Assembly: GCA_016839365.1 (NCBI GenBank)
Contig: JAEOUH010000020.1
Location: 1 to 48,653, forward strand
Length of the DNA stretch: 48,653 nucleotides
Direction of reading: 5' to 3'
DNA from: Candidatus Hermodarchaeota archaeon
Lineage (GTDB): Archaea > Asgardarchaeota > Hermodarchaeia > Hermodarchaeales > Hermodarchaeaceae
Part shown: one piece after another, positions 1 to 48,653 of the stretch
Position numbering within the stretch: the stretch's first letter is position 1
Layout: every line of letters starts with the position of its first letter
Translations under genes and position numbers: made by a program
The notes under the pieces: generated by a model
What the model was told of the DNA's origin: nothing
Databases searched by the model: none
Seen by the model: the letters and a program-made list of their open reading frames with translations, nothing else

Positions 1-15
1 GCAAAAGAATCAGAT

Positions 16-1056
16 GTGATCATCCTTCTTGTACCACTTCTTGTCTCTGAAACAGGTGAAGAGGATTATTCGATTATTAAAAACGCAGCTGGCGAAGCTG
101 GAAAAGGCTTGGAAAAAGGCGACCTCGTTATAACGTCAACAACTATGCCACCTGGTGCTACTGAAGCTGTTGTTAAACCTGTTCTGGAGGAAGCCAGCGG
201 ATTAATGGCAAGTAAGGATTTCGGGCTCGCTCATAGCCCTGAAAGGCTCATGGTAGGCCGAGTCTTACGAAATCTCTATAAGTTCCCCAAAGTTGTTGGC
301 GGGATTGATGAAGCAAGTACAGAAGCCGCTGCTGGTGTCTATGGCGCCTTTGGTGATGTTATCCAGACTTCATCCCTATTAGCTGCTGAGTTAGTAAAAG
401 TGGCTGAAGGAACCTTTCGTGACATAAACATCGGGTATGCGAACTTTTTAGCCAAACTCTGTGAACCTCTGGGAGTTGATGCGTGGGAAGTCATTGCTGC
501 AGCAAACAAGGACACACGTGAGCATTGTATGATCCATCGTCCAAGTGCCGGTGTCGGAGGCCATTGCATTCCTGTCTATCCGTGGTTTCTTATCAACAAA
601 GCCAAACAACTAGGCGTGGACCCTAACTTACTTCGACAAGCCCGTTACATCAACGATAGTATGCCGTATCATACGGTCGAGTTGATTATTCGATGCCTCA
701 ATGCTCAAAAGAAAGCTGTAAAAGGCTCAACAGTGAGTCTTCTTGGCATTTCTTTCCGGGCAAATGTCAAAGAGACACGTTTTGCCGCAAGCCTTCGAAT
801 TCTTGAGTTACTCCGAGAATATCATCCGAAAGCAATTCTCGCTCATGATCCATATTTTTCGAACCAAGAACTATCCGATTATGGATTCACTCCTTCATCC
901 CTCGAGGAAGCATTCATGGCGGACTGTGTAGTCCTCATCGCTTCGCATACAGAATTTCAGAATGCTAAGGCTAAAATTGCAGCAGTGGGGAATCGGTTAA
1001 TCGACACGACAAATATGCTTCCTCACACGTCGTGGAAAGTCGGTCGTATCCCTTGA
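16..1056 (+). CDS. Nucleotide-sugar dehydrogenase (UDP-ManNAc/UDP-GlcNAc 6-dehydrogenase, WecC/WbpA-like); 5' end lies outside the window
   Basis: STMPPG, HSPERL, AELVK, GVGGHCIP (catalytic Cys) and LGISFR...HDP motifs; the N-terminal GxGxxG is missing because the frame is open to the window edge. Confidence 0.9.
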   Translation: MIILLVPLLVSETGEEDYSIIKNAAGEAGKGLEKGDLVITSTTMPPGATEAVVKPVLEEASGLMASKDFGLAHSPERLMVGRVLRNLYKFPKVVGGIDEASTEAAAGVYGAFGDVIQTSSLLAAELVKVAEGTFRDINIGYANFLAKLCEPLGVDAWEVIAAANKDTREHCMIHRPSAGVGGHCIPVYPWFLINKAKQLGVDPNLLRQARYINDSMPYHTVELIIRCLNAQKKAVKGSTVSLLGISFRANVKETRFAASLRILELLREYHPKAILAHDPYFSNQELSDYGFTPSSLEEAFMADCVVLIASHTEFQNAKAKIAAVGNRLIDTTNMLPHTSWKVGRIP

Positions 1057-1073
1057 CGAAAGGAGGTTACAAA

Positions 1074-2003
1074 GTGAAAATCCTTTTTGATGTCCTTACA
1101 CCAAAACAGGCTAGAATGGCAGCCGCAGTTTGGAAGCGCTTTTCTAGTGAGTATGAACTATTCATAACCTCAAGATTTTATGCTGAAACCAATGATGTTC
1201 TAACATATTATGAAGTCCCTTTTGTCAGCCAGGGGAATTTTCACGAAGAGACAAGGCAAAAACTTTTAGAAAGGACTCGCCGTCAGCAGTTCCTTACTGA
1301 AAACTATTACTCGGTTGATGTAGTAGTTACCCAAGCTTCAATCGCTGCGGTTTCAATGGGAGTGGGTTTAGGAAAACCCGTCATCGTACTGATAGACATT
1401 CCCAAACGAAAGTATCTGAGTCGGCAAATCATCCCAACTGCCACATATCATTTACGGGAAGAGTTGACACGCGGTGCATGGGAATATGAACCTGATGTGG
1501 CTATCTACATGGATGCAACACAAGAGCATTTCTACACAAAGCCTCTCAAACGAAAAAACCCTGATCTTATTGTTTATAGAAACTTCGAATACCAAGCCGC
1601 GTACGCCAAAGATCAGGTGCCTCCTGACATTTCAAAGGAACTCCGAAAAATCTGTTCAGATCATGGTGTTGATCTTTTAGAGCTAGAACGGTACCAAGAG
1701 CATGAGTTTGTGCCTCCTGAACGGCTCTTTGAAAGAGCTCAAGTGGTGATCACTGGTGGCTCATCAATGGCGGTGGAAGCAGCCATTCAACAAATCCCTG
1801 CCATCTCCTTTTATCCTGGATATTTTCCCAAATTCGAATACCTAATGGACTTGGGCTATCCCCTTGCCAGAGTTCATAATATCCAAGACTTACAAGAAGC
1901 AATCGACCGAATAATAAACCAAGAACTGACACACCACCAATTCGAAGATGATCCCTTGGAAAAATTAGCCGAGATATTCAAGGAGATAGCAGACAAACTA
2001 TAA
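1074..2003 (+). CDS. DUF354-family putative GT-B glycosyltransferase
   Basis: N-terminus KILFDVLTPKQ, C-terminal ITGGSSMAVEAA..QIPAIS; GGAGGT RBS before GTG at 1074; follows a nucleotide-sugar dehydrogenase. Confidence 0.75.
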   Translation: MKILFDVLTPKQARMAAAVWKRFSSEYELFITSRFYAETNDVLTYYEVPFVSQGNFHEETRQKLLERTRRQQFLTENYYSVDVVVTQASIAAVSMGVGLGKPVIVLIDIPKRKYLSRQIIPTATYHLREELTRGAWEYEPDVAIYMDATQEHFYTKPLKRKNPDLIVYRNFEYQAAYAKDQVPPDISKELRKICSDHGVDLLELERYQEHEFVPPERLFERAQVVITGGSSMAVEAAIQQIPAISFYPGYFPKFEYLMDLGYPLARVHNIQDLQEAIDRIINQELTHHQFEDDPLEKLAEIFKEIADKL

Positions 2004-2089
2004 GCCGATTGAACACCACTTTTATGCTGATTTCACACAACGTATGCTGTTTACCCCTTTCCGCCTCTCATATTGGAAGGTGATATCTG

Positions 2090-2992
2090 GTGGATGTGAT
2101 TGATAAAGGGATTCTCATCGAACTCGTTAAAAACTGCCGAATTACTTATCGTGAACTAGCCATCAAATTTAACATATCCTCCAGTGCCATTAAGAAACGA
2201 GTCAAAAAACTTGAAGACACTGGAATAATTTCTAGCTACAGCACTCGGCTGTCCTTTGATATGGCAGGAGTTGACCTCCTTTTTGGGATGCTAGCCACTG
2301 ATGGCTCGCAGGATGAAGTTGATTTTGTTAATACATTAGGTGGCAATGATAAGATCATTGCCGCAGCTTCCTATACTGGTGGGCATTATGCCCTTATTGC
2401 GGAATTTCGCGATTCCCAAGATCTTTGGGATATTGGCGCTTTTCTTCGCAGCTTCGATTGTGTCCACAGTATTGAAACCCATCAGATACTAAGACCACCC
2501 GATCACATCATGGAGCTCTCAAAACTGCATCTTCGCGTGATAAAGACGCTTATGGAGGATCCGCGCATGTCCATTGTAGATATCGCGGATCAATCCGCGT
2601 TAACTGCACGGCGGGTTCGAAAACTCCTTAATGAGATCATCGACGGCAAGGCTGTGAGTTTTAGTGCCTTGGTTGAACTTGGGACAGCAGGGAGTATTCC
2701 TTTTTTGATGCGTATGACCTGGGATGAACGTGCAGTGGACCACCGGGCAATTCTTTCATGGTTAGAAGAAACGTTTGCAGTTTCTTTGTGGGAGACTTAC
2801 ATATCCGTGGAAGCTCCCATCATCATCAGTCTTCTCACAGCAGAGAGCCTCACTGAATTGGACAATATCGTCCGAAAGACTCGACGTCATAAGCACATTC
2901 CAACTGTGACCGTGCAAATTGCCAAGCACCACCAATACTTCCCGGGGCTTCGAACTCAACTCTTGCAGCAACTCCTTGAAAACTCTACGTAA
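2090..2992 (+). CDS. Tandem two-module Lrp/AsnC-family transcriptional regulator
   Basis: Two HTH modules: DKGIL..L..NCRITYRELA...RVKKLE..GII and LRVIKTLMEDPRMSIVDIA. Confidence 0.85.
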   Translation: MDVIDKGILIELVKNCRITYRELAIKFNISSSAIKKRVKKLEDTGIISSYSTRLSFDMAGVDLLFGMLATDGSQDEVDFVNTLGGNDKIIAAASYTGGHYALIAEFRDSQDLWDIGAFLRSFDCVHSIETHQILRPPDHIMELSKLHLRVIKTLMEDPRMSIVDIADQSALTARRVRKLLNEIIDGKAVSFSALVELGTAGSIPFLMRMTWDERAVDHRAILSWLEETFAVSLWETYISVEAPIIISLLTAESLTELDNIVRKTRRHKHIPTVTVQIAKHHQYFPGLRTQLLQQLLENST

Positions 2993-3018
2993 TCTCAGCG
3001 AGGCCAATCCCCCCCTAC

Positions 3019-3846
3019 TTATTCACTTGGAATGTCTCTCCTTCGATAGACTCGCTTTTTATACCGGTACTCGTTGATTGTTAGCAAATCCATGACCTTC
3101 AGGGGCTCTCTTTTCACAAGATTACGGCAGGCTCGATAGGCTATCCAATAGGAATTCTTATTGCCACTGCTCACCAATTCCTCAACGAGAGTATACACTA
3201 GGTCAGGAATCCGACGGGCTAAATCGCTAAGGTTATTCCCTACTGAAGTTCGAGGATAAGGTTCGGACTCCTTGAACAGATGTCTGAGGATTGACACTGA
3301 ATATTCAGGGTTCGAGTAGATCCATTGATTTTCTTGGACAGGACGGAGCGTTTCAGCAACGAATCGTCGTAAATTCGCTTCCCCCGATTTTACCGAGGTT
3401 AATAAAAATGGTCTTACCTCATGAGGGTACCCTCTGGTAAGTTTCCGAAAGAACATCTGTGCAAATTCACGAATCTCCCATTCAGGCGAAGCCGCTGCTT
3501 CTGCAAAATAAGGTAAAACGACTTGATACTGCGATAATCCATGGTATGAAAGAACTCCCAGGGTTACTCCTTTAGTGCGCCACTCTTCACCTTTCTCAAA
3601 TAATCGACGTGCAATCTCAAATACTGATGCCTTGTGATTTTGTAGTTTAGTGTGTAGGTACTCGCTGAGAATCTTAATGGTATACACTCGTCCATATGAA
3701 ATCCTACGCTTTTCCGGAATATTGCCATATAATTGATCTAGGATCTTGGGAAGAGAGGTAATGGCTGAATCGTAATCATTATGCAGTATAGGTTGTAAAA
3801 CCTGTTGATTAATGCGATTTTCGATGTGTGAATCTATCAGATTCAT
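3019..3846 (-). CDS. HEAT-repeat DNA alkylation repair protein (AlkC/AlkD-like)
   Basis: WEIRE, NLRRFVAETLRP, YPRTSVGNNLSDLAR..PD HEAT-repeat motifs. Confidence 0.7.
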   Translation of the reverse strand: MNLIDSHIENRINQQVLQPILHNDYDSAITSLPKILDQLYGNIPEKRRISYGRVYTIKILSEYLHTKLQNHKASVFEIARRLFEKGEEWRTKGVTLGVLSYHGLSQYQVVLPYFAEAAASPEWEIREFAQMFFRKLTRGYPHEVRPFLLTSVKSGEANLRRFVAETLRPVQENQWIYSNPEYSVSILRHLFKESEPYPRTSVGNNLSDLARRIPDLVYTLVEELVSSGNKNSYWIAYRACRNLVKREPLKVMDLLTINEYRYKKRVYRRRDIPSE

Positions 3847-3965
3847 CGGTAGCGCAAACCTTCAAAAATTTGGTGTTTATAAGCACAAGTTGATGTTTTT
3901 GGTGCTATTATTGCGGAGTTATAAAAAGACGCTTACGCCTCTCGATTTGTGAGGTTAAAGGCTTC

Positions 3966-4892
3966 TTGACTGTAGAATATACAAATAATACAACAGTCAC
4001 CCCAAAGCATTCTGATGTGGCCCGATGCCACGATTGTGGGTCAAACGATATCGTGCATGATCCACAACGTGGTGAACTCATCTGCACAGGATGTGGCGTG
4101 GTTCTCTCTGAATCCATGATTGATCCACGTGCTGGTGTGCGAGCGTTCACACCGGAAGAAAAAGCCGAGCGGAGCACCAATGGTTTACCACTTTCACAAA
4201 TGCTCCCTGACTTTGGCTTATCAACCAAAGTGTCCACCCGTTTAAACGGAAATGGCATTTCTCCGGAAAGAGCCGGGCGACTTGAACGGATTATGCGTTG
4301 GAATTCACGGTCGACTTGGCGACGACGTAACTTTACTATTGCTTTTACAGAGATTCGTCGAATGGCCGAGAAGTTGAGTATCCCTGGGCATATTCGCGAA
4401 ACCGCGGCGATTTATTATCGAAAAGCTTACAAACAGGATCTGCTTCGCGGGCATAGCATCAAGGCCATGGTTGCCGCCTGTGTATTTGCATCCGCGAAAA
4501 CCTGTGGCTTTCCTCTAACCTTGGACAGTATTTTGAAAACGTCAGCAGAAGAGGAAAGGGTCATTAAGCGTTGTTATGTACTCTTAGTAAAAACGCTGAA
4601 TCTTAAGCCCAAAAAACAAAATCTTACCTCAATTGTGCCAAGGTTTGCTAATGCTCTGGGCTTGTCTGCACCCGTTGAGCAACGTGCGATTGAAATCTTA
4701 GGGGTCACTGCTCAAAAACTGCAGTTATCTGGAAAAGATCCGAAAGGCTATGTTGCGGCTGCCATCTATCTAGCAGCCAAACAACTTGGTGAAACCCGGT
4801 CACAACAAGTTGTTGCTACAACACTAGGGATTACTGAGGTCACCTTACGCTCACGACAACGAGAAATTGCAAAAATCATTCATTTTATGTAA
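3966..4892 (+). CDS. tfb: Transcription initiation factor IIB (TFB)
   Basis: Zn ribbon CHDC...ELICTGCG, two cyclin repeats (LLRGHS; SGKDPKG), C-terminal ITEVTLR. Confidence 0.93.
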   Translation: MTVEYTNNTTVTPKHSDVARCHDCGSNDIVHDPQRGELICTGCGVVLSESMIDPRAGVRAFTPEEKAERSTNGLPLSQMLPDFGLSTKVSTRLNGNGISPERAGRLERIMRWNSRSTWRRRNFTIAFTEIRRMAEKLSIPGHIRETAAIYYRKAYKQDLLRGHSIKAMVAACVFASAKTCGFPLTLDSILKTSAEEERVIKRCYVLLVKTLNLKPKKQNLTSIVPRFANALGLSAPVEQRAIEILGVTAQKLQLSGKDPKGYVAAAIYLAAKQLGETRSQQVVATTLGITEVTLRSRQREIAKIIHFM

Positions 4893-5002
4893 TACCTGAC
4901 GATTCACAGCTCGCTTCCATGAACAGCCAGCAAGTCTTAAAACACCCCAAGTTCTTGCAATCCAACAGCCCTATTTAGGAATATTAGCTGTACTTCGACT
5001 CT

Positions 5003-6382
5003 GTGGTGTCCTACGTGTCTCGTCATTCGTTGAACTCCCTATTTATGCCCAAGTCCATTGCAGTGATTGGAGCTACTAATAACCGCAACAGAATTGGGCA
5101 TCAAGTCGTCCGCAGCTTGCTCTTAGGCGGTTTTGACGGTCCTATTTATCCAATTAATCCCAAACTTAAAACACTCCTTAAGCTTCCTGCCTTTCCTTCC
5201 ATTGAGGCTGTAACAGAGGATATTGATCTTGCAATTATCGTTCTAAGAAAAGATCGCGTCTTGGAGGTTATTGATGCCTGTGGACGAAAAGGTGTCAATG
5301 GTATCATTGTGATGACTTCAGGTTTTAGCGAGTTGGGGGATGAAGCCACAGAAGATGAGCTCCAAAAACGTGTCCAGAAGTATGGCATGAGACTGCTCGG
5401 GCCAAACTGTGCAGGATTTGTTGCTACAACCGAACGAATCTATGCAAGCTTTGAAAACCGACTTCAACCCGGACAATTAGCTTTTATTTCCCAAAGCGGA
5501 GCCATGTGTGGGGTCGTGTTGGCTCTAGCTCGATCAGTGGGTCTCGGGTTCAGTATGTTTGTCAGTTACGGAAACGCCACTGATATTGGTCCTGAAGAAG
5601 TGCTTAGCTACCTAGGGGAGCATGCACCTACGAAGTTGATAGGCTGTTACCTTGAGGGCATCAAACACGCCCGAGGGTTCTTATCAGTGGCCCAAACCAT
5701 CACCCAATCCAAACCTGTGGTCGTCCTTAAACCTGGGGAAACACGAGCCGCATCACAAGCCATTCAATCACACACAGGGACCATGGCTGGAGTACAAGCA
5801 TTGTATACTGGGGCCTTTCGACAGGCTGGAATTCTCCAGGCCCACACTTTAGACGAGTTCATTGATGCATGTCTAATCTTGTCAAACCAGACACCACCTA
5901 AGGGTAATCGCGTAGGGATCATAACAAATAGTGGAGGACCTGGGGTTCTTGCTGTCGATGCCTGCGCCCGCTCAAATCTAGCAGTCACACCCTTTCCCAA
6001 AAATTTAGTCCAGGAATTTTCCTCCTTCTTACCACCCGTCTGTCCGATGATGAATCCTGTGGACTTAGGTCCTGAAGGATTGCCTGCCACTTATCAACGA
6101 GTTACCGAAATCCTACTAAAGCATCCTGATGTTGACATGGTGCTTGCTTTATGCGTTCCCACTGTCTTTTCTGATATCAAGGGAATATCCGAAGGAATCG
6201 TGCAAGCAAAGACCATTAATCCAAAGAAACCATTGGTTACTTCTTGGCTAACTGAAGATATCGTGAAGGCAGGACTACCTACTCTTATTGAAGCAGGAAT
6301 CCCGAATTTCCCCACGCCCCAACGGGCTGCGACAGCACTCCGCTTTCTTCACCAACGTGCTGAATGGTTGCGCTCACGATAA
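5003..6382 (+). CDS. acdA: Acetate/acyl-CoA ligase (ADP-forming), alpha subunit
   Basis: PKSIAVIGA, LLGPNCAG, SQSGA, SHTG phospho-His, TNSGGPG, NPVDL. Confidence 0.9.
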   Translation: MVSYVSRHSLNSLFMPKSIAVIGATNNRNRIGHQVVRSLLLGGFDGPIYPINPKLKTLLKLPAFPSIEAVTEDIDLAIIVLRKDRVLEVIDACGRKGVNGIIVMTSGFSELGDEATEDELQKRVQKYGMRLLGPNCAGFVATTERIYASFENRLQPGQLAFISQSGAMCGVVLALARSVGLGFSMFVSYGNATDIGPEEVLSYLGEHAPTKLIGCYLEGIKHARGFLSVAQTITQSKPVVVLKPGETRAASQAIQSHTGTMAGVQALYTGAFRQAGILQAHTLDEFIDACLILSNQTPPKGNRVGIITNSGGPGVLAVDACARSNLAVTPFPKNLVQEFSSFLPPVCPMMNPVDLGPEGLPATYQRVTEILLKHPDVDMVLALCVPTVFSDIKGISEGIVQAKTINPKKPLVTSWLTEDIVKAGLPTLIEAGIPNFPTPQRAATALRFLHQRAEWLRSR

Positions 6383-6459
6383 CCTATTATCCACCGATTC
6401 GCAATGCCCATAAAACTAAAAACCGAAACTGTAGTCGAAGATGACGGAGATTTGCTTCA

Positions 6460-8259
6460 ATGCGCATCGCTGTATTAGACCCTCGAGTTTGTAATCCCGC
6501 CAAGTGCACAAGAGAATGTCAACGATTCTGTCCACCTCAACGTATGGGAGACGAAGTTGTTGTCTTTGAACAAAAGAAAGATGCCCAACCCCGTATTGTT
6601 GAAATCTTATGTAGCGGTTGTGGCATTTGCACACGGAAATGCCCATTCGGTGCACTGCGTATCATCAACCTCGCCGATGAACTAGAAACCGACACCTCTC
6701 ACCGTTATGGCCCCAACAGCTTCAAACTCTTCCGATTACCCATCCCTGCCCCTGGATCTGTGACAGGTCTTGTTGGAGCAAACGGAACGGGCAAATCAAC
6801 AGCATTGCAAATCCTTGCCCTGCAACTCAGGCCCAATCTTGGAAACTTTGAGGAACCACCCGAATGGTCCGAAATCATCCGTCATTACCGCGGCTCAGGC
6901 CTCCAACCCTACTTTGAAAAAGCCTCCCAAGGCGAGCTGACCGTCGCTTATAAACCACAAATTATAACCTCTATTCCTGAGGTCTACAAAGGGTCAATAC
7001 AATCTCTACTTGAAGCCACAGATGAACGCGGTCTCCTCTCGACCCTAACAGACCAATTAGAACTCCAAGGTATCATGCAGCGGGATATTTCGGTGCTCAG
7101 TGGTGGTGAGTTACAACGTGTGGCTATAGCTGCAGTCATGGCCCGAGATGCAGATGTCTATCTCATTGATGAGCCCACATCATATCTTGATGTGTATCAA
7201 AGGGTACGCACCGCCCGAGCTATCCGATCCCTGGCTCTGGAAGGAAAAATGGTAATTAGTGTGGTTCACGATTTAGCCGTGGCAGACTACATCTCTGATT
7301 ATGTCTGTATCTTCTATGGTGAACCAGGTGTCTATGGAATAGTATCAAACCCCCATGGTGTCCGAGAAGGCATCAATATCTATCTTAATGGGTTTTTGCC
7401 AGACAGCAATGTACGGTTTCGAAGTGAGGAGATACGATTCGACACCAGGCCCCCCTCAGAAGAATATTGGACCTCCGTAGAAGTCCTTCTTGAATATGAG
7501 GCAATGATGAAAAAGTTCGATGACTTTACACTCCAAGTGATGCCAGGACAAATCCATCAAGGGGAAGTAATTGGAGTTCTTGGGGCAAATGGCATAGGAA
7601 AGACGACCTTTGTCCGACTCCTAGCCCAGGATTTAGAACCTGATGAAGGTGCCATCCCAGAAACTGATGTTAAGGTCAGTTACAAACCGCAGTATCTCAA
7701 AGCTGAGAGTGATCGCACTGTTATTGAAGCCCTCCAAGAGGCAGGTGGTGCTTCAGTACTAACCAGCCTCTTCAGGTCAGACGTGATTCGCCCCCTATCA
7801 CTTGATAAACTCGAAGACCGCGTGGTTAATGAATTAAGTGGGGGGGAACTTCAACGCCTTGCCATCGCTGTATGCTTGGCACGTTCTGCAGACCTCTATC
7901 TTTTCGATGAGCCCTCTGCCTTTTTGGACATTGAACAACGGCTGGCTGTAGCCAAGGTGATTCGTTCTGCTGTACACGATAAAGGAAAGGCTGCCTTTGT
8001 TGTCGAACATGATATGGTAACTATCTCTGCTTTTGCAGACACTATTTCAGTTTTCACTGGAACCCCGGGGGCAAATGGGCTCTGTCAGGCCCCCGTAGAT
8101 CTCCGTTTAGGTATGAACACCTTTCTCCAGGATATGGGAGTTACATTTCGACGCGATCATGCAACAGGGCGGCCTCGCGTCAACAAAGAAGGCAGTCGCC
8201 TAGATCGTGAACAAAAACAGCGCGGAGAATATTACTACATTAGTACAGAAGGTGAATAG
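6460..8259 (+). CDS. rli: Ribosome recycling ATPase ABCE1/Rli1
   Basis: N-terminal two-FeS Cys cluster, YGPNSFKL, two ABC domains (GANGTGKS, GANGIGKT, LSGGELQR twice), GRPRVNK. Confidence 0.97.
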   Translation: MRIAVLDPRVCNPAKCTRECQRFCPPQRMGDEVVVFEQKKDAQPRIVEILCSGCGICTRKCPFGALRIINLADELETDTSHRYGPNSFKLFRLPIPAPGSVTGLVGANGTGKSTALQILALQLRPNLGNFEEPPEWSEIIRHYRGSGLQPYFEKASQGELTVAYKPQIITSIPEVYKGSIQSLLEATDERGLLSTLTDQLELQGIMQRDISVLSGGELQRVAIAAVMARDADVYLIDEPTSYLDVYQRVRTARAIRSLALEGKMVISVVHDLAVADYISDYVCIFYGEPGVYGIVSNPHGVREGINIYLNGFLPDSNVRFRSEEIRFDTRPPSEEYWTSVEVLLEYEAMMKKFDDFTLQVMPGQIHQGEVIGVLGANGIGKTTFVRLLAQDLEPDEGAIPETDVKVSYKPQYLKAESDRTVIEALQEAGGASVLTSLFRSDVIRPLSLDKLEDRVVNELSGGELQRLAIAVCLARSADLYLFDEPSAFLDIEQRLAVAKVIRSAVHDKGKAAFVVEHDMVTISAFADTISVFTGTPGANGLCQAPVDLRLGMNTFLQDMGVTFRRDHATGRPRVNKEGSRLDREQKQRGEYYYISTEGE

Positions 8260-8273
8260 CCCAGATTATCTCT

Positions 8274-9197
8274 CTACTTCTGTAATGGACCTAAGGGTCC
8301 TCGGTGATTGATTAATACATTAACGACATTTTGATCCTTGGTGATATTCAGGGACCGAGCGACTGGAGCGCATTTTGTTCGAAGTAGGTGCGCAGTCGGG
8401 GTCGGTAAGGTAAACTCTGGAAGAGTTTCATGATGTCCCATCCCCTTGGCGATCACCAAATCAACTTCATTAAATTGATCGAGAAATGTCTTTGAACACC
8501 ACTGAGGAAGAACTCCCACAGCACCTCCACCTGTCGTGATAATATCTGCACATTTAGCCAATCCAGCGACCTCCGCATCCTCTACCATGGCATCGTTCAA
8601 AACTGGTGCCTCTTTAACTGCAACAGTTACCTGGCAACCTAACTCACTGAACGCTTCAATTAGTAATCGATCAAACACCACTTCTCCAGCATTATCAGTT
8701 AAATAGAGCGTCCTCTGTGCCTGTTTCGCCAATTGGTATAGATTCGGGATATGATCGATGGTTAATTCACTCTCAGCCTGGGAAATAAGTAATGGCAGAT
8801 TATCCCAAGGAATTACGTGACCCGCAACACCATATTCAATGATATTGCCAAGAGAAGCAGCGATGCAGGCCCGTCGAAAACGATGTCTAGAATCACTCGG
8901 TTTCTTCACATATTCTTCCAATGGCTCAATGAGTTTCAAAGCTGCTTCATTCGATTTCCGTTTCAAATGAGCATATGGATCAGGACAACCAGTAATCCGT
9001 TGAATTACATGATCACGACGTGAACCAACATACGCAGGAATCTTCTCCAATCTCCCCCCATGCCTAAGTGAAGCATGCAGTATTTCGACGACTTCAGTCA
9101 TCGCGTTTAACTGGACATCCAAATCCTCAGTTGCCAGTTGCACTTCCTGAAACGCCCGTGAAATTAAGCAACTGACACACTGAGACTCCATTTGCAA
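8274..9197 (-). CDS. Damage-control phosphatase, ARMT1/DUF89 family
   Basis: CxxC at N-terminus, DPY, GNIIEYG, YLTDNAGE, VLNDA, AKGMG..E, TKC. Confidence 0.9.
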   Translation of the reverse strand: MQMESQCVSCLISRAFQEVQLATEDLDVQLNAMTEVVEILHASLRHGGRLEKIPAYVGSRRDHVIQRITGCPDPYAHLKRKSNEAALKLIEPLEEYVKKPSDSRHRFRRACIAASLGNIIEYGVAGHVIPWDNLPLLISQAESELTIDHIPNLYQLAKQAQRTLYLTDNAGEVVFDRLLIEAFSELGCQVTVAVKEAPVLNDAMVEDAEVAGLAKCADIITTGGGAVGVLPQWCSKTFLDQFNEVDLVIAKGMGHHETLPEFTLPTPTAHLLRTKCAPVARSLNITKDQNVVNVLINHRGPLGPLQK

Positions 9198-9290
9198 TGG
9201 CGTAGCCTCCAGATATATTGCGTCCTAGCTAGAGAGACCTTTAAGGCTTTTAGATAAGCCAGGATAAGATTGAGAATGAGAAATCCAAAG

Positions 9291-9368
9291 TGGCGGGCCC
9301 TCCGCGATTTGAACGCGGGACCTACAGGTCCGGAACCTGTCGCCCTATCCATACTAGGCCAAGGGCCC
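9291..9368 (-). tRNA. tRNA-Arg(CCG), CCA encoded, no intron
   Basis: Minus strand GGGCCCT...AGGGCCC-G-CCA acceptor stem; anticodon arm ACAGG-TTCCGGA-CCTGT; T loop GTTCAAATC. Confidence 0.95.
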
Positions 9369-9496
9369 CCAAATTGGTCTTTCGAAGGGAATCCATGCTC
9401 ATATATAAATGGCTTGAGGATGCTGGTGACCAAGAAAGGGGCAAAGAGATATAGCTTTAACTACACCGAACAGGATGGTACAGTGGTGTTCCTAGA

Positions 9497-10600
9497 ATGC
9501 GTTTGGACCGGGCTCAACGAATTATGACCCGTGAAGAAATCAATGGTATTCTCCTTTTCAATCCCTTTAATATTCGATATCTCACTGGCTACAAACCCGC
9601 TGGAATATTAGGTCAATCTGCGGCGGTTCTTGTCAGGGATGCGGAGCCCATACTAATTGTTCCCCCAGGAGAATCTGAATTTGCTCAAACGGAATCTTGG
9701 TTTCGCCATGTGACCTCTTACAATTCCCAAACGGGGATATCTGTCTCTTCGACCCTCCTGGATTCAATAAAAAAAGCCTTTGATCTGCACAACCTTCGCT
9801 CAGTCGATGTTGGTGTGGAACTAGACTATGTTTCAGCCCGTCGGTTTGAGGAAATCAAGCGACTTCTACCTGATGCCGGTTTCAAAAATATATCATCATC
9901 GATTACCGAACTACGGATGATTAAAGATGATGTTGAAATTGAGAAACTCAAGACTGCTTTTCAAATTGCTGAAAACGGATTACGTGCCGCCATTGAATTT
10001 GTTCGTCCGGGGATTTCTGAGATCGAGGTAGCTGCTGAAGTAGAACGCACTCTTCGGAAGGCTGGTGCAACACACACTGGGTATCCCACGGTCATCGCCT
10101 CAGGACCCCGTTCGAGGTGTCCATTTGTCCCTGCCAACCGCCGAGAAATTGGGACTGACGAATTCGTAGTCATTTCTGTTTCAGCAGTTAACGATGATTA
10201 CTGTTCGAATTTAACACGCACAGTTCTTACGGGGAAACCTGGGAAGAAACACAAAGCAATCTTCGATTGTGCTCGGGATTCGCTAAATACAGCGAAATCT
10301 CACCTTAATCCTGAAACCCTCGTCCGTGATATTGCCTTGAGCATTCGGCGCATTGCTGATGATCGTGGTTTTCTTCAGCAGTTAGATCCGCAGATGGGAA
10401 GCGGAATTGGCCTGCAACCTATTGAACCGCCCCATATTTCTATTACCGAGGAAATGCCGCTCGCTCCTGGAATGGTCTTCACTATCGAGGTTGGGGTAAA
10501 TTCATCTGAGGTAGGTTCTGTCCGACTCGGGGATACAATCGTTTACCACAAGGAAGATGAATTCAGTATTTTAAATCAAATTCCCCTTGAAACTATCTAG
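9497..10600 (+). CDS. M24B (Xaa-Pro peptidase/creatinase-fold) protein with degenerate metal site
   Basis: Creatinase_N domain (NIRYLTGY), LRMIKDDVEI, RPGISEIEVA; ligand positions read S, N, S, E, G instead of D, D, H, E, E. Confidence 0.85.
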   Translation: MRLDRAQRIMTREEINGILLFNPFNIRYLTGYKPAGILGQSAAVLVRDAEPILIVPPGESEFAQTESWFRHVTSYNSQTGISVSSTLLDSIKKAFDLHNLRSVDVGVELDYVSARRFEEIKRLLPDAGFKNISSSITELRMIKDDVEIEKLKTAFQIAENGLRAAIEFVRPGISEIEVAAEVERTLRKAGATHTGYPTVIASGPRSRCPFVPANRREIGTDEFVVISVSAVNDDYCSNLTRTVLTGKPGKKHKAIFDCARDSLNTAKSHLNPETLVRDIALSIRRIADDRGFLQQLDPQMGSGIGLQPIEPPHISITEEMPLAPGMVFTIEVGVNSSEVGSVRLGDTIVYHKEDEFSILNQIPLETI

Positions 10601-10732
10601 CTTTTTCCCTAATTTTCACTCAATCTCTTTGCAGATGGTGATTATATCAAGAAAAACGTTATAACGAGTTTCCTTAATATTCCTCTTAAGCACTGGGCAT
10701 CATCTATTTCCCGCACTTAAAGGTCGAAACTC

Positions 10733-11236
10733 ATGTCCTATGAAAAAGAAGTCCGTGACCATCGGAAAACACTCGAAAAACTTCTTGAGGATACCGCCAA
10801 AACTTTAGAAAGCCCACCAAATGTTATCGCACAAAACAACCTGATTGTTCTGAAATCAATCCTTGAAAAAGCCCTCATGGTGGCGGACGAAGCTCTCCGT
10901 GCGGTAAATCTCCAACCTATTGAAGTCGAAGAAGTTCTTGATCGCTTTTCCCAAAACTCCGATCAATACGGCACAAACCCGGCATTGGACGAGGTAGATG
11001 CCATGAAACGCGAAATAGAACGCTTGTCTCGAGCGGTAGACATCTTACAAGCCATGCGAAAACGCCGGGAACTATCTCATCGACTCGTCGGGCATGATCC
11101 ACGGCTTATGGGCCCTTGGGCGCGATGGATTCGCACCCTGGAAGGATATAAGATCAATCAAGACCTTAGCCCGAAACACCGGGAAAACCTCTTGGCAGAC
11201 ATCGATGAATGGCGCACTATCTTGGCTGGCACCTAA
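10733..11236 (+). CDS. Hypothetical alpha-helical/coiled-coil protein
   Basis: 167-aa ORF filling the gap before a tRNA, AGGT RBS, heptad-like composition. Confidence 0.7.
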   Translation: MSYEKEVRDHRKTLEKLLEDTAKTLESPPNVIAQNNLIVLKSILEKALMVADEALRAVNLQPIEVEEVLDRFSQNSDQYGTNPALDEVDAMKREIERLSRAVDILQAMRKRRELSHRLVGHDPRLMGPWARWIRTLEGYKINQDLSPKHRENLLADIDEWRTILAGT

Positions 11237-11320
11237 AAGAACAATTTCACCATACTGCTTTCTTTTTAGGAGAAGCCTTTAAATCCCATATTTTACCCCT
11301 ACAAGAGATACTAACATTCT

Positions 11321-11397
11321 GGGCCCGTGGCCTAGTAGGATATGGCGCCGGATTGCGGATCCGGAGATCCGGGGTTCAAATCCCTGCGGGCCCGCCA
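11321..11397 (+). tRNA. tRNA-Arg(GCG), CCA encoded, no intron
   Basis: GGGCCCG...CGGGCCC-G-CCA acceptor stem; anticodon arm CCGGA-TTGCGGA-TCCGG; GGTTCAAATCC T arm. Confidence 0.95.
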
Positions 11398-11409
11398 TGC
11401 TCTCCGAAG

Positions 11410-12594
11410 TTATTCAATGCAAATAAGTTCGGTTTGTGGTGTTGACAAGAACCTACAACCGTTTTTCGTTACCACAATGTTCTCTTCAAGGCTAACCTGT
11501 CCATAATCCTTGGTGGTCACATATAATTCCAAGGTGAAGACGTGGCCTGATTCGACAAATCCCTTTGGGCTAGAGCCGTATCGATCCCACAACGGTCCTA
11601 GGAGTGTCCCTCCATCATGAGCCTCTTGTCCAATTTGGTGGCCTAAGGCGTGTTGATATTCCTCATATCCTTGATCCTGAACAAAGTCTCGGGCAACGGT
11701 ATCAACTTCGAATCCTCGAACACCAGGTCTAATAAATTTGGAGGCCTGTTTAATGGCATCACGAACCGTTTCAAAGGCTACTTGTACTACTTCAGGGATG
11801 TCACGAGGTGAACCGAAGAAGAACATGCGTTGTAAATCTGAGCAATACCCTTGATAGCGAACACCAAAATCAAAATGTAGCAGATGCCCCAACTTGGTTT
11901 TATTATTAGTTGGTCCCGCATGACCAAACTGCTTATTGGGACCTGCGTCAACGGCCGGGTTATGGTCAAATCCCCAAGCAAAGGTGACATCATGTTCTTT
12001 CATGCGTTCATGAAAGAAATGGTAGATTTCTAGTTCGGTTTGCCCGACCCGGACAAACTTTTGTGCTTCCTGATAAATTTTCTCTGTGAGCGTTACTGCT
12101 TTTTGAATACGTCGAAGTTCTTCCGCAGTTTTTCTCCCTCGCAACTTAATGAGTAGTGGTTCTGCACTTGTAATGCGCTTTTCATAAGGTGTTCCTCTGA
12201 GGTATTCAATCAGCAAGTTATACATCCCATAAGTCAATCCATCAGCGGCCACATCATCACGGCTAAAGTTCACCCCAAGGGTCTTCGGGTTCAATTTGTC
12301 AAGAGTTAGTCGAAGGGTTTCACGAATGCTTTTGGTATAAGGGATAATCTCATGGAAGACCTTCAAAGGTTCAATCCCCGCGGCATCAAGATTCCCAACA
12401 ATAGCAATTCGCTCTCCTGTCTTCGAGAAAATCAGCGCTGATTCCCAAACTAAGTCAACGCCTAATACTAAAGTCAAAACCGGATCTGCCATCAGTTTCG
12501 TTTCTCGAACCCAAATCATCCAGGCATCCAAGTCCAATTCCTTCAGAAGGTCAGAGGCCTGCTGACTTTTCTCCTGGATAAGGGTAGCCTTCAT
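11410..12594 (-). CDS. Xaa-Pro aminopeptidase (M24B), intact active site
   Basis: HFDFG..YQGYCSD, HALGHQIG..AH, TLE, SLEE: all five metal ligands present. Confidence 0.9.
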   Translation of the reverse strand: MKATLIQEKSQQASDLLKELDLDAWMIWVRETKLMADPVLTLVLGVDLVWESALIFSKTGERIAIVGNLDAAGIEPLKVFHEIIPYTKSIRETLRLTLDKLNPKTLGVNFSRDDVAADGLTYGMYNLLIEYLRGTPYEKRITSAEPLLIKLRGRKTAEELRRIQKAVTLTEKIYQEAQKFVRVGQTELEIYHFFHERMKEHDVTFAWGFDHNPAVDAGPNKQFGHAGPTNNKTKLGHLLHFDFGVRYQGYCSDLQRMFFFGSPRDIPEVVQVAFETVRDAIKQASKFIRPGVRGFEVDTVARDFVQDQGYEEYQHALGHQIGQEAHDGGTLLGPLWDRYGSSPKGFVESGHVFTLELYVTTKDYGQVSLEENIVVTKNGCRFLSTPQTELICIE

Positions 12595-12676
12595 TGATTC
12601 AATCACCTTCACGTACACAGTTGGCGGGGGAAACTTTTATCCATACTGACACGAGATTTGCCGAGTATAACTGAAA

Positions 12677-14107
12677 TTGTATAGGATGGCGTTAGCCTTG
12701 GCTAAGTACTTACTCATTGACTCAAAAGGTGTTGAAAAGCCGCTTGACTTAGACAATTTGGATAGCCATGAAGCTATCCACGGGGAACTTCGCACCTTCA
12801 TTGAGACAGAAGAACTTGGCCGACCAGCAAAAGGGGAACCTCCTCATATTCGAATTATGCGCCAACTGGAACTCATCGATTACGAACCCGCTTCTGATGT
12901 AGGCCATTTCAAGTTCTTCCCCAAGGGTTCTTTATTGAAAGAACTGATGGAAGATTATGTGACCGAAATTGCTGTTGAATTGATTGGTGCAATGCGCATT
13001 GAAACCCCTCTGATGTACCGGATCAGCCAAAAAGATATTGCAGAACAAGCAGAGAAGTTCCTTGAGAAAGATTATCGCATTAAACTCAGCAAAGACAAAG
13101 AACTGCTTCTCCGTTTCGCAGGAGACTTTGGCCTATTTTCCACAATGAAAAACGTACAGATGTCTCAACGACAGCTCCCCATTCGGGTCTTTGAATTATC
13201 ACCTTCGTTTCGGCTAGAGAAGCGAGGTGAATGCGTGGGACTCCGACGCCTTCGAGCCTTCACGATGCCTGACATTCATTGTTTCTGTGCCAATTATGAA
13301 CAAGGCAAAGAGGACTTTGCCATGATCACGAAAAACTATGATATTCTAATTCGTGGTCTTGGAATCAACTACATCCTCGTCTTCCGTGTCGTCGAAGAAT
13401 TTTATGACCAGACTAAGGATCTCTTACTGAGTCTTGCAGAGGACTTGAAACGTCCAATCCTAGTTGAACTTCTTCCTGAGATGAGCCACTACTGGAACGT
13501 GAAAAACGAATTCCAATTTGTTGATGCAGCAGAAGGCTCAGGGCAATTGAGTACTGTCCAGCTTGACGTTAGCGATGCAGAACGTTATGGTATCACCTAC
13601 ACCAATGAGGCGGGTGAAGAGGTAGGCTGCATCATCGTTCATACCAGTATCGGTAGCCTAGAACGACTCATTTATGGACTTCTAGAGAGCGCTGCCAAAC
13701 GCCAACAAGAAGGCCACCTTCCAATGCTTCCAGTCTGGCTTTCACCAGTACAAGTACTCGTTATACCAGTTGCGGATCGACACAAAGAACATGCAGAAAA
13801 AACTGCAGATAAATTACGTGCTCACAACGTGCGTGCGGTAATTGATGATCGAGGAAAAACCGTGGGGTGGAAGGTTCGTAATGCGGGACAACAATGGGTA
13901 CCCTTTGTCGCCGTAATCGGAGACAAAGAAATGAAGGCCGCTAAATTACCTGTCACTATTCGTGAGAAATCAGTAACAAAAAATACAACGGTTGAATCAC
14001 TTACTCCTTCAGCCTTAGCGAAAATTATCAATGAAGCAAGTAAAGGCAAACCTTTCCGACAGCTGACCCTACCTAAGCATATGTCTATGTGGCCTATTTT
14101 CATTTAA
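12677..14107 (+). CDS. thrS: Threonyl-tRNA synthetase, catalytic plus anticodon-binding domains only (no N-terminal editing domain)
   Basis: EPPH, SDVGHFKFFPKG, LRFAGDFG, SFRLEKRGEC.GL.RLRAFTMPDIH, QLSTVQ, HTSIGSLER, LPVWLSPVQ. Confidence 0.93.
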   Translation: MYRMALALAKYLLIDSKGVEKPLDLDNLDSHEAIHGELRTFIETEELGRPAKGEPPHIRIMRQLELIDYEPASDVGHFKFFPKGSLLKELMEDYVTEIAVELIGAMRIETPLMYRISQKDIAEQAEKFLEKDYRIKLSKDKELLLRFAGDFGLFSTMKNVQMSQRQLPIRVFELSPSFRLEKRGECVGLRRLRAFTMPDIHCFCANYEQGKEDFAMITKNYDILIRGLGINYILVFRVVEEFYDQTKDLLLSLAEDLKRPILVELLPEMSHYWNVKNEFQFVDAAEGSGQLSTVQLDVSDAERYGITYTNEAGEEVGCIIVHTSIGSLERLIYGLLESAAKRQQEGHLPMLPVWLSPVQVLVIPVADRHKEHAEKTADKLRAHNVRAVIDDRGKTVGWKVRNAGQQWVPFVAVIGDKEMKAAKLPVTIREKSVTKNTTVESLTPSALAKIINEASKGKPFRQLTLPKHMSMWPIFI

Positions 14108-15528
14108 TCGGCCACAGCCCGGTCACCATTAATTGTCTCAGTTCGTTTTATTTTTGCGATAAAAAAGCCTTCAGTGTTATCCCGATGAGGAAACAATCTC
14201 TGACACGCAGTTAGGCCCTCAAATGCTTCGGAGCCTAGGTGAGGTTCAGTTGGAACCAATTCAAAGGAGGGATGAGCGTCAAGGAAATTGCATATCAAAT
14301 GCTCGTTTTCATCGAGGGTAATGGAGCAAGTGGAATAAACAACATGTCCGTCTGGTTCAACCAGTCGACTCCCTACCTCCAACAGCTTGGATTGGATTTC
14401 AGTAAGGTGCCGAACCTTGTCGGGGGTCATGATCCATTTTGTTTCAGGGCGGGTTTGAATAACTCCGGTGTTACTACAAGGAGGATCGACCAACACAGCA
14501 TTCGCTTGGAAGCTATTTCGAAAAGGAAGATTGAAACTATTAGCAAAAATCACGTGGGTATTTTGAACTCCCAATCGAAGTAAATTGCGTTTCAACTTCT
14601 GAACGCGGTTAGACATATTATCGATTGCTAATATATTTCCTGTGTTGTTCATAAGTTGGGCAAGGTGAGATGTCTTACTTCCAGGGGCGGCGCATATATC
14701 GACAACGATTTCATGAGGATTGGGATTTAGAATCCGAGATACGAGGATACTGGCTAAACTCTGAAGATATATTGCATTCTGTTCATAGGCTTCTGTTTGA
14801 CTAACTGGCTTTTCCCCTCGTTGTATTTTGAAAGCTTCTGAGAGCTCTGGAATGGAGGTGCATAGGAACTCGGCTCTTTCAAGCTCATTGATGGTTTCCT
14901 CGATTGATTGTTTCAGCGTATTCACACGAATTATTACTGACGGGTTTTGTAAAATGGCAGAAAAAAATGCCTGTGCTTCATCTGGTTCGAAAACCTTGTT
15001 GACATAATCAAATAGCCAACGCGGTACTGAATACTTCAGTTCTGGAAGGCCTTGCTCCTGAAAGGATTTGTTAATATTTTCGGAATCAATTCGTTGGATC
15101 TTGCGCAAAACCGCGTTTACGAGCCCAGCGAGACGTTTATTCTTTCGTAACTTGATGATGGTCACAGCCTCATTCGTAGCAAGAGCAGGTGGAACCTCAG
15201 CAAATTGAATAAGGTATGTGGCAACACGTAATGTATTCCGAATAATTGGATCTAAGTCAATAATTTGGCTCTTTTCAAGTACTTGGTTAAGAAGGAAATC
15301 CAGTGTATTGAGCCGTCGAACCGTTTCGAATACAAGACTGTGAATAGCGGTCCGAATTTTCCAGTCGCTTATTTGCCAGTCCTTGGCTAGTTGGTTCATC
15401 GCGGCACGTAGTGATTGTGACTGCTCTTCCCAAATACAAAGAACTTCAGCCGCCGCCTCTTCACGACTAATTTCAGTTTTGGAAGTTTTCGTCGACACGG
15501 TCCTGCTTCTCCTCGCGTTGCCTGGCAA
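14104..15528 (-). CDS. RNA (cytosine-C5)-methyltransferase, RsmB/NOP2 family, with N-terminal NusB-like domain
   Basis: NEAV...GLVNAVLR (NusB-like), IRVNTLK, DICAAPGSKT, DPPCS, YSTCS, EGFFIAK. Confidence 0.9.
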   Translation of the reverse strand: MPGNARRSRTVSTKTSKTEISREEAAAEVLCIWEEQSQSLRAAMNQLAKDWQISDWKIRTAIHSLVFETVRRLNTLDFLLNQVLEKSQIIDLDPIIRNTLRVATYLIQFAEVPPALATNEAVTIIKLRKNKRLAGLVNAVLRKIQRIDSENINKSFQEQGLPELKYSVPRWLFDYVNKVFEPDEAQAFFSAILQNPSVIIRVNTLKQSIEETINELERAEFLCTSIPELSEAFKIQRGEKPVSQTEAYEQNAIYLQSLASILVSRILNPNPHEIVVDICAAPGSKTSHLAQLMNNTGNILAIDNMSNRVQKLKRNLLRLGVQNTHVIFANSFNLPFRNSFQANAVLVDPPCSNTGVIQTRPETKWIMTPDKVRHLTEIQSKLLEVGSRLVEPDGHVVYSTCSITLDENEHLICNFLDAHPSFELVPTEPHLGSEAFEGLTACQRLFPHRDNTEGFFIAKIKRTETINGDRAVAD

Positions 15529-15633
15529 AGGTGAATTATAAAACCTTTCAAGTTTTGGTTTTAGTCACCCCACAAAAGACTAAAAATATAGATAGCATCT
15601 CATGGGTGCAACTATCGCATCGGTTGGGTATTC

Positions 15634-16449
15634 ATGACGACATTATGGGAGGTTATCTCACAAGTGCGTAAACTTGCACCAGCAATGTATGTACCAGAAA
15701 ATGATATTGATGGTGTATTTCTTGGGGTGAGTGATGAAGCAAAGCAGAAACGCATTCGTGTGTCTGCTGTAGACGTTTGTGTAGACATCACATTGCCTGT
15801 AATCGTTCGAGCAGGTGAGCATAAAGCCAGTCTCTTAATTGCGCATAGATCTCCCTTTGTATCCATTATACGTAGTTTCACAGGATTACCTCAACTCCTA
15901 CTTGAGCATTTATTGAAGCGGAAGATCACCGTCTACATCGCCCATTACAACTGGGCTATGGTAGAGGGGGGCATGAATGATGTCTTGGCGTATACTCTCG
16001 GCTTCAAGGTCAATGATGTGTTTCGGGTTCCGCTTCTAGGTGGTAATTATCCTCTTGGACGTACCTGCAGCGTTCCTGAAGAGACAAATTTGAAAACCTT
16101 TATCCAATATGTGTCTAAGCGGCTGAAAGTTCCGTCAATAGATTATGTGGGAAATCTGGACGACGAAGTGGAACGGTTGGTAATCGTTAGTGGAAAAGGG
16201 ATAACTCCTGAGTGGCTACATCTCGCTTGGGTGCAGGGATATGACACATATCTTACTGGTCATATCACTCATGAGCTGGCAACGCAGGCGAGTCAACTCA
16301 AAATCAAACTCGTTGCCGTGCCTCAGCTTACCACCGAAATCCCTGGAATGAGTAGGCTAACTCAGATACTACAGGTCGAATGTCCCCAAGTTACATTTAA
16401 TTTCATTGAACCTACTTTCTCTTACTCCACACTACTCACACAGCCTTAA
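15634..16449 (+). CDS. Nif3/YbgI-like protein with degenerate metal ligands
   Basis: D.DG, CVDIT, LLIAHR, IAHYNW..GGMNDVLA, LGR, YLTGH, TE.PG match the Nif3 pattern. Confidence 0.8.
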   Translation: MTTLWEVISQVRKLAPAMYVPENDIDGVFLGVSDEAKQKRIRVSAVDVCVDITLPVIVRAGEHKASLLIAHRSPFVSIIRSFTGLPQLLLEHLLKRKITVYIAHYNWAMVEGGMNDVLAYTLGFKVNDVFRVPLLGGNYPLGRTCSVPEETNLKTFIQYVSKRLKVPSIDYVGNLDDEVERLVIVSGKGITPEWLHLAWVQGYDTYLTGHITHELATQASQLKIKLVAVPQLTTEIPGMSRLTQILQVECPQVTFNFIEPTFSYSTLLTQP

Positions 16450-16482
16450 TGTGTTTAACTTGTCGAGGAGTTCTGAAAAGCC

Positions 16483-17505
16483 ATGAACAATCCGCTAATT
16501 GTCGATTTAGGAACAGGATTTCTCAAGTATGGCTATCCTCAACAAACCACACCCCATATCATGCCTGCTTATCTCAGAAGCGAAAGGGCTTCCCAAGGCG
16601 ATTCGTATCTCCTTATGCTTGATCCCACACGTTTAAGGAAATTCTTTCCCATGGAAAATGGAAACCTTCCCGATAGCGAAGTGTTGAAACCATTGATGCT
16701 TGATGTCTTTGACCGGATGGCAATTGGGGGATACCAACGGGTAGCAACAGAGCTTCAACTCCTTGTTTTCTCCACAGTTGATCAGAACCGCATCTATGAT
16801 GTGTGTGATAAACTCAGGGAGGATCTCGGCTGTCGGAAGCTTCTTGCAGCCTATCAACAAGTACTCACCCTCTTGTTCCTTGGAAAGCACACGGGAATGG
16901 TTATTGATATTGGTCATACAATTTCAATAGCCACGCCTATATACCAAGGCTTTTTGTTGAGAGAGCTTGTTGAAGATACGGCTGCGGGAAGTCTCTATGT
17001 CACAGCAGCGTTACGCCGAATGTTCGAGGAAAAAGCGAAAGAATCTACGAAATATTCGGATTATGCAAAAATCGCCACTGACATGAAAGCAATAGAATAC
17101 ATCAAACGGAACTTCTGTCAAGTCCGCCCAAATCCCCGCGACAAAAAGGTCCCGAGAGAATGGCAATACCGGCGGAAGGACATCAATGTCTCTTTGGGGG
17201 AAGTCCCATGGAAAGCGACAGAAGTTCTCTTCGATCCATCACTCATTGGGATTGGTGACAAAGGGCTCATCGATGCAGTAGTTGATTCAATTGAACAGGC
17301 GGATATCACTATTCGCCGGGAATTATCAAATGATATAATTCTTAGTGGGGGCGGATCACTGTTTCTTGGGCTTCGAGAGCGGTTTGAACATGAATTGAAA
17401 AAGCGTCTACCCCACCTCCCCGTCAATTGCTACGCATTAGAGGATGCATTGACGAATGCCTGGTCGGGTGCTGCAGCCCTGCACAGGTCACCTGAAAAGG
17501 GCTAA
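16483..17505 (+). CDS. Actin-related protein A (divergent eukaryotic-type actin family)
   Basis: LIVDLGTGFLKYG, FPMENG, YQQVLTL, TGMVIDIG..TPIYQG, EVLFDPSLIG, IILSGGGSLFLGL.ER, AWSGA match actin DNGSG..KAG, YPIEHG, IQAVLSL, DSGDG..PIYEG, EALFQPS, LSGG, WIGG. Confidence 0.9.
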   Translation: MNNPLIVDLGTGFLKYGYPQQTTPHIMPAYLRSERASQGDSYLLMLDPTRLRKFFPMENGNLPDSEVLKPLMLDVFDRMAIGGYQRVATELQLLVFSTVDQNRIYDVCDKLREDLGCRKLLAAYQQVLTLLFLGKHTGMVIDIGHTISIATPIYQGFLLRELVEDTAAGSLYVTAALRRMFEEKAKESTKYSDYAKIATDMKAIEYIKRNFCQVRPNPRDKKVPREWQYRRKDINVSLGEVPWKATEVLFDPSLIGIGDKGLIDAVVDSIEQADITIRRELSNDIILSGGGSLFLGLRERFEHELKKRLPHLPVNCYALEDALTNAWSGAAALHRSPEKG

Positions 17506-17619
17506 TCTACGCTAGACTTAAGCTTCTCTAGGTTCTATTTGTCAAATTATTCACATAAAGCCGTCAATCATGCCTTGGGAATAGAAACTGTTTTCAAACA
17601 TGCTTCCAACACTTCACTT

Positions 17620-18639
17620 GTGAAAGATACCCAAGCCAACCTCATCATTGACCTGGGTAGTGGCTACATGAAATGTGGGTTCTCCGAGCAACCGGAGCCC
17701 ATAGTCATTCCTGCTGCTTTCAAGAATCCCAAACCAGGCAATGATAGGTCGATATTCAGCGATTTTGATCCAGGGCGCCGCGCTTGGGTGTTTCCTCTCG
17801 AAAATGGGTTACTCCCCCAAGATACATCTCAGCTGATTCACCTATGTAATCTCGCATTAGAGCAGTTCCCCATGATGAACAAGCAGCGCGAGAAACTCCA
17901 ACTAACACTATTGCTATTTCCTCAGGTAAAAACCGAACAGGTAACCGCGATATGTAAGGAGTTGCAAGAAGCGCTCGGGTGCCTACATGTTGAGGCTGCG
18001 ATTCAACAAATCTTGACATGGGGCTGCTGGGGACGAAAAACCGGACTGATAGTCGATATCGGATATACAATCACGTTTGTCACTCCGATTTATCGGGGAT
18101 TTCTATTGGAAGAGGAGATTCTTCCATTGGTTACCGGTAGTTTCTTCGTATCCGCAGAAATCCGAAAACTCCTCCTCCACAAAGTCGAGACATCACCGGC
18201 TGAGCTTACCTCATACTACAATCGGCTTGCAACAAATGGAAGTGCAATACGCTCCATTAAACAATCACATTGTCAAGTATTTCCTATGGCCGTAGACGAT
18301 GTCTTCGAAGATAACATCGATTTCGCCTTTAAAGGGGTTAACCTACCACTTGGTCCTCTTCCTTGGCAAGCCCCAGAGGTATTGTTTCAACCGACACTTC
18401 TTGGAGTTGGAGACAAAGGCTTAACTGAGGCAGTTATAGATGTATTACAAGGAGTAGATCCTACAGTGCGCGCTGAACTAGCCTCAAATATCGTCTTCGC
18501 AGGCGGAGGGTCCATGATACCCGGTCTAGCGACCCGCTTAGAAACGGATATCAAATCCCATATTCCTCACCTAACTGTCAAGGTTTATGACCTTGAATAT
18601 CCACTCTACAGTAGTTGGCTAGGCGCCGCAAAAATGTAA
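17620..18639 (+). CDS. Actin-related protein B (paralog of the upstream gene); start probably GTG 17620, ORF open from 17539
   Basis: LIIDLGSGYMKCGF, FPLENG, AIQQIL, TGLIVDIG..TPIYRG, PEVLFQPTLLG, ELASNIVFAGGGSMIPGL..RL, SWLGA. Confidence 0.9.
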   Translation: MKDTQANLIIDLGSGYMKCGFSEQPEPIVIPAAFKNPKPGNDRSIFSDFDPGRRAWVFPLENGLLPQDTSQLIHLCNLALEQFPMMNKQREKLQLTLLLFPQVKTEQVTAICKELQEALGCLHVEAAIQQILTWGCWGRKTGLIVDIGYTITFVTPIYRGFLLEEEILPLVTGSFFVSAEIRKLLLHKVETSPAELTSYYNRLATNGSAIRSIKQSHCQVFPMAVDDVFEDNIDFAFKGVNLPLGPLPWQAPEVLFQPTLLGVGDKGLTEAVIDVLQGVDPTVRAELASNIVFAGGGSMIPGLATRLETDIKSHIPHLTVKVYDLEYPLYSSWLGAAKM

Positions 18640-18652
18640 AGAAGGAAAGACT

Positions 18653-19042
18653 ATGACGGACACTGTTACCGTGAAAGAAGCCATTGCAAAAGTCGAAAAG
18701 GGGCTTGATGAACTCGGGGAACAACTCAAAGCTACTCAATCATCAATTGAGCAGCTTGGACAAAATCTTTCAGCACAGATGGAGCAAACAGCGAAACAAG
18801 CAAATATGGCTGCAGAAGAGATTCACCGTGATGTAACCACTTTCCGCGAACAACGTCAACTGGTCGAAACCCAGCTTCTTGCCGAGGTGGAACGAGCCAA
18901 AGAACTCAGCAACCTCAAGGATATTGAAGAAGCTATTCGAGTTATTATTGAAATCGTCGATGAATTGACGAATCGCATTAATCTTGATGATGTCCTCCAA
19001 GCAGTAAAAGAATTCGAGGCTTCGAGGAAACAAGGAAAATAA
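18653..19042 (+). CDS. Coiled-coil hypothetical protein
   Basis: 129 aa, continuous heptad pattern, 13 nt downstream of actin-related gene B. Confidence 0.75.
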   Translation: MTDTVTVKEAIAKVEKGLDELGEQLKATQSSIEQLGQNLSAQMEQTAKQANMAAEEIHRDVTTFREQRQLVETQLLAEVERAKELSNLKDIEEAIRVIIEIVDELTNRINLDDVLQAVKEFEASRKQGK

Positions 19043-19059
19043 AAAAGGTGTATACACAT

Positions 19060-19503
19060 ATGACTGAACAACCTCCACCTCCACCTGCACCTCCTTCAGA
19101 CCAACCTGCTGCAGGTGATGAATCCCTTATTCCCTTTGTGACCCAAGCATTCAACAATCTTTTCACTAGATTGGGTACCCTTACTCAAGAAGTGTCTAAC
19201 CTTAAGGAAACAATCAATCACATTGATCAACTCGTCAAAGCCCGCTTAGAAACAATTGAGCCACAATTTCAGGAGCTCTTGTCAAATCTCCGCGAACAAC
19301 GACGCAGTAGTGTTACCCACTATTCCCAGCTTGCAGCTACTATTGCACAAGGCTTTGAATCACTCGGTGATTTAAGAACCTCTTCTGCAGATGCACAAGC
19401 CTTAGAATTACTTACTGAAACTTTACAAGCTGCACAAGACGCTTTATACTGCTTACGCATTGAACGTCTTGTCCGGCGCTATCTTGAGCTACAAAAGAAA
19501 TAA
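19060..19503 (+). CDS. Coiled-coil protein with N-terminal polyproline tract
   Basis: AGGTG RBS then ATG 19060; MTEQPPPPPAPPS followed by heptad repeats. Confidence 0.75.
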   Translation: MTEQPPPPPAPPSDQPAAGDESLIPFVTQAFNNLFTRLGTLTQEVSNLKETINHIDQLVKARLETIEPQFQELLSNLREQRRSSVTHYSQLAATIAQGFESLGDLRTSSADAQALELLTETLQAAQDALYCLRIERLVRRYLELQKK

Positions 19504-19508
19504 TGCCA

Positions 19509-20060
19509 CTAGACCTTTCCGGGTTTCTTCTTCAAACCATACTTCTCACGCATTTTTTCGCGCCAGGGTTGGTCTGTGCCGCTAGTTTCGGCATACGCAT
19601 CCGCGGCTGGTTGGGGGCTAGTTGCTGCTTCTGTGGCTTTAGATGGAGTAGTAACTGGCGCTGGTTCTTTGGTCTCTAATGTTCTTGGTGAGGGTGAATT
19701 GATTATAGTCCGTGGAGTAAATCCTTGTCCTGTTTCAAGGCGTGAGAGGACCTCAGTAATTGTAAACATCTGCATTCGTTTGTCCAACTCACTAATAGCT
19801 CGCATCATCATGCGGTTGAGTTCTTGGGGTTCTGACTTGCTTAGCTCTGTGAGTTTCTTGCTTAGTGAGTCGATGCGATTGTTTAGATTTGCGATGTTAT
19901 CTTTGAGCACACCTACAGCATCTAGTTGCCGGCGAATACTCTCCAGATCCTTTGAGATATGCTGCTCGACTTCACTGATTCGGTTTAACGTTCTTTCGAG
20001 GATTTCAGTCATTTGTCGGAAGACATCATCCATTTGGGCTTCTCTGAATTCAGACATCAC
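19509..20060 (-). CDS. Coiled-coil protein with Pro/Thr/Ala linker and basic C-terminal helix
   Basis: ~105-aa heptad region, low-complexity linker, C-terminus QPWREKMREKYGLKKKPGKV. Confidence 0.75.
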   Translation of the reverse strand: MMSEFREAQMDDVFRQMTEILERTLNRISEVEQHISKDLESIRRQLDAVGVLKDNIANLNNRIDSLSKKLTELSKSEPQELNRMMMRAISELDKRMQMFTITEVLSRLETGQGFTPRTIINSPSPRTLETKEPAPVTTPSKATEAATSPQPAADAYAETSGTDQPWREKMREKYGLKKKPGKV

Positions 20061-20121
20061 TCTTCACTGCTGTTTTTTCTGACCAAGACTTTTATTCCTT
20101 CCTATTTGTAGAAGGAATGGT

Positions 20122-21162
20122 ATGCCATTTTCTGTGAATAATTCAGTGACAATTTCAGAAGGTCAAAGTCAGAAACTGGGTCACCTTTTAGAACAATTAC
20201 AGCCCCAAACCGAAGACTTCTTGGATCCTCGCCTTTTTCCATCACAAAAATATGACCCTACAGATGTTGCTAATTTCTTCTTTTTCGTCACGGGAATAGA
20301 TCACCGTACTAGCCCTCCGAACCAAAGCTTTGAAGGAACCGTAGAAGGTAATTATTTTCAAGGCGCTGACCTCTTATGGCATTTGAGCCTACGAAAATTC
20401 ACAGAAAACCCGCGGTTTTTTCACCCTTCTTCCATGGCTCAAATTACGACGGCCACGGTAAGAGACTGGTACACCGTCATGTCTCCTAAACGCGTTACAA
20501 TTAGAGATCCTCAAGAACGGGCTACATTACTCCGAAACTGCGCAAAACTACTCTTAGAGAATTATGCGGGGTCAACCCTCTTCTTAATAGAACACGCAAA
20601 GAATCGGGTAACGCCTGACCCTGAGACGAATAGAGCAGGGCTGTTACAATTACTGACTCAGTTCAAAGCGTACCAGGATCCTGCTCACAAGAAAAGCTAT
20701 CTGTTACTAAAATTCCTTCTTCGCCGTGATCTTTGGTCGGTAATTGATCTGGATTTAGTTCGAATTCCGGTGGATAATCATCTGACCCGAATTGCACTTC
20801 GGGTGGGCATCGTTTCTGTGTCACTAAACCTTGCTCATCAGCTTCGAATGCAGAAACCGGTTTCATCGGATACCGATGTAGTTCTACGCTCAACAATCGC
20901 AGACGCATACTCGCTAGTTGGCCAATACGCTAAGCGCTCTGTGCTTGAGCTCGATGATTTTTTCTGGCATTTCGGTCGCCAATGTTGTCTTACAGTTAAT
21001 CCAATCTGTGTCACAGGATGCACGATGGACTGCTTTGTGGTCGAGCAATTGTTGGCTGCCTCCTGTCAAGGAACCTGTCCGCTTACTGATGTCTGTCTTG
21101 CCTCAACTGATGACATGCAACGGGCCTTAATTGAACCAAAAATCAAAACCTGGTATTATTAA
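20122..21162 (+). CDS. Conserved hypothetical protein, HhH-GPD/queuosine-salvage glycosylase-like fold with C-terminal Cys cluster
   Basis: AYQDP..KK, IPVDNHLTRIALRVG, LDDFFWHFGRQCC...PIC plus further Cys (EndoIII-like FeS tail). Confidence 0.55.
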   Translation: MPFSVNNSVTISEGQSQKLGHLLEQLQPQTEDFLDPRLFPSQKYDPTDVANFFFFVTGIDHRTSPPNQSFEGTVEGNYFQGADLLWHLSLRKFTENPRFFHPSSMAQITTATVRDWYTVMSPKRVTIRDPQERATLLRNCAKLLLENYAGSTLFLIEHAKNRVTPDPETNRAGLLQLLTQFKAYQDPAHKKSYLLLKFLLRRDLWSVIDLDLVRIPVDNHLTRIALRVGIVSVSLNLAHQLRMQKPVSSDTDVVLRSTIADAYSLVGQYAKRSVLELDDFFWHFGRQCCLTVNPICVTGCTMDCFVVEQLLAASCQGTCPLTDVCLASTDDMQRALIEPKIKTWYY

Positions 21163-21167
21163 CCCTG

Positions 21168-22913
21168 CTAGGCTTTAGGCTTGTACTTGTATTTTCCCAC
21201 GAAGCTTTCTCGACTCATCATGGTCGGCAATGCCCAGGTAACTACCGTACCATTCATCGTGTCACGGAGAGCAGGTTCAGGTGTTCCTGATGGAACACCA
21301 ACATATTCGAAGTTTGGGGGAATTAAATCTTGCAGCTCTGGATCCTGTAAACTTGTTTCTCCATCATTGACAAAGGTAACTGTAACTAGCAGTTCACCTG
21401 CTTCGGTCGTTGGAGCGACCGTTCTAGTCTTGCGGAGTTTTCGAACCACCGATCGAACCTTGATAAGAGGTGCCATTGATTCGGGTACCTCAGTAGTAGC
21501 CTTGGGTCCTGGGGGATAGGTGTTGGCTTCGATTGTTACGGGAAGTCGGTGCTCTTGGTTTGGCTTCGGTGTTCGGGCAATTGAGATGTAGTTGACGGTC
21601 ACTGTGTCACCAGGTTTAATTGGTGAGTGATTTTCTATCAGGTCATGAAGCAGAATCTGGAGAGTATGGGGTAACTTTGGATCGCGGTCTTTGGGACGAA
21701 TATCGACCTTGAGGGTACGAGTCACTGGTTTGTCGGCAATCCGCACTCGAATTTGGGTGTTATCTGGAGGCTCGAAGCCAGGTGGAAGGGAGTCGATGAA
21801 TGTGATTTCGTCACAGTCTATGGTTCCTGTGTTTCTTCCTTGTAGAGTGATGGCTACAGGTGCAGGCTCCCATGCCAGTAACTCAAGCGGTTCAACTCGT
21901 TTCTTTCCTTCAATACGAAGCACCGGAAATATATTCTCAGCTTTTTCAATGGTTCCGATAATTTCTTGGTGTAAGGGTGCCTCGACGGTGGAGAGGGCAA
22001 TGACATCAAATTCGGGTTGCTCAGCGCGAACTTCAAGTTCATGTCCCCAGACTTCGCCTGGGTCCAGGCGGAGATCAGGGGATCCTTCATATAATAACTC
22101 GTTTTCTGGAGCCGTCAAAACCACTTGAACCCGTTTAAGGCGAAGAGGAAATTCACTGGTGTTGGTCAGCGTAGCTTTACATCGCCAAAATCCCACTCTC
22201 AAAGGATTCTCCTCCTTCTCGACGCTCACTTCAGTTTCTGTTGACCCATGGAGTGTAGGATTAAGTGTGCTCCGAACGACATCAGCTATCCGGTAGGTGG
22301 CACGTACTTTTCCACCCGATTTTGGCTCCGTATCTTCGGCTGTTATAGTTGCGCGAATCCGTTGAATGGCAACACCTTCCGAAGGTAATTCTTTGATTTG
22401 CCACACGATTTGACCAGCTTTCGAATCGTACTCCGCCTTGCCTATTTGTGACTGTTGAATCTTAATATCCCGAAAAATTGGGGGAATCTCTTTGGTCACT
22501 ACAATGTCATTAATTCTTGCTCCTGAATGGTTTCGAAGGTTCAGGCTGATTTCAACGGGCATCTTATACTCATACACTAACGCGTTATTCACACCCACCC
22601 GTTCATAAAAGGTGTCGAGTGATTCTGAGAGGAGCAGCATGGGCGATTCAATTTCTTTGACGATAAAGTCTTTCTCCCATTCGGTCATCGGATTTAGTCG
22701 TCCGATATCAAGTGTATCTGCTCCAAGAGTAGTGCGATTTTGTCGATTGAGTTCCAGTTCTGCATCCCACACCGCGTGTTTCCGAGAATTGTTCTTCACA
22801 ATCACTTGGCCGCGGGGATCGAATCGAGAAATGGTGTTATCCGCCGTTAATCGAGTATGTTCATGTTCCTTAATGGAGATAGTTAACCCTGCTGGAGTCT
22901 GTGCCGAAGCCAA
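21168..22913 (-). CDS. Cytosolic multi-beta-sandwich protein with N-terminal adaptin mu-homology (MHD)-like domain
   Basis: ISIKEHEHTRL...RGQVIVKN and IVVTKEIPP...GKAEYDSKAGQIVWQIKELP resemble AP-mu/delta-COP strands; later Ig-like repeats (N.G...D.LPP.F); no signal peptide or TM. Confidence 0.6.
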   Translation of the reverse strand: MASAQTPAGLTISIKEHEHTRLTADNTISRFDPRGQVIVKNNSRKHAVWDAELELNRQNRTTLGADTLDIGRLNPMTEWEKDFIVKEIESPMLLLSESLDTFYERVGVNNALVYEYKMPVEISLNLRNHSGARINDIVVTKEIPPIFRDIKIQQSQIGKAEYDSKAGQIVWQIKELPSEGVAIQRIRATITAEDTEPKSGGKVRATYRIADVVRSTLNPTLHGSTETEVSVEKEENPLRVGFWRCKATLTNTSEFPLRLKRVQVVLTAPENELLYEGSPDLRLDPGEVWGHELEVRAEQPEFDVIALSTVEAPLHQEIIGTIEKAENIFPVLRIEGKKRVEPLELLAWEPAPVAITLQGRNTGTIDCDEITFIDSLPPGFEPPDNTQIRVRIADKPVTRTLKVDIRPKDRDPKLPHTLQILLHDLIENHSPIKPGDTVTVNYISIARTPKPNQEHRLPVTIEANTYPPGPKATTEVPESMAPLIKVRSVVRKLRKTRTVAPTTEAGELLVTVTFVNDGETSLQDPELQDLIPPNFEYVGVPSGTPEPALRDTMNGTVVTWALPTMMSRESFVGKYKYKPKA

Positions 22914-22998
22914 GGTCCATCACACCTCGCTCAAGTTAGATAGTCTATTGACAATTTAATGTCTTTCGTGACGGCTCCTAAGACCACCCTAACCGTTA

Positions 22999-23451
22999 TT
23001 AAATCGAAAGTAAGGCCAGATTCAACTCGTTATTTCGCTTACGCCTCAAAACTCCCTCAGCTTTCAGAAGAGTTAACTCAGCTGTTGGGTTAACACGGCA
23101 ACCTTCAAGTAAATGTCCACCCATAATTTCTCCACACTCACCGGTGAAAGTGATATGTGCATGGATAACCACATCATCATCAAGGAGTGCAACGTTTCCA
23201 GTACAGTTCACAATTTCAAGGGCAAGTGATGAATCTGAGGTGGGTTCCCAACTCAGATTAGTATATGCCTTCTTCACGGGATGATAGAAGCCATATTTGG
23301 CTCGGTCAACGGCTCCTATTACCATGAACATCCCAGCCTTAACCGCATGGTTCACAACTACTTGCTTGATGTTTTGGTAAAGATCTTCACCGGCATCAAA
23401 TCGGGCAACAATAAGCTCTTTCACTGGAAAGGAACGAGATGGCATCATCAA
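22999..23451 (-). CDS. PPC/DUF296 domain protein
   Basis: ARFDAGEDL, IGAV, LEIVNCTGN, HAHITF, GGHL, TAE. Confidence 0.9.
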   Translation of the reverse strand: MMMPSRSFPVKELIVARFDAGEDLYQNIKQVVVNHAVKAGMFMVIGAVDRAKYGFYHPVKKAYTNLSWEPTSDSSLALEIVNCTGNVALLDDDVVIHAHITFTGECGEIMGGHLLEGCRVNPTAELTLLKAEGVLRRKRNNELNLALLSI

Positions 23452-23516
23452 CTCTCCACTAATATGCTCATTCTAACAGGGGGCTAAAGGCTAAAAAGTG
23501 GGATGGTTCTTAATCG

Positions 23517-26500
23517 GTGCGGAAGCGATATTACGTGCCATCAAATCTGTCCTCATGGATGGGCTCATCAGAACCAAATCCCAAAACAAAGGAACAGTCG
23601 AAGCCAAAGAAGAATCGGCTCTCACTATTAACCCAGATCATTGCCCAAAGCAAAGATCAGCCCATTCGCCCGTCCGAATATCCCCATACCCCAGAGTCGG
23701 GACCTCCAGGTGTTCTAATCAACATTGACTATCAAGGAAGCGTAGGGGCTGCCAAACTCAAACTCTATGATATTACTAAAAGCCAAATCTATGAGTGGGT
23801 GGATAACACCGGACATCAACCATATTGCCTAACGGATTTATCCCAAGAGGATCTCTCACAACAAAATGATGTTGTTGGCCACTCGGGATTCCTGAAATTC
23901 GAGGAGGGGCTCAAATATAATTTATTACACGATTCAGAGGAACAATACACCATCATCATTGCAAAAGATCCTTTAGCAATTGGTGGACGCCCTGACTCCA
24001 TCCGAGAAAAAATTGGAAGAGACCATGCCTGGGAGGCAGACATCCGGTACACGCAATGCTATACAATGGACCGAGCCCTGACACCAGGCCTTCTGTATCA
24101 GGTTCAAAAGGGTCGACTAGTTTCCGTTCCTCAGGAATTTTCGACTGAAGACGCCACCAAGATTCGTGGATTATTCAAAGACGACAAGGAGCTCTCTAAG
24201 CTCATTGAAGAGTATCTTCCCCTTTTTCTGACTCCTGCCTCGTCGTTACCTCGACTTGCTATTGATATCGAAGTAGAATCGGAATTCATCGATCGAATAC
24301 CTGATCCGGAGCAAGCGCCACAACCAATCATTTCCGTAGCAGTCGTGGATGATACAGGTGTTGGTAGAGTATTACTGCTGGAGCAAGGCTCGCAGGGACG
24401 TGAAGCAAGGAATCTTCCCGACACCGTGACCGTCGAGAAATTTGATAATGAAAAATCCCTCGTTGAAACGGTCTTTCGAATTCTATGGCGTACCCCAATT
24501 CTATTGACCTTCAATGGGGATAACTTTGACCTTCGATACCTTGTCAATCGAGCAAAGAAACTCGGTATCCCCCCTGCTGACAATCCTGTTCGCTTACGAG
24601 GTGGCTTCCGCGGCAATCCCGAAGCAGAACTCGAATATGGCGTCCACATCGACCTCTATCGATTCCTTCATAATCGGTCCATTCAAATCTATGCCTTTCG
24701 GAATCGGTACAGCGAAGTTCGCCTTGAAACGGTCAGCCAAGCCCTCCTCGGAGAAGGAAAGTTACCACTCCCCGACGAGATTAATAAAATCCCTGCCCAC
24801 TTACTCGCTCAATACAATTGGCAAGATGCAAGCCTAACCATGCGCCTCTCAACGTTTGATGATGACCTCATCATGAGCCTCATCCTCCTGCTCATGCGAA
24901 TATCCCATCAAGGCATGCACGACCTCACCCGCACCGCCGTATCCAACTGGATTCGCAGCCTCCTCTACTACGCCCACCGACAACGCAACTACCTCATCCC
25001 ACGCCAAGACGAAATCGCAAGCTTGAAAGGCGAAGCCGTCACCGAAGCCATCATCAAAGGCAAAAAATACATGGGCGCCATCGTCGTCGAACCCAAAGAA
25101 GGCGTCCACTTCAATGTCACCCTTGTTGACTTTGCCTCACTCTATCCCAGTATCATGAAAGCATACAACCTCAGCTACGAAACTGTACGCTGCGATCATC
25201 CTGAATGCAAAGGCAATCTGGTTCCTGGCACACCCCATTGGGTTTGCACTCGCAGGCAAGGAATTACCAGTCTTATCATTGGGCTAATACGTGATGTTCG
25301 TGTTGAGCACTTCAAATTAAGAGCAAAGGACAAAACACTCCCCCCTGAACAAAGAAGCTGGTTCAGCGTAGTCGAGCAAGCACTCAAAGTATTTTTGAAT
25401 GCGCAGTATGGCGTGCTAGGCGCCAGTCATTTTCCCTTATATTGTGCCCCTGCAGCTGAATGTTATTCAGATGATACTGAGATTTTGACAGAAAATGGAT
25501 GGAAATTGTTTAAGGATTTACTTCCGAATGAAAAAGTTGCCACACTAGGAAAACGTGGTGAATTAGTTTATGAGCAACCGCAAAAGCATATTGCAGAATA
25601 CTATTCAGGAACTATGTTTTCTCAAGTCAGTAGTAACATCGATTTGTTGGTAACACCTAACCATAGAATGTATATTGGATGGCGGGGGAAAAATAATTAC
25701 AAGCAGGTTATCAGATGGGGCTTTAGAACTCCTTTAGATATGCCACGATATGTGAAATATAAAAGAAATGCTGAATGGACGGGCAAGGAGCAAGAGTGGT
25801 TTATTCTTCCTCCTGTGATGAAAAAGAAACTTGCCGGAATAAAAATTAATACGCGAGATAGAAAGGGGCGAATTGTTGAATCTGAACATCAATTCGAGGA
25901 AGTTGTAGAAAAACCAATCAGAATCTCGATGGATGATTGGCTAAGGTTTTTTGGCATCTGGCTAGCCGAGGGTTGTTCTACTGGAGGAAATTCGCAAGAA
26001 TACAAAGTTATAATCACGCAATCAAATGTTGAAAAAAGAGCGAAAATCAAGAAATGGTTAGCGAGGCTGCCATTTGATTTTAAGGATTACGGAAAAAATC
26101 TGACAGTCCATAATAAACAACTATATTCATATCTTGAACAATTTCATCAGAGTTATGATAAGTATATTCCAAGAGATTTGCTAAATCTGTCTCCACGACA
26201 ATTACGAATTCTATTCGAATCCATGATGCTCGGAGATGGTTGGAGAGGGAGATGCTATGGCACTGCGTCAAAAGCCTTGGCTGATAACTTTCAAGAACTT
26301 GTACTAAAAATGGGATATGCCTCTACAATTACTAATTCTAAAAACTTCAATAGTATTTACATTTCATATCAAATGCTACAACCAATGCAGAATAAGGGGA
26401 TCGATCATAGATCCTGGGTTGAGTATGATGGAATGGTCTATTGTGTCGATGTTAAGAATCATCTTGTTTATGTTAGACGAAATGGGAAAGCATGCTGGTC

Positions 26501-27248
26501 GGGTAATAGTGTAACAGCTCTTGGTCGTTACGCAATTACCCAGACAATCGAAAAGGCTGAGGAGATAGGAGCTACGGTGATTTATGGAGATACAGATAGC
26601 CTGTTTTTAGATAATCCCACCAAGGATCAGTTGAGGCAACTCATCGATTATAGTGAAAAGAAATTACGAGTGGAGTTGGACATTGAAAAGGAGTACCGGT
26701 TTGTTGCATTGTCTAGTCGAAAGAAGAATTATTTGGGTGTGTCAAAGGACGGTCAAGTTGACATTAAGGGCTTGACGGGTAAGAAACGGAATACGCCTCT
26801 ATTTTTACAGGAGGCATTTATGGAGATGATAGATATCCTAAGTCAGGTTCGTGACCCTGATGGTTTCACCTCTGCGAAAAAACGGATCCTTCAACTTGCC
26901 CGGGATAAGTTAACGATGCTGGATCGCCGAGAATTTGATGTGGAAGATCTAGCAATTCGAGTCCAACTAACGAAGAATCTCAGCGCCTACACCAAAACTA
27001 CTCCCCAACATGTTAAGGCAGCTACGCAGCTCCAAAAAGCCGGAAAAGAAGTGACAGCTGGAGACATCATCGCTTTTGTCAAAACGACCGACGGCGTGAA
27101 GCCTGTTGAGCAGGCTACCGTCCAAGATATTGATGTATCAAAATACAAAGACCTGGTGAAGAGTACCTTTGAACAGGTCCTTGATGCCTTAGGCATTGAA
27201 TGGTTGGATACTATAGGAATGCGTAGGCTGGATACCTTTTTCGGCTAA
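23517..27248 (+). CDS. polB1: Family B DNA polymerase (archaeal PolB1/Dpo1 type) containing an intein
   Basis: Exo motifs AIDIEV, FNGDNFD, YNWQD; pol motifs DFASLYPS, KVFLNAQYG, YGDTDS, KKNYLG; B1-type C.HPEC...HWVC insert; C-terminal PIP-like RRLDTFF. Confidence 0.93.
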   Translation: MRKRYYVPSNLSSWMGSSEPNPKTKEQSKPKKNRLSLLTQIIAQSKDQPIRPSEYPHTPESGPPGVLINIDYQGSVGAAKLKLYDITKSQIYEWVDNTGHQPYCLTDLSQEDLSQQNDVVGHSGFLKFEEGLKYNLLHDSEEQYTIIIAKDPLAIGGRPDSIREKIGRDHAWEADIRYTQCYTMDRALTPGLLYQVQKGRLVSVPQEFSTEDATKIRGLFKDDKELSKLIEEYLPLFLTPASSLPRLAIDIEVESEFIDRIPDPEQAPQPIISVAVVDDTGVGRVLLLEQGSQGREARNLPDTVTVEKFDNEKSLVETVFRILWRTPILLTFNGDNFDLRYLVNRAKKLGIPPADNPVRLRGGFRGNPEAELEYGVHIDLYRFLHNRSIQIYAFRNRYSEVRLETVSQALLGEGKLPLPDEINKIPAHLLAQYNWQDASLTMRLSTFDDDLIMSLILLLMRISHQGMHDLTRTAVSNWIRSLLYYAHRQRNYLIPRQDEIASLKGEAVTEAIIKGKKYMGAIVVEPKEGVHFNVTLVDFASLYPSIMKAYNLSYETVRCDHPECKGNLVPGTPHWVCTRRQGITSLIIGLIRDVRVEHFKLRAKDKTLPPEQRSWFSVVEQALKVFLNAQYGVLGASHFPLYCAPAAECYSDDTEILTENGWKLFKDLLPNEKVATLGKRGELVYEQPQKHIAEYYSGTMFSQVSSNIDLLVTPNHRMYIGWRGKNNYKQVIRWGFRTPLDMPRYVKYKRNAEWTGKEQEWFILPPVMKKKLAGIKINTRDRKGRIVESEHQFEEVVEKPIRISMDDWLRFFGIWLAEGCSTGGNSQEYKVIITQSNVEKRAKIKKWLARLPFDFKDYGKNLTVHNKQLYSYLEQFHQSYDKYIPRDLLNLSPRQLRILFESMMLGDGWRGRCYGTASKALADNFQELVLKMGYASTITNSKNFNSIYISYQMLQPMQNKGIDHRSWVEYDGMVYCVDVKNHLVYVRRNGKACWSGNSVTALGRYAITQTIEKAEEIGATVIYGDTDSLFLDNPTKDQLRQLIDYSEKKLRVELDIEKEYRFVALSSRKKNYLGVSKDGQVDIKGLTGKKRNTPLFLQEAFMEMIDILSQVRDPDGFTSAKKRILQLARDKLTMLDRREFDVEDLAIRVQLTKNLSAYTKTTPQHVKAATQLQKAGKEVTAGDIIAFVKTTDGVKPVEQATVQDIDVSKYKDLVKSTFEQVLDALGIEWLDTIGMRRLDTFFG
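25461..26507 (+). mobile_element. Intein (349 aa) with LAGLIDADG homing endonuclease in PolB1
   Basis: Starts CYSDDTEILTENGW, block B LLVTPNH, FFGIWLAEG and MMLGDG endonuclease blocks, ends VRRNGKACWSGN then Ser+1; splits AAE|SVTALGR; visibly AT-richer than flanks. Confidence 0.95.
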
Positions 27249-27303
27249 TTGACCATAACTTTATTCAGGCTTTTATCCACAGTTGGTATAGTTACTCTTG
27301 TAG

Positions 27304-28323
27304 GTGGAAACTGTGGAGATACGGGACCTCCTAACCCGGGGGGTTTCACTCATTGTGGACCCTCGCGGACTAAAAACTAGCCTTGATGATTTCTTTGCAA
27401 GCTATGGTGGATACCTCGAATACGTTGTTGCCGTTGCAAAGGATATGTCGGGACGTGTATTTTATTCCAGTAAAGCAGCACCAGCGGATGAAGAATATCC
27501 CACCTTCTTTGACGAATTCATCGACACAACAGATGCCGTGGGAATCCCCGCAGGCGCATACCTAAACGTCTTTGCTGACGCCTTCTTCGCTGCTGACCAA
27601 GAATTTAAGACCTTCACTGCTGATGGCCAACCATTAAACAACTTTGTCTGCCCCAATAAACCACCTTTCATCCAACACATGGCTACGGTCATCAAAGAAG
27701 TGGCTGAAAACCCAATTGAAACCCTCTTCTTAGGTAACCTTGGGTATTCTCATGCGAGTTACTGTTACTGCAATGAATGTCGAAATGAATTCAGTGAATA
27801 TGCTGATTTACGACACACCTTCCAAATCGCTGATCAGTCAGCTAATCCTGCGCTCTATAATCAATGGATTGAATGGCGGGTAGCTAAAATATCGGGGATG
27901 GTTCAACAACTGGTCACAGCAGCAAAGGAAGTCCAGCCAGACCTGAAGGTAATCTCTACCTATCCAATTGACTCTGAGAGCGGATATGTTGCTGGAACAA
28001 GAACCAATCTAGGGTTGGACCTCGACACCATTGCAAAAATAAGTAAGAATATCGCCATTGAGGTCTTTCCCTGGACTCCAATTCTACCCGATCCAGGTTC
28101 CAAAGACTTCAACGATTACATCGAAAGCCTATCTTTCATTAGTTCATTGACGAAGCTCGGGGTCGAATTCTCAATGACCCATTGGGTGTTAGAAGACGAG
28201 ACCGAATATGGACGGGCGAAAGCTCTGGCCGATGCTGCGGATATCGCATCGCTCTATTCGATGCTCGGATACCCTTCAGGTTATCAATCCCTGCGGGAGA
28301 TCAGGTTAGGTCTTGGATACTAG
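27304..28323 (+). CDS. Putative glycoside-hydrolase-like TIM-barrel protein (GHL/DUF187-like)
   Basis: FVCPNKP, CYCNEC...F, WIEWR motifs typical of GHL6/GHL10-like families. Confidence 0.6.
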   Translation: METVEIRDLLTRGVSLIVDPRGLKTSLDDFFASYGGYLEYVVAVAKDMSGRVFYSSKAAPADEEYPTFFDEFIDTTDAVGIPAGAYLNVFADAFFAADQEFKTFTADGQPLNNFVCPNKPPFIQHMATVIKEVAENPIETLFLGNLGYSHASYCYCNECRNEFSEYADLRHTFQIADQSANPALYNQWIEWRVAKISGMVQQLVTAAKEVQPDLKVISTYPIDSESGYVAGTRTNLGLDLDTIAKISKNIAIEVFPWTPILPDPGSKDFNDYIESLSFISSLTKLGVEFSMTHWVLEDETEYGRAKALADAADIASLYSMLGYPSGYQSLREIRLGLGY

Positions 28324-28373
28324 CTCATTGCACCTACAATTGAATCAGACTAAGTTGAGGATTTGATAACGGC

Positions 28374-29006
28374 GTGAGTGAAATCGAAACTGTTCAGCGG
28401 CTCGAAGAACTGTATCGGCAACTTATGGGTTCTGATATCGCCACAGCCCAAGAAGTCAAGGCTAAGGCTGAAATTATTTCCCTTATTCCACAATTGAAGG
28501 CCGTCATTCAAGCTGATAATAGCGCCGAGACACAGGAGCTTGGTCAAGAGTTAGAAAAGCTCTATGAACTGGTTTCGAAATGGAATCCCCTCACAGCCTG
28601 GTTCCGTGATGAAGAACCATTGGTCCAACTTTACTTTGATATCCTCTCAAAGGTACGTCTTTTCCTCATTCGCCGAAAAGGACCCACAGAGGAATCCAGC
28701 ACACTCGTTAGCGAGAGCCTCTCTTCGATTCGTCAAACAATGACTCAGCTAGCCACGGTTCTTGAAGAAATTCGGGTCACTGTCAAAACCTTACTAGAAA
28801 TTGTTTCTCCCACGCCCGAAGTTCATGCGCGTATTGCAGGGCTAAGCAGCCGTGCTCTTGAACTTGAACGTCGTATAACTGACTTTGAAGCCGTTAACGG
28901 CGCTAAAACTGAAGCCGACATGGAGAAGATTCAACGCTGGAAAAAGGACCTCAATAAACTCACGAAGCAAATCGATACCCTGCGGAAATTAGCCAAGAAG
29001 GGCTAA
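28374..29006 (+). CDS. Hypothetical helical/coiled-coil protein
   Basis: 210-aa ORF, heptad-rich, co-oriented with polB1. Confidence 0.7.
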   Translation: MSEIETVQRLEELYRQLMGSDIATAQEVKAKAEIISLIPQLKAVIQADNSAETQELGQELEKLYELVSKWNPLTAWFRDEEPLVQLYFDILSKVRLFLIRRKGPTEESSTLVSESLSSIRQTMTQLATVLEEIRVTVKTLLEIVSPTPEVHARIAGLSSRALELERRITDFEAVNGAKTEADMEKIQRWKKDLNKLTKQIDTLRKLAKKG

Positions 29007-29065
29007 CAGATCTGCTTGGTGACATCAGAACTCCATTTGAAATCTATATCCGGCTTCCACGCTGC

Positions 29066-29830
29066 CTATCTTTGGCTGCGTCCACAACGACTACAGAACT
29101 CACTATCCTCTCGTAAATCTTGACCACAAAAGATGCAAAATCCGGTTGGAGATGAGTGGGTTGAAGCCGTTTCACTTCCACCTGAAGAATACCATCCATC
29201 CGATGAAAATCCGCTGGACTCGTGAGTTCCACGAGAGGAGGTAGGGGTAAAGGGATCTGGATCTGTCAATGACTTGGAACTGTACTCTTCAGGCGCTGCG
29301 AACAACCCGCCTAAATCCACTTTTCCAGAACTAGAGGATTGGATCGCATCTCGACTCGTGCCATATCGTCCTGAATTTGTTCTTTCTCGCCAGGATTCAA
29401 ATGATTCGTGCTCGGAGAGATCATCCGAACCTGAATAAGAACGGGAATACTCGGAATCTGAAATCCCGTACTGCTCCTGTGGCCACCGGCGCTCTCCATA
29501 CCGTAGGAACTGCTGGTGGCAGTCTCTTTGGATTGCTCTGTACTCCTCCTTTGAGATTCCCAGCAATTCAATGGCTTGATCTCTTAGATGACACTCGCGG
29601 TTCAGGTCACAACAAAATGCAAGGCTACCATAACAAGTAAGTTTCATAGCTTGTTCAGGGGTTGTTTTCCCAATTGGGCGGACCCGCTCTTTGCCAATCC
29701 AGAGTTCGTCGCCAACCGCCCGTAAGGACGTCATAGCTTGACGTTCTAATGCCTGCAGCACCTCTCTAGCTGGATATGCATGGCCGTTGATTAAGACTAC
29801 TCCCTGGGCGTAATCGGTATTCGATGACAT
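29066..29830 (-). CDS. Cys-rich domain resembling methanogenesis marker 9, Ser-rich linker and C-terminal zinc ribbon
   Basis: TCYGSLAFCC....C.LRD.A..LLGIS.EEY; C-terminal CIFCG...FCSRCG. Confidence 0.65.
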   Translation of the reverse strand: MSSNTDYAQGVVLINGHAYPAREVLQALERQAMTSLRAVGDELWIGKERVRPIGKTTPEQAMKLTCYGSLAFCCDLNRECHLRDQAIELLGISKEEYRAIQRDCHQQFLRYGERRWPQEQYGISDSEYSRSYSGSDDLSEHESFESWRERTNSGRYGTSRDAIQSSSSGKVDLGGLFAAPEEYSSKSLTDPDPFTPTSSRGTHESSGFSSDGWYSSGGSETASTHSSPTGFCIFCGQDLREDSEFCSRCGRSQR

Positions 29831-29931
29831 GGACTCATCTCTCCAGAGAAACAACAGGCAGCACGATTTATTAAACATGGTAAAACCGATTTTATACGTG
29901 AACCACCGTTGCGGAGTTTAATTCAGTGTAT

Positions 29932-30783
29932 CTATTTTGACCGTATGTATCGTTTCACTTGAATTGCAATGATATAGGAGAGGGCCGCGATAATTCCCGC
30001 AATTGCGCTGGGTGAGGCACTGATGACAAAAGAACCGGCTAGCCCAAGAAACATCGCTAAAAGCGCGATGACAAAGGTGCCAATGATGACGTTGTTGACG
30101 GTCTTCATCACCTCATTTGAAGCGGCAGCAGGCGCAATGAGAATGGCATAAACAAGGATTGCTCCCACTGCCTTAATGGTGAGGGCAATGGCGATGGCGG
30201 CGAATATCAAGAGAAGATAGTTGTAAGCTCGTGCGTTCATACCATGCGCGGTTGACCCTTCCATATCGATACTAAGGTATACAAATTCTTTCTTGAAGAG
30301 GATGAACAGGGTCACAAGGGATAGGGCGACTCCCAGTAAGAGGATGATATCCAAGTTATCGAGAAGAAGAATGTCTCCGATCAAATACCCCCAGATGACG
30401 GGTACTAGTGTAGGTGGTAAGTAGTACATCAAAAACACAGCGATGCTCATCGAAAGAGCAAAGGAGACTCCCACGGCCACTTCCATTTTTTGAGCAACCC
30501 CTCGTTCACCAGCATAAGCCGTCAGTACAGCGACAAAGACAGCAAAGATGACAGCTCCTAAAATAGGATCAAACCAAGGTGCAATGGCTGTGGCTTGCAG
30601 AAACAACGCTAATGCCACACCTCCCAATGCAGCATGGGCAACACCTGCGGTGAGAAACGATAATCCACGGAACACCACGAATGTCCCCGCTGTCGCCGCA
30701 ATTATCGATACAAGAATTGATGCAATTATTGCACGTTGAATAATTGGTGAGGTCAGAATGAGGTTTAGGGCATCAATGATCAT
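29932..30783 (-). CDS. znuB: Zn/Mn ABC transporter permease (ZnuB/ABC-3)
   Basis: VAHAALGG, YLIGDIL, KAVGAILV.A..IAPAA; hydrophobic. Confidence 0.9.
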   Translation of the reverse strand: MIIDALNLILTSPIIQRAIIASILVSIIAATAGTFVVFRGLSFLTAGVAHAALGGVALALFLQATAIAPWFDPILGAVIFAVFVAVLTAYAGERGVAQKMEVAVGVSFALSMSIAVFLMYYLPPTLVPVIWGYLIGDILLLDNLDIILLLGVALSLVTLFILFKKEFVYLSIDMEGSTAHGMNARAYNYLLLIFAAIAIALTIKAVGAILVYAILIAPAAASNEVMKTVNNVIIGTFVIALLAMFLGLAGSFVISASPSAIAGIIAALSYIIAIQVKRYIRSK

Positions 30784-31579
30784 GGCGGTCGAACCCCGAA
30801 TCTCCTGTTATGCAGTATTTGTGGCCTGCCAATTCGACAATCTTCGCCGTGGGTCCATAGACCTGCTTCAAGAGCTCAAGGTCCATGACTGCGCAGGGGT
30901 GTCCAATTCCCATGACCCTACGGTTCAACATGAGCACGTCTTTTACTACAGTGTGGATAGGGTTCAGATCATGGGTCACCATGATAATGTTGACTTGGCT
31001 TTCATTGTAGTACTCTTGGAGTGCTTCAACGATTTTCACCTGACTATCATGATCTGCTCCTGACATCGGTTCATCAAGCATCATTATTTGACCTTCTGCG
31101 GCCAAAGCTCGTGCCACTAAAACCCGTTGGCGTTGTCCCCCTGACAATTCTGGAAACGGATGGTCCCAAAGATCTAATAAATCGACACGTCGTAATGCAT
31201 CTTTAGCAAAATCCACATCTTTCCTGGAAGCCATACGTAATGGCGGCTTCTTCAGAAGGCGCCCCATCAATACAATGTCTTTAACCTTCACCGGGACTGT
31301 TGCTTCAATTTCGTCACGCTGTGGCAGGTACCTAACCATGCGTCGGATTTTCTGGTATTCTTTCCTCGTATCCAAGCCCATAACGCGCAGCGACCCTTCG
31401 GCAGGCTTAATCAAACCCAGCATCGTCTTGAGAAGGGTGGTCTTCCCTGATCCATTGGGTCCAATAATGGCCATAAAGGTTGAAGGGTCAATTGAGAAGG
31501 TGACATCCTCAAGGGCTAGGTCACCATTAGGATATTTTACTGCCAAATTTTCTGCTTCAATTAAAGGAGTTGTTACCAT
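30773..31579 (-). CDS. znuC: Zn/Mn ABC transporter ATPase (ZnuC)
   Basis: GPNGSGKTT, YLPQ, LSGGQRQRV, LDEP, VTHD. Confidence 0.92.
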   Translation of the reverse strand: MVTTPLIEAENLAVKYPNGDLALEDVTFSIDPSTFMAIIGPNGSGKTTLLKTMLGLIKPAEGSLRVMGLDTRKEYQKIRRMVRYLPQRDEIEATVPVKVKDIVLMGRLLKKPPLRMASRKDVDFAKDALRRVDLLDLWDHPFPELSGGQRQRVLVARALAAEGQIMMLDEPMSGADHDSQVKIVEALQEYYNESQVNIIMVTHDLNPIHTVVKDVLMLNRRVMGIGHPCAVMDLELLKQVYGPTAKIVELAGHKYCITGDSGFDRHDH

Positions 31580-31586
31580 CGCCTAT

Positions 31587-31979
31587 CTACTCTCCAATAA
31601 TAGCCACTTTCACAGTGACGATTTTCCGGTTTCCTTTCAGCGTTTTCACCAACTCGCGCACCTCGCTAGCCGGCCCGTTCACTACGACGACTTCAATACA
31701 CTCACCGTTTACCGTGTGAGAGTGAAGTAAAGCGTCAATGAGGCTTGCCTGGCGGTGAAGAAGGAAATTACTCTCAATGCCTTTTCCTTTCTTCCCGTAT
31801 ACAATGGTTATCACAGCGGATACTTTACCGGTGATGGTTTCAACCTCTTGGAGCTCTTTGGCTAGCGTCCTGACGGCTTGACGAAGTAGCTCTGAACGAT
31901 TAGCAAAGCCTCCAGATGATTGAAGACGGTCGAGTGTTCGCAGGTCTTGTTCATTAACTGAGATGCTAATTATGGGCAT
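31587..31979 (-). CDS. NikR-family ribbon-helix-helix metal-responsive regulator
   Basis: MPIISISV, GFANRSELLR; ACT-type C-domain with H..HSH.....C.E ligands. Confidence 0.85.
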   Translation of the reverse strand: MPIISISVNEQDLRTLDRLQSSGGFANRSELLRQAVRTLAKELQEVETITGKVSAVITIVYGKKGKGIESNFLLHRQASLIDALLHSHTVNGECIEVVVVNGPASEVRELVKTLKGNRKIVTVKVAIIGE

Positions 31980-32002
31980 GGAATCACCGTAAGGCGTTTC
32001 TG

Positions 32003-32068
32003 TTAATAAAAATACCAATAAGATTATTAATATTCGGGATTAATAAGAAATCCTAAAGAAGTTAATAA
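32003..32068. promoter_or_regulatory. Divergent promoter with repeated TTAATAA half-sites; candidate operator of the NikR-like regulator
   Basis: TTAATAA(32003)-N14-TTATTAA(32024); perfect inverted repeat TTATTAAT-N7-ATTAATAA (32024-32046); further TTAATAA at 32062. Confidence 0.55.
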
Positions 32069-32091
32069 CTTCTCATAATGCCCTTAAAAAT

Positions 32092-33171
32092 GTGATTTCT
32101 ATGCGAAAAAAACAATTGGTGGCCCTTGTTGGAATCCTATTGGTTGTCTTCGGGGTAATTAGCGGTTTCCCGAACACCTTTGCCCAATCGACCCCTGCGC
32201 TGCGTATTGCCGTTTCCATACAACCTCTAGCTGGAATCGTTCGGGAAGTTGGTGGTGTGCAGGCTGAGGTGGCCATTTTGCTTCCTGAAGGGATTGAACC
32301 GCACGCCTTCACACTCACCCAATCGGTCATTGACGCTGCCAATGCAGCAGATATGCTAGTCTTAACCGGGCATTTTGACTGGGAAGAAGAGCTCGCGACA
32401 CAAGTCGGAAAACCATATATCACTTTGCTGGATTTTGAAACCTTCGGGGCCATGCTTCTTCCGCTATTTGGACATGAAAACGCTCAACCTCCATCATTTC
32501 TTAGCAGTCAACCGCCTGATCAAAACGAAAATCTGCATGGGTACTGGCTTCTACCCAGAAATGCAATAGCCATTGCAAATGCGACACGTAACCTTTGCAT
32601 CTCGCTTAACTCGACCTACACGCAATATTGGGAAAGCCGTTTCACAGAGTTTGTCACCGAAGTCACCGCTTTTGAAACCTTCGTTTTAGAACAGAACTTT
32701 TTGCATCAGCTATCCAACAAGAAAGTGATTATCACCTTTCCTGCAGAAGCCTACATTGCTGAAACCCTAGGTCTACAAGTGAAGGGGTTACTAATGGAAA
32801 GTGAAAACGTCTTCATTTCAGGTCCTGAACTCATAGCCATTGAACAGGCATTGCAAAATGGATCAATCGACCTCATATTGGCCTCTGATGTCGCCCAGCT
32901 TCAAGCTGCTGGTGAATTTGCCCAACAGCTTTCAGCTGATTCTGGGGTTCCACTGGTTTGGATCCGAGCAGTATTTTCCACACTCGAAGATTATGTGGGA
33001 ATAATGGCTTACAATACCGGTGTCATCACTACCGGCATCAGTGTTGGTATTCCCCCAGCCGCAGATTTCCTTTCAATTAGTATGCCAGTCATCATCCTAG
33101 CAGCAGTTCTTGCCGTTCTCGTTGTTATCGAACTTATTCTGTTAATTCGTTGTTCTCGCGCACAGGAATAA
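32092..33171 (+). CDS. znuA: Zn/Mn ABC transporter substrate-binding protein (ZnuA-like) with signal peptide and C-terminal TM anchor
   Basis: RKK plus hydrophobic signal, SIQPL, EPHAF, NLHGYWLLP.NA, C-terminal hydrophobic helix. Confidence 0.88.
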   Translation: MISMRKKQLVALVGILLVVFGVISGFPNTFAQSTPALRIAVSIQPLAGIVREVGGVQAEVAILLPEGIEPHAFTLTQSVIDAANAADMLVLTGHFDWEEELATQVGKPYITLLDFETFGAMLLPLFGHENAQPPSFLSSQPPDQNENLHGYWLLPRNAIAIANATRNLCISLNSTYTQYWESRFTEFVTEVTAFETFVLEQNFLHQLSNKKVIITFPAEAYIAETLGLQVKGLLMESENVFISGPELIAIEQALQNGSIDLILASDVAQLQAAGEFAQQLSADSGVPLVWIRAVFSTLEDYVGIMAYNTGVITTGISVGIPPAADFLSISMPVIILAAVLAVLVVIELILLIRCSRAQE

Positions 33172-33227
33172 CTGTCCGAAATCCTTTTTACAGGGTTTGG
33201 GAAGGATGCCTCGAAGTTGATTCAAAG

Positions 33228-33419
33228 ATGACGGTTGTTGCTTGCCCTCAATGTGGCTTTCAATTCGACACTAGTTATGGTCGCATAATGGCCTGTGGTA
33301 GTTGTCCTTCGGCAACCATAGGGAATTGTGGCTTTGCTAAGTGCCCTCGATGCCAACATGAATTCCCTTTGAATGAAAGTGGAGAGCAGGCTCAACAATT
33401 TGGTCGTCGCGTTGCCTAA
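33228..33419 (+). CDS. Small Cys-rich zinc-ribbon protein (63 aa)
   Basis: CPQC, CGSC, C, CPRC; follows znuA. Confidence 0.65.
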   Translation: MTVVACPQCGFQFDTSYGRIMACGSCPSATIGNCGFAKCPRCQHEFPLNESGEQAQQFGRRVA

Positions 33420-33423
33420 CAAG

Positions 33424-36318
33424 CTACTCTAAAAAGAGTGCTGGACGGCCCGGTAACGCTTTGGGTGCCCGATTCTCAGGATCCTTGGTGGGTTTGTCAC
33501 CATCTTGAATGTCCACTTCAAATCCGGTTTCTTCTTTTATTAGGTCACGGTTTTCGGATATAGCCTTGGTTTCCGTTGCTTTATCGACGAAGGTCCAAAA
33601 TCCTCCTGTCTTGACAATGGCTTGAACTAGCTCATTGACCTCCTTTCCACGCTTCTTGAGTTTAGCATCCTTCATTAGAATCGGCATTAACTCCTGAACT
33701 GTGGGAGCCGCATTAGCTTTCGTCACTTTTTTCAATGCCATATATTTCCAGGCAGGGCTGATGTAGATGTGAACGGTCCTCACATCCTTTCCTTTGAGTA
33801 GCTTTCTGATTTCCTTGATGTCTGAAATGGTATTTAGTACGACATCCATTGCTTTCTCGATTTTGTCATCGATGAATTGTTCCTCAGGTTTTGGCCAGAC
33901 TTCAAGAGAGACGAATGAAATACTGCCTAACTGTTCCCAGATTTCTTCGCTTAAATGAGGCATGATTGGGGTGAGTAATTTCACCCATCGAATGACAATA
34001 TAACGCAAGACCGCATCACGTTCGGCGCTGTTTTTCTTCATCCGCCGCAAATAGAATTCGACATTTGTTAGTAGTTGAAAGAACGTTTCTATCGCATAAG
34101 TTCGGAAGTGCATCGCTTCTAATGCTTCTGTTGCCCTTTGGATTGCAGTGTTGATTCTTGAGAGAATCCAGCGACTCATCATGCTGAGCCTTGTTTCATC
34201 TAGTGGCATTTCAGGAAGTTTTGCACCTTCCTCCAGAATGTTAGTTAACCGCTTAATACGGCGTTGTATGGTGGTAACATCTTTCTCCCTCCAATCGACA
34301 AGAGCTTGTAAATCTCCGATTTGGCTAATATAAAGACGGTAAAGATCTGCTCCGTACCGTTTTGGAATTTCAGCCATGGGTATGAAATTGCCCTTGCTTT
34401 TGCTCATCTTCTCACCTTGATGAATTACATATTCATTGATTGTAATCGCCTTTGGCCAGTATCGTTCAGGGAATAATGCTGCATGGTGGAAGATAAAGAA
34501 GGAAAGATGATTGGTTATGTGTCCGACAGCGGTGTGTCGTTGATCGTTGGGGTACCAGTACTCGACTTCTGATCGCATTGCCCTTAGTGTTTCTTCGGAT
34601 ATTCTTGTTTTTTCAGCGACCTTTTGAATTTCTCCCTCTCCTAAAAGGACATAATCAAAGAAAATTAAATCCAATTGCTGGGTAGTGATTTGGTTAGTTC
34701 TGATGTGATGGATAATTAGGTAGAAGACCATGTAGATTGTCGAATCGGAAAGCGATTCAATGACCCATTTTCGGTCAAAGGGTAACTTGGTTCCTAAACC
34801 ACGTTTTCGGGCTGCTGGGCGCTGTTTCAGCCAATCAAAGGTGGATTCGAATAGTCTGCGGTACACCTCGGGGTAAATGAGCATCTGATTTAAGGCCTTC
34901 GTTGCCATTGCCTTCCATCCTGGATTGCCGTAATTGAGAAACCACTGATCAGGCAAGACCGCGACAACGACTTCACTACCACATCGACAGACGACTGTTT
35001 TCTGGTCGGGTTGATAGAATAGAAAAGCTCGCTTTTGGTTTTCAAGATAGTTAATGACTTCTTCTTTGATTTCACTCACTTTTCGACCAGAAAAAGGTCC
35101 CGTATTGGTTCTCATGATGCCTTGATAGTATTCTGCTTTGTATAGTGTCTCTGTAGCTTCGTCAAGTTTGGCCGTCGCTTTTTGGTTCTTGATCTGCATC
35201 CTCTCAGTTAACTCGATTGCTGGGTGGTTGCCAAAACCTTCGATGGTGATTATGGAAATGGGTTCGATTGCTTTTACAGCATCAAAATCTAGTTTGAAAC
35301 CCTGAATTGCGGTTTTTGTCTGCTGGATATCCTGCAGTGCGACCCAGTCGAATGGGGCGTGAGATGGAACACTGTAGACTATTCCAGTGCCATTATCTGG
35401 GTTGACGAATTCCGCTGGTAGAATTAGTAGTTCTCGATCGTCAACTGGTGATTTACAGGTTTTTCCAATGAACTCCATCCCAGGGATTTCTTCTAATCGT
35501 TTTGAACGGTGGCCTTGGTTAACCAGTTTTCGGACTGCTGGTTTAGCTACATACCAGATTTCTTCATCAACTTGTATTTTCGAATACTCGGTAGATGGAT
35601 TGATCCAGACATTGGTTACGCCATATACCGTTTCTGGGCGTAGAGTTGCTGCAATTAAGAATCCATCTTCGAATGGGAATTTAATTGCCACAAACTCGGC
35701 TACCTTTGCTGTTTCGCCCTTCAATAAGTCATCTTCGCCAACGGCGTTTCCACAGGACACACAATAGAGGATGGGATATTTACCCTTGGTAATATATCCG
35801 AGTTTTTGTAGGTTGATGAACTGCCAGGTTACAAAAGCATGATATTCGGGATCGTCAGTGGTGAATTTGCGCCGCCAATCAATTGAATAGCCTAATTTTC
35901 GGAAGTCGCTTTCGAAGACGTTCGTAAAGAATTGTGCAATAGCCTTTAAATCCGTAAAGGTTGCCAGCACTGATTCAATGTCTTTCTTCGGTCGATAGTA
36001 TCCAATGCTGGAACGGTATTCTTTCAGTATGACTGGATCTTTGTCACGGATTCGTTTTGCTACTCCCGCAACAGGTGTTCCAGTTACATGGGCCGCCATG
36101 GGCCACAGGACATTGAAACCACGCATGCGCTTATATCGAGCAATAATATCTCCGATTGTATAGGTTCGACCATGCCCCACATGCATCGGTGCGTTGGCAT
36201 ACGGGTAAGGGACAGTTAGATAGAATTTGGGACGTTGAGGATTAGGGTCTGCTTCAAATGCCTGCGCTTCGCGCCATCGCATTTGCCACTTTGGCTCAAT
36301 CTCTTTAGGGTCAATCAT
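33424..36318 (-). CDS. leuS: Leucyl-tRNA synthetase (archaeal/eukaryotic type)
   Basis: PYPY..MHVGH, DWRRKFTT, ATLRPET, SVPSHAPFD, IESLSDSTIY, NHL, KMSKSKGN, PGRPA. Confidence 0.97.
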   Translation of the reverse strand: MIDPKEIEPKWQMRWREAQAFEADPNPQRPKFYLTVPYPYANAPMHVGHGRTYTIGDIIARYKRMRGFNVLWPMAAHVTGTPVAGVAKRIRDKDPVILKEYRSSIGYYRPKKDIESVLATFTDLKAIAQFFTNVFESDFRKLGYSIDWRRKFTTDDPEYHAFVTWQFINLQKLGYITKGKYPILYCVSCGNAVGEDDLLKGETAKVAEFVAIKFPFEDGFLIAATLRPETVYGVTNVWINPSTEYSKIQVDEEIWYVAKPAVRKLVNQGHRSKRLEEIPGMEFIGKTCKSPVDDRELLILPAEFVNPDNGTGIVYSVPSHAPFDWVALQDIQQTKTAIQGFKLDFDAVKAIEPISIITIEGFGNHPAIELTERMQIKNQKATAKLDEATETLYKAEYYQGIMRTNTGPFSGRKVSEIKEEVINYLENQKRAFLFYQPDQKTVVCRCGSEVVVAVLPDQWFLNYGNPGWKAMATKALNQMLIYPEVYRRLFESTFDWLKQRPAARKRGLGTKLPFDRKWVIESLSDSTIYMVFYLIIHHIRTNQITTQQLDLIFFDYVLLGEGEIQKVAEKTRISEETLRAMRSEVEYWYPNDQRHTAVGHITNHLSFFIFHHAALFPERYWPKAITINEYVIHQGEKMSKSKGNFIPMAEIPKRYGADLYRLYISQIGDLQALVDWREKDVTTIQRRIKRLTNILEEGAKLPEMPLDETRLSMMSRWILSRINTAIQRATEALEAMHFRTYAIETFFQLLTNVEFYLRRMKKNSAERDAVLRYIVIRWVKLLTPIMPHLSEEIWEQLGSISFVSLEVWPKPEEQFIDDKIEKAMDVVLNTISDIKEIRKLLKGKDVRTVHIYISPAWKYMALKKVTKANAAPTVQELMPILMKDAKLKKRGKEVNELVQAIVKTGGFWTFVDKATETKAISENRDLIKEETGFEVDIQDGDKPTKDPENRAPKALPGRPALFLE

Positions 36319-36342
36319 TGTATCGAACCTCCCCTAGGTTGC

Positions 36343-36483
36343 AGGAGCTTGCCTTCAAAAGGGTTCTCTTTCGTCGCGATCCCCTCCATAATCTGGGGTA
36401 GTTAGTTTTTTGCGAAGAATTAATTGTTTGGGAGAAAGTCATACCACACGGGGATCACTTCGCAGAGAAGATTGAAGGCTCCT
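36343..36483. ncRNA. Putative structured RNA element (leuS leader or ncRNA); strand unresolved
   Basis: Four nested complementary helices AGGAG/CTCCT, CCTTCAA/TTGAAGG, TTCTCT/AGAGAA, GATCCCC/GGGGATC. Confidence 0.5.
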
Positions 36484-36566
36484 AACTTAAAGGTTTCGCC
36501 AAAACCTGCGAACCGAAAGCAAATAAGTCTCCTCTACGAGGTTCTGATAGCGGGTGTGTCTACTCA

Positions 36567-37325
36567 ATGTCCAAACTCCGGTGCCCTGAGTGCCTTGTTC
36601 AGTTGGAATCCCAAGACGCCGTCTGCCCCCAGTGTGGATATCGAATTCGGACGGAGCAGTTCGAACGCATCCTTCCTTTTATGAAACGTCCCGAACAACA
36701 ATGGGAAAGTCGACTAACTTTATGGCAACGACTCTGGGGCGTGCTTCGCTTTCCTTCCATTGCTTTTTGGGATATCGCACACGACACAGATACACGCGGA
36801 CCAGCTTTGATTTTCTTGGGAAATCTTGCAGCCATCTCGCTTTGGTATGTTGCAATGGCGCTACACGTTGTTGATGCTGGCCCTCTGCTCTTGTACGGGT
36901 TTGTTGGAGTATTTGCAATTCTGTCGTTGTTATACCTACTCTTGAACCTAGTGTATTTCGGAATCATGCATGCGATAATCAACTATTCTGGTCGTGAGGG
37001 GGATTTCTCGAAAACCTTTCTCATGGGGCAGTACGCGCTGTTTCCGTTTCTTCTTACGAATCTTCTCTCATTTGGGCTTCTCTCCGTCGGTCTTCCTCCC
37101 ACTACCTGGGCAAACATGACGGTTTTGTACCTTCATCCCATATGGCTAGCAGTCTACGCACTTGCCAGCATTGCAGTCTTATGGGGCGCTCTGATTTTAT
37201 CACTAGGAATCCGTGAAAGCTATCGGATGCCTTCAATGACTGCCCTAATCATCACTATGAGTGTTACTCTTTTTATCGTCGTAGTGGCGATCTTAGTTCG
37301 GTTGACCGTTATTCCGATTATTTAA
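36567..37325 (+). CDS. Zinc-ribbon plus Yip1-domain membrane protein
   Basis: CPEC...CPQCG, then WGVLRFPSIAFWDI and ~5 TM helices, GxF.KT...YA..P. Confidence 0.75.
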   Translation: MSKLRCPECLVQLESQDAVCPQCGYRIRTEQFERILPFMKRPEQQWESRLTLWQRLWGVLRFPSIAFWDIAHDTDTRGPALIFLGNLAAISLWYVAMALHVVDAGPLLLYGFVGVFAILSLLYLLLNLVYFGIMHAIINYSGREGDFSKTFLMGQYALFPFLLTNLLSFGLLSVGLPPTTWANMTVLYLHPIWLAVYALASIAVLWGALILSLGIRESYRMPSMTALIITMSVTLFIVVVAILVRLTVIPII

Positions 37326-38361
37326 AGACAGCCAACAGTTTCAATGGTTGTGCTAGTGCAGCATCAATGATAAAAAGCGGTTCTTTGTCTTTCATCCGAA
37401 GTTTTCCAAAGACCTGTTCATCCTCTAAGACTTTCCCACGCAAGATGATTTTGGGATCTTGCATTCCGAAGGTCATAATCAATCTGTTTTTCAATTCTGC
37501 CACAGTTTCTTTCCGACCTACTGCGTAGATTTCACCTTCCAGGCGGAATCGGTCACTACATAAAAAGCAATTGGGGTTTCGGGCGAGTTTCAGAATTGTG
37601 AATTGCTGATGAAGGCTGTCATAGAAGAGATAATTGTCAAGGGGAGATCCCACCCCTAGAAGTTGTTTCAAAACTTCTTGAAACTGAATTCCTGCTATTA
37701 TGGTGGCGACGCTGAGGAGGGCGGGGAACTTGGGAAGTGGTTCTTCCACTTTCCTTTGTTTTCCTGGAGGCGTACAAGCTTTTTGTAAGCGTTCAGCAGG
37801 CACCAATGGTTGGCATTCCAGGCAGGCAGTGTCAAAAGGAACAACACGTTGAACATTCCCCCACCAACCATACATACCCCCATGAATGAAGACTTTATTC
37901 TTTTGGACGCAAAGTGAGTTCAACCAACGTCGGGCCTCAAAGGTATCAAGCCCATCAACAATCAGGTCCGCTTCCTCATAGATGGAGTGACGCACATCTT
38001 GGATTGCGCAGTTTAAGGCAAGTACATGTACATCTGGGTTCATTTCACGAAGCCGTTGGCCCGCAACGACAGCTTTTGCTTTGCCTACATCTTCATCATG
38101 GTACAAGAATTGGCGACTTAGATTCGATAATTCGATCGTATCAAAGTCAATTATTACAACCTTGCCAATTCCAGTGAGAACCAAATCCACAGCAATGATT
38201 GTGCCTAAGGCTCCCATACCTGCTACGACAACCGTTGACTGTGAGAGTTTTTCCTGATTCCAATCGTCTAGGAGTAATTGACGGGCATACCTCTCAGTGC
38301 CATGATACACGGGGACCTTTTTTTTCTGTTCGACAACCTGCTCATCCATGGCTAATTTCAT
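37318..38361 (-). CDS. Ubiquitin-activating enzyme E1 (ThiF/UBA) with C-terminal ubiquitin-fold domain
   Basis: RYARQ, GMGALG, DFDTIELSNLSRQFL, DGLD...RRWLN, CLEC, catalytic ACT, NPNCFLC; ATGA overlap with the E2 stop (alternative start 38349). Confidence 0.92.
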   Translation of the reverse strand: MKLAMDEQVVEQKKKVPVYHGTERYARQLLLDDWNQEKLSQSTVVVAGMGALGTIIAVDLVLTGIGKVVIIDFDTIELSNLSRQFLYHDEDVGKAKAVVAGQRLREMNPDVHVLALNCAIQDVRHSIYEEADLIVDGLDTFEARRWLNSLCVQKNKVFIHGGMYGWWGNVQRVVPFDTACLECQPLVPAERLQKACTPPGKQRKVEEPLPKFPALLSVATIIAGIQFQEVLKQLLGVGSPLDNYLFYDSLHQQFTILKLARNPNCFLCSDRFRLEGEIYAVGRKETVAELKNRLIMTFGMQDPKIILRGKVLEDEQVFGKLRMKDKEPLFIIDAALAQPLKLLAVFK

Positions 38362-38819
38362 CCTCGTTGTATCTGATCCCAACCAGCAAAGCGTTTCACC
38401 CAATCTTTAGCTGTGCGCTCAAAGGCTATTGGGTTCTGCTTTGCTTCCCGTGATGCCCGTTGATTCAAAGGATCGTCAGGATTGGGGAAATTTAAAAGAT
38501 TACGAAGCGTTTCCACGACACCGGTAAGTGACATGCTGGGGAGCCAATCTTTTCCTAAAATACCCACACAGACTCGACTTCTATAGATATTGGGATGCCA
38601 TATCTGAGTGATAAATTGTACCTGTGGGGGTTCATAAGGGAAGGATCGGGGAACATTGATTTGTACAACAAAGACACCATTATCATAAATACCAGTGCCC
38701 AGAATAAATCCACGCCATCGTCGGAGGTCGCCTTGGATAGGCTGGAACGACGGTTCCTCGGTTTCCATATTCTTAGCTTCAAGGGCTAATCTTGCCCAAT
38801 AATCCTCTTCTGATAACAT
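38358..38819 (-). CDS. Ubiquitin-conjugating enzyme E2
   Basis: W.G.I.G...Y..G.F, FPYEPPQVQF, WHPNI....VC (catalytic Cys), DW.P, PNPDDPLN. Confidence 0.95.
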   Translation of the reverse strand: MLSEEDYWARLALEAKNMETEEPSFQPIQGDLRRWRGFILGTGIYDNGVFVVQINVPRSFPYEPPQVQFITQIWHPNIYRSRVCVGILGKDWLPSMSLTGVVETLRNLLNFPNPDDPLNQRASREAKQNPIAFERTAKDWVKRFAGWDQIQRG

Positions 38820-39017
38820 GTGGACAGCGCCTCTGCCTAGATAAGCCGGTCCCCATTACACTAACCAATTGCGTATGTCGTAAATACCTTTTCGGTTGGT
38901 AGTGATAGAAATTTCATTTGCTCAAGGCAAACGCAGAATGCATCAGGTCCTAATATTAAGGGATGAGGATAAAATAGGGGGGGCGACTGAGATCGAAACC
39001 GTTAGGTTTAGCTAGTC

Positions 39018-39254
39018 CTAGCCGCCCTCTGTCCTCGTAATGAGGTACAGCTTATCGTGGGGTGTGATGCCAACACTCTTGATTGTCTGTTCATCGGTTA
39101 GTTGGGCTCCACGGTATGCGAGGATAACGATGTTTGGCGGTATCCGGCGCATTTGAGCCACACGGTTCCGAATCTCCCCAACCGTAGTGTTTGGTTCGAC
39201 TTCAAGAGCAATGGGGTCACTGCCACCAATCGCTGGTACAACTTCTATTCGCAT
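39018..39254 (-). CDS. Ubiquitin (eukaryote-like), encoded in mature form ending Gly-Gly
   Basis: I.LEVEP.TTV..I, IPP, L.Y.G.QL.D..TI, C-terminal RTEGG-stop; 78 aa. Confidence 0.93.
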   Translation of the reverse strand: MRIEVVPAIGGSDPIALEVEPNTTVGEIRNRVAQMRRIPPNIVILAYRGAQLTDEQTIKSVGITPHDKLYLITRTEGG

Positions 39255-39267
39255 TTTTAACCACCGA

Positions 39268-39519
39268 CTATTTTCTAACCGGTTTCAACCTTCGTATGTT
39301 AATGCGGTGCCGACAGATGGGACAAGAGCCTTTCATCTTCACCCATTCTGCTAGATGTCGATAATGGGCAGGATTCCCGCAATGCGGGCAATGGACCATT
39401 TGTTCACCATCACGGATTTGGAGCCGACAGACACAACACATGTCAGTGGACTTGGTCCAATCCCATCGGCCAATTTCTTTCACCGATGAAATAACGAACC
39501 GTCCCGCTGCTTGTGTCAT
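39268..39519 (-). CDS. Small RING-type E3 ligase, Rbx1/Apc11-like (83 aa from ATG 39519; ORF open to 39663)
   Basis: CCVC...CPHCGNPAHYRH..EW....CPICR; N-terminal RFVISS.....WDW strand. Confidence 0.85.
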   Translation of the reverse strand: MTQAAGRFVISSVKEIGRWDWTKSTDMCCVCRLQIRDGEQMVHCPHCGNPAHYRHLAEWVKMKGSCPICRHRINIRRLKPVRK

Positions 39520-39720
39520 GGTTAGGCCCCTTATTCGGTTCCGCTTGGGCTTTTCTTCTAGATGCGTTCTTAAAAAACTATGGAAATGCGGCAACCCCAA
39601 GTGTGATTCTGGATTTTTCGTGAATGACCCAGTCTTTTCTAATCTTTTCACCAAACGAATCAAAGCTTAAAAGTCTGAGGTGAGTAAACTTGAATGAGAG
39701 CTTCGGGGGTTACTTGAATC

Positions 39721-40257
39721 GTGTCCGCTGATCCACCCAAATATGCGATAGAAATTGAAGCCATCAAAACGCCAAAGGGGTTAGTCCCTACTGTCGAGTC
39801 CCTGAAGCGTATTGTGAAAGGTTTGAACTTACTCGATTCTGACCTTGGACGGATGAATCTAAAGATGGAGGCGAATATTCGAGCCCTCCTCCGGGAGGTC
39901 AAAACATTGCAGAAGCTGGTAGCTGATGATACCATCGCGTCGGAGTCTTCGGTTGAACGGTTGGGCGTATTGGTCGACCGGTTCGAGGACTTGGAGAAGA
40001 CCATGGATAAAGTCGCGAAAAGCAAACCCGAATCAGGTTCCAAGGAATTACGGGAACTGCAGAAGGAACTTGTTCCCACCTTGACTCAGGCCGTGCAGCG
40101 ACTTGAGGAAATGGTCACTATCTTTGAAACGCGGTTTGAGGAATTTCTCCGCGAACTTCAGGGAAATATCTTGATTACCGTCCGACAAGCCGTTAAAGCG
40201 GAAACGCCTAAAAAGAATGTGCTGTCCAAGAAGAAGACTAAGAGTAGTTCAACATAA
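39721..40257 (+). CDS. Coiled-coil hypothetical protein leading the ESCRT-I/II operon
   Basis: 178 aa heptad-rich with Lys-rich tail; co-oriented with vps23. Confidence 0.7.
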   Translation: MSADPPKYAIEIEAIKTPKGLVPTVESLKRIVKGLNLLDSDLGRMNLKMEANIRALLREVKTLQKLVADDTIASESSVERLGVLVDRFEDLEKTMDKVAKSKPESGSKELRELQKELVPTLTQAVQRLEEMVTIFETRFEEFLRELQGNILITVRQAVKAETPKKNVLSKKKTKSSST

Positions 40258-40340
40258 CTTACTTTGGCAGGCTCTAGTTGCCAAAGATTAAATGTCCGCT
40301 CTCACAGGAAGAATTCAAACAGATATCATGGTGTGTTTCA

Positions 40341-41096
40341 ATGGCACAGGCTATGAGAAGTCAAACAGAATTGGCGATTGCACGCGAAGCCCAGTTAATG
40401 TACCGTCGTGCACCCACCTTTGCGCCCGTTGAGTCCAATCTCCGTCGTTGGCGTGGGAAGATTAAGGGTGGACCACGGGGTAAAGACGAGTTTCTCGTCG
40501 AGATCATTGTCCCTGCAAACTTTCCAGCTCAACCACCAGTTGCTCGAATGCTTGCTCCAACAAAACATCCCCGAGTCGACTCTGAGTCTGGAGCTATCCA
40601 TCTTCGAATAGTTACTCAATGGCAACCTCATTATCACGTCTACCAGGTGGTTAATAGCATCAAGGGTCTTTTCGCCCGCGAACCTCCTGTGCCAGATGCA
40701 ACCCGAGAAGTTCCAAAGGTTACAATGCCTCCCGAAGAGGAAGTCCTCCAACAACGCTTTCAGCAGCTTGAACGCGATGTCTCAAGCCTTACTAAGAAGG
40801 TACAGGACCGTGATGAACAAATCGCCCGAATGTCTGCTCAAATCGACACGGGGTCGTTAACTACTGGCGAAGTCACTGACGAAGAAGAACTCGATGCACT
40901 GATTCTTCCAACGGATGCAAAAGAAAGGGAGAAGCTTGAGCTCGAGAGTGAAAAACTAGCCATCTCTGACCTTTTACAGAATCTTGAGCAGAAGTTTGAT
41001 GCTGCAGAAATTACCTCCACTGAATATACTAAGTTGTACAAACGATACAAGAAACGACTCTACCAAATCGACAAAGCGCTTGAAAAATATCAATAA
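40341..41096 (+). CDS. vps23: Vps23/TSG101-like ESCRT-I subunit (UEV + coiled-coil + steadiness box)
   Basis: UBC fold lacking Cys (KHPRVD..SGAIHL), F..EPPV, coiled-coil stalk, AISDLL..L...F....I....Y.K.Y steadiness-box helices. Confidence 0.88.
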   Translation: MAQAMRSQTELAIAREAQLMYRRAPTFAPVESNLRRWRGKIKGGPRGKDEFLVEIIVPANFPAQPPVARMLAPTKHPRVDSESGAIHLRIVTQWQPHYHVYQVVNSIKGLFAREPPVPDATREVPKVTMPPEEEVLQQRFQQLERDVSSLTKKVQDRDEQIARMSAQIDTGSLTTGEVTDEEELDALILPTDAKEREKLELESEKLAISDLLQNLEQKFDAAEITSTEYTKLYKRYKKRLYQIDKALEKYQ

Positions 41097-41120
41097 AACA
41101 GTCATTCAGAGTCGATTGCT

Positions 41121-41768
41121 ATGGCAGTGCGTGAAAAGAAACGACAAAAACCGGCTAAGGTTGTTGAATTGGAGGCAGAACTCTATGGCACGATAGCAAC
41201 TCTTGACAGTATTTCTGAGAAGTTCGATGAGGGTGATCTTCAACCCGCAATCTACAAACGTCAATTCAAATCCCTTGTCCGAGATACCATCAAGACACGT
41301 CAAATACTTGAGGCAGAGGGTGAAAGTTGGGACCAGTTCGTCGAGGATGAAAAGATTGTCGAACGGTTTCCCACTGCAGTCGAGAAACTCCAACTTGAAC
41401 AGCGTGCTCCTGAAGGAGAAGAAACTGTTAAACTAGCTCCCCAGACTTCTGCTCGAATGGCGGCGAAAACAGCAGATATTGTCTCGGATTTAATTACACT
41501 TATTGATATCGCCAAACTCGGTGACGTAGCAAAAATGAGCCTTATTGTACCACTCTTGGATGATGCTATCATTCTGCTGACAAAGTATCCTAACTTCCCA
41601 CCCCAGTATTGGATTCTGGTAGCGCTCAAAGATTGGCGGAACCAGCTGCAAGACCGCGATCCTCATGAAACCCTTTCACCTGAAGAGGCTAAACAGTTGG
41701 AGTTCCAAGCGGTCCGATGGCTGAATGATTTCAAGCGACGGCTCCGAGAGATGGCGGTTGATGAATAG
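41121..41768 (+). CDS. vps28: Vps28-like ESCRT-I subunit
   Basis: AELYGTIATLD.I...F..GD....Y......L N-domain, FP.A..KL, C-terminal four-helix bundle LITLID..KL...W...L...LS.EE.KQL.F. Confidence 0.88.
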   Translation: MAVREKKRQKPAKVVELEAELYGTIATLDSISEKFDEGDLQPAIYKRQFKSLVRDTIKTRQILEAEGESWDQFVEDEKIVERFPTAVEKLQLEQRAPEGEETVKLAPQTSARMAAKTADIVSDLITLIDIAKLGDVAKMSLIVPLLDDAIILLTKYPNFPPQYWILVALKDWRNQLQDRDPHETLSPEEAKQLEFQAVRWLNDFKRRLREMAVDE

Positions 41769-41787
41769 ATGTTGAGGCAGAAAGCTG

Positions 41788-42081
41788 ATGGTACACCCAA
41801 TGCGTTCCTTTGCAGAAATGCGCGAACGGTTGGTGAACGCCATCAATAAAGCGAATCTGCGCATCAACGCTGAATACATCCTAGAAGATTTAGACGTTGT
41901 CGCTGCCTTTGCGGAAGCGATGCTCGGTCCCGATCACCCGGTCACCCAAGAAACCCAGGAATGGTACGAATACTTCTGGGCAAAATATGGTAACAATCTT
42001 ACCCAACATGTGGAGGAATTAGAAGCGCGACGATTCGCAATGCGAGCTGAAACCTGGCTCAACTATATTCGGCAAATATGA
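41788..42081 (+). CDS. Small helical protein resembling a stand-alone Vps28 C-terminal domain
   Basis: Aligns by eye with the C-terminal domain of the adjacent Vps28 (A(D/E)....L(I/V)..I(D/N).A.L; I...LD; P......W; EA(K/R).....A..WLN). Confidence 0.6.
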   Translation: MVHPMRSFAEMRERLVNAINKANLRINAEYILEDLDVVAAFAEAMLGPDHPVTQETQEWYEYFWAKYGNNLTQHVEELEARRFAMRAETWLNYIRQI

Positions 42082-42094
42082 GGAGGAACATCAG

Positions 42095-42829
42095 ATGGGA
42101 CTTTGGGAAATCGAAAAGCAAATGGAAATGGATGCCGCCTACAAGAAGAAACGTGTTGAGCTCATGCTCAAAGAACTCGAACTCATGCTCCAAACAATTT
42201 CAGAACTACGCGATAAAGCAGACGCCTTCGAACAAACCTATGGGGAAGTCATCGAAGTCTCCCCAGAATATAGTGATAAGGCCGCTGCCATCGCCCACGA
42301 ACTCGGTATCACTATGCCGGGTATTCCATTCTCTGAAGACATGAAAGAAAAACCAGGTCTAATGGAACGGCTCACAGGTCGTGGTCGATTCTATGACGAA
42401 CTCGGTCTCCAAATCCTAGATATCGCCAAGCGACGACGGGAGGCTACAGGAGGCATCATGACACTGGCGGAAATTGTTCTCATCGTTAATAAACAAAGAC
42501 GTTCAAGTGTCTCCCAAGTCGATGTCGCCAAAGCCATCCAAAACCTTGCGAATGCCAAACTCATTCCAGGCATCCGAAAACTACCATCAGGGATTCGCAT
42601 TGTCGAACTGGTCCCACGAGAACTCACCAACGACCAGGTTGCCGTCCTCTCCCTCGCTAGTCGGTCCGGCTACACCACTCTGGAAGAAGTTATGACCCAA
42701 ACCAACTGGGCTCAAGAACGGGCCGATGCAGCCCTCAAAAGCCTTGAATCTGTTGGAGCTGCAAAAATCGATGAGTCCTTTGTCCATGGAAAACGGTACT
42801 TCTTTCCTGGACTCAATCCAACGGAATAA
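42095..42829 (+). CDS. vps22: Vps22/Snf8 (EAP30) ESCRT-II subunit
   Basis: MGL N-terminus, FYDELGLQI.DI....RE.TGGIM.L.E, S..DV.KAI..L, VP.EL..DQ..VL, W..ERA..AL..L...G...ID, YFFPG. Confidence 0.9.
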   Translation: MGLWEIEKQMEMDAAYKKKRVELMLKELELMLQTISELRDKADAFEQTYGEVIEVSPEYSDKAAAIAHELGITMPGIPFSEDMKEKPGLMERLTGRGRFYDELGLQILDIAKRRREATGGIMTLAEIVLIVNKQRRSSVSQVDVAKAIQNLANAKLIPGIRKLPSGIRIVELVPRELTNDQVAVLSLASRSGYTTLEEVMTQTNWAQERADAALKSLESVGAAKIDESFVHGKRYFFPGLNPTE

Positions 42830-42847
42830 TTCGATTCTAATAGATCA

Positions 42848-43576
42848 TTAGACGAGAACTTCGACCACTTCACGTTCTCGGTCCAACCATTTTGCCTGTT
42901 TACGCTCAACCAGGCGTTCTAAGATAATGCGTAACTCGGATTTAGGTAAGCTAGCCAAATCTTTTCGATATTCCTTCAGTTTAAAGAGCGTAAAGGTGGT
43001 TCGTCCAGTTTTCAACGCCCATTGACGAATCTCGTTCGCCCATTCATCATCCGTCTTCCAGGTAATCCGGACAATCCCTTCTGCCTCGTCAATCCATCGT
43101 CCAAGCTCTTCTTTCACAAGCACGCCAAGGATAATCTTCACGGCCTTTATCCGGTCTGGGCGGATGTCATTGAAGGGATCCAACATGACCAGGGTGCGCG
43201 TCGAAACAATGTGTAACAGCATTTCACGGCAATAATCGACGGTGAACCCAGCCCATTCTGCACCCCATTGTTCGATATCAGATTCGGAGGTGGGAATGAC
43301 AAACATAAACCCGTACCGACCGCGTTTCGCAATCCATACAAATCGTTGACCCAGCTTTTCAACCACTTGCTGAGCCAGTTGTTCAAGCTGTTTTTCTTCC
43401 TCTTCGGTAACTGGCATGACCAGAACAGCCGTCTCGTCTTCTTGTTCTAGGCTTTTCATGTGTTCACGTGTCTTCTTGAGAAGGTCCAACCAATCTTCTT
43501 CTGTGAGCTCCGTATCTGCACGAAGATCATCTTTCTCCTTCTCTTTCACACGTTCCCGGGGCTTTTCCTTCGACAC
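42848..43576 (-). CDS. vps25: Vps25-like ESCRT-II subunit with charged N-terminal extension
   Basis: QW..EW..F..DYCR, I.WKT.DEWA.EI.QWA..TG....TLF.L, IL..LV....A winged helices; start probably GTG 43576. Confidence 0.8.
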   Translation of the reverse strand: MSKEKPRERVKEKEKDDLRADTELTEEDWLDLLKKTREHMKSLEQEDETAVLVMPVTEEEEKQLEQLAQQVVEKLGQRFVWIAKRGRYGFMFVIPTSESDIEQWGAEWAGFTVDYCREMLLHIVSTRTLVMLDPFNDIRPDRIKAVKIILGVLVKEELGRWIDEAEGIVRITWKTDDEWANEIRQWALKTGRTTFTLFKLKEYRKDLASLPKSELRIILERLVERKQAKWLDREREVVEVLV

Positions 43577-43586
43577 GTTTGTTCCC

Positions 43587-44744
43587 CTATGAACCATGGG
43601 TGTTATCCCATTCAATATATCGCGCTTGCTCTTCAGGTGACACGACCGATCGGATGTTTTGCAAAGCCTCAAGGAAATCTTGCAGATTTACCGCCCTGGC
43701 CATGACTTCTTTATCGCGAATGGCACCTGATGCATCTAATTCACGAATGGGTTGCAGGGACGCCTCTCGGCAAATGAGTGCGATATCTGAGCCCGCGTAT
43801 CCATCAGTTTTTTCACCGAGGAAGTTAAAGTCCACATCCGGCGCCAAATCAATGCCCTTGGTATGAATCTCGAAGATCCGCACCCGGGCCTCAAATTCCG
43901 GAATCGGCACCAAAATTCGTCGCTCAAACCGCCGACGAAACGCCGCATCCAGATCCCATGGACGATTCGTAGCACCTAACACGACGATATGATCATCCTT
44001 CTTGCTCTTCATCCCATCCATCTCAATTAAGAACTGTGTTTTCAACCGCCGCTCACCGCCCACCTGATCCGCACCACGTTCCGCAGTCAGCGCATCGACT
44101 TCGTCCATAAACACAATCGCTGGCTGCTCTTTTCGGGCTGACATGAAGAGATTTTTTACTAGCCGCTCAGATTCACCCAGCCACTTCGAAACAAGAGACG
44201 CTGCATCTGCGTTGAAGAAAGTACAACCCGCTTCATTTGCCACCGCTTTGGCGATTAGGGTCTTTCCACAGCCCGGTGGACCGAAGATCAACACGCCTTT
44301 CCACGGGCGCCTAGCCCCCGTAAACAAGTCAGGCCGTAATAACGGTAAGATGACGGATTCGCGGAGCGCTTGTTTTGCTTCCTCAAGGTTCGCCACGTCC
44401 TCCCACTTGACATCAGGTTTCTCTTTGATAATCATGCTATCGATGTCTTCTTGCAGTTCCTTCTCATCCTGATCTTCAATCTCCACTCCCTCAAAGTCAG
44501 GGGCTGGTCCCCCCGCAGGGATCCTTGCACTCCTCAAAGTCTTCGCACGCGCCACATATTGATCAGCGCGCTCAAGGGCGATTCGACGGAGTTGTGGATT
44601 CTTGGATACTTTCATGACCCGCACGAGGATATCAGCGGCTTCAATGTACTTGGACATCGCCGCAGAGCGCTTCCCCTGCTGGTCTAAGACTAGGGCTTCA
44701 TTGGCTTTTGCTTCGGCAAGCTGAAACATCGCTGAGCTGGTCAA
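43587..44744 (-). CDS. vps4: Vps4 AAA+ ATPase (MIT + AAA)
   Basis: MIT (A...D.QG....A...Y...Y..RA..L), EKPDVKWEDVANLE.AK.AL.E.VILP, PWKGVL.FGPPGCGKT, LVSKWLGESE, DEVD, ATNRPWDLD.AFRRRFE. Confidence 0.95.
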   Translation of the reverse strand: MTSSAMFQLAEAKANEALVLDQQGKRSAAMSKYIEAADILVRVMKVSKNPQLRRIALERADQYVARAKTLRSARIPAGGPAPDFEGVEIEDQDEKELQEDIDSMIIKEKPDVKWEDVANLEEAKQALRESVILPLLRPDLFTGARRPWKGVLIFGPPGCGKTLIAKAVANEAGCTFFNADAASLVSKWLGESERLVKNLFMSARKEQPAIVFMDEVDALTAERGADQVGGERRLKTQFLIEMDGMKSKKDDHIVVLGATNRPWDLDAAFRRRFERRILVPIPEFEARVRIFEIHTKGIDLAPDVDFNFLGEKTDGYAGSDIALICREASLQPIRELDASGAIRDKEVMARAVNLQDFLEALQNIRSVVSPEEQARYIEWDNTHGS

Positions 44745-44785
44745 TTCTGTTCAACCTATCATGAACACTTAACTTATCTCTGGAA

Positions 44786-44842
44786 AACGCCTTCTTTAGT
44801 CTTTGTGGGTACGCATTAGCGGATGGCAAATTTTGCAGGTTA
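44786..44842 (+). repeat. Degenerate direct repeat, copy A (vps4 upstream region)
   Basis: 49/57 ungapped identity to 46568-46624; last 20 bp (ATGGCAAATTTTGCAGGTTA) identical. Confidence 0.85.
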
Positions 44843-45032
44843 GCTTTCTTATCCTGAGAAACGACAATTAATCCATTGGTATTCTGCGCTTTCTCAGATT
44901 GGTCAAGCTTCTCAATACAGAAAGGGAATCAGCTTTCTTCGAAATCTTCTAGATTTAAAAGGTTCAATGTTGTACGCCTTCAAAAACTGATACATCATTG
45001 GAAGTCTAACATAAATCTGGAGAGTTCATATT

Positions 45033-45389
45033 ATGACAAAAAACGCATATCAACGCGTTGGTGAATTGTTAATCCTTATTGGTTCTATTATCGCATTAAT
45101 TTTCGGAATACTCTTACTCATCCCTGGTGTTGGGATCCGATTTGTCCCCTGGTGTGCCCATTGTTTACCTTTTGTTGCTGGGTTCTTTGGAGTAGAATGG
45201 CTCTTTGGCGTAATCGTTATCATCCTTTCTATCATTACAATGGCTACATCCGGATTCATCAATCTCCCCTGGAAACTTGAACGAAACTGGCTCATTCCGC
45301 TGATACTCGGTATCTTCATGTCAATATTTGGCGGAGATGTTGGTGCAATTCTAGTAATTATTGGAGCCATTGTACTAATTTTTGTTTAA
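45033..45389 (+). CDS. Small hypothetical membrane protein (3-4 TM)
   Basis: 118 aa, strongly hydrophobic, GGAG RBS. Confidence 0.75.
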   Translation: MTKNAYQRVGELLILIGSIIALIFGILLLIPGVGIRFVPWCAHCLPFVAGFFGVEWLFGVIVIILSIITMATSGFINLPWKLERNWLIPLILGIFMSIFGGDVGAILVIIGAIVLIFV

Positions 45390-45408
45390 AAGAGGGTTAA
45401 CTTTTCTG

Positions 45409-45434
45409 GTTATCGTCCGTAAGGACGCCTTCTT
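45409..45434 (+). repeat. Partial third copy of the repeat (left part)
   Basis: GTTATCGTCCGTAAGGACGCCTTCTT vs GTTATCGGCCGCAAGAACGCCTTGTT at 46553 (22/26). Confidence 0.65.
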
Positions 45435-45816
45435 AAATATGGTCTACTCCATAAAACTCGGTAGCTTCAAATCGTCAAATCTTATTGCTCAAGTGAAATT
45501 CGAAAGTACAAGTTTTTGTTATTAGCTAGTGCTTGGAATTTTATGGTAATAGAATCTCTACATCGTTGCATTAATCTCTCCGATTTAGGGGTTGATGAAG
45601 AATTGCACCTGAGTTTTTTTGTTGGGAACAGCTATTGGAGCATAAATCTCCAGGGTTTCTATTCTCTTAGGGGTAAGTGGAACGACCAATGGTTCAGGAA
45701 GTAGGAAGTTGTTTAGTGTGGCAAAGAGCACACCATTTTGCAAATAAATTTCCATAGCAAACACATTTTTGAATCTAAAGGAGAAGACACGGATATGTGG
45801 AGAATATTGTGCCCAA

Positions 45817-46410
45817 TTATTCTTGAACACTAAGCTGCTTCTGATTTGGTTCAAAGACGAAGAGAATTGTGCCTAAGTGTGATCGTTTATATGCACGATG
45901 GTTGGGATCGATTTCAGTGAGGACCTGAGAATTCACTGCTTTTATACTCGTATTAAAAATAAGCCAGTCCCAAATCTTCGAATAGTAGTGCATCCACGTA
46001 TTTGGCTGAAAATCAAATAGAAACAGTTTATCCGCGACTCGGGTTCCCTCAGATATAAGGGCACGAATATTACACACGTGATGAGCAAGGTAAACGCCCC
46101 AAGTTCTACCGAAAACGTGATCACGGAAAGGAAGACAAGTTGCATCGCAAATAACATCGAGGTCCGGTAAGGGGGTCAAATCAGTTCGTATGCAGTTGCC
46201 GAGACCATAACTAGCAGAGCCGCCTTCTGATCCAATCTCCAGTGTGAGATGATTTTTTAGAAAAGGTAATATGTCAAGAGCGCCTCGTACCGCCTTTACA
46301 AAGGGGTTATAGCTATTAGACTTGTGAATTTTTTGAATTCGTGATTGGTGCTGTTTGTCTCGGTGGTTCAATATAAATGCTAAAATCATTCCCGGATCAA
46401 TAAAGGGCAT
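45817..46410 (-). CDS. Class I SAM-dependent methyltransferase-like protein
   Basis: LEIGSEGG, TD, CDATCLPFRDHVF, AHHV, FDF; GGAGG RBS. Confidence 0.75.
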   Translation of the reverse strand: MPFIDPGMILAFILNHRDKQHQSRIQKIHKSNSYNPFVKAVRGALDILPFLKNHLTLEIGSEGGSASYGLGNCIRTDLTPLPDLDVICDATCLPFRDHVFGRTWGVYLAHHVCNIRALISEGTRVADKLFLFDFQPNTWMHYYSKIWDWLIFNTSIKAVNSQVLTEIDPNHRAYKRSHLGTILFVFEPNQKQLSVQE

Positions 46411-46552
46411 TACTAAGCCTCCTCTGTTTTTTATCAAATATTTTGATCATAGGAGAACTTTCAATATTTTATTATCGCAATGAAAGAAACATATATCCTT
46501 AATACTTTAAAAATATGCAAAGCTGATAAAACGCCCCTGGGAAAATTAATCC

Positions 46553-46624
46553 GTTATCGGCCGCAAGAACGCCTTGTTTATTTTTTGCGGGTGCGCACTA
46601 GCATATGGCAAATTTTGCAGGTTA
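46553..46624 (+). repeat. Degenerate direct repeat, copy B (upstream of the methyltransferase gene)
   Basis: Matches 44786-44842 (49/57) and 45409-45434 (22/26). Confidence 0.85.
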
Positions 46625-46766
46625 ATGTTCTACCAACAAATGAGGAGAAGTTAAAATGCTATTGCTGAATTCTTTAGGGTTTCCTATTGTAAAACTCTGT
46701 TGAAATAGAATGCGTGCGAGAAAAAGAAAAGAAGATTGCGATTGTGAACAATGCAGGTTCTTTGAG

Positions 46767-47159
46767 CTAACCTTTCTGTTTAGGCCATGTCCATGCATAC
46801 CAAAAAATCAGTGCAGTAAATACAAGGTATAAAATTCCCAAAAATATCTCATAAGAGGGCGCAGTTAAAATTGCTGTGATCAAAAAAATGAGATCAAAAC
46901 CTACCATGAATATGCCTACAATGAGGTTTGCCCACCGATTGGCTTTATATGGTAATGTCAGGGACGGGAAAACCATAACAGCCGGAATCACCGTGATTAC
47001 TGTTATTAGCAGCAAAAGTTCATTAGTCATTGGTATACCGCCCCAGATCTCTCCCGATATTATTTGCTCCAACTTCCCTGGCTCAAGAAATCGGATGATA
47101 TCACCTACAAAACCAGTTATCAATCGAGTTATCCATAATATTGAAAGTTTTATCTTCAC
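46767..47159 (-). CDS. DUF6326-family membrane protein
   Basis: KIKLSILW, GDI..F..PG, IPAVMVF.SL.L..KANRWAN, IFWYAWTWPK. Confidence 0.8.
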   Translation of the reverse strand: MKIKLSILWITRLITGFVGDIIRFLEPGKLEQIISGEIWGGIPMTNELLLLITVITVIPAVMVFPSLTLPYKANRWANLIVGIFMVGFDLIFLITAILTAPSYEIFLGILYLVFTALIFWYAWTWPKQKG

Positions 47160-47265
47160 ATCTTCTATAATAGGCTCACATCCCCCGATTGGCGATATCT
47201 TAGGTTATCTGAAAACTTGTATTATTTATTACTTTTGAGTCGCTGAAACTTTGGAAGTGAAAAAA

Positions 47266-47316
47266 ATGAAAGCAATAGTATGCACAAAATCTGGACCACT
47301 CTGAGACCTTCAGCTT
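47266..47316 (+). pseudogene. 5' remnant of an NAD(P)-dependent alcohol dehydrogenase/quinone oxidoreductase
   Basis: ATG AAA GCA ATA GTA TGC ACA AAA TCT GGA CCA = MKAIVCTKSGP, stop after one more codon, followed by sequence reading ..LQL. Confidence 0.55.
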
Positions 47317-47337
47317 TTCTAGATTTCTGTTTGAGAA

Positions 47338-48432
47338 TTATTTATTCAGACTATCTTTCAAAACAACATCTATCAATAGTTCCTCGTATCTCTCTTTCTC
47401 TTCTATCATTGGCAAATGCCCCGAATTCTCAAAAATAATGAGCTTTTTACCTTTTTCAGCATCTAAGTTGTAATAAAATTTCTCAACAAGAACTGTGGGA
47501 GTAGTCATATCATATTTACCTTCAAAGAAGTATATGGGAACTCTAATAGATTGTATTTCCTTTGTAAGATCGACCTTTTTCAATTCCTCCCACATTGCAT
47601 TCATAGAAAAATGGAATCCTTTGTTTCTGAGAGCTCTAATTCCTTCTGCTAAGGAATATTCAGGAGAAGTCAAGAAGTGCATCACTAAAGCTATCATTTC
47701 CCTAATAGGCTTATCACGCATGAGTCCTCCATAGCGGGTAATCTGCCCTTCCATTTTTAGGAATTTCTTCGGTGATTCATAAGGTGGTGGGCCAATTGCT
47801 TTTATTGCCTTTTGTCTCCCTGCATCTCCGGATTTTTCAGCTTCTTCAACTAGAAAATCGTATGATACTTTTTGCCCTTCATATTCGTTTACAACTTGCG
47901 CCACTCCTACATACGCATGTATTTTCTCCGGATATTTGTGTGCAGTCTTAATTCCTATTATCGTTCCCCCTGAATGCCCAATAATGAAAACCTTCTGCGT
48001 GTGAAATCGGTTTCGCAAATAATCAATTAACTCATTACAGTCCTCAACAAACCTATCTAACGTCATTGAATCAACTGGGATATCACGATTAAATGATTTG
48101 CCAGCCCCGCGTTGATCCCAATGAACTACCGTGAAATGTTTAATTAACTCCGCATCATATTTACGCGAACTTGACATCCCCAACAATGGCGCACCAGGAC
48201 CACCATGTAAAAATAACAAAACTGGATTTTTTTGATCTGTCCCTCTGATAAATATCCATTGTTTTACACCACCCAATGTAATCTCTTCTAATGAACTTAT
48301 GCCATTAGGAGTTTCTATTTTCGTCGAATTTTTCAAGTAGGCTCTGTACACGTGTAAGCTCACAAAAACAAGGAATGAAAGCCCTAATACAATATACGCA
48401 ACCCATCTCATAATCTGTAAAAGTCTGTTCAT
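47338..48432 (-). CDS. Alpha/beta hydrolase (proline iminopeptidase-like) with N-terminal TM helix
   Basis: LHGGPG, WDQRGAGKS, GHSGG nucleophile, G.YD..TP, FENSGH; ATGA overlap with upstream gene. Confidence 0.88.
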   Translation of the reverse strand: MNRLLQIMRWVAYIVLGLSFLVFVSLHVYRAYLKNSTKIETPNGISSLEEITLGGVKQWIFIRGTDQKNPVLLFLHGGPGAPLLGMSSSRKYDAELIKHFTVVHWDQRGAGKSFNRDIPVDSMTLDRFVEDCNELIDYLRNRFHTQKVFIIGHSGGTIIGIKTAHKYPEKIHAYVGVAQVVNEYEGQKVSYDFLVEEAEKSGDAGRQKAIKAIGPPPYESPKKFLKMEGQITRYGGLMRDKPIREMIALVMHFLTSPEYSLAEGIRALRNKGFHFSMNAMWEELKKVDLTKEIQSIRVPIYFFEGKYDMTTPTVLVEKFYYNLDAEKGKKLIIFENSGHLPMIEEKERYEELLIDVVLKDSLNK

Positions 48433-48653
48433 CTCATTTCTCCTTGTAATGCAAATGCATTGAATCCTTTCACGATCAGCCAGAGTGCCATCACCATTTC
48501 TTGCACGGCGATTGGAAGATCCCACAAGATCCCCAACACGGGAACGTCAGTAAGCCAGCCGAACATCACGAACACGCCTGCTGTGAGATGCAATGCGGCT
48601 CCAATAAAGCCCCAGCCCGATAGCCATCGCGGAATGAGTTGTGATTGATACAA
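48429..48653 (-). CDS. DUF4386-family membrane protein, C-terminal part (5' end outside window)
   Basis: YQSQLIPRWLSGWG.IG, P.A.QEMV.A.WLIVKGFN. Confidence 0.8.
   Translation of the reverse strand: MYQSQLIPRWLSGWGFIGAALHLTAGVFVMFGWLTDVPVLGILWDLPIAVQEMVMALWLIVKGFNAFALQGEMR

Follow-up and report, generated by a model that had tools for sequence, protein, structure and literature searches.

A truncated actin-related protein confined to Hermodarchaeia, tentatively a non-polymerising subunit of an older Asgard helical scaffold

The window (the whole 48,653-nucleotide stretch of Hermodarchaeota DNA that was analysed) carries two neighbouring genes, arpA and arpB, for actin-related proteins (ARPs) of a family that is confined to Hermodarchaeia and was found in 19 of 400 Asgard genomes. 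As the best explanation, held tentatively and at somewhat less than an even chance, we propose that a non-polymerising ARP was recruited to an older helical scaffold, which it is predicted to bind. ArpA and ArpB would be two copies of a Hermodarchaeia-specific ARP that has lost its self-polymerising surfaces and kept its phosphate-binding loops; the adjoining genes cc129, cc147, and cc183 (the trio) would encode a heteromeric helical bundle that is older and shared by many Asgard classes. Within Hermodarchaeia, this bundle would have gained the ARP as a globular subunit, a role that either paralogue may be able to fill and that in this genus would fall to ArpB, probably co-transcribed with cc129 and cc147. 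The features of the locus are as follows.

15634..16449, plus strand: nif3, Nif3/DUF34 family (Pfam E=1e-35)
16483..17505, plus strand: arpA, Hermodarchaeia-specific truncated actin-related protein, 340 aa, 33 nt 3′ of nif3
17583..17598, plus strand: conserved BRE/TATA-like element AGAAACTGTTTTCAAA, putative promoter, ending 21 nt 5′ of the arpB GTG
17620..18639, plus strand: arpB, second paralogue, 339 aa from GTG, ending at the equivalent of actin residue 346
18653..19042, plus strand: cc129, all-helical, member 1 of the Asgard helical trio
19060..19503, plus strand: cc147, helical trio member 2
19509..20057, minus strand: cc183, helical trio member 3, convergent gene

All five plus-strand open reading frames (nif3, arpA, arpB, cc129, and cc147) were present as the sequence-only reading had listed them, but the third helical gene, on the minus strand, had been overlooked. 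The 13- and 17-nt gaps reported between arpB and cc129 and between cc129 and cc147 were both measured as claimed. When compared with a congener, dN/dS was 0.09 for arpA, 0.15 for arpB, 0.055 for cc129, and 0.03 for cc147 (the lowest among the seven genes compared); because these values are low, the locus is not a product of chance, and both ARPs are under purifying selection. The polyproline tract, earlier presented as a trait of the locus, was absent from the sister genus and is therefore not family-wide. The nif3 gene, the sole Nif3 match in the genome by tblastn, is indeed degenerate: its HH metal-ligand pair is HR in 15 of 16 relatives, with further changes when judged against what we take to be the ligands of YbgI. 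A synteny survey bore out that the arrangement is conserved across Hermodarchaeia relatives; because the entire ABCE1-to-polB block, with ~17 unrelated genes, is collinear within the family, synteny weighs little there. The same genome encodes a canonical Lokiactin, a profilin, and gelsolins.

The probable start of arpB was placed at the GTG at 17620, and not at the TTG at 17539, because several orthologues have stops upstream; arpB therefore lies 114 nt 3′ of arpA. A BRE/TATA-like core was found 5′ of 16/16 B-type genes listed. From archaeal promoter geometry, we infer that the element at 17583-17598 is the promoter of an arpB-cc129-cc147 transcript that would be leaderless for arpB, and its conservation suggests that these genes form a transcription unit of their own, apart from arpA. 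Thus, of the operon proposed earlier, the coupling of one ARP gene (arpB) to cc129 and cc147 held, whereas arpA is apparently transcribed separately. At every assembled junction, the B-type copy was located no more than about 20 nt from cc129: in L148, a single-copy locus, nif3 and arp and cc129 overlap; L150, also single-copy, has 21 nt between arp and cc129; and in L042 the arpB-cc129 spacing is still tight where a 1.4-kb insertion parts arpA from arpB. In genus g2, a gap of 109-280 nt separates the single ARP gene from cc129, and cc129 there has a promoter-like element to itself. The short gaps behind the promoter-like element in the window, together with the L148 overlaps and the L150 gap, support the proposed recruitment.

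The trio proteins were then considered as a set. In cc147, a lineage-specific proline-rich N-terminus is followed by helices at 23-102 and 108-146, whereas cc183 comprises a helical N-terminal half, a variable linker, and a conserved C-terminal peptide with WH2-like spacing. The three profiles resemble one another (HHalign 95%, 87%, and 63%) and the genes look paralogous, on evidence that is moderate because coiled-coil profiles can match by composition alone. The cc147 family was detected in 124 of 400 Asgard genomes, and trio genes cluster in Baldr-, Jord/Freya-, Hel-, Odin-, and Loki-type genomes (names from match labels, partly inferred), where they often adjoin roadblock-like or GTPase genes; several Asgard families gave no match to the cc147 profile (e.g., 0/31 in f4 and 0/22 in f23), for which a sensitivity limit may be responsible. 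None of the 33 trio loci examined outside Hermodarchaeia had a neighbouring ARP gene, and the trio therefore has no need of an ARP. Described earlier as the ARPs' own partners, the helical genes proved instead to be a set of greater age, spread across Asgard archaea and mostly found with no ARP. Searches with the trio in Pfam, by PDB profile, with Foldseek, and in the ESM Atlas returned just generic helical matches or unnamed Asgard clusters (with Foldseek, no match at E<=0.001); the generic coiled-coil matches among trio rows were weak (BLOC1_2 in 6/16, best E 0.0035; Syntaxin in 5/16; SKA1 in 4/16), and neither cc129 nor cc147 significantly matched a dynactin subunit.

Homologues occur in the cultured L. 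ossiferum, as a helical pair (UYP45556.1 / NEF87_001841 and the adjacent gene), and in P. syntrophicum (QEE14311.1); no annotation was found for these. The L. ossiferum pair is abundant, its two levels are near-equal, and it co-varies with r=0.84, compared with <=0.77 for nine comparators (10.1101/2025.11.30.690169 Suppl. Table 2). It was absent from the enriched rows of a published Lokiactin co-IP, in which the ratio-sorted rows listed reach below log2 0.6. The profile similarity of the trio and its clustering across Asgard classes, the co-variation of this pair, and the presence of Lokiactin, profilin, and gelsolins in the genome of the window all favour the proposal.

The C-terminal peptide of cc183 is a weak lead to a WH2-like motif. 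Its spacing fits an amphipathic helix plus an LKK-type motif, a pattern drawn after the sequence had been seen, and the pattern occurred near the C-terminus in 4 of 2100 genome ORFs. The motif becomes LKE in g2 and coincides in part with a broader Asgard tail of the K/R-P-S-x-L/F-F type. A Pfam WH2 assignment was tried for seven tails and set aside, with no WH2 match listed (matches above E about 0.1 being mostly filtered out). A complex prediction of ArpB with cc129, cc147, and cc183 scored 0.00 without control runs and was counted neither for nor against.

The most serious competing explanation, which we consider rather unlikely, holds that the ARP is independent of the trio, either as a monomeric nucleotide-binding regulator or as a subunit of another complex, and that it landed 5′ of the trio in the Hermodarchaeia ancestor and was frozen there in gene order. 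This would accord with the occurrence of the trio elsewhere without an ARP. It is also favoured by the apparently separate promoters of the g2 ARP and cc129 across their wide gap, by the collinear block, and by the lack of enrichment of the Loki helical pair with Lokiactin, all of which count against recruitment as well. However, tight or overlapping spacing recurs in three other lineages, and the B-type copy stays close to cc129 wherever the junction is assembled, L042 with its insertion included.

Recruitment of a non-polymerising ARP, as proposed here, also concerns what the ARPs have retained and lost. Both are members of the actin family: they scored 120 and 112 bits against Pfam Actin (PF00022), with a cut-off of 27, and an AF2 model of ArpB (pLDDT 82) superposed on actin residues 4-346 (VIA Z 30.5, rmsd 3.5, 309 aligned). 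ArpA and ArpB share 39% identity, compared with 20-27% between either and actins and 25-27% with the genome's own Lokiactin. When mapped on actin, the residue changes described from the sequence alone were confirmed: subdomain 2 is shortened (52 residues from D11 to G74, where fungal actin has 63 and Lokiactin 65), N replaces H73 in both, phosphate-2 reads DIGHT/DIGYT, H161 is I in ArpA and F in ArpB, Q137 and GG301-302 are retained, and the proteins stop 13 and 6 residues past W340, compared with 34-35 in actin. Further losses comprise loop 241-246, the proline-rich 108-113 motif, R177, Y143, and the residues after about 346-353. At the phosphate/adenosine positions, mean conservation was 0.98 over 21 family members, whose consensus shares 10 of the 11 with Lokiactin; we infer that the ARP binds nucleotide and that hydrolysis is slow or absent. 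In the same family, subdomain 2 lacks 13 of its 31 positions (conservation 0.54), loop 241-247 lacks 4 of 7 (0.41), and the pointed-face segment 199-208 scored 0.45. On the opposite face, conservation was 0.85 for the W-loop (165-172), 0.72 for segment 283-294, and 0.78 for the hydrophobic plug; of the barbed face, the subdomain-1 C-terminal part is deleted and the subdomain-3 part conserved. The filament-interface loss claimed earlier was thus upheld, and because deletion or variability affects both the pointed-end surfaces and the C-terminal segment, self-polymerisation is unlikely. That the ARPs build a filament of their own through non-actin contacts, with the trio as an adaptor, is improbable: conservation of Q137, the phosphate loops, and the plug speaks for it, as does the variety of filaments built by actin-like proteins of prokaryotes (PMC12050087), but the longitudinal-contact surfaces are the least conserved in the family and both H161 and R177 are lost.

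Phylogenetic analysis placed all Hermodarchaeia ARPs in one clade (100/100) that excludes every sampled actin-family row, in a tree of 40 rows (LG+G4; 22 long or redundant rows dropped; three Arp2 rows; no Arp3, Arp11, or crenactin) with a long ARP stem. A quick 62-row tree agreed on the clade; what the trees support is the clade as such, with no firm position among the actins. The tandem duplication of arpA and arpB was borne out. In the genus, 15/15 genomes keep both copies, as do two more distant loci, whereas three Hermodarchaeia lineages have single-copy loci: the ARP of genus g2 (4/4 genomes, locus contiguous in 3) sits where arpA would and clusters with A at weak support (85/56), and those of L148 and L150 group with B (95/82 and 98/96). 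A duplication at the level of the genus was set aside, an older duplication with reciprocal loss fitting the tree and gene positions better, with the g2-A support remaining weak. Fused double-actin proteins, which came next in the ranking by profile, were likewise set aside as a clue to fusion: 9 of 10 looked up were eukaryotic tandem actins, whose scores are probably two-domain sums.

The ArpA-ArpB heterodimer of the sequence-only reading is, as an obligate pair, made unlikely by these single-copy lineages. Its fuller form, in which such a heterodimer mimics an actin nucleus and nucleates Lokiactin as a convergent Arp2/3-like module without orthology, is quite improbable: the duplication looks old and purifying selection has maintained both copies wherever the two are kept, but arpA and arpB are apparently transcribed separately, and the two proteins miss identical interfaces, so that neither complements the other. 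An Arp2/3-like identity was not supported, as AU tests rejected the grouping of Arp2 with ArpA (p=4e-7) and with ArpB (p=2e-52). Orthology to eukaryotic Arp2 and Arp3 is very improbable, and effectively refuted for Arp2, since, although Arp2 is among the upper PDB matches of ArpA (84 bits) and likewise has N at position 73, the ARPs form a single clade, Arp1 and actin outscore Arp2, and Arp3 is absent from the top 60 PDB matches of either.

For the recruited ARP, the proposed output would be that of an Arp11-like one-sided subunit, whose conserved subdomain-3 face would dock on an actin-type partner, e.g., the pointed end of Lokiactin, and whose absent pointed face would block further growth, so that it caps or anchors. 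The near-invariant nucleotide site and the degraded pointed face opposite a better conserved one, as in Arp11, support the proposal; conservation of the W-loop and plug may serve folding alone, which weighs against it. Capping or anchoring is its weakest step and doubtful. In actin, residues 347-375 and Y143 form part of the cleft that receives the D-loop, and their loss removes part of a cleft expected in a true pointed-end cap. It is unlikely, by a similar measure, that Hermodarchaeia independently evolved a multi-subunit actin-regulating machine that caps, anchors, or nucleates Lokiactin at the pointed end, an ancient heterotrimeric bundle of helices carrying a one-sided ARP (in one or two copies) and the tail of cc183 serving as a WH2-like arm. 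If true, an ARP-trio machine would stand as a prokaryotic counterpart of dynactin/Arp11 or Arp2/3 and would give a helical module found in many Asgard classes its first known function; because the ARP clade is class-specific, it would show convergence, not Arp2/3 ancestry. The locus supplies few proteins, all of them short (the ARP or ARP pair and the helical trio, to which the genome's Lokiactin is added), with which to test an archaeal ARP as a non-polymerising subunit. The larger lead is the helical trio, which is widespread, strongly conserved, and highly expressed in L. ossiferum, and for which no annotation was found. The Asgard actin regulators known so far are mainly profilins and gelsolins (PMC13716822), and none of the papers that we found gives the divergent Asgard ARPs a function.

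Several known systems invite comparison. In the crenarchaeal Arcade cluster, crenactin, which polymerises, is accompanied by arcadins. The present locus resembles it in outline, as an archaeal actin-family gene clustered with genes for small partners, one of which has a short basic/helical peptide at its end; the function of arcadin-2 is treated in PMC12050087. Divergent Asgard ARPs are patchy, lineage-specific paralogues alongside a conserved Lokiactin (PMC9834061), and the Hermodarchaeia ARPs share with them this distribution, the actin fold, and the phosphate loops. Unlike Lokiactin, however, they are a separate long-stem clade without a full D-loop, H73, H161, or the C-terminal segment; by clade and residue map they fall outside Lokiactin and conventional actin, and no paper on this clade was found. 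Nuclear ARP modules (Arp7/Arp9, and actin/Arp4 on the HSA helix) also arrange non-polymerising ARPs on long helices, but the locus has no HSA or remodeller ATPase, its phosphate loops are near-invariant, and the pair is not obligatory. As in the Arp2/3 complex, there can be two divergent actin paralogues per cell and an adjoining proline-rich protein; in contrast, ArpA and ArpB are close relatives of each other and apparently not orthologues of Arp2 and Arp3, and single-copy lineages exist. Searches for ARPC2-5, with controls that contain no true member, gave no match in this 84%-complete genome. Dynactin is alike in outline only, through helical partners of an ARP, homology of the trio to dynactin subunits not being detected. 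Arp11, the pointed-end ARP of dynactin, has a deletion in subdomain 2; its pointed face is degraded, the face opposite is better conserved, and it is inferred not to polymerise (PMC2174220). It retains its C-terminus and has insertions, whereas the Hermodarchaeia ARPs lose the C-terminal segment; their likeness to Arp11 is one of analogy, not of membership.

Both large ORFs, arpA and arpB, were assigned to the actin family by Pfam, and the five plus-strand ORFs and spacings claimed by the sequence-only reading were present as described, except that the probable start of arpB was moved to a GTG at 17620 after orthologue comparison. The features of this region are as follows.

10733-11236, + strand: helical-looking protein of 167 aa, 67-93% conserved across the family, with no significant Pfam match
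12677-14107, + strand: Threonyl-tRNA-synthetase-like gene, short at about 476 aa, with catalytic and anticodon domains (Pfam, homologues), apparently without the N-terminal editing domain
15634-16449, + strand: nif3
16483-17505, + strand: arpA
17620-18639, + strand: arpB
18653-19042, + strand: cc129
19060-19503, + strand: cc147
19509-20057, - strand: cc183, convergent, completing the helical trio
20122-21162, + strand: Queuosine-salvage-family gene (E=6e-7), divergent from cc183 across a 64-nt gap
21168-22913, - strand: 581-aa protein, two genes from the trio and conserved across the family; weak mu-homology (Adap_comp_sub, E=3e-6, under cut-off) and DUF11 matches make it possibly coat-adaptor-like
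23517-27248, + strand: Family-B DNA polymerase; its insert (about residues 650-995), absent or different in relatives, is an intein from Pfam matches in a homologue

Divergent Asgard ARPs are already known as a class; the literature searched held no match for this ARP clade, its truncations, or the helical trio. By family profile (E<=1e-50), the ARP was found in 19/19 genomes of the family and in 0/381 other Asgard genomes, and a search of 1.8 billion representatives showed a steep score fall beyond Hermodarchaeia members. The nearest named loci were MAGs of Promethearchaeota and Ca. Hermodarchaeota. Both copies occurred in all 15 genomes of the genus, adjoining wherever the contig permits, and one copy in all four of sister genus g2; of the metagenomic loci, two had the pair and two (L148, L150) a single copy. 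In one congener, an insert of ∼1.4 kb separates arpA from arpB (L042:9383-10859); in L044, L047, and L049, inserts of similar size split other gene pairs of this block, and all of these may be mobile elements.

The cc147 family was present in 124 of 400 Asgard genomes, as trios or pairs and, in some of them, in up to three copies. cc147 is predicted to form one long and one shorter helix, and cc129, cc147, and cc183 resemble one another by profile, with no convincing known-family match. None of the 33 helical loci outside Hermodarchaeia directly adjoins an ARP, and at one, L137, Lokiactin lies just beyond polB. At Helarchaeales-type loci, genes found next to the helical set include one for an Arf-type GTPase fusion and one that is roadblock-like. 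Three loci have the trio next to a roadblock-like gene and another of 620-670 aa:

L095:10276-13671 (Arf-type GTPase domain shown for this locus, E=2e-19)
L135:5953-8050
L137:1759-10276

polB also flanks the trio in the Helarchaeales-type loci L095, L096, L135, and L137, and cc183 tails of the first three carry LKK(T/A) or LKPV motifs. In Baldr-/Jord/Freya-type genomes, a 220-235-aa unannotated protein lies upstream of cc129 (L086:8801-9469, L093:10981-11688); by eye it looks like roadblock plus winged helix, and Pfam gave no significant match.

We tentatively favour a reading in which, in Hermodarchaeia, a non-polymerising, nucleotide-binding ARP would have been recruited onto an older helical bundle, either paralogue sufficing. 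That the ARP stands beside the trio by positional coincidence is rather unlikely, ranking close behind.

A BRE/TATA-like element precedes 16/16 listed B-type (arpB-like) genes, about 20-23 nt before the GTG, which suggests that nif3-arpA and arpB-cc129-cc147 are separate transcription units. On the opposite strand, a separate conserved element lies upstream of cc183. In g2, a promoter-like element stands ahead of cc129 rather than of the ARP gene; in L148, the reading frames of nif3, arp, and cc129 overlap.

Proteome and Lokiactin co-IP data were available for L. ossiferum (10.1101/2025.11.30.690169), where cc129/cc147-type neighbours lie with no cc183 alongside. This pair corresponds to GNAMCCOK_01858 and 01859, as judged from accession offset, gene order, and the masses of the two genes that follow (33.35 vs 33.33 and 38.34 vs 38.32 kDa). 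Their abundance (mean log2 19.7 and 19.5) puts them, by table position, at about the top 10% of the proteins detected. Covariation within the pair exceeds that with any of nine comparators, one of them the downstream neighbour, and fits a 1:1 complex, the comparator set being small. Neither was among the enriched rows listed for the co-IP, and thus the module does not evidently bind actin in L. ossiferum. The next gene, TPR-like GNAMCCOK_01860 (L178:6335-7204, 289 aa), was marginally enriched (log2 1.03, adjusted p 0.029), which may be background.

ArpA and ArpB share 39% identity, and 20-27% with actins, Arp1-like proteins, Arp2, and Lokiactins; the superposed ArpB predicted model matched actin residues 4-346. 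Purifying selection acts on every gene tested at the locus. Mapped on actin, all earlier residue-level claims held. Across the family, phosphate-1, phosphate-2, Q137, K213, and the adenosine glycines hardly vary; replacements affect D157, E214, R177, H73, and H161; the W-loop, 283-294, and plug are conserved. Among the pointed-end surfaces, subdomain 2, 199-208, and 241-247 have been shortened or vary between members. The segment beyond residue 346-353 is missing. Judged by established actin structure, these changes would be expected to block actin-type polymerisation and to slow hydrolysis; that the ARPs build their own filament is improbable. A 328-aa actin-like protein outside the Hermodarchaeia clade (L173:127-1113, on a 1.2-kb metagenomic contig) is also C-terminally truncated, with an even larger subdomain-2 deletion.

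All ARP family members formed one clade (support 100/100). The L148 and L150 genes grouped with B; the single g2 gene grouped weakly with A and occupies the A slot behind nif3. The simplest reading of tree and gene positions is an old duplication followed by reciprocal loss. This pattern, with its single-copy lineages, argues against an obligate dimer. An obligate nucleating ArpA-ArpB dimer is slightly less likely than a filament of the ARPs' own. Arp2/3 orthology is very improbable: in a tree that took in Arp2 but not Arp3, forced grouping of ArpA or ArpB with Arp2 was rejected by AU tests.

The genome with this locus also encodes a separate canonical Lokiactin, a profilin, and gelsolins. For an ARP recruited onto the helical bundle, the preferred output, from surface conservation alone, would be a pointed-end cap or anchor acting on Lokiactin. 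The asymmetry between degraded pointed and conserved opposite surfaces resembles that of Arp11; however, Arp11 keeps its C-terminus, whereas the ARPs lack the segment beyond residue 346-353.

Follow-up and report, generated by a model that had tools for sequence, protein, structure and literature searches.

The question raised by this locus is whether a RING protein of an archaeon docks by a short strand in front of its RING, as Rbx1 docks on a cullin, and if it does, what it docks on. Cullin-RING ligases and the APC/C are held to have arisen in eukaryotes and to lack homologues in prokaryotes (PMC3195147). The window, by which we mean the whole stretch of 48,653 nucleotides that was analysed (contig JAEOUH010000020.1 of a Candidatus Hermodarchaeota archaeon), encodes an 83-aa RING protein that the initial annotation had taken for a close prokaryotic relative of Rbx1 and Apc11, which would imply that the genome encodes a cullin-like scaffold at some other place. 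Our analysis shows that the protein is an already-known small Asgard RING E3 of a published system (Lu et al. 2023, bioRxiv 10.1101/2023.07.25.550441) and that it falls outside the Rbx1/Apc11 family. The docking partner of its N-terminal arm is probably the product of the adjacent gene, asCOG005522, rather than a cullin.

The RING gene and its cluster

The 83-aa ORF is a genuine gene whose start Met is common to close homologues, and the segment quoted in the initial annotation was recovered in it as residues 6-35, encoded on the minus strand. The gene heads a RING-ubiquitin-E2-E1 run and lies head-to-head with a 178-aa gene, which is followed downstream by UEV-Vps23, Vps28 and Vps22, with Vps25 and Vps4 converging from the right. 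The features are as follows.

39268..39519, minus strand: small RING E3 (srfp type), 83 aa; ORF with ATG start, Pfam, conservation and model
39457..39501, minus strand: conserved N-terminal arm R7-W21, putatively for docking, which the monomer model shows extended and unpaired; conservation and model
39721..40257, plus strand: asCOG005522, with N-terminal strand, TPxG hairpin and long coiled coil; proposed arm partner and first in the ESCRT-I/II run
39018..39254, minus strand: ubiquitin, C-terminal GG
38358..38819, minus strand: E2 (UQ_con; HPN motif, catalytic Cys)
37318..38403, minus strand: E1 (ThiF and C-terminal ubiquitin-fold domain)
40278..41096, plus strand: UEV-Vps23, published as a substrate of this RING family and as weakly bound by it
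41121..41768, plus strand: Vps28
42095..42829, plus strand: Vps22/36 (EAP30)
42848..43672, minus strand: Vps25
43587..44744, minus strand: Vps4

Since the nearest relatives are labelled Hermodarchaeota or Promethearchaeota, the locus is the Asgard ubiquitin-ESCRT cluster, which has been reported for Hermod-, Odin-, Baldr- and Helarchaeia as well as Wukongarchaeia (bioRxiv 10.1101/2023.07.25.550441; PMC9192718). The 178-aa gene was identified as asCOG005522 because WEU39991.1 is the RING of Odin and the accession named by Lu et al. is WEU39992.1. A 97-aa ORF between Vps28 and Vps22 (41788-42081, plus strand) has no Pfam match and is kept in Hermodarchaeota loci, and a zinc-ribbon and Yip1 gene (36567-37325, plus strand) converges on E1; in Odin, Baldr and another family, too, it adjoins the cluster. 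Farther off in the window are a 581-aa protein weakly matching the mu subunit of adaptor complexes (21168-22913, minus strand), a homologue of which adjoins asCOG005522 in Jordarchaeia (L025, L031, L055), and a 1243-aa family B DNA polymerase (23517-27248, plus strand) with a weak LAGLIDADG match at residues 913-948 that is probably an intein. One family (L034-L036, L058) has a RING fused to a small-GTPase-like domain, placed between the arm-bearing RING and asCOG005522.

The RING core

The zinc ligands of the cross-brace RING, conserved among 41 homologues, are C28, C31, C44, C47, H52, H55, C66 and C69; they form a C4H2C2 pattern of eight conserved ligands only, with an Asn where RING-H2 domains have the fourth ligand. 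V30 and W59 are at the E2-contact positions and R70 is the linchpin. The best Pfam matches were zf-RING_2 (2e-6) and Prok-RING_1 (9e-6), and neither zf-rbx1 nor zf-ANAPC11 matched at E<=1 in this search, so that generic RING profiles lead, an outcome which the initial annotation itself had named as speaking against it. In relatives of the protein the latter two profiles gave a few matches, all under the cut-off and over the RING core only. In the monomer model the RING has a pLDDT >90 and the N-terminus is extended without secondary structure. What characterizes srfp and the RING E3s of Asgard operons is found here as well, namely a small stand-alone RING with eight zinc ligands, ubiquitin, E2 and E1 encoded together with it, and V30, W59 and R70. 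Stimulation of ubiquitin transfer by the RING has been shown for homologues of Helarchaeia (bioRxiv 10.1101/2023.07.25.550441) and Caldiarchaeum (PMC5654768). The reading of the Hermodarchaeota protein as a minimal RING E3 is supported.

Likeness to Rbx1, Rbx2 and Apc11

Residues 7-37 align with residues 21-51 of human RBX1, and as the two stretches are of equal length the alignment is ungapped. Of the positions matched in the initial annotation the RF and W.W alignment stands, but D26 and R32, like the exact spacing from Trp to Cys, are lineage-specific and not conserved, the linker varying from 1 to 7 residues. When residues 5-37 were used as the query against the PDB, 24 sequences were retrieved, all of them Rbx1 or Rbx2 and ungapped, with a best E of 0.06; without residues 33-37 the single query no longer retrieved Rbx1 or Rbx2, and thus the single-sequence match leans on lineage-specific residues. 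The full profile covers Rbx1 over positions 5-71 at E 2e-4, most other RINGs aligning from about position 23, and generic RING-H2 domains outscore Rbx1 by far on this profile (3e-9). With Foldseek, Rbx1, Rbx2 and Apc11 were aligned over about 70-100 columns compared to 50-66 for most other structures, and the PDB structures that match the full length of the model are mostly these three. Arm profiles at the family level, both those that included the first CxxC and those that did not, failed to retrieve Rbx1, Rbx2 or Apc11 from the PDB and Pfam at E<=10.

An 11-mer of RBX2 anchored upstream of the RING scored 10.7 bits on the Asgard arm profile, a score that none of 123 segments preceding the RING in larger archaeal RING proteins attained and that has a random P of about 2e-4 per RING family. 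Almost all of this score comes from the two Trp of WxW, and it is borderline after allowing for hundreds of RING families. The likeness of the arm to Rbx1 is suggestive but not proven, and the odds of homology between the arm and the strand of Rbx1 and Apc11 are about even. The close relationship of the whole protein that the initial annotation had drawn is not supported, because generic RING-H2 domains score far better, the family arm profiles miss Rbx1, Rbx2 and Apc11, and the zinc pattern differs.

Search for a cullin

Profile searches run without a positive control found no Cullin (PF00888) or Cullin_Nedd8 (PF10557) over the cut-off in 121 Asgard genomes, and likewise no Cullin, Cullin_Nedd8 or ANAPC2 (PF08672) in the 84%-complete genome from which the window comes. 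The cullin-like scaffold that the initial annotation had implied was not recovered, and the searches for cullin domains gave three sub-threshold matches only. That asCOG005522 is itself a mini-cullin was considered because of a likeness in its strand-turn-helix arrangement, which comparison did not bear out. Pfam gave no cullin match to its 178 aa, its motif profile retrieved no cullin, and a fold search found generic coiled coils only (Z<=6.6). The first 100 residues of the model are a strand, a hairpin and one long helix, and not the alpha/beta, helical bundle and winged helix of cullin-homology architecture.

Conservation and forms of the arm

Profile searches found the arm pattern RF-I--V--IG-W-W kept across 15 Asgard family groups, and arm-bearing RINGs are found in Odin, Baldr, Hel, Wukong, Atabey, Freya/Jord and Heimdall-labelled genomes, among others. 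In the 41 homologues W19 never varies and conservation is 90% or more at G17 and W21, so the W.W strand, whose loss in homologues would have spoken against the initial annotation, is in fact retained. In the monomer model the arm is unpaired, and it probably needs a partner. The strand-binding partner that had been implied survives in part: the arm is conserved and unpaired in the model and there is a candidate in asCOG005522, but this candidate has no detectable similarity to cullins.

In long RING forms, such as those at L045, L049-L052, L067-L068 and L075 and those of Wukong and Heimdall-labelled genomes, the arm strand is present in 2-3 tandem copies joined by low-complexity linkers that vary, and the upstream copies score about 10 bits compared to about -6 when shuffled. 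Several other long RINGs in which the alignment reaches upstream were rejected as arm-bearers since no real arm is present. In seven families, sampled by 3-60 or by single genomes and with an arm-only profile that is insensitive, neither an arm-bearing RING nor asCOG005522 was found convincingly.

The neighbouring gene asCOG005522

The conserved portion of asCOG005522 is its first 35 residues, which comprise an alternating hydrophobic strand, the TPxG hairpin and the start of the coiled coil. In the monomer model this N-terminal strand is unpaired and is followed by the hairpin and a long helix. The gene is directly next to the RING in 11 of the 15 families with arm-bearing RINGs and one gene off in a twelfth; for comparison, ubiquitin is adjacent in 11 of these families and UEV-Vps23 is near in 8. 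At L049-L052 the RING and asCOG005522 stay paired with no ubiquitin, E1, E2 or ESCRT gene near. From a profile search six divergent RINGs with the arm were picked while their gene neighbours were still unseen, and the partner motif adjoins five of them, including one E1-RING-partner run and one 316-aa multi-domain fusion; no partner motif was found beside armless RINGs at 13 loci. In Jordarchaeia a second arm-bearing RING lies head-to-head with a partner motif fused to an AAA ATPase that precedes an SMC gene, in all six genomes; partner and RING were duplicated together there, and this duplicate is one evolutionary event and not six. In two of the families the RING and asCOG005522 are both present but unlinked, and in one, represented by a single 80%-complete genome, asCOG005522 was not found. 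Njordarchaeales and two other families keep asCOG005522 without this RING, and from this it follows that the partner has another role.

When the RING was co-folded with two copies of the partner, the ipSAE was 0.44 compared to 0.00 for the best control, which lends weak support to the pair; no interface was returned, so that the score speaks for the two proteins and not for the arm in particular. Of the solved pairs 58 of 80, and of the mismatched pairs 2 of 110, attained the mark, but at <=0.60 only 7 of the 80 and both of the mismatched pairs did so. The co-folding runs agree in at least 94% of contacts and the pLDDT of the partner is at least 75.

Other arrangements of these genes were also seen. 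In Njordarchaeales and related genomes (L060-L063, L074, L076, L078, L079) asCOG005522 belongs to a conserved operon, where it comes directly after a gene of the ThiF family, and no RING is near. At L093:3358-7574 (G038, Freyarchaeum) and L096-L100, which cover all six of the Jordarchaeia genomes sampled, there is a second cluster, E2-E1-RING-RING-arm-RING, head-to-head with the partner-motif-AAA ATPase and SMC, and a Helarchaeota-labelled family (L094) has the motif-AAA and SMC genes with no adjacent RING. The 316-aa protein (L108:2109-3395, P0054) has a long N-terminal part with a faint UFL1 match and then the arm and the RING; it is followed by a 103-aa partner-motif gene, and a membrane-anchored AAA protein is head-to-head. 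A PEPCK match to the partner motif at L095 was set aside as chance.

A proposed docking mechanism and its alternatives

The reading that we prefer, to which we give a probability of roughly 0.55, is a two-part E3 in which the RING acts on E2~Ub and the arm strand pairs with asCOG005522 as the scaffold or adaptor that positions the ligase. The RING would bind E2~Ub and activate transfer, as shown for homologues, and the arm, a beta-strand without a fold of its own, would pair with the hairpin of asCOG005522 and the strand that is free at its N-terminus; asCOG005522 may be a small oligomeric scaffold or adaptor. Here the ligase would thereby be placed at ESCRT-I, UEV-Vps23 being the published substrate, and in Jordarchaeia at the AAA-SMC machine through the fused copy of the partner motif. 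The principle would be that of Rbx1-cullin strand docking but with a non-cullin partner, and the tandem strand copies look as expected for multivalent docking. For this reading speak also the conserved arm, the conserved unpaired strand of the partner, the adjacency of the two genes in most families and beside the divergent RINGs, the Jordarchaeia duplicate and, weakly, the co-folding score. Against it, the co-folding returned no interface, the two genes are unlinked in two families, the partner was not found in one and is kept without this RING in three, one of the six divergent test RINGs has no partner motif adjoining, and the synteny of the RING and asCOG005522 may be inherited rather than functional, the genomes not being independent. 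Published data stand against it too, in which SPR ties the arm to UEV binding (bioRxiv 10.1101/2023.07.25.550441) and ubiquitylation in vitro worked without asCOG005522 (bioRxiv 10.1101/2023.07.25.550441; PMC5654768).

The published view takes the arm for a loop by which the UEV of Vps23 is recognized as substrate, and asCOG005522 would then be an ESCRT-I stalk subunit or a bystander. The KD by SPR was 2.6e-4 M for the full-length protein and 8.1e-3 M without residues 1-19, Vps23 was ubiquitylated at K201 (bioRxiv 10.1101/2023.07.25.550441), and in many lineages asCOG005522 is the first gene before UEV-Vps23. This affinity is, however, very weak, the arm persists at loci and in lineages without UEV-Vps23 near where asCOG005522 is still adjacent, and the Jordarchaeia duplicate and the repeated strands are left unexplained; we regard this view as unlikely. 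It is rather improbable that the arm binds asCOG005522 as a ubiquitylation substrate, or as an inhibitor, and not as a scaffold for other substrates. The same synteny and co-folding data apply to such binding and coiled-coil lysines are readily modified by Caldiarchaeum srfp (PMC5654768), but the occurrence of the motif on different bodies, a plain coil and an AAA ATPase, suits an adaptor equally well. We give little credence to self-assembly of the arm, by which short forms would oligomerise through their strands and long forms would build the same sheet in one chain. Many RING E3s dimerise and the long forms do carry 2-3 copies of the strand, but the variable low-complexity linkers between the repeats do not fit and the persistent partner gene would have no explanation. 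It is very improbable that the protein is a true orthologue of Rbx1/Apc11 whose cullin-like scaffold is encoded at another place in the genome, for although the ungapped RBX1 match, the retrieval of Rbx1/2 only by residues 5-37, the full-length structural alignments and the incompleteness of the genome speak for it, the lack of any cullin over the cut-off in the 121 genomes, the family profiles that miss Rbx1, the zinc pattern and the higher scores of generic RING-H2 domains all stand against it.

Comparison with known systems

The protein shares with the published Asgard ubiquitin-ESCRT RING E3 the same cluster, the conserved N-terminal region and the neighbour asCOG005522 (bioRxiv 10.1101/2023.07.25.550441; PMC9192718). 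Lu et al. had already seen this conserved region, but unlike here it was modelled as a loop and assigned to weak UEV binding, asCOG005522 was left uncharacterised and Rbx1 is absent from their account (bioRxiv 10.1101/2023.07.25.550441); our literature search found no published comparison of the Asgard arm with Rbx1 or Apc11. The srfp of Caldiarchaeum subterraneum is likewise a small RING in an operon with ubiquitin, E1 and E2, and its I30, W58 and R69, which were tested and are needed for activity, correspond to V30, W59 and R70, but an ESCRT link or a partner is not described there (PMC5654768). The protein, a known Asgard E3, probably has an undescribed docking partner. If the archaeal RING does dock on a partner by a strand, the published Asgard cascade was reconstituted minus one subunit, a function can be given to asCOG005522, and two small proteins will suffice to test how scaffolded RING ligases arose; if it does not, the known operon merely has one more ordinary member in this protein.

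With Rbx1, Rbx2 and Apc11 the protein has in common the minimal architecture of arm plus RING, with RF and WxW in register and 7 residues before the first Cys. The RING-H2 core of Rbx1 carries an insertion with a third zinc site, whereas the Hermodarchaeota RING is C4H2C2 without it, and the proposed partner is a strand, hairpin and coiled coil and not a cullin. Any descent of Rbx1 and Apc11 from an Asgard arm-bearing RING is one that we infer. As a tentative and on balance doubtful extension, the Asgard protein may be the ancestor of Rbx1 and Apc11, forming with asCOG005522 a pre-cullin modular E3 in which the RING is plugged by its strand into a coiled-coil adaptor that can be exchanged, mostly at ESCRT-I and in Jordarchaeia at the AAA-SMC machine, and in which the docking site would later have been taken over by the C-terminal domain of a cullin.
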